DNA from: a virus
Lineage: Duplodnaviria; Heunggongvirae; Uroviricota; Caudoviricetes
Virus record (IMG/VR): IMGVR_UViG_2537561713_000005
Reading direction: 5' to 3' (one strand)
DNA: 14,831 nt
Part shown: one piece after another, positions 1 to 14,831 of the stretch
How the letters are laid out: every line of letters begins with the position of its first letter
How positions within the stretch are numbered: the stretch's first letter is position 1
Program-made: the position numbers and the translations under genes
Notes under the pieces: model-generated
What the model was told of the DNA's origin: nothing
Databases searched by the model: none
What the model saw: only the letters and a program-made list of their open reading frames with translations

Positions 1-289
1 GGTTTTCGAGAGCCGTTTGCACAGTGCCATCCGATTTGATATCGCCAAACGGATTCTTGCGGCTTAACAGCAGCGCGCGAAGTGCGGTAAGTAACTGGTC
101 GTGCCGCCCCTTCTCCAGGCTGGCACCGGATGCCTCCACCACGCTGCAAAGTTCCTCCTGCAACATGTCAAAGTAGTCATCATCCAGATCGGTGGCAGGC
201 GTGCCGGTCTGGGGGTTACCACGGGTAAAACCGTTCTTACCCGCGCCGAACTTATCCTTCTGCGCGGTTTTCGTGTCTATACGATGCAT
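1..289 (-). CDS. Tail fiber protein, N-terminal part (partial, continues past window start)
   Basis: ATG at 289..287 with GGAG 6 nt upstream, 3 nt after the stop of the gpI-like gene. My translation: [47 protein letters not shown]..., which I recall as the conserved N-terminal domain of enterobacterial phage side tail fibers. Position after the gpI-like gene matches Mu/e14 order. Confidence 0.6.
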
Positions 290-292
290 GGA

Positions 293-877
293 TTACTCCG
301 GATATTTAAAAATTACGTAGGTTTGCGACGGGCAGAGTTTGTTAAGCACACACTCGACAACGGTGTCACCCCAGATACGCAGTGCGGAATCACAGGGATC
401 GCCACATGTCATCCAGGTGGAGTTGGTGGTGGCTGGCATGTTGACCTGCCAGTAATACCGCCATTCCGGCGCATTCACCGCGTCAGTACAGGCCGATGAG
501 CAGGTGAAAGTGCTTTTGTCGTATCGCGTGATGGTGGCATCTGGTCTGCCCAGGGCAGCAAGCTGTGCAAGATAAAAATCCTCGTTGATGCCGCCCGCCA
601 GGTTAACCTTCGCATCCAGCCGTTGCTGACGCTGGCGAAGGGTCTGCGTTCCCGCCGGAATACATTCATCCGGCAGACCGCACAGACGCTCCCAGCGGTT
701 TATCAGTTCAGTGGTGGTGCGAGGATCCAGCTCCCGCATCAGGGCATCCGCACGCTGATGAACACGGGTTAATGACGGTGCCGCACCGGCAATCGCCGGA
801 TCGCTGGCTGACCACGCCGGACCGGGCGGCAACAGTGCCGATAACAGGCGGATGTAATCATCGTTTGTCACGTCCAT
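293..877 (-). CDS. Tail protein, Mu gp48 / P2 gpI-like (YmfQ/DUF2313-type)
   Basis: 194-aa ORF between the baseplate J-like gene and the tail fiber; start overlaps the upstream gene by 10 nt. Family assignment from position and recalled similarity. Confidence 0.55.
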
Positions 878-1926
878 GAAATCGTCCCCAGTACCGCCAG
901 TTCGTTTTTCGCAATGGAGATATTGTCCACCGGTGCAAGCAACTGATGGCTGTATTCCCCGTTCGCACCGGAAATCGCCTCACTGATACGCGATACCTTG
1001 AGTTCTCCCTGCGGATAACCATCACGCAGCAGGAACGAACGCAACTCCGCGGTAATGGCAGCCCGTATTTCCGGTGTGTCCGGCGTCACGCGGATATGAA
1101 AATCCACTTTATGCGCCACCGGCCTGAATACATACAAATCAGAGCCTGCCACCGGGGCCAGTGGCTCAATGTGTTGTCTTGCCGCCGTTTCCGTTGATTC
1201 TTCCGGAATGGGATTAATCAGGTCACTGCTGGCAATCATCACACCGACAGTTCCCGTTCCCATCCAGTGACGGTATGTCCATGCGCGGGTAATGCCGGGC
1301 ACTTCTTTAGCCCAGACAACATAGTCCCCGTCAGCCCCGCCCTGAGGCGTCCAGTAATACCGCTCAATGACGCGGGCGCGCCACGTTTCCAGATCTTCAG
1401 TATCGAATCCGCCAGTCAGGGTATCTGCAACACCGGAAGACGGCAGACCATTCACCGGCGTGACCAGGATTAATGCCGTACCGTCGTCAGCGTTACCGAC
1501 CGCGCCTGCACTTGAGCAGGCGATCGGCACGCGCAGGACACCACCGGAGCTGGTTGCATCAGCAGTTGCCGTGTACTGAACCAGGTCATCGCGCTGAATC
1601 ACGCTCCCGGCGGTCACCTTCAGGCCATCGCTGACACCTTCCCAGCGCATATACCCGCTGGCAGCCGTGGCCCCCTTGCGCGGACACCGTTTCATCGCAG
1701 CATGTCGCGCCAGCCAGGACTCATCGCACAGGTCAGGCAGCATGTTCATTGCCAGATAATCGATGTAACCGTAAACCGTATGCAGCGCCGCCGCATACAC
1801 CTTTGCCCGCACGTCTTCATCCATGCGCCGGAGCGTGTCGCTGACGTCCAGCCTGGCGAATAAATCGTTACGGAGCATACTGATATTTTCTGCCAGCGTC
1901 GGGCGCTGAAATTCACTGTCCGCCAT
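868..1926 (-). CDS. Baseplate J-like protein (Mu gp47 family)
   Basis: 352-aa ORF in Mu-syntenic position after the gp46-like gene; size and position typical of baseplate wedge J proteins. Confidence 0.7.
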
Positions 1927-2341
1927 GCGTTATCGCACTCCACAGATCATCAAAAGAAATCATTACCGGTCCGTCACGACGCCAGAGGGTGATACTGTTA
2001 CCCAGCTCATTAATCCCGGTGCGGCGGATATCCAGATCAATACGGGACACCACGCCGTCATCAATCATCCATTGCAGGCATTCGCGGATATACCCCCTTA
2101 CTGTCTGCACCAGCTGATTGGTCAGTTTGCTGCGCTGAAGCAGCCACAGTCGTGAGCCGTAACGGTCATTCTGTACCGCAGGCCAGGTATCCCCCCACCA
2201 TCCCATCGGGACGTCGGCGTTGTCATCAGGCTCCGCCCGCCGCCAGGTAAACAGGGAAATCACCACGGCGCGGGTCAGCGGATCCAGCGGTGCGCTGGCG
2301 CAGGTGCGTTTACCGTTCACCGTCAGCCACAGTTCCATCAT
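1913..2341 (-). CDS. Baseplate protein, Mu gp46-like
   Basis: 142-aa ORF between the V-like and J-like genes; start overlaps the upstream stop (ATGA). Confidence 0.5.
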   Translation of the reverse strand: MMELWLTVNGKRTCASAPLDPLTRAVVISLFTWRRAEPDDNADVPMGWWGDTWPAVQNDRYGSRLWLLQRSKLTNQLVQTVRGYIRECLQWMIDDGVVSRIDLDIRRTGINELGNSITLWRRDGPVMISFDDLWSAITHGGQ

Positions 2342-2886
2342 GCCTCCATCGCTTTATCCGGTTTGTCGGTGTTACTGCCCTGACCGTTCTCTCTGTGACG
2401 ATGCCCGTTATAGGCAAGCCGCATCGCTGACATGGTAGTGCCGCTGGAGTCGCACAGGTCTTTCACCTGTCCTGTCACTTCCAGGTCCATTTCAAAACGT
2501 GCTTTAGGTGAATTGCGAAACGTGATCGTTTTACCTGCACCGTCCACCACGATCCCCTCCCGGGTCAGCGTCACAGACTGCCCCTGATCGTCATAGACAG
2601 CCACCTCACCCGTCTGCAACCCTTTCAGGCGGTAGCGCCGGTCCGACACCGTAACAACCACCGCATGAGAACGGTCGCCATCCGGAAACAACACCACCGC
2701 TTCCGCGCCGCTGTTTGCCCTTGCGGTAAAACCGTAGGGTTCAAGATGTTCAACCCCGGCTTTGGGTTCACCGGCAATCAGGGACACATCCACGGTCTGA
2801 CATTTCGTGGCGGCACTGATGCTTTTCACCACTGCCCGCGCAATCAGGCCGAGAAGTTGTCGCTGCATGGCTTCAATCGTCCTCAT
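2338..2886 (-). CDS. Baseplate assembly protein V / spike (Mu gp45-like)
   Basis: 182-aa ORF; ATGA start/stop overlap with the hub gene; position matches Mu gp45. Confidence 0.6.
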   Translation of the reverse strand: MRTIEAMQRQLLGLIARAVVKSISAATKCQTVDVSLIAGEPKAGVEHLEPYGFTARANSGAEAVVLFPDGDRSHAVVVTVSDRRYRLKGLQTGEVAVYDDQGQSVTLTREGIVVDGAGKTITFRNSPKARFEMDLEVTGQVKDLCDSSGTTMSAMRLAYNGHRHRENGQGSNTDKPDKAMEA

Positions 2887-3965
2887 CAGAACGGGTCCTC
2901 CTGTACTCTGGCTTTTTTCTTTTTCCGCGCGCCGGGGGCTTCGGGTTCAGGCAGATAAGCATCAGGCGGGCCGACACGGATTTCCGTCAGGGTGCCGTTC
3001 TGGTCCTGAGTAAACGTGACTTCCGAGACAAGCAGTTCGGTATTGTCGAAACCACAGACTGGATCGAAGACAATCACCCGCTGGTTGGGCTGCCACAGCG
3101 TACCGTTACCCTGTCGCCAGCCCTGCACCACATAGGTGGTTTCATCCGTCCGCGCCGCCCGTTGTCGGGCTTCAAAGTCAGCACGCGCAATACAGCCTGC
3201 CCCCGTGGCCTGCCCTGTCTGCCTGATATACATCGGACGGTAACGGGCAATAAATGCGTCCTCTGTGCGGGCCCGCAGCGCGGTGGTGGTGACCTCACCG
3301 AAATCATCGTCGTTTCCGGCACGCTGCCCCGCCACCTGGTAAACAGAAAACCGCTCCCGGATACTCTTCTCCGTATCACAGGAAAGGATGTTTTCCCCAA
3401 GTACCAGCGCGGTATGTGCCCGCGTTGAGCCAATACCGCCAATCACCAGCCTGCCGTGCGGATCGTCGTAAGCCAGCGCCTGCTGCTGACCGAGTATTTT
3501 GTTGATAACCTCAATCACCGTTTCACCGTGATCAGGCTGAACATCAGGAATAACACCCGACGGCGCACCGCTGTTCACCACCTCAATGCCGAAAGGCGCA
3601 GCAAGCGCCTGCGCAATCTGCACCAGCGAGCGTCCGTTAAACTGTGTCGGTTCGGCTGCACAGTCAATCAGGTCAGCCGTCAGACTACGTCCGGCAATAC
3701 CGGTGCTGACCGAACGGGCATCGTAACGAACGGGAGTCGCCTCCACCCAGCCGGTGATCACCAGCTCATCACCAATCAGCACTTCCACTTTTGAACCGTT
3801 TTTAATGCGCGGCTGAAGCGTGGTGATACCCTCATCTCCCGGCCACTGGCGAGTGATCTCCACACTGAAATCCCGCGCCAGCCGTTCAATACCGGCACCG
3901 ATGCGCACCGATGTCCAGCCATTCCACTCCCGGCCATTTACCCGTAGCGTGACATTGTCGTTCAT
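2886..3965 (-). CDS. Baseplate hub protein (Mu gpP / late control D-like)
   Basis: 359-aa ORF following the N-like gene with overlapping stop/start; synteny with Mu N-P. Confidence 0.6.
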   Translation of the reverse strand: MNDNVTLRVNGREWNGWTSVRIGAGIERLARDFSVEITRQWPGDEGITTLQPRIKNGSKVEVLIGDELVITGWVEATPVRYDARSVSTGIAGRSLTADLIDCAAEPTQFNGRSLVQIAQALAAPFGIEVVNSGAPSGVIPDVQPDHGETVIEVINKILGQQQALAYDDPHGRLVIGGIGSTRAHTALVLGENILSCDTEKSIRERFSVYQVAGQRAGNDDDFGEVTTTALRARTEDAFIARYRPMYIRQTGQATGAGCIARADFEARQRAARTDETTYVVQGWRQGNGTLWQPNQRVIVFDPVCGFDNTELLVSEVTFTQDQNGTLTEIRVGPPDAYLPEPEAPGARKKKKARVQEDPF

Positions 3966-5305
3966 TGCACTGGCACCTTCAGAGGGATCACCGGCACAAA
4001 GCCGGGATGCGTAATGGCATTACGCCGGATAATGTCCGCGTCACGCGCCGCGTTATCAAACCAGGTCGCCGCCAGCACCAGCGCGGGTAAAACCTCATCC
4101 GGCGTGCGCTGAATGATCCGTGCAGACTGTTCAAGGCGCGTGTTGATATCCGCATTCAGATCTGCTTTCACCCGGCGCAGCGCCAGAAACAGCGCATCAC
4201 TGGTTGTACGGGACAACTCCTTATCAATTGCCGTATTCAGTGTGTCGCGAATGTCGGTCAGTTCTTCCCACGTTGGCAGGTCAACCGTGTTTTTCACCGC
4301 CGGTGCATTGTTCAGTGCCGGATGCGTGACAGAAGGCCAGCCGGTGCTCTGCGCGGGTGTTGTTGACTGCCCTACTGTGGCATTCTGCATCACCGCGGAA
4401 GTTGTGGGCGCAGGCAATCGTGTGACGGCATACGCCGCTTCGCTGATTGCGGTCGTACGAAGGGTGCTGGCAACCACGTTACGCTGCTGCGTCGCCGTGG
4501 CGGTAGTTTTACTGTCCGTTTTCCAGACGCCGCGCGGTTGCAGATCGCTGCCGAGGCTGACACCGGAAAGCGTTTTGATCATGGTGACCAGGTCGCTGGC
4601 GTTACCATAAAGGCGTTTCCCGGTACGCCACATTTTCTGCACCTGCTCAACGAAATTTTTGCCTGACGATGGTGGCGGCAGAAGTACCGAGATATCCCCC
4701 TGCAACAGCCTGGCGGCATCCGATACGGCAGAATCCACCACTTTCATCGCATCAGAAACATACCCAAGCATTGTGCTGGCATTACCGACGACGTCGTTCT
4801 GCACAAAATCTGCCACGCCATCGATACTGAAACCACTGAAGCTGTCACTGATGCAGTCATCCAGTGCAGAACAGGATGACATCAGCGTCTGCGCCGTCGC
4901 CGCACCTGAAGTGGGGTAAGAGAGTTCTCCCGCTTCGACAAACTTCAGGTCAAAGCGGACAATACGCCCTTCACTCTTCGATGTGCTGACCCGAACTTCC
5001 CCGTCAACACAGACTTTCAGCTCACCGTAAGTCGGATGGACAAGCGTGCCGGGACCGGGTTTATTCAGCGCGTCAATCAGGCGATCGCGCTGGTCAAAGC
5101 AGTCATCTCCCACCACATAAGCTGTGATGGACGGGCGGAAAGTGATTTTCCCCAGGTCTTCGGTATAGGGTTTGTCGCGGTTCGGGTATTCGTGCGTTTC
5201 CACACGACGACCGGTTCCCGCACTTTCTTCTTCAACCTTAAACGGCACACCGCGAAATGACGCGTCCTGAAGTCTGTCTTTCCACGTCATATAAACTCCG
5301 TACAT
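3962..5305 (-). CDS. DNA circularization protein N-like (Mu gp43 family)
   Basis: 447-aa ORF directly after the tape measure gene. Alternative start at 5290 (MTWKDRLQDASFRGVPF...) has a better SD (GGAG, 5-nt spacer). Confidence 0.6.
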   Translation of the reverse strand: MYGVYMTWKDRLQDASFRGVPFKVEEESAGTGRRVETHEYPNRDKPYTEDLGKITFRPSITAYVVGDDCFDQRDRLIDALNKPGPGTLVHPTYGELKVCVDGEVRVSTSKSEGRIVRFDLKFVEAGELSYPTSGAATAQTLMSSCSALDDCISDSFSGFSIDGVADFVQNDVVGNASTMLGYVSDAMKVVDSAVSDAARLLQGDISVLLPPPSSGKNFVEQVQKMWRTGKRLYGNASDLVTMIKTLSGVSLGSDLQPRGVWKTDSKTTATATQQRNVVASTLRTTAISEAAYAVTRLPAPTTSAVMQNATVGQSTTPAQSTGWPSVTHPALNNAPAVKNTVDLPTWEELTDIRDTLNTAIDKELSRTTSDALFLALRRVKADLNADINTRLEQSARIIQRTPDEVLPALVLAATWFDNAARDADIIRRNAITHPGFVPVIPLKVPVQ

Positions 5306-5326
5306 AAAAATCCCACCGGAGTGGGA
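5306..5326 (-). terminator. Small stem-loop plus T5 run between tape measure and N genes (weak attenuator candidate)
   Basis: Minus strand reads GTCCCAC-TCCG-GTGGGA followed by TTTTT, ending right at ATG 5305. 6-bp stem, short U tract. Confidence 0.2.
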
Positions 5327-5349
5327 CTCATTAACAGATTAATTTTTCA

Positions 5350-7185
5350 TTACCTGCCAAAGCGCGTATAGCCAACATCATGGCTGACATCAAAACCGCT
5401 GGATCGCGTTTCCATAACCCGCATACCCGGAGGCGAATTCACAAAAGAGACCTTGATCTCACCATCAACTTTTGGCGCAGAAGCTTTGTTAATCATGAAG
5501 GGATTCGGGCCTGTGGCACCGGAGGCGTTGTTTGACTGAGCCGGATCTACCGCCTGATAAGGTGTGTATCCCCGTGCCGGTATTCCCGTCCCATAAGCAT
5601 CATAAGCACCCGCGCCCCACTGCGCAGAGTTAATGGCATCGACCGTGTCACCGGAACTGTCGGTAAACCACTCAATAATTGGCTTCAGTTTGTCCCACAT
5701 ATCCTGAAACCACTTAACAACCGGTCCCCAGTTATTGATTACCATCCCCAGCGGCGACCAGGCAAAAACCTTCTTCAGAAGTTCCCAGCCAGCCTCAAAA
5801 TAAGGACCAATGGTTTCCCAGAGCTTCTTGAAATAAGGTCCGACAACATCCCAGTTAGTGATAATTAATCCCGCAGCCAGGGCTATCGCCGTCGCAATCA
5901 TTCCAATCGGCGTCATCGACATGATCCTGCTGACAATACTGATGGCACCGCCAACGCCCATCAATCCCAGTTTCAGAATCGCAAGACCGGCAGCAAGCCC
6001 GACGACGCCGCGAATAACCCGGGGATTTTCATCCGCAAACTTCGTGAATTTTTCCCCTAACTCCCCCAGCCATTGCGTGATATTTTTGGCGTCACCAGAA
6101 AATGCGCCGCCAATAGCCGCAAGGCCGTTAGTTGCGGTCCCCGTCATTGCCTCCCACAGGTTGGACAGCGTACCAAGCTGGGCCTGAACACGTTTATTCA
6201 GGCTGGCCTGTTTATTCATCTTCTGCTGGATCTGATCGTAGCCATCCTTTCCTTTATCGATTAGTGCATTGACCACCTGAAGGGTTTCGGCATCATCACC
6301 AAATATTGCCTTAAGTACACCTGTTCGCTTAACGTCGGTCAGTTTTCGCAGCTTTGCCAGTTGCCTGAACATGTTATCAAGACCGCCAAAACTTCCTTTG
6401 CCGTCAGTAAAATCGAGCTGTACCCCGAGTTTCTGGCGGGCCATGATTTTATTGACGTCCCTGATTTTCTTAACGCTTAATCCGGACTGGATAACTTTTC
6501 GCAGGGCGTTACCTGCCGACTCCCCGTTCATCCCCATCTGATCCATCATGACGCTGATGGGGGCAAGGCTCTGTGCAGCCTGAAGACCGTCCTTGTTCAC
6601 CATCTTCAGAACAGAGCTGGTTTTAGTGAAGAAGGACAACATGTTGGTATCGTCAACACCCAGATAAAACGCCTTCTGGATAGTGTCGAACAGCCCCATC
6701 ATGTCTTCTGACGCCGTTCCGGTAGCATCCTGCATCTTTGCAGCAAACTCAGCAGCCGCTTCCGGTGTTTTTTTCAGTTGTACCGCAAGATAAGCTGTCG
6801 CTTTACCCACACCGCCAAGAATGTTTTCTGCCGGGATCCCCTGACGCACCAGCATCTGCATCATGTTCTGGAAATCAGCCGTTGTACCGGGTAGCTGGTT
6901 ACCCAGGCCAATAGCCAGTTTATTGATGTCCTGAAAGCTCTTTCCAACCTCGCCGTTCGCATCCATCATGGCGACTTTCAGCCCGGTGGCGGCGTTTTCC
7001 TGATCGGCATAAGATTTCAGGGAAAGCGTCAGACCCGCTGCCAGTCCGCCACCAAGCGCCAGCCCACCCTGTGACGCTTCTTCCGCCTGGCGTTTAAATC
7101 CCCGGATTTTCTTTTGCATTTTCGACAGCGCGGGAGAAAGCCTGTCGACACCGGTGATCAACGCCTTAAGCTCAAATTCCGCCAT
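5350..7185 (-). CDS. Tail tape measure protein
   Basis: 611-aa ORF; Ala/Gly/Gln-rich helical N-terminal half and hydrophobic glycine-rich central segment (…GVVGLAAGLAILKLGLMGVGGAISIV…); sits after the frameshifted chaperone pair. Confidence 0.8.
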   Translation of the reverse strand: MAEFELKALITGVDRLSPALSKMQKKIRGFKRQAEEASQGGLALGGGLAAGLTLSLKSYADQENAATGLKVAMMDANGEVGKSFQDINKLAIGLGNQLPGTTADFQNMMQMLVRQGIPAENILGGVGKATAYLAVQLKKTPEAAAEFAAKMQDATGTASEDMMGLFDTIQKAFYLGVDDTNMLSFFTKTSSVLKMVNKDGLQAAQSLAPISVMMDQMGMNGESAGNALRKVIQSGLSVKKIRDVNKIMARQKLGVQLDFTDGKGSFGGLDNMFRQLAKLRKLTDVKRTGVLKAIFGDDAETLQVVNALIDKGKDGYDQIQQKMNKQASLNKRVQAQLGTLSNLWEAMTGTATNGLAAIGGAFSGDAKNITQWLGELGEKFTKFADENPRVIRGVVGLAAGLAILKLGLMGVGGAISIVSRIMSMTPIGMIATAIALAAGLIITNWDVVGPYFKKLWETIGPYFEAGWELLKKVFAWSPLGMVINNWGPVVKWFQDMWDKLKPIIEWFTDSSGDTVDAINSAQWGAGAYDAYGTGIPARGYTPYQAVDPAQSNNASGATGPNPFMINKASAPKVDGEIKVSFVNSPPGMRVMETRSSGFDVSHDVGYTRFGR

Positions 7186-7596
7186 GTGTGCGTTTCTCCT
7201 GCTCTATCCTGTTTGCCTGACTGACCAGCAAGGGAATTTCACTGATCGGCATATTCAGCAATTCGAAAGGATTAATGCGCCAGTAGCTGGCGCAGTCAAA
7301 GAAGCGATCAGTGAGGTATTCAGCCGTCAGGCCTGGAGGAAAAAACCAGCCACAAGCCACGCCGCTGCATTCAGGTCTGCCGGAGACATCTGGTCGACAG
7401 AGCTTTGCGGCACTTTCGCCAGCCGCACAATGTATTTCGACACCACATGCGCCAGAAGTCTGACTGACTCATCCTGATTCATCTGGTAGGGATACCCCAG
7501 CTCGCGGACATCCTTCCCGGTGGGTTCATCAAACTCCAGTACGGAGAGTGTCTCGCCATGAGCAGTAATCGGTTTCTTTAACTCAAGCTCTTTCAT
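7172..7596 (-). CDS. Tail assembly chaperone, long product by -1 programmed frameshift
   Basis: The 62-aa ORF (7172..7360) is in the -1 frame relative to the 89-aa ORF and overlaps its last 34 nt; after a slip on TTTTTTC the next codons are CCT CCA GGC (…FFPPGLTAEY…). The extension ends 11 nt inside the tape measure start. Confidence 0.5.
7327..7596 (-). CDS. Tail assembly chaperone (short, in-frame product)
   Basis: 89-aa ORF between tube and tape measure genes; ends at a T_TTT_TTC slippery heptamer. Confidence 0.6.
   Translation of the reverse strand: MKELELKKPITAHGETLSVLEFDEPTGKDVRELGYPYQMNQDESVRLLAHVVSKYIVRLAKVPQSSVDQMSPADLNAAAWLVAGFFLQA
7339..7345 (-). other. Slippery heptanucleotide T_TTT_TTC (-1 programmed ribosomal frameshift site)
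   Basis: Minus-strand GCT GGT TTT TTC CTC in the zero frame; X_XXY_YYZ pattern placed exactly at the frame overlap. Confidence 0.5.
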
Positions 7597-7952
7597 TACT
7601 GGTAATCCCCTTCTTCACCGTGGAACTCAAGATCAACCGTGCCTTCTTCGGCATTATGGTTCGCTTCGCCGTGCAGCCAGGCAGACGACAGTACATAGAC
7701 CTGACCGTTCGCCAGCTCGGCAGTGATGGTCATCTCATCAGACGAGGTGATTTTGCTTACCGGAAAATTCTTCGGCACCTTGAAGGTCCCTTTGACATAA
7801 GGCGCACGGTGAGTTTCCTTGCGGTCCACTGAACCGTCCAGGCCGATGATGTCATCGTTAACCGTTTTGTTCATGGGCACCTCAATGCCGCCGGTCAGCG
7901 ATAGCTGCTGACCGTCAATTTTGAAATAACAGGTTCCCCCGATACGGGCCAT
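7596..7952 (-). CDS. Tail tube protein (Mu gpM-like)
   Basis: 118-aa ORF immediately after the sheath gene, with stop/start overlap on both sides. Confidence 0.7.
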   Translation of the reverse strand: MARIGGTCYFKIDGQQLSLTGGIEVPMNKTVNDDIIGLDGSVDRKETHRAPYVKGTFKVPKNFPVSKITSSDEMTITAELANGQVYVLSSAWLHGEANHNAEEGTVDLEFHGEEGDYQ

Positions 7953-9448
7953 TATGCAGACTCCTCTGAATACTGAAGACGGAACTGATTAACCACGGCA
8001 AAGACACGCAGCTGGTTAACATAGTCAGGCGGGAACAGCGTGTTCAGGCGGTTCGGATCGCTGGCATCACGCTCCACAACCAGGTACTGCTTAAACAGTT
8101 CGTAGTTTTCCACGATCCCCGCACGCTCAAGCTGACGGTAGGTTGCCAGCAGTTCCCCTTTGATCACCGCCGGGGTGACAATCGCCTGACCGGGACCAAA
8201 GCGGGTACCGTCACTGGCAAGCTTGTGACGCCCGTACTTACTGGTAATGACGGATTTCAGTTTGCGCAGTACATACGCGCTGGTATGCAGCGTCTCACTG
8301 TCGAGGTAACTGTTATCCGCAACCCCGTAAGCGTTTTTCCTGTACGTGGTGACATCACGCTGAATGCGTAGTACCCCGCTTTCGACATACGCCGTTGCCA
8401 CGCCATGAGACAGCAGGGTCTGTTGTTCGGTCATCGTGAACCGTTTCCCCTTCGGCGCAGGCAGCATACCCACCAGCTCACCGGTCTGCGTGGGACGTGC
8501 CGGATCGTTGCGGATAAACACCGCTGCGCGGGCGGTACGGCTTGCCGCCAGCTCGTCGGCAGGCGTCTGGGTCTCTTTTTCGTACCCCGCCAGGGTAATG
8601 TGCTGCTGGTTAAACTGGTCACCTGCGGTCACCAGTTCTGACAGCGTGCCGATCTTTGCCGTATACACATGACCATACAGCTGACGCGCATAGCTCCAGC
8701 GACCGCTGGTATCGTTCATCTCGGTCACCAGCGTGTTAACGGAGGCCGTGTCGTTGAACGGCAGGCCGATATAATCAAACGGCTCATCCGCCATTGCAGC
8801 CACCGCGCCGGTGAGAACCGGAGCACCCGTTCCGGCGGTACCCGTCGCCACGGCAATCTGTACGCCCGCTGGCAGCACTTCGCCCCCACCAAAGCCGTAG
8901 TAATTGAGGCTGACAGGAATTTCATTCCCACAAAGCCCCTTATGACGCGCGGTCAGTGTGACCACGCCTGCCAAAGATGAAGCCGTAAACGGCAGGGTCG
9001 GAACGGCATTGATGGCATCCTGGATACTGCTGGCAATCATCGTGACGTTATCGCCGTTAGTCACCGGTGCCTGCACGCGGGTACGTCCTACATACACATT
9101 CACCGTGCCGGTTTCGGTTGCCGCCCCGGTCACCGTCAGCGTAACTGTTGCCGCCGCACCTGTGGATTCAGGAACGGCAATCACATACAGCTCGCCAAAC
9201 GGGTCAGTCTGGCGATAAGCCTCGACCATACGCGCCAGCTGACTTCCCGCACCACAAATCTGGCGTGCATAGTCTGCCGACGACATCAGTACCAGACTGT
9301 TGGCAACAATCTCTGCACCGTTATTGGCATGACCAATCAGCAGCGATGCTCCGCTGTCCTGTGCAGTATTCGCCGCCTGGTTATCCATTTCCGCATAAAA
9401 CAACGGAACCAGCGTATTCGACGGAATGGTGTTAAAGCTTATCGTCAT
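7952..9448 (-). CDS. Contractile tail sheath protein (Mu gpL-like)
   Basis: 498-aa ORF followed by the tube gene; size and order as in Mu and P2. Confidence 0.8.
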   Translation of the reverse strand: MTISFNTIPSNTLVPLFYAEMDNQAANTAQDSGASLLIGHANNGAEIVANSLVLMSSADYARQICGAGSQLARMVEAYRQTDPFGELYVIAVPESTGAAATVTLTVTGAATETGTVNVYVGRTRVQAPVTNGDNVTMIASSIQDAINAVPTLPFTASSLAGVVTLTARHKGLCGNEIPVSLNYYGFGGGEVLPAGVQIAVATGTAGTGAPVLTGAVAAMADEPFDYIGLPFNDTASVNTLVTEMNDTSGRWSYARQLYGHVYTAKIGTLSELVTAGDQFNQQHITLAGYEKETQTPADELAASRTARAAVFIRNDPARPTQTGELVGMLPAPKGKRFTMTEQQTLLSHGVATAYVESGVLRIQRDVTTYRKNAYGVADNSYLDSETLHTSAYVLRKLKSVITSKYGRHKLASDGTRFGPGQAIVTPAVIKGELLATYRQLERAGIVENYELFKQYLVVERDASDPNRLNTLFPPDYVNQLRVFAVVNQFRLQYSEESA

Positions 9449-9602
9449 CGGTGTTCACCTTTTTATTCACGCGCCGGATATCACCCGCTGCTTCACGGCG
9501 CAGCCAGTAGTTGTTCTCGTCAACATTTCGCCCTTCGGCGGGCAAAAGGTCGCCGCGGGCAGGGTCAGGCACTGACCGCCCTTTAACAGGTTTGACAAAC
9601 AT
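9432..9602 (-). CDS. Small hypothetical protein (56 aa) between gp37-like and sheath genes
   Basis: Not in the supplied track (below its length cutoff). My translation: MFVKPVKGRSVPDPARGDLLPAEGRNVDENNYWLRREAAGDIRRVNKKVNTDDDKL. ATG at 9602 with GAGG 6 nt upstream; stop overlaps the sheath start codon. Confidence 0.35.
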   Translation of the reverse strand: MFVKPVKGRSVPDPARGDLLPAEGRNVDENNYWLRREAAGDIRRVNKKVNTDDDKL

Positions 9603-9610
9603 GAGGATCC

Positions 9611-10171
9611 TCAGGAAGGAAGGGTTATTTCGGTGTGATGTTCGATATCGCCGTCAGGCCCGTTACCGGGCTCGAGATAATCAACATCAATCGCCAGCGT
9701 TTGCAGTTCATCCAGACTGTTCAGATCATCCTGCTGGCGGGTATCGTCTTCAGTCAGCTCGCTGATGACCGAAAAATCGAACTGATAAATCAGCTCATGA
9801 CGATTCAGATCCAGCAGCGTGCCGCCGTCATAGGTAATCGGGTTACCGCACGCTTCCGGGTTCCAGCCCAGCAAGGCCTTAAAGAGCATCTGCCGGACAT
9901 CGTCCACCACATCATACGAAGCAAACTGACCGAGCTCATCACGCCCGTTACTCAGTATGACAACCACGGAGAAGCCCTCTTTCAGCTCCTGCCAGTAGTC
10001 GGTCTGGCTTTTGTTTTCTCCCGGAGAGTCATCACCCGGTACCACATACGCCGCCGGGAGTCTCAGCTTTCCGACCTCCGGCAGATTTTTGAACTGTGCC
10101 GCGCCTGCCACCCGGTTTTCAAAATACGGGCAGCGGGCACGCAGCGCAGCAATAACAGGCGTCAGTTTCAT
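9611..10171 (-). CDS. Neck / tail-proximal virion protein, Mu gp37-like
   Basis: 186-aa acidic ORF; ATGA overlap with the upstream gene; synteny. Confidence 0.45.
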   Translation of the reverse strand: MKLTPVIAALRARCPYFENRVAGAAQFKNLPEVGKLRLPAAYVVPGDDSPGENKSQTDYWQELKEGFSVVVILSNGRDELGQFASYDVVDDVRQMLFKALLGWNPEACGNPITYDGGTLLDLNRHELIYQFDFSVISELTEDDTRQQDDLNSLDELQTLAIDVDYLEPGNGPDGDIEHHTEITLPS

Positions 10172-10674
10172 CTGCGTCGTCGCTCAGGCTTCAGTGATTT
10201 ACGTAATTCTCGCGCCAGAAAATAGCGTGTCCAGCTGCGGTTCTTTTCAAGCGTTTCCACCATAAAGTTATTACGTGGAGCCAGCCGCCAGCCGCTGCCA
10301 CCGGATGCACCACGATGATGACTACGACGACGTTTTGCTCCTCCCCGGACACCAAAAAACAGAAACGCCGGATAGAAGTCACCAGAGATCATCCGGTTCC
10401 CCTTCCCGTTGCGCTGGTTAGGGGCAATGCGTGTCATAAAACCGGCTCGCTTTTTACTGGCTCTCGGCACCATGTAACCAATCGAACGAGCCAGGCGTCC
10501 GGTCTGATAACCGGGGTTTTCACCCGGTGCCGACCGCGCACGGCGCATCACCAGCCGACGGGCATCACGCATATGACGCTGCCCAATCGTGACAAACGCC
10601 CGCCGGACACGGGCGCGGTTAAAGCGCATCTCGGCGGGCTGCTGAACATCAACGTGAAAAAAGGGAGTCGCCAT
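10168..10674 (-). CDS. HK97 gp10-like head-tail joining / tail completion protein (very Arg-rich)
   Basis: 168-aa basic ORF containing YQTGRLARSIGYMV, resembling the TGrLrnSI motif I recall for the HK97 gp10 family; overlaps the upstream gene by 26 nt. Confidence 0.45.
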   Translation of the reverse strand: MATPFFHVDVQQPAEMRFNRARVRRAFVTIGQRHMRDARRLVMRRARSAPGENPGYQTGRLARSIGYMVPRASKKRAGFMTRIAPNQRNGKGNRMISGDFYPAFLFFGVRGGAKRRRSHHRGASGGSGWRLAPRNNFMVETLEKNRSWTRYFLARELRKSLKPERRRR

Positions 10675-11059
10675 TGCTGCCTCCGTGACTCTGCGTAAAT
10701 TCGCCCAGTTCCGTACACTCCAGCAGCAGAAAGCGCCGCGCCCCGTTCAGATCGCGCTGACGTTTCACCCGGTACACACTGTCATCACAGACCACCTCAT
10801 AATCAGCAGTGATCCCGCGGCGGTAGCGAATGGTGATGTAATGGGTGATGGCGTCCCCGGTCTGCGCGGTTTCCTGCCAGGTGGTGGCACTGGTCTGGAT
10901 AACCTTCGCCCATGCCCGGAACGCAACCGGGTATTGAGGCTCCACGCCAAAGTTATCCGCGGGCATATCCACCCGCTGGCGGATCAGGACGCGTTTATTC
11001 AGTTCGCCGGGGTCCGGCAGTATGTAGGTTGCGCTGGTCTGCGCCTGACGAATTTTCAT
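10649..11059 (-). CDS. Head-tail adaptor / head closure protein
   Basis: 136-aa ORF directly after the gp6-like connector gene (ATGA overlap); size and position typical. Confidence 0.5.
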   Translation of the reverse strand: MKIRQAQTSATYILPDPGELNKRVLIRQRVDMPADNFGVEPQYPVAFRAWAKVIQTSATTWQETAQTGDAITHYITIRYRRGITADYEVVCDDSVYRVKRQRDLNGARRFLLLECTELGEFTQSHGGSNGDSLFSR

Positions 11060-11379
11060 AGTGGTATAAGGCGATAAGGAGCAACCAACCAGTTAAAACT
11101 CATTGGCAACTCCATTTTCTCAACGTCTGTAACCGTTGAGCGGTTTTCGTAGAAATGGCTGACAAGTAGCAGAAGTGCCAGCTTCACATCATCAGATATC
11201 ACAAGCCCATCAGGATCATCCGCAGGCCTGTCATCTGCGGTTGCATACAACTTACGGTTAAGGAAGTTTTCCGTACGACTCTGAGCGGCCTTACCAAGCA
11301 GTTCAAGCAACTCATCTTCATCAGAGAAATCATCATCCAGACGGAGCTGAAGCTTAATCTCTTCCATTTTTAACAGCAT
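11056..11379 (-). CDS. gp6-like head-tail connector protein
   Basis: Track ORF extends to 11424, but ATG at 11379 has AGGAGG 4 nt upstream (MLLKMEEIKLQLRLDDDFSDEDELLELL…); the upstream extension runs through stem-loops. Confidence 0.55.
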   Translation of the reverse strand: MLLKMEEIKLQLRLDDDFSDEDELLELLGKAAQSRTENFLNRKLYATADDRPADDPDGLVISDDVKLALLLLVSHFYENRSTVTDVEKMELPMSFNWLVAPYRLIPL

Positions 11380-11389
11380 AAAACCTCCT

Positions 11390-11431
11390 GTGCCCGCCAG
11401 AACGCGGGCACAAAAAAACCGCATTACGCGG
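11390..11431 (-). terminator. Tandem stem-loops with U7 tract downstream of the major capsid gene (partial terminator/attenuator candidate)
   Basis: Minus strand after the capsid stop: GCCGC-GTAAT-GCGGT hairpin, TTTTTTT, then a perfect 8-bp stem GTGCCCGC-gttctg-GCGGGCAC, directly followed by AGGAGG and the ATG of the next gene. Confidence 0.35.
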
Positions 11432-11457
11432 CGTGCTGTATTACGTAAAAAGACTAA

Positions 11458-12687
11458 TCAACCACCAACGCTACCTTTCCCCACCAGCGCTTTAATGGCA
11501 GAGGTGTCTTCCAGGATACAGTCAAAACGATGGAAGGCCAGAAAACCGGTCTGATCATATTCCGCGTAACGCTCAACCAGACGTTTAAGAATCATGTATC
11601 GCACACGACGGATAATGAAGCGATCAAAGTCACCACAGAACATGAATTTTTTACCCGCCCCGATATCATCAATTTCCTGATCAATGACATACGGTACATT
11701 CAACACTGAAGCAGGTGCCACACCAACAATATCCGGCAACCATAAAGGGCGTCCCTGACCGTCTTCCATCTCACTGATCAGTTTCAGCGTATTATCGTTA
11801 AACGCCAGGCGGAATTTCGGTCCGCGACGATATGCAGGATCAATGCTGTGTTTCAGAGCCAGAATTTCCTGCCACTTCACCGTATTTGCCGCGGCAGTCT
11901 GTGTTGTGCCGGTCACAGATGCGACCAGCCCTTTGGGTTGTTTAGGCGTACCAGCACCAGTTCCCTGAATCAGATAACGGGCTTCACCACGACCAATACG
12001 TTCAGCAATGCGACGGGCAAGATAAGCTTCCATATCGATCGCACTGTCCTGCAGCAACTCATTAGACACACGAATTATTTTCGATGTCATTTTGAGCGCC
12101 CCAAGGCTTCCCATACCGAAATCGGTGTCTTCTTCACCGGCTTCTTCATTTTCGCCCAGCAGAACACCAACTTCGGAAGTACCATCAGCTGTTGCCCACT
12201 CCATAGTGCGACCGTCAGAAGTGGTAAGAATCTGCGCCACACTGGCGATGCCACCGTAGGATTTCATCTTCTCAACAACTTTCGCCAGGAATGTTTCTGG
12301 TACGGTATATCCGCCCTTTTCATCCTGAGCTACGCCCTGGGCACGAAGTTCACGCAACGCCTTTCGTTCTTCTGATGTCAGCTCACTGGCACCGTGACGC
12401 ATCCACTTATCAAAAACCTGAGCTCGTTTCTCATCCTGTTGTGGATTGTTTTCCGGATCAAGATTCTGACGCTGCTCTTCCTCATTGCTTTCAATGTACG
12501 CCTGATCCTGACGACGCAGTTCTTCTTCGCGTGCAATTCGTTCATCAAGCGCTTCCAGTTCGGATTTTGCTTTGTTCCACTCAGTGCGCTGCTCTTCCGT
12601 CCATGCGTTATCACCAATTTTTTCATTCAGGGCGCGCATGTCAGTTGCGATAGTATTACGTTTCTGTTTCAGTTCATGCAGTTTCAT
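11458..12687 (-). CDS. Major capsid protein, HK97 family, with N-terminal coiled-coil delta (scaffold) domain
   Basis: 409 aa; the first ~100 residues are charged and helical (…EEQRTEWNKAKSELEALDERIAREEELRRQDQ…), followed by a capsid-like body; AAGGAA SD 5 nt before ATG; sits right after the prohead protease gene. Confidence 0.85.
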   Translation of the reverse strand: MKLHELKQKRNTIATDMRALNEKIGDNAWTEEQRTEWNKAKSELEALDERIAREEELRRQDQAYIESNEEEQRQNLDPENNPQQDEKRAQVFDKWMRHGASELTSEERKALRELRAQGVAQDEKGGYTVPETFLAKVVEKMKSYGGIASVAQILTTSDGRTMEWATADGTSEVGVLLGENEEAGEEDTDFGMGSLGALKMTSKIIRVSNELLQDSAIDMEAYLARRIAERIGRGEARYLIQGTGAGTPKQPKGLVASVTGTTQTAAANTVKWQEILALKHSIDPAYRRGPKFRLAFNDNTLKLISEMEDGQGRPLWLPDIVGVAPASVLNVPYVIDQEIDDIGAGKKFMFCGDFDRFIIRRVRYMILKRLVERYAEYDQTGFLAFHRFDCILEDTSAIKALVGKGSVGG

Positions 12688-12697
12688 GATGTTTCCT

Positions 12698-13300
12698 TTA
12701 CGCGTTAAGAAGGGTCAGGACGCGTTCACGCGCCATACGTTGATTAATGGCTTTCTGTAGCGCGCCGCTGTTGCGCGCCTCCTGCCATGCTTTCATGGAG
12801 CGAACAGCCGAGTCAGCCTCCTGATAGGCAGGATATGTCACAGGACTGACATCCAGCAGACGGGAAAAGCGGGTTATCTCGCGAATAACAACCCCGTCCT
12901 CATCCTGATACCACTCCTCGCCGTCACGGGCGACACGGAAAGCAAAAGATGACTGGTTAATATCTCCACGTTGCATCGGGGCCAGCACCAGATCACGAAT
13001 GGTCTGTGTCTCCGGAGCCTGGATGTCATAGCGCAATCCGCGCTCATCAACTGAAAGATTCAGCGTGCCTGCTGCACTACGCCCAAGAATAAAATTAGGA
13101 TCGTGGTTAAACAGTGCGCGTACATCATCACCAAGCACATCGTCAAAAGCGCCGGGCCGGATGATTTCGCGGAATGAACCAAATATCAGCTCAGAACGAC
13201 AGTCAAACACCGATCCATAACCGATAATGTGCGCAGGGTTATCGTCATGCCGCTCAGCACGCACCTCACCGCTGTAACAACGGATTTCACGGTCATTCAT
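12698..13300 (-). CDS. Prohead maturation protease, HK97 family
   Basis: Track ORF runs to 13357; I prefer ATG 13300 (MNDREIRCYSGEV…), which overlaps the portal stop as ATGAATGA and has GAGGG upstream. Body motifs (…HIIGYGSVFDCRSELIFGSFREIIRPGAFDDVL…NHDPNFILGRS…) are protease-like. Confidence 0.8.
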   Translation of the reverse strand: MNDREIRCYSGEVRAERHDDNPAHIIGYGSVFDCRSELIFGSFREIIRPGAFDDVLGDDVRALFNHDPNFILGRSAAGTLNLSVDERGLRYDIQAPETQTIRDLVLAPMQRGDINQSSFAFRVARDGEEWYQDEDGVVIREITRFSRLLDVSPVTYPAYQEADSAVRSMKAWQEARNSGALQKAINQRMARERVLTLLNA

Positions 13301-13901
13301 TGGTTTTTCCCTCATCATTTTTTGGGGGCTTAAAATCTCCTGCCGGGTTAGCAGCATTCACGCTTACCAGCATCTCATCCAGCCCTTCAACCGGATTCAT
13401 ATCCTCGAATGCGCGGGCTTCATTACGGCTCATCCATCCATCGGTAATAGCGAAGTGATAGAATTGCGCGCGCTCCTGCGGAGTTCCGCGTAAAAGCCCC
13501 GTCAGATTGAACCTAACGTAATACCCGGCGGCTAACTCAGCGCGGGTAAACAAGCGACGGTTAAGCTCCTGCTCCCAGTTCGTTACCCACGGCATCATCG
13601 TGTAGCGGACAAACTGAATCGCCTGCGCAGAAATATTGGAGAAGGTGGCTTTTTCGAGGTCATTAATCATGTGCGCAGGAATATTGAAAATACCGGCAAT
13701 CATTGAACGGTTCAGTTTCATCATGTCAATGATCTGAGCGTCAACTGGCGACACAGTCAGTGCCTTGTAATCCAGTCGGGACTGGCCTGGCTTGTATTGC
13801 TTCCAGCCCTCGCTTTTGTGGCTTTCGCAATAACCTGACGGGTCAGTCGTGGTATGGCGGCAGCCGCGAACTCGGCAGGCTTTTGGGGTTCGTGGTGGCA
13901 T
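13293..13901 (-). pseudogene. Chimeric ORF: HNH-endonuclease-like N-terminus (~45 aa) joined in frame to the portal C-terminal ~165 aa; likely deletion remnant
   Basis: ATG 13901 with GGAG 5 nt upstream; begins MPPRTPKACRVRGCRHTTTDPSGYCESH (Cx4GC…GYCxxH zinc-ribbon start of terminase-associated phage HNH endonucleases), then …GLLRGTPQERAQFYHFAITDGWMSRNEARAFEDMNPVEG…, typical of the HK97-family portal C-terminus. Far too short for a portal. Confidence 0.6.
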
Positions 13902-14020
13902 ATGTACTCCAATGAAGAAGCTACCGACATAGCCTCCTCCATTCGTCGTGAAACTATTTTCATCTACCCAGTAATGAATTCTTTGAAGAGTTGTAATCAA
14001 TACAACTCGCTAATGGAGAG

Positions 14021-14044
14021 GCTTGTCTCACACGTGAGACAAGC
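14021..14044. promoter_or_regulatory. Perfect inverted repeat GCTTGTCTCA-CACG-TGAGACAAGC with T-rich 3' flank
   Basis: 10-11 bp arms centred on CACGTG, followed on the plus strand by TTCCTGTTTGATTT; lies in the divergent intergenic region. Confidence 0.3.
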
Positions 14045-14123
14045 TTCCTGTTTGATTTACTGGACACTATAGAAGGACAGAATGCCTTCCTCACTCGAAT
14101 CACATCAATTAAGGAGGTTCAAC

Positions 14124-14246
14124 ATGTTTCATTCCACAAGTCATCAGGCTGTAATTATGGCAGCATCAGTTTGTGCCACAGACCTTTTCCGCTTCACTTT
14201 GAGCCTGATTCATTTCTACCTGACCGGCTCGCCTCTATCTTTTTAA
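14124..14246 (+). CDS. Hypothetical small protein (40 aa), hydrophobic
   Basis: Not in the track (under length cutoff). AAGGAGG 6 nt upstream of ATG 14124. My translation: MFHSTSHQAVIMAASVCATDLFRFTLSLIHFYLTGSPLSF; stop TAA at 14244..14246. Confidence 0.4.
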   Translation: MFHSTSHQAVIMAASVCATDLFRFTLSLIHFYLTGSPLSF

Positions 14247-14426
14247 TCCCCGCTTTATCCAAATTGCATTGCCAGAATGCCGACAACAGACTGACATTCA
14301 AATCCTGACTACCTCCAATAGTCTGACCGTACACCTATATAGTTTTAATTTTCATCAATCCATTTAACTATCGTTTAATTGTTGTCACATAGGATTCTGC
14401 CGTTTTTAACAATGCAGGATAATAAG

Positions 14427-14720
14427 ATGAAAAAAATGTTATTTTCTGCCGCTCTGGCAATGCTTATTACAGGATGTGCTCAACAGACGTTTACTGTTGG
14501 AAACAAACCGACAGCAGTAACACCAAAGGAAACCATCACCCATCATTTCTTCGTTTCGGGAATTGGACAGGAGAAAACTGTTGATGCAGCCAAAATTTGT
14601 GGCGGCGCAGAAAATGTGGTTAAAACAGAAACCCAGCAAACATTCGTAAATGGATTGCTCGGTTTTATTACTTTAGGCATTTATACTCCGCTGGAAGCGC
14701 GGGTGTATTGCTCACAATAA
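14427..14720 (+). CDS. bor: Bor family outer-membrane lipoprotein (lambda Bor / Iss-like)
   Basis: 97 aa from ATG 14427 (AGGA 7 nt upstream): MKKMLFSAALAMLITGCAQQTFTV…EARVYCSQ, with signal peptide and lipobox LITG|C; near-identical to lambda Bor as I recall it. The track start at 14379 is an upstream in-frame extension. Confidence 0.9.
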   Translation: MKKMLFSAALAMLITGCAQQTFTVGNKPTAVTPKETITHHFFVSGIGQEKTVDAAKICGGAENVVKTETQQTFVNGLLGFITLGIYTPLEARVYCSQ

Positions 14721-14730
14721 TTGCATGAGT

Positions 14731-14748
14731 TGCCCATCGATATGGGCA
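14731..14748. terminator. Hairpin between the convergent bor and Rz 3' ends
   Basis: TGCCCAT-cgat-ATGGGCA, 7-bp stem, in the 31-nt gap between the two stop codons; no clear U tract on either side. Confidence 0.25.
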
Positions 14749-14751
14749 GCG

Positions 14752-14831
14752 CTATCTGCACTGCTCATTAATATACTTCTGGGTTCCTTCCAGTTGTTTT
14801 TGCATAGTGATCAGCCTCTCTCTGAGGGTGA
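14752..14831 (-). CDS. Rz: Rz-like i-spanin, C-terminal 25 codons (partial, starts beyond window end)
   Basis: Minus-strand frame reads …TLRERLITMQKQLEGTQKYINEQCR then TAG at 14754..14752, matching the lambda Rz C-terminus as I recall it; convergent with bor as in lambda. Confidence 0.7.
   Translation of the reverse strand, partial: TLRERLITMQKQLEGTQKYINEQCR

What the first reader, a model, noticed from the sequence alone, without database searches (positions are those of the whole stretch)
7172..7596. Programmed -1 frameshift in the tail assembly chaperone gene
The 89-codon chaperone ORF ends just after a T_TTT_TTC heptamer. The -1 frame is open from exactly there for 56 more codons and ends inside the tape measure start. 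This is the conserved chaperone arrangement upstream of tape measure genes (lambda G/GT, P2 E/E+E').
Basis: partly seen in the sequence, partly recalled or inferred. Interest (0 to 1): 0.45.

Follow-up and report, generated by a model that had tools for sequence, protein, structure and literature searches.

The report
Tail chaperone −1 frameshift site (P2-type)
This is almost certainly the standard "slippery" ribosome frameshift site that long-tailed phages use to make a short and a long tail-assembly chaperone from one gene; here it sits in an SfV-like prophage where databases do not annotate it, so it is ordinary but real.

Summary
An 89-codon ORF (7596..7327) carries an in-phase T_TTT_TTC (7345..7339) three codons before its stop. 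A −1 shift there adds 55 residues and ends at 7172, 14 nt inside the tape-measure gene (start 7185). One detail is wrong: the −1 frame is already open 41 codons upstream.

The window is about 99% identical to Shigella phage SfV. The ORF is Pfam PF10109 (P2 gpE family) and lies between the tube and tape-measure genes.

Main evidence for a programmed shift:
- 142 of 145 distinct relatives, plus 8 further Enterobacterales homologues, keep NNT‑TTT‑TTN.
- The −1 ORF nearly always ends at the tape-measure start.
- Protein conservation switches from frame 0 to frame −1 at the heptamer.
- T6 persists against GC-rich codon usage, while the preceding residue varies.
- 9 of 15 lineages have no −1 start codon nearby.
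- A profile of the fusions aligns with P2 E+E′ across both halves.

I found no canonical stimulator. An 8-bp hairpin 44 nt downstream is under synonymous constraint and is unexplained. No product was observed, and this copy is a packaging-defective prophage.

The parts
7327..7596 (-). Zero-frame tail assembly chaperone ORF (89 aa plus TGA), the gpE/'G'-like product
   Evidence: Pfam PF10109 Phage_TAC_7, E=1.9e-16, 60.3 bits against a cut-off of 25. PHROG 166 'tail protein'. SD duplex -7.9 kcal/mol upstream of the ATG.
7339..7345 (-). Slippery heptamer T_TTT_TTC, in phase (codons GGT TTT TTC)
   Evidence: NNT-TTT-TTN is conserved in 142/145 distinct relatives and in 8/8 further Enterobacterales homologues.
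7172..7339 (-). -1-frame extension (55 aa plus TGA), the E'/'T'-like domain, read only after the slip; predicted fusion product 141 aa
   Evidence: Conserved at protein level across lineages, with the motif A-x-(F/Y)-W-(R/K)-x-(N/D)-P. Aligns with P2 E' by hhalign. Held in PHROGs as orphan family 32181.
7327..7329 (-). Zero-frame stop TGA, 9 nt after the heptamer
7172..7185 (-). 14-nt overlap between the end of the -1 ORF (TGA 7174..7172) and the tape-measure start (ATG 7185..7183)
   Evidence: The equivalent overlap is 8 nt in SfV and in P2.
5350..7185 (-). Tape measure protein gene (611 aa)
   Evidence: PF10145, E=1.3e-26. SD duplex -7.4 kcal/mol.
7596..7952 (-). Tail tube gene (118 aa), immediately upstream; by analogy with lambda gpV, the presumed partner of the -1 domain
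   Evidence: PF10618, E=3.3e-33.
7276..7294 (-). Conserved 8-bp hairpin UGCGCCAG-CUA-CUGGCGCA, starting 44 nt after the heptamer; role unknown and not a canonical stimulator
   Evidence: It is the only RNAalifold consensus structure in 11 Enterobacterales relatives. Synonymous diversity is 0 at 4/4 stem codons against 0/24 invariant elsewhere, Fisher p=4.9e-5.

Best explanation
This is a programmed -1 ribosomal frameshift of the P2 E/E+E' type in the tail assembly chaperone gene of an SfV-like contractile-tailed prophage. Most ribosomes translate 7596..7327 and release the 89-aa chaperone. A minority slip with tRNA-Phe in both the P site (UUU) and the A site (UUC): both tRNAs re-pair one base back on U_UUU_UU. 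Those ribosomes continue in the -1 frame to 7172 and make a 141-aa fusion with the same N-terminal 86 residues plus a 55-residue C-terminal domain. By homology with P2 E/E+E' and analogy with lambda G/GT, the shared domain coats the tape measure protein and the extension recruits the tube protein. The slip frequency would then fix the ratio of the two products. Shown here: the anatomy, the family membership, and selection on the nucleotides and on the -1 reading frame. Inferred: that slippage is ribosomal, its efficiency, and the binding partners.
For: (1) Identity and position. The ORF hits PF10109 above the gathering score and lies between the tube (PF10618) and tape-measure (PF10145) genes. 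The region differs from infectious phage SfV at 3 of 425 nt, with an identical junction.
(2) Heptamer conservation. In-phase T_TTT_TTN is present in 142/145 distinct sequences (12 clusters at 80% nt identity). These are phages or prophages of Escherichia/Shigella, Edwardsiella, Pantoea, Salmonella, Burkholderia, Pseudomonas, Stutzerimonas and Bordetella. It is also present in 8/8 further homologues from Kosakonia, Lelliottia, Citrobacter, Atlantibacter, Enterobacter, Leclercia, Cronobacter and Hamiltonella.
(3) -1 ORF geometry. The extension runs 30-51 codons past the zero-frame stop. Apart from five of the 145 rows, it ends within -14 to +2 nt of the next long ORF.
(4) Frame switch. Between lineage groups the mean BLOSUM62 local score is 57 in frame 0 against 25-28 in the other frames upstream of the heptamer. 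Downstream it is 42 in frame -1 against 23-24.
(5) Nucleotide-level selection. The residue before Phe-Phe varies (G/R/N/S/P/D) but its third base is always T. Background P(NNT-TTT) is 0.02-0.07 in the GC-rich lineages and 0.12-0.20 in enterics. Adjacent Ala/Val codons vary synonymously while GGT TTT TTC does not.
(6) No independent start. 9 of 15 lineage representatives have no ATG/GTG/TTG in the -1 frame near the heptamer. The window's only candidate (GTG 7360) has an SD duplex of +0.4 kcal/mol, against -7.4 to -8.6 for the tube, chaperone and TMP starts.
(7) Homology to a proven case. The fusion profile aligns with P2 E+E' over 122 columns spanning both halves (hhalign probability 94.9%, E=4.8e-8), with the slip sites at equivalent columns. 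P2's RefSeq record annotates the -1 frameshift, 91/142-aa products and an 8-nt overlap with gene T (PMC3091744).
(8) Heptamer competence. U_UU.U_UU.C belongs to the efficient H_HH.U_UU.Y class in E. coli and is measurably shifty: 0.12% alone, 0.89% and 7.6% with stimulators (PMC4066793).
Against: No protein, ribosome-profiling or reporter evidence exists for this locus or, as far as I could find, for any SfV-group phage. No canonical stimulator was detected. The 49 nt after the heptamer fold no better than shuffles (z=+0.63). No proximal structure is conserved. There is no upstream SD-like element in this lineage. Alone, UUUUUUC gave only 0.12% in a reporter, so the real yield is unknown. Three of 145 distinct sequences, all singletons in the SfV group, have GGG TTT TTC or GGG TTT TTT CTC, which breaks the perfect heptamer. 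The extension does not hit Pfam PF06528 (P2 GpE') on its own. This particular copy sits in a prophage lacking terminase and half its portal gene, so it may not be expressed or under selection here.
Confidence: 0.88

Rival explanations
1. Transcriptional slippage. RNA polymerase stutters on the T6 run and makes a fraction of mRNAs with U7. Standard translation of those mRNAs yields the same 141-aa protein, with the identical GFFPPG junction.
For: The site is a homopolymer, and some lineages carry T7 (SfIV, ST64B, phiP27). Bacteria do use slippage productively at some sites (PMC5009743). Nothing I could run separates the two mechanisms directly, and the peptide would be identical.
Against: Efficient bacterial RNAP slippage is reported for runs of about 9 A/T. 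It is undetectable at T5C5 without a nascent-RNA hairpin immediately 5' of the run (PMC5009743). No significant or conserved upstream hairpin exists here. The run is held at 6-7 T in every lineage and never lengthens to 8-9, which is what selection for slippage would favour. The homologous P2 site is annotated and cited as a translational frameshift.
Confidence: 0.06
2. Two separate genes. The -1 ORF is an independently initiated small protein of about 60-62 aa starting at GTG 7360, as some annotations treat it.
For: the ORF listing finds a 62-aa GTG ORF at 7360..7172. GenBank ON470584 and two of the eight gene-called contigs call a separate 60-aa 'hypothetical protein' there, and a third (Hamiltonella) calls a 52-aa one. 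PHROGs holds it as family 32181.
Against: There is no SD before GTG 7360: +0.4 kcal/mol against -7.4 to -8.6 for real neighbouring starts. 9 of 15 lineage representatives have no start codon at all in the -1 frame near the heptamer, yet they conserve the -1 protein. Independent initiation would not explain selection for NNT-TTT-TTN.
Confidence: 0.03
3. Coincidence. The T-run merely encodes a conserved Phe-Phe, and the -1 ORF is non-functional open frame.
For: Phe-Phe is conserved in most lineages. The -1 frame is open well upstream of the site in the window (41 codons), which shows that open non-coding frames do occur here.
Against: The -1 extension is conserved as protein down to about 35-40% identity, and the frame switch occurs at the heptamer. 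The -1 stop tracks the TMP start. TTT and NNT persist against strong GC3 bias. The fusion is homologous to P2 E+E'.
Confidence: 0.02

Closest known systems
Phage P2 gpE / gpE+E' (FETUD operon; Christie et al. 2002; Pfam PF10109 + PF06528)
   Same: Same Pfam chaperone family (PF10109) and a contractile tail. The gene lies directly upstream of the tape-measure gene. A T6-based heptamer sits at the homologous column at the end of the chaperone domain, and the shift is -1. Product sizes are 91/142 aa in P2 and 89/141 aa here. The fusion stop overlaps the tape-measure start. No proximal RNA structure is present.
   Different: The heptamer is T_TTT_TTC rather than T_TTT_TTG. The zero-frame stop is 9 nt after the heptamer rather than 18 nt. 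Pairwise sequence similarity is not significant (BLASTP E=0.55), and the extension does not reach PF06528, so homology is seen only with profiles. The surrounding tail module is Mu/SfV-like, not P2-like. A conserved distal hairpin is present here.
Phage lambda gpG / gpGT (Levin 1993; Xu, Hendrix & Duda 2004, 2013, 2014)
   Same: The logic is the same. A chaperone gene lies between the major tail gene and the tape-measure gene, with a low-level -1 shift near its 3' end. The two products share an N-terminus and a fixed ratio is needed for tail assembly (PMC5009743).
   Different: No detectable sequence relationship was tested or found. Lambda uses G_GGA_AAG with tRNA-Lys, and it has a non-contractile tail. 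This is an analogy of mechanism, not family membership.
Phage Mu gp41 (PF23746), reported -2 frameshift
   Same: The neighbouring genes here are Mu-type: the sheath is annotated as similar to Mu gpL, and the DNA-circulation and gp44-48 baseplate homologues give Mu-family Pfam hits. Mu gp41 occupies the same position.
   Different: Mu gp41 is 144 aa in frame 0, belongs to PF23746 and only grazes PF10109 (24.7 bits against a cut-off of 25). It has no BLASTP hit to the window's protein, and it is reported to shift -2. Here the +1/-2 frame closes after 2 codons.
dnaX / IS3-IS911 type -1 frameshift cassettes
   Same: An X_XXY_YYZ tandem-slippage heptamer. U_UU.U_UU.C is itself used by some IS elements.
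   Different: Those cassettes rely on an upstream SD and/or a hairpin or pseudoknot 5-9 nt downstream. Neither is detectable here.

Membership tests
Frameshifted tail assembly chaperone pair (lambda G/GT paradigm, Xu et al. 2004) | Gene lies between the major tail/tube gene and the tape measure gene | tested here: met
   Tube 7952..7596 (PF10618), chaperone 7596..7327, TMP 7185..5350 (PF10145).
Frameshifted tail assembly chaperone pair (lambda G/GT paradigm, Xu et al. 2004) | Second ORF overlaps the 3' end of the first in another frame and lacks its own start signal | tested here: met
   The -1 ORF runs to 7172. There is no SD at the only candidate start, and 9/15 lineages have no start codon there.
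Frameshifted tail assembly chaperone pair (lambda G/GT paradigm, Xu et al. 2004) | Slippery sequence in the overlap, conserved among relatives | tested here: met
   T_TTT_TTN in 142/145 plus 8/8 sequences. Selection beyond the amino-acid requirement is shown.
Frameshifted tail assembly chaperone pair (lambda G/GT paradigm, Xu et al. 2004) | Fusion protein actually produced at a low fixed ratio; both products required for tail assembly; neither present in virions | not testable with these tools
   Needs expression, mass spectrometry and phage genetics.
P2 gpE / E+E' family | N-terminal domain matches Pfam PF10109 (Phage_TAC_7) above the gathering score | tested here: met
   60.3 bits against a cut-off of 25, E=1.9e-16, profile 2-78 of 79. 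P2 E+E' itself scores 47.8 bits.
P2 gpE / E+E' family | -1 extension matches Pfam PF06528 (Phage_P2_GpE, the E' part) | tested here: not met
   No PF06528 hit for the 55-aa extension at E<=10. Relative PBb002 hits weakly (E=0.064, 13.2 bits against a cut-off of 23). Profile-profile alignment does cover E', with the shared W-x-x-P-x-EL motif (hhalign probability 94.9%). It is therefore a distant relative of E', outside the curated model.
P2 gpE / E+E' family | T6-based heptamer at the end of the chaperone domain, -1 direction, fusion ending at the tape-measure start | tested here: met
   P2: TTTTTTG, fusion stop overlaps T by 8 nt. Window: TTTTTTC, 14-nt overlap. The slip sites are at equivalent hhalign columns.
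Mu gp41-type chaperone (-2 frameshift) | Pfam PF23746 (Gp41_Mu) match | tested here: not met
   Only PF10109 is reported for the window protein. Mu gp41 hits PF23746 at 119.5 bits. BLASTP between the window protein and Mu gp41 gives no hit.
Mu gp41-type chaperone (-2 frameshift) | Productive -2 (+1) frame extension | tested here: not met
   The +1 frame closes 2 codons past the zero-frame stop.
Stimulated -1 PRF cassette (dnaX / IS3 / IS911 type) | Stable hairpin or pseudoknot 5-9 nt downstream of the heptamer | tested here: not met
   z=+0.63 for the first 49 nt, with only a 4-bp GGCC/GGCU stem that is not conserved. No Rfam match in the window.
Stimulated -1 PRF cassette (dnaX / IS3 / IS911 type) | SD-like element 6-17 nt upstream | tested here: not met
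   Window duplex energy is -2.6 kcal/mol, and 34% of windows in the gene are at least as strong. Some other lineages and P2 do have one, so it is not a family feature.

The most novel reading that the evidence does not exclude
The 8-bp hairpin at 7294..7276, starting 44 nt after the heptamer, is under synonymous-site constraint in Enterobacterales relatives. It could be a non-canonical, long-spacer modulator of the frameshift, setting the ratio of short to long chaperone. Alternatively it could modulate mRNA fate in the sparsely translated 140-nt stretch before the tape-measure gene. If it affects shifting, that would help explain how P2-type T6 sites, which alone shift only about 0.1% in reporters, reach the several-percent levels reported for P2 without any proximal structure.
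Probability: 0.12. Interest if true: 0.45.

Novelty: new member of a known kind. Interest (0 to 1): 0.18.

Why it matters
Scientifically this adds little, because conserved chaperone frameshifting upstream of tape-measure genes has been textbook phage biology since 2004.

The practical value is in annotation. This locus occurs in about 1,085 of 5,426 complete E. coli genomes. GenBank and RefSeq annotate only the 89-aa product and leave a 141-nt gap, or call the extension an orphan hypothetical protein. PHROGs also carries the extension as a family of unknown function. Those entries should be a ribosomal_slippage join encoding a 139-141 aa tail assembly protein.

A second minor point is that a tail module otherwise Mu-like uses a P2-type −1 chaperone rather than Mu's −2 gp41 type. 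This illustrates mosaic exchange even within the tail assembly core.

Tried and rejected
(1) Rosetta-stone test. I searched the 5.8-billion-protein database with the 141-aa fusion for natural single-ORF fusions. Three full-length hits (P0001-P0003) turned out to be artefacts. They are singleton, low-coverage or fragmented contigs with scrambled junctions and broken neighbouring genes, and the frame changes are not at the T-run. The test is uninformative.

(2) Downstream stimulator. Single-sequence folds, 16 lineage representatives and RNAalifold on 11 relatives show no conserved proximal structure. Burkholderia and Pseudomonas lineages have their own hairpins 7-8 nt downstream, but these are not shared with this lineage.

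(3) Upstream SD stimulator: absent here and not conserved.

(4) Upstream nascent-RNA hairpin for transcriptional slippage: nothing beyond shuffle level.

(5) Rfam: no family in the window.

(6) Sequence search of the PDB with the fusion profile gave nothing meaningful. NCBIfam gave no hit.

I did not pursue it, because a monomer model would not decide the mechanism.

The Bordetella query found nothing in viral contigs.

(9) The primary papers (Xu et al. 2004, Christie et al. 2002, and Allison et al. 2002 on SfV) are not held in the library. I therefore could not check whether SfV's site was already listed there.
Full report
**What is there**

All genes in the window run on the minus strand. 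ORF 7596..7327 encodes 89 aa. Its last codons are GCT GGT TTT TTC CTC CAG GCC TGA. An X_XXY_YYZ heptamer T_TTT_TTC therefore lies in phase at 7345..7339, 9 nt before the stop.

A −1 slip there reads CCT CCA GGC CTG ACG… (PPGLTAEY…) for 55 codons to TGA at 7174..7172. That is 14 nt past the ATG (7185) of the next gene. The predicted fusion is 141 aa.

The −1 frame is open from 7468, 41 codons upstream, not "from exactly there".

Locally the site is not a chance feature.
- Of 5 in-phase slippery heptamers in 4,305 coding codons of the window, it is the only one near a gene's end.
- It is the only one whose −1 frame gives a longer product.
- P(≥55 open codons) is 0.05.
- The +1 frame closes after 2 codons.

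**Context**

The 89-aa protein is Pfam PF10109 (Phage_TAC_7, "E, or 41 or 14"; 60.3 bits against a cut-off of 25).
- Upstream are the tail tube (PF10618) and sheath genes.
- Downstream are the tape measure gene (PF10145), a DNA-circulation gene, and homologues of the Mu gp44–48 baseplate genes.
- Further upstream are HK97-type head genes.

The region is about 99% identical to Shigella phage SfV and its relatives SfI, SfII and SKA5. It differs from SfV at 3 of 425 nt, with an identical junction. It is 100% identical to prophages of E. coli O157:H7, and the locus occurs in 1,085 of 5,426 complete E. coli genomes.

None of the GenBank or RefSeq records inspected annotates a frameshift. RefSeq leaves the 141 nt before the tape-measure gene empty. 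One GenBank record and some gene callers call the −1 ORF a separate 60-aa hypothetical protein. PHROGs holds it as family 32181, "unknown function".

tblastn with the hypothetical fusion matched in two frames in relatives down to about 40% identity. I assembled 198 loci, giving 145 distinct DNA sequences in 12 clusters at 80% nt identity. They come from the phage database and IMG/VR.
- 142 of 145 have an in-phase T_TTT_TTN at the same alignment position.
- In every sequence where the −1 stop could be read, the −1 extension runs 30–51 codons past the zero-frame stop.
- Apart from five rows that came out at −62, the extension ends within −14 to +2 nt of the next long ORF.

Eight additional Enterobacterales homologues (70–85% aa identity, including Hamiltonella) all keep GGT TTT TTC. 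They have a 53–55 aa extension, while flanking Ala and Val codons vary synonymously.

Across lineage groups, protein conservation switches frame at the heptamer.
- Upstream, the score is 57 in frame 0 against 25–28 in the other frames.
- Downstream, it is 42 in frame −1 against 23–24.

The fusion proteins align end to end. The FF junction is invariant and the extension carries a conserved A‑x‑(F/Y)‑W‑(R/K)‑x‑(N/D)‑P motif.

Selection acts on nucleotides, not only on Phe-Phe.
- The preceding residue varies (G/R/N/S/P/D) but always ends in T.
- TTT and NNT are kept in GC-rich Pseudomonas, Burkholderia and Stutzerimonas lineages.
- In those lineages the background P(NNT‑TTT) is 0.02–0.07.

**Rivals**

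*Independent initiation* is excluded for the family.
- 9 of 15 lineage representatives have no start codon in the −1 frame near the heptamer.
- The window's only candidate (GTG 7360) has no Shine-Dalgarno: +0.4 kcal/mol, against −7.4 to −8.6 for the tube, chaperone and TMP starts.

*Transcriptional slippage* cannot be formally excluded, because it would give the same peptide. It is nevertheless unlikely.
- Efficient bacterial RNAP slippage needs runs of about 9.
- Shorter motifs need a nascent hairpin immediately 5′ of the run (PMC5009743). None is present or conserved here.
- The run stays at 6–7 T in every lineage.

**Relation to known systems**

P2 makes E (91 aa) and E+E′ (142 aa) by a −1 shift at TTTTTTG, and the fusion stop overlaps gene T by 8 nt.
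- Pairwise BLASTP between the window's fusion and P2 E+E′ is not significant (E=0.55).
- A profile of the fusions aligns with P2 E+E′ over 122 columns covering both halves, with the slip sites at equivalent columns (hhalign probability 94.9%, E=4.8e-8).
- The Bordetella relative even carries P2's FHWPPSEL.
- The extension alone does not reach Pfam PF06528, so it is a distant E′ relative outside the curated model.

The surrounding tail genes are Mu-like, but the chaperone is not of Mu type.
- Mu gp41 is 144 aa, belongs to PF23746 and shows no BLASTP similarity to the window protein.
- It is reported to shift −2.

Lambda G/GT is the mechanistic paradigm. There G binds the tape measure, the T domain recruits the tube protein, and the product ratio matters. 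It is an analogue, not a family member.

**Efficiency and stimulators**

In E. coli reporters, UUUUUUC shifts 0.12% alone, 0.89% with the IS911 stimulators and 7.6% with the IS3 pseudoknot. P2's UUUUUUG gives 0.12%, 0.25% and 0.77% (PMC4066793, Table S3). Frameshifting in P2 and related phages is nevertheless reported to be 2–3-fold more efficient than lambda's (reference identified).

I found no canonical stimulator here.
- The first 49 nt fold at z=+0.63, with only a non-conserved 4-bp stem.
- There is no upstream SD.
- There is no Rfam hit.

The yield at this site is therefore unknown. It is plausibly somewhere between about 0.1% and several percent.

**Unexplained extra**

The only consensus structure in 11 Enterobacterales relatives is an 8-bp hairpin, UGCGCCAG‑(C/U)UA‑CUGGCGCA, at 7294..7276, starting 44 nt after the heptamer.
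- All four degenerate stem codons (TGC, GCC, TAC, CGC) are invariant.
- The loop codon and all 24 other degenerate codons examined vary (Fisher p=4.9e-5).
- Hamiltonella has one compensatory and one wobble change, but three broken pairs.

The hairpin is too far from the heptamer to act as a canonical roadblock, it is absent in the other lineages, and its role is open.

**Caveats**

All evidence is comparative, and no product was observed. Three singleton SfV-group sequences have an imperfect heptamer, GGG TTT TTC twice and GGG TTT TTT CTC once. These may be sequencing errors, decay, or tolerated weaker sites.

This particular copy is a defective prophage. A ~3.46 kb deletion fuses an HNH endonuclease N-terminus to the C-terminal third of the portal protein and removes the terminase. 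The site may therefore be silent here, even though all tail ORFs are intact.

**Verdict**

This is a P2 E/E+E′-type programmed −1 frameshift site. It is an unannotated member of a well-known kind, its main value is for annotation, and a conserved distal hairpin is a minor open question.

Noticed in passing
window 7276..7294 (- strand): An 8-bp hairpin UGCGCCAG-CUA-CUGGCGCA starts 44 nt after the heptamer. It is the only RNAalifold consensus structure in 11 Enterobacterales relatives. All 4 degenerate stem codons are invariant, while the loop codon and 24/24 other degenerate codons vary (p=4.9e-5). Its function is unknown, and it lies too far from the heptamer for a canonical frameshift stimulator.
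   Followed up: partly
window ~13775..14000 (junction), ORF 14000..13293 (- strand): The prophage is packaging-defective. Relative to the intact O157:H7 FRIK944 prophage, about 3.46 kb is deleted. The deletion fuses the N-terminus of an HNH endonuclease gene to the C-terminal third of the portal gene (Pfam portal profile positions 200-321 only) and removes the terminase. No complete E. coli genome in the collection carries this junction in one piece.
   Followed up: partly
window 13780..14831: This stretch matches a region annotated in O157:H7 genomes as iss (serum-survival lipoprotein), HNH endonuclease and rzpD. It is the lysis/cos-proximal end of the prophage, now abutting the truncated portal gene.
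   Followed up: no
L032, L063, L069 (IMG/VR copies of the same locus), junction about 250 nt into the chaperone gene: Three of 80 near-identical copies have an imperfect heptamer: GGG TTT TTC twice and GGG TTT TTT CTC once. All other features are intact. They may be sequencing errors, decaying prophages, or tolerated weaker sites (U_UU.C is the second-best slippery tetramer in E. coli).
   Followed up: partly
window 7172..7185 versus SfV (L001): The window's -1 ORF ends 6 nt later than in SfV and most relatives (GGA instead of TGA). This gives ...THGGI* (141 aa, 14-nt overlap with the tape-measure gene) instead of ...THG* (139 aa, 8-nt overlap).
   Followed up: yes
L008 (Burkholderia phage BgVeeders33) and L188, 7-8 nt after their heptamers: The Burkholderia lineage has its own proximal hairpin at canonical spacing. 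The two sequences differ by an apparent compensatory change (GGCGUC-UCA-GACGCC against GGCGUG-CGA-CACGCC). This suggests lineage-specific stimulators that the SfV lineage lacks.
   Followed up: no
P0001-P0003 (loci L204-L206): Database proteins that look like single-frame chaperone fusions are assembly or sequencing artefacts. They come from singleton, low-coverage or fragmented contigs, and their indels lie at places other than the T-run.
   Followed up: yes
window 2886..3965 (- strand) versus L203 3302..4365: The gp44/P-like baseplate gene is an intact 359-aa ORF in the window. RefSeq annotates it as a frameshifted pseudogene in the otherwise more complete O157:H7 FRIK944 prophage. Different copies of this prophage are thus decaying in different places.
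   Followed up: no
window 7172..7360 (- strand); PHROG 32181; ON470584 CDS 9199..9381: The -1 extension circulates in databases as an independent 'hypothetical protein' or a family of unknown function. RefSeq PGAP leaves the stretch unannotated. This is a systematic annotation gap for a locus present in about 20% of complete E. coli genomes.
   Followed up: yes

Follow-up and report, generated by a model that had tools for sequence, protein, structure and literature searches.

Phages of the HK97 type package their DNA with a machinery in which the HNH endonuclease gp74 works together with terminase and portal. In phage SfV (NC_003444), the genes concerned are arranged as HNH (orf53), genome ends, small terminase (terS), large terminase (terL), portal, protease and capsid, and the genes of a Mu-like tail follow. 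In cos phages the ends of a linear record by convention mark the cos site, and the position of the SfV genome ends is presumed here to be such a site. The same arrangement is present in an SfV-like prophage of Escherichia coli O157:H7 strain FRIK2455 (locus L002), which consists of an HNH gene (116 aa) adjoining a P27-family terS, terL, an ORF of 53 aa, a portal of 408 aa, the protease and the capsid, with 97.9% DNA identity to SfV from terS to capsid. The portal of this intact sibling matches positions 2-321 of the Pfam profile PF04860 as well as the solved HK97 portal 8cez (E 2.4e-38). Its HNH protein, with the HNH domain at aa 66-112, matches the solved phage HNH endonuclease 5h0m, including the N-terminal Cys-rich segment (E 1e-11).

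The second system to which our locus can be compared is the excision of IS629 in enterohemorrhagic E. coli O157 (Kusumoto et al. 2011, as presented in PMC9943667; Calvo et al. 2023). Excision is promoted there by IEE together with the transposase, and IEE possesses microhomology-mediated end-joining activity (PMC9943667). IEE-dependent excision brings adjacent deletions of a few nucleotides to more than 40 kb, and IEE and IS629 co-occur in almost all O157 (PMC9943667). Scars of a similar kind were described for the loss of ISApl1 from the mcr-1 transposon Tn6330: they lie at microhomologies of 2-4 bp, some of which reach into the end of the IS, and the deleted length is close to that of the IS (bioRxiv 10.1101/2023.06.07.543989).

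The DNA analysed here, which we call the window, is a stretch of 14,831 nt. It represents the late part of a temperate prophage of E. coli O157:H7 that is SfV-like and whose DNA-packaging module has been deleted. An HK97-like head and a Mu-like contractile tail, encoded in the order of SfV and with high identity to it, place the window among SfV-like prophages. Downstream of the affected gene, all on the minus strand, are an HK97-family prohead protease of 200 aa (Peptidase_S78; 12698..13300), an HK97-type major capsid protein of 409 aa (11458..12687), which equals SfV orf5 in length, and the head-tail connectors, Mu-like contractile tail and baseplate from adaptor to Gp48 (293..11424), with the lengths of SfV orf6-orf20. 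Altogether 17 structural ORFs of head and tail have the lengths of SfV orf4-orf20. The protease and the capsid are intact, as the preliminary description of the locus had stated. The protease gene shares its first 8 nt with the end of the affected gene. The gene order of HNH, small terminase, large terminase, portal, protease and capsid, from which that description had argued, is the one seen in both the FRIK2455 prophage and SfV.

Several other features of the window deserve a brief mention. Upstream of the HNH start, a lipoprotein gene of the iss/bor type (14427..14720, plus strand) marks the end of the lysis cassette. It is separated from the HNH start by about 0.5 kb of non-coding DNA (13902..14426); SfV has neither this gene nor such a spacer between its lysis genes and HNH, and its Rz1-HNH gap is 26 nt. 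The spacer contains a hairpin at 14018..14047, a palindrome with a 13-bp stem (GAGGCTTGTCTCAC..GTGAGACAAGCTTC) and a T-rich tail on the plus strand. The hairpin has no match in Rfam, whose scan gave nothing at the gathering threshold, and a scan of 13200-14831 found no sigma-70-like promoter. Between the tail tube and tape-measure genes, two overlapping minus-strand ORFs of 89 aa and 62 aa occupy 7172..7596; this interval is the usual site of a tail-assembly-chaperone pair with programmed frameshift. Finally, an Arg-rich ORF of 168 aa without a Pfam family (10168..10674, minus strand) overlaps the head-closure gene by 26 nt. Its length is conserved with SfV orf8, which is annotated as tail completion or Neck1 protein.

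The affected gene is a chimeric ORF of 202 aa on the minus strand (13293..13901), with ATG at 13901, stop codon at 13293-13295 and the sequence GGAG 5 nt 5´ of the ATG. Codons 1-42 (13776..13901) derive from HNH and encode its N-terminal Cys/His-rich segment; they are identical at the protein level to the start of WP_001135207.1, the 116-aa HNH endonuclease encoded in the intact sibling prophage. From residue 43 to residue 202, the chimera has exactly the sequence of residues 249-408 of WP_000923141.1, the 408-aa portal of the same prophage. This in-frame portal part (13293..13774, with its stop codon) covers about 40% of an HK97-family portal, counted from the C-terminus. The two parts meet on the minus strand at ...CCAGTCCCGAC/TGGATTACAAGG (window 13775/13774), or KPGQSR/LDYKAL in the protein, and the string spanning the junction reads ...CCCGACTGGATTAC... 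The base C13775 can be attributed to either the HNH or the portal side. Codon 43, a CTG for Leu at 13773..13775, is at the same time the deletion junction and the probable scar of IS629 excision discussed below. Since both parts show 100% DNA identity to two separate genes, the chimeric pattern is not a product of chance.

The preliminary description had recognized an HNH N-terminus with its own Shine-Dalgarno sequence and the end of an HK97-family portal. The origin of both parts holds; their sizes have to be corrected from about 45 to 42 residues and from about 165 to 160 residues. The breakpoint expected near nt 13800 was sought in the right vicinity, 25 nt away from its exact position. The possibility that the N-terminus belongs to a normal portal can be set aside, as portals of this family start with VLLDALFRSK..., which is unrelated to MPPRTPKAC of the chimera.

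Neither of the parental domains is left complete. Residues 41-167 of the chimera match only positions 200-321 of the 321 positions of the Phage_portal profile (PF04860, E 1.7e-45), portal residues 1-248 being deleted. Pfam finds no HNH domain (PF01844) in the chimera, whose 42 HNH-derived residues end before the catalytic beta-beta-alpha metal domain. Because the defining domains of both parent families are missing, the chimera is best treated as a pseudogene-like remnant, which would probably act neither as portal nor as nuclease.

Compared with FRIK2455, the window lacks 3,466 bp (L002 6627-10092), beginning with HNH codon 43 and ending with portal codon 248, in agreement with the deletion of 3-4 kb between HNH and mid-portal that had been suggested earlier. 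The deleted DNA comprised the catalytic domain of HNH, the SfV genome-end site, terS, terL, the 53-aa ORF and portal residues 1-248, or in terms of Pfam domains HNH (aa 66-112), Terminase_4, TerL_ATPase, TerL_nuclease and Phage_portal profile positions 2-199. Projected onto L002, the two ends of the linear SfV record meet at 6908/6909, which lies between HNH and terS and inside the deleted interval; the SfIV record opens at the same place. Counted in SfV genes, the window has lost orf1 and orf2, the 3´ part of orf53 and the first 60% of orf3, together with the genome-end site. Neither a terminase gene nor a second portal was found in the window, in 10 kb upstream of it on the source contig, or anywhere in the 20.6 kb of that contig which were read.

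The complete module of cos, terS, terL and portal that a viable SfV-like phage possesses is therefore absent. While in the intact sibling the HNH gene adjoins terS as in other HK97-type packaging systems, in the window the system is destroyed and its survivors are 42 aa of HNH and 160 aa of portal. The deletion took both terminase genes (terS and terL), the catalytic domain of HNH and 60% of the portal, along with the position of the SfV genome ends, and the remaining gene content strongly implies that the prophage would be able neither to cut and package its DNA nor to build a portal vertex. These results confirm the original observation, and its interpretation proves to be essentially right. 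What it had not foreseen was IS629 as the probable cause, and the probable nature of the junction as an IS-excision scar.

The origin of the deletion can be approached through one complete genome, that of O157:H7 strain N8B7-2 (NZ_CP038333.1, L001). At the corresponding place, RefSeq annotates a partial HNH, a transposase of IS3-family IS1203/IS629 and a partial portal. The flanks of this region align to the window with 100% identity over 1,059 bp and 99.985% identity over 6,690 bp, with an overlap of 3 bp between the two alignments. N8B7-2 has 1,313 bp more than the window, namely a complete IS629 of 1,310 bp (TGAACCGCCCC...GGGGCGGTTCA, with ends TGAACC...GGTTCA) and the triplet ATC. The element is flanked by ...CCCGAC at the HNH side and by ATCTGGATTAC... 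at the portal side. Its flanking triplets are GAC and ATC, so it is not bordered by the 3-bp target-site duplication expected from simple insertion of IS629 or required for its precise excision. The HNH breakpoint is common to N8B7-2 and the window, and the portal breakpoints lie 3 bp apart (ATC/TGG versus C/TGG). The window junction falls into a 3-bp microhomology, CTG, whose left copy is composed of the last flank base and TG of the left end of IS629.

The triplet ATC is decisive for the order of events. It is native portal sequence (GATCTGG in the FRIK2455 locus), which is kept by N8B7-2 and missing from the window. Therefore, the IS-bearing allele represents the older state, and the N8B7-2 allele is not derivable from the window by insertion. 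We considered the window as an empty site of the N8B7-2 insertion, since the 3-bp overlap of BLAST alignments mimicked a duplication, and rejected this when the IS ends showed flanks GAC and ATC. Over 7.7 kb, the only substitution between the two alleles is at window position 11929 in the capsid gene (GGG versus GGA, a synonymous Gly codon). The window agrees there with FRIK2455, which makes the SNP private to N8B7-2; the strain therefore stands beside the window's lineage as a sister and is not the literal ancestor of the window. Outside the window, a poly-A tract in the intergenic region downstream of the antiterminator gene (L004, around 6080) is one base longer in the window contig and in N8B7-2 than in FRIK2455. 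We did not accept this difference as phylogenetic evidence, because it is too error-prone and might reflect a shared derived state as well as a homopolymer sequencing error.

Another IS629 (L003 7631..8940) is found in the HNH gene of strain MA11 and 18 others, 19 complete genomes in all, whose packaging module is otherwise intact. It is inserted 4-7 bp downstream of the position corresponding to window 13775, in opposite orientation and with a clean CCA duplication. Having the opposite orientation and neither flank in common with the N8B7-2 allele, it was discarded as a precursor and, as no simple route leads from one allele to the other, is treated as an independent event. Two insertions within 7 bp suggest that this part of the HNH gene is a local hot spot of IS629.

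We suggest that the window arose in two steps, a model that we consider quite probable: a deletion associated with IS629 would have produced an allele of the N8B7-2 type, and later excision of the IS would have left a packaging-dead prophage with a remnant ORF. In the first step, IS629 would have inserted in the region and caused the 3.47-kb deletion, either through loss of the DNA next to the IS or because two IS629 copies in direct orientation recombined. In the second step, IS629 would have been excised by a microhomology-mediated pathway dependent on transposase and IEE. This excision might have removed IS629 and 3 bp between two CTG triplets and, by chance, restored the reading frame. A point against the model is that a search of 5,426 complete genomes for a precursor in which a simply inserted IS629 sits at one or the other breakpoint found none.

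The scar has the features expected from IEE-type excision, namely an IS-bearing sibling allele, a removed length of 1,313 bp against 1,310 bp of the IS, and the CTG microhomology; on the other hand, a 3-bp microhomology is expected by chance at about 5% of random joins (calculated). Judged from these features, the excision presumably depended on IEE. The window shares with the described IS629 excision in O157 the identity of the element and the host, the joint at short microhomology, the deleted length near that of the IS, and the larger adjacent deletion at the site. It differs in that the lost IS was without target-site duplication, and hence the event was not a textbook precise excision. 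The 1,313-bp loss at CTG likewise fits the description of ISApl1 scars (bioRxiv 10.1101/2023.06.07.543989), even in the overlap of the scar with TG of the IS629 left end. The systems are otherwise distinct, ISApl1 being an IS30-family element of a plasmid transposon and IS629 an IS3-family element residing here in a prophage.

Excision and deletion might also have happened at once. If IS629 had been present in HNH after ...CCCGAC in a prophage whose packaging module was still complete, one IEE-dependent excision could have taken the IS together with 3.47 kb, the N8B7-2 allele being a separate product. The process is reported to delete neighbouring DNA over lengths between a few nt and more than 40 kb (PMC9943667), and the HNH breakpoint is common to window and N8B7-2. 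However, the portal ends of two independent deletions would then have to fall no more than 3 bp apart in a gene of 1.2 kb, which is very unlikely, and the required precursor is again seen in 0 of 5,426 complete genomes. We therefore regard this course of events as improbable. Even less can be said for an illegitimate deletion independent of any IS, with IS629 inserted at the finished junction later in N8B7-2. The two breakpoints are loosely alike (GCCAGTCCCGA versus GCCAGCCGA), and IS629 did insert repeatedly into this HNH gene. But the likeness is at chance level (p ~0.11): homeologous recombination between the breakpoint sequences was rejected because their best local score, 7, is reached by 11% of random position pairs. 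Moreover, IS629 of N8B7-2 is without the 3-bp duplication, unlike the MA11-type insertion with its clean CCA, and no insertion can recreate the native portal ATC which N8B7-2 keeps. Such an origin is contradicted by the junction sequences and highly unlikely.

The least probable of all, in our opinion, is an assembly artefact, in which short-read assemblers skipped the repeated IS629 and the true locus is of the N8B7-2 type. The allele is indeed known from draft or short-read assemblies only and from 0 of 5,426 complete genomes. Nevertheless, the join shares just 3 bp and drops three bases that do not belong to the IS, a result which a k-mer assembler cannot yield; the identical junction also appears in assemblies that are independent of each other and come from different pipelines (NCBI and Logan), and the protein has a UniParc entry as well. 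A different question is whether the locus has kept some function. The chimera might be expressed as part of the late operon and, as a portal fragment with dominant-negative action, could keep superinfecting SfV-like phages from assembling their heads. Alternatively, the packaging-dead prophage might be maintained as a tailocin-like source of free Mu-like contractile tails. Such proposals could lean on the in-frame fusion, which retains the ribosome-binding site and start codon of HNH, and on the SfV lengths of all 17 of 17 downstream structural ORFs. Yet chance alone would put one join in three in frame. The allele is also rare (4 contigs) and 0-1 SNP away from its siblings, and in so young an allele the intact genes cannot be read as a sign of selection. 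We give this possibility as little credit as the IS-independent deletion. The two-step model, with an IS629-bearing intermediate, remains the explanation we prefer.

The allele without IS is a natural one. Contig JABEKN010000020.1 of GCA_016770855.1 matches the window at 100% identity over 11.5 kb, and the exact 202-aa protein has the accession MBL5722551.1, under the name "phage portal protein [Escherichia coli O157:H7]". NCBI and Logan assemblies together contain the exact chimera protein in 4 contigs, and the two loci that were retrieved, from GCA_016770855.1 and from the Logan assembly of SRR24374504, share the junction letter for letter over 34 nt. The IS-less junction was found in 0 of 5,426 complete E. 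coli genomes. In N8B7-2 the counterparts of the chimera are flagged as pseudogenes, whereas the IS-less join of the window gives one continuous ORF. The name given to it by NCBI mislabels the chimera, which contains 40% of a portal behind an N-terminus derived from HNH.

The distribution of the prophage seems to be restricted by lineage within O157:H7. SfV-like prophage was reported in 87% of strains with the tir 255 A allele, which are bovine-biased, versus 7% of T-allele strains (PMC10758439). Strain Sakai (L006, NC_002695 295-335 kb, comprising thrW and Sp1/Sp2) shows no similarity to the regulatory-to-baseplate region of the prophage at E 1e-30, in line with the report that the prophage is confined for the most part to strains with tir 255 A (PMC10758439).

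Taken together, the locus is a case of ordinary IS-driven prophage decay, which is known biology and has little general importance. Defective prophages and IS629-driven deletions in O157:H7 are well documented. What is new is that N8B7-2 carries this very deletion with a 1,310-bp IS629 at its junction and without target-site duplication. In practice, the annotation "phage portal protein" would make prophage-completeness tools overrate the element. At least four states of the locus occur in the bovine-biased lineage with the SfV-like prophage (intact, IS629 in HNH, IS629 with deletion, and IS-less scar), and may thus serve as a marker for strain typing. Finally, N8B7-2 and the window would form a natural before-and-after pair that documents the scar of an IS629 excision where target-site duplication was lacking. 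Such a pair bears on the question of whether excision proceeds via the duplication or via any microhomology nearby.

Follow-up and report, generated by a model that had tools for sequence, protein, structure and literature searches.

The 14,831-nt stretch of phage DNA analysed here (the window) raises the question of what a long inverted repeat is doing between two divergently read genes, a place for which the first-pass annotation had offered a cos remnant, the operator of a dimeric regulator or a terminator. As described there, 222 bp separate the start of an HNH-like frame (ATG, complement of 13899-13901) from the ATG of a small ORF at 14124, and base composition shifts across this region, with a G+C of 0.50-0.55 to the left of 13900 and 0.35-0.44 to the right. 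The sequence GCTTGTCTCA-CACG-TGAGACAAGC was found at 14021-14044, the position given for it, with the T-rich stretch TTCCTGTTTGATTT after it. It is not strictly the perfect 24-bp palindrome described: a repeat search returned perfect 11-nt arms (14021-14031 and 14034-14044) with a 2-nt spacer, but the centre CACG is not self-complementary, so that the element is an interrupted inverted repeat. The arms extend to 14 nt (14018-14031 and 14034-14047) with one G.T, corresponding on the + strand to a stem-loop at 14018-14047 with a 13-bp stem, one G.U pair and the loop CACG. Among the short-range inverted repeats of the window it is the longest; by arithmetic, 14.8 kb should contain about 0.03 perfect 11-bp repeats with arms no more than 8 nt apart. 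Two phage-type promoter sequences that had gone unmentioned, at 13998-14020 and 14055-14075, flank the repeat.

On its left side, the locus has lost a large part of a packaging region. The ORF at 13293-13901 on the - strand joins 42 aa of an HNH endonuclease N-terminus to the C-terminal third of a portal protein; its residues 41-167 match positions 200-321 of the Pfam Phage_portal profile, the SfV portal matches 13600-13786, and SfIV HNH matches begin at 13777. Judged by these matches, the fusion is a deletion scar, in which the HNH C-terminus, cos, terS, terL and the portal N-terminus were lost. On the right side, the 3' remnant of an o-spanin gene (lysC/Rz1-like) occupies 14194-14334 on the - strand, at the position equivalent to the PGAP lysC of ECOR29 and in agreement with the SfIV annotation, and covers the final 17 codons and the stop of the small ORF in a tail-to-tail overlap. 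SfIV-type homology stops at about 14313, where bor-type DNA begins, and a bor/iss lipoprotein gene follows downstream of the small ORF at 14427-14720 on the + strand (lambda-like bor matches; PGAP 'iss' in O157:H7). Mosaic joints therefore do exist, one at about 13777-13786 (the deletion) and one at about 14313 (truncated lysC against bor DNA), but the intergenic region, which had been taken for such a joint, is itself a conserved portable module. Its left part (13902-13997), the 5' leader of the HNH gene on the - strand, is conserved with SfIV and 640R1 and revealed no similarity to lytic phages, for which reason a candidate third phage promoter in 13902-14000 was dropped.

A cos remnant (cosN) of the HK97/SfV packaging type had been proposed on account of the two-fold symmetry of the repeat and its closeness to the HNH gene, with cos thought to lie upstream of HNH. 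In SfIV and 640R1, cos instead lies downstream of HNH, between HNH and terS. The published linear map of SfIV begins with terS and has cos at its end, HNH being the last gene (PMC3851460), and the order in 640R1 is Rz-bor-smallORF-palindrome region-HNH-[128 bp]-terS. The HNH-terS regions of both phages share with the window only one chance 11-mer, and the corresponding stretch is missing from the window, since the portal C-terminus directly follows HNH codon 42. The palindrome itself stands between HNH and the lysis genes; relatives that are intact and cos-proficient keep it in the same position, and it has a homologue in podophages. Mapping of cos elsewhere in intact relatives had been named in advance as a finding against this explanation, to which we now assign practically no probability.

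The 16-nt core GTCTCACACGTGAGAC (14025-14040) belongs to a palindrome family present in six to nine syntenic copies per genome of the Molineuxvirinae, lytic SP6-like podophages; it is identical to the copies at 10275 and 15129 of Vectrevirus ACG-C91, and the extended stem GGCTTGTCTCAC..GTGAGACAAGC is similar to the ACG-C91 copy at 9059. With its 16-nt core, an extended GGCTT...AAGC stem and a place 2-14 nt upstream of an SP6-like promoter, the window element shows all the features of the Molineuxvirinae palindrome GTCYNACRYGTNRGAC. UAB_Phi78 and Kp7 have related forms, several of which immediately precede promoters, and the sequence depends on the genus (TCTCAC/GTGAGA vs TCYAAC/GTTGGA). One family copy precedes the promoter of the SP6 gp20 homologue, and at that site the ACG-C91 version parallels the window-type and the UAB_Phi78 version the SfIV-type prophage palindrome. 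The core is also found within podophage coding genes (RNA polymerase, primase). As the core occurs in coding genes and the T-tract is not conserved in the corresponding modules of Klebsiella prophages, the primary role of the palindrome may not be termination.

Structurally, the description as a terminator-like stem-loop was fair. The + strand RNA of the repeat folds with -21.1 kcal/mol (z = -5.2 vs shuffles), compared with -17.7 kcal/mol for the - strand, and it shares with Rho-independent terminators a G+C-containing stem of 10-13 bp, a 4-nt loop and a U-rich stretch on the + strand. Unlike in such terminators, the U-tract in the post-stem tail CUGUUUGAUUU, though accepted by a loose terminator scan, is interrupted, lies partly in the next promoter and is missing in Klebsiella, and the sequence of the core is conserved, while terminators need no such conservation. 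Nor does the stem-loop shield the late operon from bor transcription, as had been suggested, because bor and the small ORF both read away from it on the + strand: hairpin and U-rich tail can function only as + strand RNA, upstream of these two genes, and the + strand ahead of the hairpin holds nothing but the antisense of the HNH/portal fusion, hence no gene to terminate.

The repeat was found to be conserved in related phages, so that the other ground named for abandoning the earlier reading, a lack of conservation, did not materialise. In 99 related prophage copies, stem pairing is kept through compensatory changes: across 14 distinct variants, 95.6% of stem cells are paired, three pairs have changed on both sides, and the covariation score was reached by none of 500 shuffles. 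These patterns bear on the idea of a double-stranded DNA operator, at which a dimeric protein, most plausibly encoded by SP6-like phages, would bind the 16-bp palindrome and regulate the adjacent promoters. In its favour, the sequence, beyond the structure, is conserved over the six to nine copies per podophage genome, those in coding genes included, and it lies 2-14 nt from promoters and differs by genus. However, T.G combinations in 26 of 182 prophage stem cells and in seven of nine UAB_Phi78 copies break the DNA symmetry and preserve pairing as G.U in + strand RNA only, the stems reach beyond the 16-nt core with covarying outer pairs, and no candidate binding protein was found; we regard an operator as improbable. 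Beyond the hairpin, no larger RNA structure emerged over 14016-14320 (z = -0.7), and an Rfam scan of 13850-14450 with E up to 10 gave sub-threshold matches only (best Atu_C9, 20.9 bits vs a gathering score of 40). A pairing of the anti-Shine-Dalgarno type, present in one fold only, is broken in the commonest variant (C14091A), and an 8-bp repeat (13988-13995 and 14001-14008) that seemed to covary with promoter position -11 was inconsistent across variants.

Starting 10 bases downstream of the palindrome, the putative SP6-like (Molineuxvirinae) promoter ATTTACTGGACACTATAGAAG occupies 14055-14075 on the + strand, with a predicted +1 at G14072. It matches the consensus promoter of ACG-C91 at 21 of 21 positions and the cognate consensus from -17 to +4, both in the specificity region (-12 to -8) and in the TATA unwinding region, and 200 shuffles of the window gave no match at up to three mismatches. 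ACG-C91 has four exact copies of the 21-mer and nine near variants; each is on the coding strand, and most immediately precede a gene. The SfIV copy, ATTTAGGTGACACTtTAGAAG, is of the SP6/Zindervirus type, and the variants in prophage copies follow phage lineages (ACTGG in Vectrevirus, AGGTG in SP6/Zindervirus). The leader of the predicted transcript, as read from the sequence, comprises 52 nt (14072-14123, + strand), with a possible 5' GAAGG/CCUUC stem at 14072-14089 and a Shine-Dalgarno AAGGAGG at 14111-14117, 6 nt ahead of ATG 14124; on its own it showed no significant fold (z = -0.03). Across 51 unique copies it is the most conserved stretch of the module, and the promoters too rank high in conservation. 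A search of both strands of 13200-14831 gave no sigma-70-like promoter, and both a host promoter for the small ORF and an sRNA ending at the hairpin were rejected on this ground. A scan of one genome per bacterial species with the SP6-like consensus matched 21 sites in unrelated taxa, roughly as many as chance would give, and the cassette is therefore taxonomically narrow.

Upstream of the stem-loop, the sequence CAATACAACTCGCTAATGGAGAG at 13998-14020 on the + strand resembles promoters of T7-like (Berlinvirus-type) single-subunit RNA polymerases, with a predicted +1 at G14015, 57 nt from G14072 and in the same orientation. It is the sole site in the window with five or fewer mismatches to any of 28 natural Berlinvirus promoters, differing from the closest of them at three positions in the 23-bp consensus comparison. 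One of its deviations, G instead of A at -6, occurs in 0/28 of the natural promoters, so the activity of the window copy is uncertain, and it may be weak or dead. The sister copies in SfIV (CAATACGACTCACTAATGGGGAG) and L024 (CAATACAACTCACTAATGGGAGA) are each one mismatch away from the annotated Yepe2 promoters phi17 and phi9, and likewise one mismatch from Bas68 promoters. With this promoter sitting just upstream, the stem-loop would begin at about +4 of its transcript; natural Berlinvirus promoters likewise have stem-loops anchored at +1. If the hairpin terminates a T7-type polymerase, the upstream promoter would give a short RNA only. No gene for a single-subunit RNA polymerase was seen in the window or in the examined flanks of relatives.

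Both promoters point toward the small ORF, here orf40 (MFHSTSHQAVIMAASVCATDLFRFTLSLIHFYLTGSPLSF; 14124-14246, + strand, 40 codons, TAA stop), which is intact with 40 aa in all 98 complete copies. Its codons 21-40 have accumulated eight synonymous substitutions and one non-synonymous one, and the C-terminal half of the peptide is under purifying selection. The antisense lysC frame cannot be the source of this conservation, because the substitutions that are synonymous in orf40 are non-synonymous in lysC (one synonymous to nine non-synonymous). The N-terminal half, with about 25 non-synonymous and four synonymous changes in codons 2-20, is at or above the neutral ratio, which could reflect a loosening of constraint instead of an arms race. 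In an AlphaFold2 prediction, residues 2-34 form one helix (pLDDT 83). The E. coli form is borderline hydrophobic (best Kyte-Doolittle window 1.5; SfIV form 1.05). The peptide is without a match in Pfam, NCBIfam, PHROG or PADLOC and without similarity to a known toxin or defence protein, and only 15 close homologues were found among 5.8 billion proteins. It was not found in lytic phages, and an origin from SP6 gp20, whose upstream region is similar, was discarded for want of protein similarity.

Of 5426 complete E. coli genomes, 632 (~12%, including O157:H7) contain the module, which is unannotated in nearly all records listed. It resides in SfV/HK97-like and lambdoid prophages of 37-53 kb, between lysis and packaging genes and antisense to the late operon, with differing neighbours on both sides; beyond the small ORF, no + strand gene follows consistently. 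Temperate phages of Klebsiella display the same layout: they combine a T7-like promoter with the palindrome and with the promoter consensus of the lytic phage Kp7 (AATAGTGGCGAGTATAGAAG, 12 copies in Kp7), together with a motif whose other occurrences lie between the RNA polymerase gene and the structural genes of the KP34-like Drulisvirus, and then a Shine-Dalgarno sequence and peptides of 35-40 aa, which are clearly hydrophobic only in these Klebsiella relatives. By sequence, the Klebsiella modules are an independent replicate of the architecture, with promoters matched to their host.

A sceptical explanation holds that the site is a functionless recombination scar, in which a podophage promoter and hairpin acquired in mixed infections would act at most as a host terminator or insulator and orf40 would be an unrelated moron. 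The identity with ACG-C91 around the core does take in hairpin, promoter and some positions of the leader, and so suggests a transfer of DNA, and the site is called terminator-like by the scan in a neighbourhood where mosaic joints are common. Yet a scar would hardly bring together co-oriented promoters of two subfamilies, the T7-like of Studiervirinae and the SP6-like of Molineuxvirinae, which occur together in none of the podophages examined, nor would it account for Klebsiella prophages having rebuilt the layout with host-matched promoters plus a third type. The strong conservation of promoters and leader and the empty + strand upstream also argue against it, and we consider a mere scar unlikely.

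The promoters could alternatively serve the prophage itself in a satellite-like manner, recruiting the invader's polymerase for replication priming, recombination or prophage spread, in line with what was reportedly proposed for tandem T7-like promoter islands, with the peptide being secondary. At T7 origins, replication is primed via transcription by the phage RNA polymerase, and the primary origin of T7 occupies the position right after the RNA polymerase gene, where Molineuxvirinae have a palindrome and promoter pair. The centre of the palindrome is the exact breakpoint of three independent rearrangements, and T7-like promoters on islands devoid of an RNA polymerase gene are reportedly known. 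Against this, transcription heads away from the packaging genes into DNA that varies, in which the only constant element is a small ORF under purifying selection; a T7-type packaging signal or concatemer junction was not seen; and the window prophage, unable to package because cos, terS and terL are deleted, has kept the cassette intact. We accordingly give such hitch-hiking little credence.

We rather favour, as a reasonably likely reading of the sequence, that the palindrome is the stem-loop of a lysogen-silent cassette, from which the RNA polymerase of an invading podophage would transcribe orf40, a peptide harmful to the infection or the cell. The prophage thus probably carries a gene activated only on infection by a T7-like or SP6-like phage. 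The + strand would present, in order, a T7-like promoter, a stem-loop, an SP6-like promoter, 52 nt of leader that include a consensus ribosome-binding site, and the gene of a predicted helical peptide. The stem-loop, near +4, would resemble the 5' stem-loops after natural T7-group late promoters, and is at the same time a copy of the palindrome that SP6-like podophages place just upstream of some of their promoters. In the lysogen, the cassette would be silent, the stem-loop helping by halting any + strand transcription that strays into it. Once an infecting T7-like or SP6-like phage had shut off the host RNA polymerase, the polymerase of the invader would strongly transcribe orf40, and the peptide, probably membrane-active, would harm the infection or the infected cell; sister lysogens would be protected by abortive infection or exclusion, an anti-phage role that we infer. 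More tentatively, and with doubts outweighing our confidence, the cassette may be seen as a tripwire, for which temperate phages of E. coli, Shigella and Klebsiella would stack two to three Autographiviridae promoter types (T7-like, SP6-like and KP34-like) before a membrane-active suicide or exclusion peptide, the invader's RNA polymerase being the sole transcription machine still working after host shut-off; the promoter and N-terminal variants would then record an arms race.

The closest precedent is the tandem T7-like promoter islands of enterobacterial genomes (Chen and Schneider, Nucleic Acids Res 2006, 34:1133), reportedly in 12 clusters. These islands are said to measure 4-13 kb, to end in direct repeats, to carry a tyrosine integrase gene ahead of the promoters, and to drive several phage-like genes from the promoters; they were reportedly proposed to be satellites. 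Islands and cassette are alike in having tandem T7-group promoters on an integrated mobile element with no polymerase gene of its own, which implies dependence on an infecting T7-like phage. Unlike the islands, the cassette lies in the late operon of full-size SfV/lambdoid prophages rather than in a 4-13-kb integrase island, and combines two polymerase specificities (three in Klebsiella) within ~60-200 bp with a podophage palindrome and one peptide of 35-40 aa. With the late signals of Autographiviridae (T7 phi10-type; SP6/K1-5) it shares a consensus promoter, a stem-loop near +1, an AAGGAGG some 6 nt ahead of the start codon and, beside a promoter, the Molineuxvirinae palindrome, but here these stand in a temperate phage and combine the promoters of two subfamilies. 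In satellites, P4 late promoters are activated by P2 Ogr, and PICI and PLE are induced by helper proteins; an engineered suicide cassette in Lactococcus couples a phi31 promoter to LlaIR. As in these, an integrated gene would be switched on by a transcription component of another phage. In the cassette, however, that component would be the complete RNA polymerase of the invader, working on a copied promoter, in place of an activator that acts on the host polymerase. The 35-40-aa single-helix peptide, from a mostly hydrophobic family and proposed to be silent until triggered, recalls type I toxins and abortive-infection effectors; unlike in type I toxin-antitoxin systems, an antisense RNA antitoxin or host promoter was not detected, and no Rfam family or toxin similarity was found. 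In the literature searched, we found neither a natural defence of such a design nor a description of the cassette, and the palindrome family in SP6-like phages is uncharacterised.

If the proposed role is true, the cassette would be a device of defence or competition whose sensor is the presented promoter of the invader, rather than the detection of a phage protein or nucleic acid, and by presenting it the prophage could express a gene despite a host transcription shut-off of the T7 type. It would give a function to an unannotated region in ~12% of complete E. coli genomes, O157:H7 included, yield a short list of peptides as phage-exclusion candidates, and supply builders of phage-responsive circuits with natural promoter and terminator parts matched to the host. 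The SP6-like phages that bear the palindrome family are of use in therapy against K1 E. coli, Salmonella and Klebsiella. Should there be no role in defence, the comparison still corrects a tempting misreading of the palindrome as cos or an ordinary terminator and documents a flow of DNA from lytic podophages to temperate phages.

By sequence comparison, the palindrome is a conserved stem-loop between sequences matching T7-like and SP6-like phage polymerase promoters, and both of these putative promoters precede a micro-gene that looks translated and is under selection. The inverted repeat GCTTGTCTCA-CACG-TGAGACAAGC was located at 14021-14044, as the first-pass annotation had stated, and the claimed divergent gap of about 220 bp proved real, measuring 222 bp from the HNH-like start (13901, minus strand) to the small ORF; the T-rich tail behind the palindrome and a fall in G+C rightwards of the region were likewise borne out. 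The arms are perfect over 11 nt (14021-14031 and 14034-14044) with a spacer of 2 nt, the stem extends to 13 bp over 14018-14047 with one G.T pair, and among short-range inverted repeats of the window this is the longest. Its plus-strand RNA folds at -21.1 kcal/mol (z = -5.2). A second inverted repeat, perfect over 8 bp (GAGTTGTA/TACAACTC, 13988-13995 and 14001-14008), reaches into the upstream half of the T7-like promoter, and its pairing showed no consistent retention in other prophage variants.

Variation was surveyed over 99 prophage copies from IMG/VR. Substitutions in the stem come in pairs (TC..GA to CA..TG), via G.U intermediates (T-A, T.G, C-G); over 14 distinct variants, 95.6% of the stem cells are paired, and at three pairs both partners have changed in a compensating way. 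The covariation score was reached by none of 500 shuffles, while slid controls pair at 31-49%. Since pairing of the 26 G.U cells is possible only in plus-strand RNA, the variation favours a hairpin in RNA, transcribed the way both promoters point. Conservation of the module extends from about 13905/13930 to 14313, with varying genes on both sides and the small ORF as the only constant downstream element. In three independent copies, half of the palindrome is replaced by unrelated DNA exactly at its centre, which hints at a breakage or recombination hot spot there. The compared sequence L011 has lost the left half, some 50 nt before its SP6-like promoter; RCIP0114 (L132) and ST13-OXA48phi12.5 (L133), both Klebsiella phages, have lost the right one, near position 790. 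Of 5426 complete E. coli genomes, 632 carry the cassette, and nearly all records listed leave the region unannotated.

In a BLAST search against phage genomes, the intergenic region matched temperate relatives and lytic SP6-like podophages. The Vectrevirus phages ACG-C91 and mutPK1A2 carry GTCTCACACGTGAGAC, identical in the alignment to 14025-14040 of the window, and 15 nt after it ATTTACTGGACACTATAGAAG, identical to 14055-14075. ACG-C91 has this 21-mer as the consensus of its phage-polymerase promoters, in four exact and nine near copies that all lie on the coding strand, most of them ahead of genes; the window holds a single occurrence, and 200 shuffles gave no match at up to three mismatches. 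Among the prophage copies, variants of the SP6-type promoter (ACTGG, AGGTG, AATGG, ACTTG; ..CAGTATAGG..) were found, some of which match forms in real podophages. The palindrome is itself a repeated element of the Molineuxvirinae, with 6-9 copies per genome at syntenic positions, taking the form GTCTCACRYGTGAGAC in ACG-C91, GTCTAACRYGTTGGAC in the SP6-like Zindervirus UAB_Phi78, and GTCCAACRYGTTGGAC in Klebsiella phage Kp7. Several podophage copies precede, by 2-7 nt, the first promoters that follow the RNA polymerase gene, and some show the extended stem of the window, e.g., GGCTTGTCTCACATGTGAGACAAGCTC at 9059 of ACG-C91.

The SfIV version of the region has a match in T7-like phages of Yersinia, Salmonella, and E. 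coli, at a site that their annotation calls 'promoter'. Annotated promoters of the Berlinvirus Yepe2 include TAATACAACTCACTAATGGGAGA (phi9) and CAATACGACTCACTATTGGGGAG (phi17), and Bas68, a Berlinvirus of E. coli K-12, carries CAATACAACTCACTAATGGGACA and similar sites. The sites of SfIV (CAATACGACTCACTAATGGGGAG) and of the prophage copy L024 (CAATACAACTCACTAATGGGAGA) are one mismatch away from natural promoters; that of the window (CAATACAACTCGCTAATGGAGAG, 13998-14020) is three mismatches away, its G at -6 being unprecedented among them. From the predicted start at G14015, the stem-loop would occupy about +4 to +33 of a T7-type transcript, and a stem-loop anchored at +1 follows 5 of the 13 Yepe2 promoters. 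No host-type promoter for the cassette was detectable within 13200-14831.

The small ORF, orf40 (14124-14246), starts 6 nt after AAGGAGG, and none of the 98 complete copies has it disrupted. With the in-frame ATG at 14082 as its start, it would be 54 aa long (14082-14246); the 40-aa form is preferred because this ATG is without a ribosome-binding site and lies inside the conserved leader. In SfIV-type phages, the 3' ends of orf40 and of the o-spanin gene lysC meet tail to tail, with an overlap that covers the last 17 codons and the stop of orf40. In codons 21-40, eight of nine substitutions are synonymous, while nine of ten under the lysC frame are non-synonymous for lysC, so the conservation of orf40 is not due to the overlap. 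Over the C-terminal 20 residues there is hardly any variation, a single copy having one L-to-M change, and codons 2-20 (codons 1-20 being 14124-14183) show about 25 non-synonymous versus 4 synonymous changes, so that the N-terminal half could be under diversifying selection or merely unconstrained. AlphaFold2 predicts a single helix over residues 2-34 (pLDDT 83). Family and defence-system profiles gave no match, near-identical proteins numbered only 15 among 5.8 billion, and in a tblastn search no lytic phage was found to encode orf40.

The minus strand of the window carries a late operon, with the end of an Rz gene at the right edge of the window. Only the N-terminus of an HNH protein is left in the ORF at 13293-13901 (minus strand), after which the head and tail genes come: HNH accounts for its first 42 residues, and residues 41-167 correspond to the final third of the Pfam portal profile. 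The SfIV HNH alignment begins at 13777, and that of the SfV portal covers 13600-13786. A deletion has thus fused 42 aa of HNH to the C-terminal third of a portal protein. Near the joint, at 13777-13786, the two alignments share about 10 bp, which may represent microhomology. Because cos, terS, terL, and the portal N-terminus are missing, packaging of DNA is impossible for this prophage. In the intact relatives 640R1 and ECOR29, the order is Rz-(bor)-small ORF-intergenic region-HNH-about 130 bp-terS-terL-portal, and the linear map of SfIV begins at terS and finishes with cos, its last gene being HNH (PMC3851460); cos therefore lies downstream of HNH, within the segment deleted here. Nothing of this segment was found in the window, and the earlier reading of the palindrome as a cos remnant is refuted. 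In E. coli O157:H7 strain Show KS 470-1 (L105, 1249-2912), IS1203 splits the HNH gene beside an identical cassette, a different route to inactivating the same packaging region. On the other side, a truncated o-spanin (lysC/Rz1-like) 3' end persists beside bor (14194-14334, minus strand); in the window, lysC breaks off at about 14313 and gives way to bor-type DNA, a mosaic joint at which lambda-type Rz and bor/iss have taken the place of an SfIV-type lysis cassette.

By tblastn, the C-terminal motif of orf40 was recovered in Klebsiella temperate phages, six of which share one order: a hairpin, a T7-like promoter (e.g., TAATGCGACTCACTATAGAGAGA), the palindrome GTCCAACRYGTTGGAC, AATAGTGGCGAG(G/T)ATAGAA, a further motif TTAATGTTACNNGAGTAGGAA (L127, about 1840-1870, and L131-L134), a Shine-Dalgarno sequence, and an ORF of 35-40 aa ending at the same TAA, which overlies the Rz1/lysC end. 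These cassettes also have a fourth conserved stretch, AGTTACACAATAGAA. The lytic Klebsiella phage Kp7 has the promoter consensus AATAGTGGCGAGTATAGAAG in 12 copies and seven copies of the palindrome. The motif TTAATGTTACNNGAGTAGGAA occurs in 45 IMG/VR contigs of KP34-like Drulisvirus and, lying there with the RNA polymerase gene on one side and the head-tail adaptor gene on the other (e.g., L151, 11482), is probably their late promoter. The Klebsiella cassettes are thus an independent replicate of the design, whose promoters correspond in each host to those of its podophages. The payload peptides, all of them short, comprise four or more sequence types unlike one another; clear hydrophobicity is seen in most, with Kyte-Doolittle maxima over 17 residues of up to 2.45.

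A terminator protecting the late operon from bor transcription had also been proposed; the structure is reasonable for a terminator, but the role assigned to it was wrong. The 16-nt palindrome is found within RNA polymerase and primase/helicase genes of SP6-like phages, syntenic in three genera (4964 and 7640 in L103, 7491 in L005, and 7049 in L129), where a plain terminator would not be tolerated. With these core copies inside podophage genes, and with the T-tract weak and, in the Klebsiella cassettes, missing, termination is unlikely to be the only role. The stem-loop could block stray plus-strand transcription, form a stabilising 5' end of the T7-type transcript, or reproduce the promoter-proximal element of SP6-like phages.

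Tandem T7-like promoters reportedly occur on islands without a polymerase, which are said to be small and integrase-bearing, with promoters driving several genes. These islands (Chen & Schneider, 2006) are the nearest precedent; literature searches gave no description of such a cassette. Compared with the islands, the cassette differs in its location, in combining polymerase specificities, and by its palindrome and peptide payload. We are confident of its anatomy as described here. It would be silent in lysogens and transcribed by the polymerase of an invader, which remains active after T7-type shut-off of the host polymerase, and infection-triggered expression seems reasonably probable. The palindrome is best described as part of a putative phage-polymerase-responsive cassette, whose peptide might interfere with infection, a defence role that we propose tentatively.

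Follow-up and report, generated by a model that had tools for sequence, protein, structure and literature searches.

The closest described systems differ in origin and in trigger. In the 1990s the Klaenhammer laboratory reportedly fused a middle promoter of the Lactococcus phage phi31 to a lethal restriction cassette, with the result that only infected cells died. Fischer and Hackl are said to have found in 2016 that the mavirus virophage integrated in Cafeteria is reactivated by the transcription machinery of CroV and protects the host population. In satellite-helper trans-activation, the late promoters of P4 are switched on via the Ogr protein of phage P2, and PICI/SaPI elements are induced by helper proteins. 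The type I toxins Hok, Ldr, Ibs and TisB are small membrane peptides, and hok/sok excludes T4. PifA of the F plasmid, a large constitutive protein, is triggered by T7 gp1.2/gp10 and excludes T7. Here we describe a prophage cassette in which motifs resembling the promoters of T7-like and SP6-like phage RNA polymerases stand upstream of a 40-codon open reading frame (ORF). We consider the chances slightly better than even that this cassette is an infection sensor, which would be silent in the lysogen, be transcribed by the polymerase of an invading phage and block the infection through a small membrane peptide. The promoter-array cassette appears to be new; the literature covered, which is incomplete, contained no description of one, and an earlier description is possible.

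The cassette lies at the junction of the lysis and packaging modules of a defective prophage. The window, by which we mean the whole stretch of 14,831 nucleotides analysed (IMG/VR virus record IMGVR_UViG_2537561713_000005), is a prophage that E. coli O157:H7 and related strains carry, and it is 100% identical to many complete genomes. The prophage combines HK97-type head genes with an HNH / P27-family terS / terL / portal packaging module. Compared with the intact prophage of strain FRIK944, the window carries a 3,460-bp deletion (pairwise BLAST; L001 positions 2366-5825, comprising terS, terL and the 5' part of portal), which fuses HNH to portal and therefore makes the prophage of the window defective. 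The features of the cassette and its surroundings are as follows.

13293-13903, minus strand: N-terminus of the HNH endonuclease fused to the C-terminus of portal, with the junction at about 13775-13779; left boundary of the cassette.
13998-14020, plus strand: P1, a T7-like (Berlinvirus-type) phage RNA polymerase promoter motif, CAATACAACTCGCTAATGGAGAG, with its predicted +1 at G14015.
14018-14047, plus strand: stable, terminator-like hairpin (RNA fold -21.1 kcal/mol, z = -5.5), flagged by a scan for terminator-like sites.
14055-14077, plus strand: P2, a putative K1E/Vectrevirus-type (SP6-like) phage RNA polymerase promoter, ATTTACTGGACACTATAGAAGGA, with its predicted +1 at G14072.
14072-14123, plus strand: 52-nt leader of the predicted P2 transcript, containing the Shine-Dalgarno sequence AAGGAGG at 14111-14117.
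14124-14246, plus strand: 40-codon ORF for a small helical hydrophobic peptide, the presumed payload, with a frame that is open in related copies.
14194-14313, minus strand: remnant 3' end of an SfIV-type overlapped o-spanin (Rz1) gene, antisense to ORF codons 24-40.
14428-14720, plus strand: bor/iss lipoprotein gene, a separate lambda-type moron (Iss in RefSeq).

The cassette is oriented against the late operon and separates the lysis genes from HNH/terminase, an arrangement seen in several different mosaics. Judged by this layout it is a putative separate transcription unit at a module boundary of the late operon, as lambdoid morons are, and the accessory (moron) position proposed in the initial annotation is borne out. 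The same annotation had placed the ORF next to bor, and a link between the two is not supported. The bor/iss gene, a homologue of which is annotated Bor in the lambda and phage 21 records, follows on the same strand, 181 nt beyond the ORF stop, and homology to the lambda bor moron can first be traced near 14312, some 65 nt past that stop. The stretch 13951-14313, which contains the ORF, is instead 84% identical to the DNA that separates the o-spanin and HNH genes in Shigella phage SfIV, a phage without bor, and the same ORF family stands beside many different lysis and packaging modules that likewise lack it. Since the ORF lies in SfIV-like DNA without bor and bor homology begins only near 14312, bor is a neighbour and nothing else. 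The last 53 nt of the ORF overlap the 3' end of the o-spanin gene in antisense. In the window this gene is a remnant whose translation, ending in LNVSLLSAFWQCNLDKAGIKKIEASRSGRNESGSK before the stop, has neither a start nor a lipobox; the o-spanin of SfIV (gp53) is intact, with the lipobox LLPLLTGC and the same tail as the remnant. A reading of the region as a cos site was rejected: the SfIV record ends just past HNH, and the cos of HK97 lies between HNH and terS, which the window has lost by deletion.

Judged from its conservation, the ORF is very likely genuine, a small gene whose product is predicted to be a helical, hydrophobic peptide of membrane type. On reading the sequence, the coordinates of the initial annotation proved exact: the ORF runs from ATG 14124 to the stop codon TAA at 14244-14246, encodes MFHSTSHQAVIMAASVCATDLFRFTLSLIHFYLTGSPLSF and is preceded by AAGGAGG with a spacer of 6 nt (TTCAAC). 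A site of the form AAGGAGG-N(4-9)-ATG occurs once in the window when both strands are scanned, and at least one such site appears in 34 of 200 dinucleotide-preserving shuffles of the window, so that the ribosome binding site and a 40-codon ORF are by themselves not beyond chance. Translation from an in-frame ATG at 14082 would lengthen the ORF to 54 amino acids, an extension that is shut by a stop codon in most relatives. The peptide had been described as hydrophobic, which applies in moderated form: its GRAVY is 0.80 and its best 17-residue window scores 1.5, moderate rather than strong values that place it at the weakly hydrophobic end of its family. AlphaFold predicts one helix over residues 2-34 with a mean pLDDT of 82. 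Conservation of the reading frame in related prophages, on which the initial annotation had staked the gene, is found throughout: all 82 IMG/VR copies anchored on the promoter and leader preserve the 40-codon frame from the same start to the same stop, and neither the 105 copies retrieved with an anchor within the ORF nor SfIV, with its 84% DNA identity, interrupt it.

P2 has the sequence of a promoter of the SP6/K1E type. Positions 14055-14072 (ATTTACTGGACACTATAG) match the K1E promoter consensus at 18 of 18 positions, and P2 is identical to K1E 13923-13947 over 25 of 25 positions. The K1E genome has 12 promoter sites, all on the plus strand and most of them in gaps between annotated genes, and the exact 18-mer is present at five of the 12, including the site upstream of the capsid gene. 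The assignment draws on the consensus match together with the multi-copy, co-oriented and intergenic arrangement of the motif in the cognate phage. A BLAST search with the 83-nt upstream region matched Vectrevirus genomes at 6-9 places each. Within the window the motif is unique, and a match with at most 3 mismatches arose in one of 200 window shuffles. The SfIV homologue of P2, ATTTAGGTGACACTTTAG, equals the SP6 consensus with one mismatch and matches SP6-like Salmonella phages at 2-5 places each. For two further promoter variants, AATG and ACTT, no cognate phage was found in the collections searched. The leader that follows P2 is nearly invariant and free of indels among 14 unique upstream variants representing 76 copies, and it has no significant secondary structure (z = 0.2).

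The hairpin upstream of P2 corresponds to a repeat of SP6-like phages. Its core, 14025-14040, is GTCTCACACGTGAGAC, a 16-bp palindrome that is repeated in SP6-like (Molineuxvirinae) phages. This 16-mer is identical to K1E at position 10750, and K1E holds six copies, three of them directly upstream of promoters. The other hairpin allele found in prophages, GTCCAAC..GTTGGAC, is the version of the repeat present in SP6 and F4M1D. Among 9 hairpin variants, compensatory double changes occur at two base pairs, and both are exactly the switch between the K1E and SP6 forms of the palindrome. The repeat was not found in PhiV-1, and local BLAST of the locus against K1E and SP6 detected no similarity outside the promoter and the palindrome.

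P1 resembles the promoters of T7-like phages less closely in the window than in SfIV. PhiV-1 (Berlinvirus) has 10 promoter sites of the form AATACGACTCACTA(A/T)TGGGA, and the window P1 has 3 mismatches to one such site, ATCAATACGACTCACTAATGGG, among them one at -6. Position -6 is G in the window and A in most E. coli copies (A to G), and CACTAATGG is kept in most E. coli copies of P1. The SfIV homologue, AATACGACTCACTAATGGGGAG, has a single mismatch to PhiV-1 site 33335, and a BLAST search with the SfIV P1 region found 6-8 matching places in each T7-like phage genome that it hit, a number of which bear the annotation 'promoter'. The 3 mismatches, including -6, and the hairpin of -21 kcal/mol between P1 and the ORF are caveats on the function of P1 in the window.

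Related cassettes in Klebsiella carry larger promoter arrays of other specificities. A search for homologous proteins with the 40-aa peptide returned 18 clusters only, because gene callers rarely call this small ORF, and led to a Klebsiella branch. The Klebsiella homologue has 38 amino acids and shares only the C-terminal LSLIHFYLTGSPLSF; its place is likewise the junction of lysis and packaging, with other terminase and lysis modules alongside. The Klebsiella ORF is preceded by arrays of up to four promoter motifs. Motif 1 is T7/K11-like, with a specificity region that differs between loci; motif 2 consists of the palindrome followed by AATAGTGGCGAGTATAGAA; motif 3 reads TTTAATGTTAC(A/C)(C/G)GAGTAGGAAC; and motif 4 is ATAAGTTACACAATAGAA. 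Three of these match Klebsiella-infecting Autographiviridae. Motif 2 is identical (19/19) to the promoter of the Klebsiella Molineuxvirinae phage F4M1D, whose genome has six exact copies and 13 sites within 3 mismatches, one of them preceded by the same palindrome, and motif 3 matches what directly follows the RNA polymerase gene in the Drulisvirus KpV475. For motif 4 no cognate phage was found in the collections searched, and a 15-mer scan gave chance matches only. Three multi-copy contigs retrieved by the motif 3 scan were rejected as promoter carriers since they are coding repeats. The array types are K1E-type in E. coli, SP6-type in Shigella phage SfIV and F4M1D/KpV475/T7-like in Klebsiella.

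The coupling of promoters and ORF was assessed in a set of loci retrieved independently of both. This family scan was anchored on DNA that encodes o-spanin and lies shortly past the stop codon, in neither the ORF nor the promoters. It yielded 48 unique ORFs of 32-41 codons with a common stop, among them those for the peptides MLEVLNSLAPFAPAINAIVILICSIIAKYYGVLPLPF, MSHIEIIQLIDSYVLLATHIICLIIAYRKLIADLSRRS and MSQNQFFELAKAYADGINAIISLICLLIAKHYGVLQYF. A Shine-Dalgarno sequence of the GGAG/GGAGG type lies close upstream of the ATG in 48 of 48 members (within 18 nt; about 5-9 nt by eye). The 48 unique peptides (32-41 aa) have a mean GRAVY of 0.92, the window subfamily being the least hydrophobic, and the other plus-strand frames of the same spans contain stops in 76% of cases and have a mean GRAVY of 0.16. 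Loci that have the same o-spanin end and no promoter motifs also lack the ORF with its Shine-Dalgarno sequence. For enrichment, 59 loci first retrieved by the o-spanin anchor alone (461 kb) were scanned with the consensus promoters of K1E, SP6, F4M1D, PhiV-1, T7 and KpV475, allowing up to 2 mismatches. All 58 matches are in sense orientation and fall within 340 nt upstream of the ORF, a space of 19 kb in total; there were no antisense matches and none in the remaining 442 kb. The anatomy of the cassette, the identity of its motifs to the promoters of real phages, their strict position and orientation and the conserved hydrophobic ORF led by a Shine-Dalgarno sequence are well supported by these comparisons. 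The cassette is present in 632 of 5426 complete E. coli genomes, beside different lysis and terminase modules, and on only 3 plasmids. No RefSeq feature lies under it in the 25 records listed of 633. Two pattern searches of species-representative genomes returned 0 loci with one pattern and 3 with the other.

The peptide has no match among catalogued families. The initial annotation had been unable to place it in a family, and this assessment is upheld by searches of Pfam, PHROGs, NCBIfam and PADLOC with 3-10 family members, which gave nothing significant; the PADLOC-DB defence profiles, compared with three members, returned 0 families. Membership among holins or antiholins finds no Pfam or PHROG match, and the ORF is on the strand opposite to the lysis genes, unlike a holin or antiholin on the late strand. 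At a permissive threshold, an Rfam scan of 13600-14831 yielded noise only and no known RNA family. When 50,697 phage records were searched by tblastn with a peptide typical of the family, 2 weak matches came up, both in temperate phages and none in Autographiviridae, which therefore argues that the ORF was not captured from lytic phages. The ORF sequence is absent from the Sakai RIBOseq supplements, which is uninformative either way.

Evidence from sequence variation that the ORF is translated and selected is mixed. Synonymous variation, which the initial annotation had put forward as a check, is seen in one half of the gene: codons 2-19 of the E. coli subfamily have 9, 10 and 4 variable columns at codon positions 1, 2 and 3, mostly non-synonymous and without a purifying signature, whereas variation in codons 20-40 falls mostly on third positions, as judged from few sites and with one data set biased by its anchor. 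Third positions of the ORF are second positions of the antisense o-spanin frame; the changes in codons 20-40 therefore indicate that the o-spanin frame is not the one preserved. The antisense o-spanin gene was accordingly rejected as the sole cause of the conserved 3' half, on counts that are small, and a constraint from o-spanin only is at odds with the window, which keeps the ORF though its o-spanin is a dead remnant. The Shine-Dalgarno sequence, ATG, length, end point and hydrophobicity are kept across subfamilies that share almost no N-terminal sequence.

Host-type expression signals were sought around the cassette. In 13800-14831, a consensus scan of both strands detected no sigma-70-like promoter; the scan, a crude one, fails to pick up the promoter of bor as well, so weak host promoters are possible. 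Terminator-like sites were found at three places, namely the hairpin upstream of P2, 14447-14459 inside bor and 14779-14793 downstream of bor; there is none in 14247-14427, between the ORF and bor. The initial annotation had raised the possibility of a lysogenic-conversion factor. The presence of T7/SP6-like phage polymerase promoters upstream, together with the lack of a sigma-70-like site in the scan, argues against such a factor expressed in the resting lysogen.

How the cassette might work can be outlined from its parts. In the lysogen, with no host-type promoter found, the host polymerase would not read the cassette, and the upstream hairpin may insulate it further. An infecting T7/SP6-like phage would make its own polymerase, which would recognise P2 and possibly P1, the latter giving a transcript that would begin at the foot of the hairpin. 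Since the cassette would, as we infer, be transcribed only by the polymerase of an infecting phage, the promoter array would act as the sensor of infection. The short unstructured leader and the consensus Shine-Dalgarno sequence would then permit a burst of a small, membrane-active peptide, and the single helix may harm the cell envelope or its energetics or otherwise block the invader. The infection would be aborted or excluded and sister lysogens would be protected; the peptide probably acts in abortive infection or exclusion of this kind. In this window, read-through from P1 or P2 would also reach bor.

Several other explanations draw on the same observations. It is unlikely that the promoters are real and used by an invader's polymerase while the effector is an RNA or read-through transcription instead of the peptide. 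Candidates for such an effect are antisense transcription over the o-spanin and lysis genes, transcription into bor and leftward transcription into prophage regulatory genes. The 3' half of the ORF is always antisense to the o-spanin 3' end, the interval to bor holds no terminator-like site, and the N-terminal half of the E. coli peptides is without visible coding constraint, all of which would suit an RNA effector. Yet what lies downstream varies, from bor here to antisense lysis genes elsewhere and various inserts in Klebsiella, and the constant element is the hydrophobic ORF with its Shine-Dalgarno sequence and ATG; a non-coding RNA would hardly account for a correctly spaced consensus Shine-Dalgarno sequence in each of the 48 variants. 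A non-functional fossil, in which scraps of T7/SP6-like DNA from recombination during co-infection sit beside a chance ORF linked to the o-spanin end, is decidedly unlikely. It would fit the lack of significance of the Shine-Dalgarno sequence and ATG alone, the defective state of the window's prophage and a hairpin-plus-promoter layout copied from phage. It would not explain tandem motifs from three Autographiviridae subfamilies that are always in sense orientation and always upstream of the ORF and its Shine-Dalgarno sequence, without any other lytic-phage sequence to accompany them, nor a promoter and leader that stay free of indels while the adjoining sequence diverges, nor the spread of the cassette over many mosaic contexts in several genera.

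A reading in the vein of the initial annotation, here taken as an ordinary moron or lysogenic-conversion gene expressed by host RNA polymerase in the lysogen and functionally tied to bor, is very improbable. The ORF does adjoin bor on the same strand and its product is small and hydrophobic, but the scan of both strands of 13800-14831 gave no sigma-70-like promoter, a terminator-like hairpin lies just upstream of the ORF, bor homology begins some 65 nt past the stop of an ORF that belongs to SfIV-like sequence without bor, and most family members have no bor nearby. We regard as highly improbable a decoy or trap at the level of DNA or polymerase in which the ORF is irrelevant. Such a trap might titrate polymerase, imitate the replication origin of T7-like phages, which is promoter-based, or give rise to R-loops or to conflicts between transcription and replication, and the closest counterparts of the cassette layout are indeed the hairpin-promoter pairs just after the RNA polymerase gene of K1E and SP6, a position that corresponds to the primary origin of T7. 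However, one to four copies in the chromosome are too few to titrate an enzyme with 10-13 promoters on each of many phage genome copies, and the strict coupling to the ORF and its Shine-Dalgarno sequence would be left unexplained.

The infection-sensor reading can be extended to the family as a whole. Tentatively, and with somewhat less than an even chance of being right, we suggest that unannotated 'promoter-trap' immunity cassettes are widespread in lambdoid prophages of Enterobacteriaceae. In these, a multi-specific array of tandem promoters, read by the polymerases of several Autographiviridae lineages with a common host, would fire a fast-evolving single-helix membrane peptide that aborts the infection, and the array, with its copied phage palindrome, would track the promoter specificities of the local lytic phages. 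A cassette of this kind would need neither a protein receptor nor an antitoxin. If true, this would be a mode of infection sensing that is not in the current catalogue of bacterial defences, its trigger being the invader's own transcription machinery. With a phage polymerase as the trigger, a toxic gene could therefore be kept without an antitoxin. The sensor would also account in part for why the host range of T7/SP6-like phages is narrow and patchy, and would predict phage escape via altered promoter or polymerase specificity. Many phages of these groups are therapy candidates against E. coli K1 and Klebsiella. The cassette further suggests that many other small genes are missed altogether by annotation pipelines. 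Should the peptide prove not to be the effector, the presence in prophages of arrays of exact lytic-phage promoters would still be a statistically solid finding in need of an explanation.

The proposed cassette shares elements with each of the systems described at the outset. In the phi31 suicide cassette, as proposed here, a promoter switched on only by the infecting phage drives a lethal gene; that construct is man-made, depends on a phage activator of the host RNA polymerase and delivers a nuclease, whereas the prophage cassette is natural, has promoters for single-subunit polymerases of several specificities and has a 40-aa peptide as its payload. Integrated mavirus is likewise a resident element with promoters that only the transcription apparatus of the invading virus reads and is silent until infection. 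It is eukaryotic, however, and a whole virophage genome is activated and replicates, in contrast to a single small ORF for which no mobilisation was seen. Satellites, too, have resident genes that are switched on by a component of the infecting phage's expression programme, but they use the helper to spread themselves, and what triggers them is an activator or antirepressor protein. For the prophage cassette the invader would be an unrelated lytic podovirus whose polymerase would read it directly.

On the side of the product, the type I toxins are the nearest parallel. They are hydrophobic single-helix peptides of <60 aa whose sudden synthesis would damage the membrane and could abort phage growth, as predicted for the cassette product; the cassette peptide differs in that it is unrelated to them in sequence and that neither a host promoter nor any trace of an antisense antitoxin RNA was seen. 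Searches for an antitoxin or a described toxin family gave no promoter-like site on the minus strand, nothing but noise in Rfam and no matching family in Pfam or NCBIfam, and the silence of the cassette would come from promoter orthogonality, in contrast to the antitoxin of a type I toxin-antitoxin pair. The lambdoid morons bor and lom are comparable in being extra transcription units inserted among late genes at a boundary of modules, often flanked by hairpins and transcribed either against the late operon or independently of it. They have host-type promoters that act in the lysogen, whereas the cassette has putative phage-polymerase promoters and no sigma-70-like site was found in its surroundings. 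PifA is the counterpart in outcome, a product of a resident element that aborts infections by the T7 group with membrane damage, as we infer for the cassette. It is triggered by the proteins gp1.2/gp10, whereas the trigger of the cassette would be transcription itself.

The identical 40-codon ORF is annotated as 'hypothetical protein' (URC10065.1) in one deposited phage record, ON470612.1, at 30974-31096 (3175-3297 of the retrieved locus L003). In the sister records ON470607.1, ON470621.1 and ON470600.1, the label 'protein of unknown function DUF4347' is attached to some feature under the 481-nt match, and RefSeq/PGAP calls no feature under the cassette among the records listed. The window allele also contains an in-frame ATG at 14082, 10 nt past the predicted transcription start of the K1E-type promoter P2 and with AAGGA just 5' of it, from which a 54-aa product would be initiated. 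This is probably not the conserved start because a stop codon (TAA) interrupts the 14082-14123 extension in most alleles.

Two rearrangements flank or overlap the cassette region of the window:

13293-13903: HNH-portal fusion, junction at about 13775-13779, located by comparison with the FRIK944 prophage
14194-14313, minus strand: dead o-spanin remnant of the SfIV type, 120 nt

Compared with the intact prophage of strain FRIK944, the window lacks 3,460 bp. Lost with this deletion are terS, terL and the 5' segment of portal. What is left is a fusion in which the N-terminus of the HNH endonuclease runs into the C-terminus of the portal protein, and the window prophage is consequently unable to package DNA. 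At 14312, insertion of the bor moron into the 3' portion of an o-spanin gene of the SfIV type, or recombination there, left the dead remnant behind. A lambda-type Rz/Rz1 downstream of bor serves the window prophage in place of the SfIV-type o-spanin.

The type of o-spanin end associated with the cassette is found in three species-representative genomes, one of which carries the cassette: Pseudocitrobacter faecalis DSM 27453 (L327), with the T7-like motif TTAACTATCACTATAGGGG and the peptide MTHEKIVKLATAYTMLIGAVINLATHLLNLLTALPQSF. Promoters and ORF are both absent from Enterobacter sp. ECC-175 (L328) and a Pseudescherichia MAG (L329).

Klebsiella-type cassettes possess a second conserved hairpin, TTTGTCTC(C/T)TATAAGAGACAAA, ahead of the entire promoter array, about 20-25 nt 5' of the first promoter motif (loci L084-L089, L122, L126, L128, L141, L146, L148 and L172). 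It may shield the array against transcription arriving from further 5'. No counterpart of this array-preceding hairpin exists in the E. coli-type cassette.

Two additional SP6-like promoter alleles, divergent at -12 to -10, are present in cassettes:

ATTTAATGGACACTATAG: loci L091, L095, L098, L100-L102
ATTTACTTGACACTATAG: loci L010, L015, L021, L026, L055, L081

A search of IMG/VR yielded no multi-copy cognate phage contig for either allele. They may be aimed at unsampled phages or represent tolerated drift, the latter being conceivable because K1E promoters themselves vary at -12 to -10.

A 16-bp palindrome forms a conserved, mostly intergenic repeat of the Molineuxvirinae phages K1E, SP6 and F4M1D, in many cases immediately ahead of a promoter or gene start:

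K1E (L082), form GTCTCACATGTGAGAC: 6805, 6987, 9573, 10750, 15901, 32586
SP6 (L083), form GTC(C/T)AACNNGTTGGAC: 8 sites
F4M1D (L316), same form as SP6: 7 sites

PhiV-1, a Berlinvirus, lacks it. The prophage cassette carries a copy of this Molineuxvirinae palindrome.
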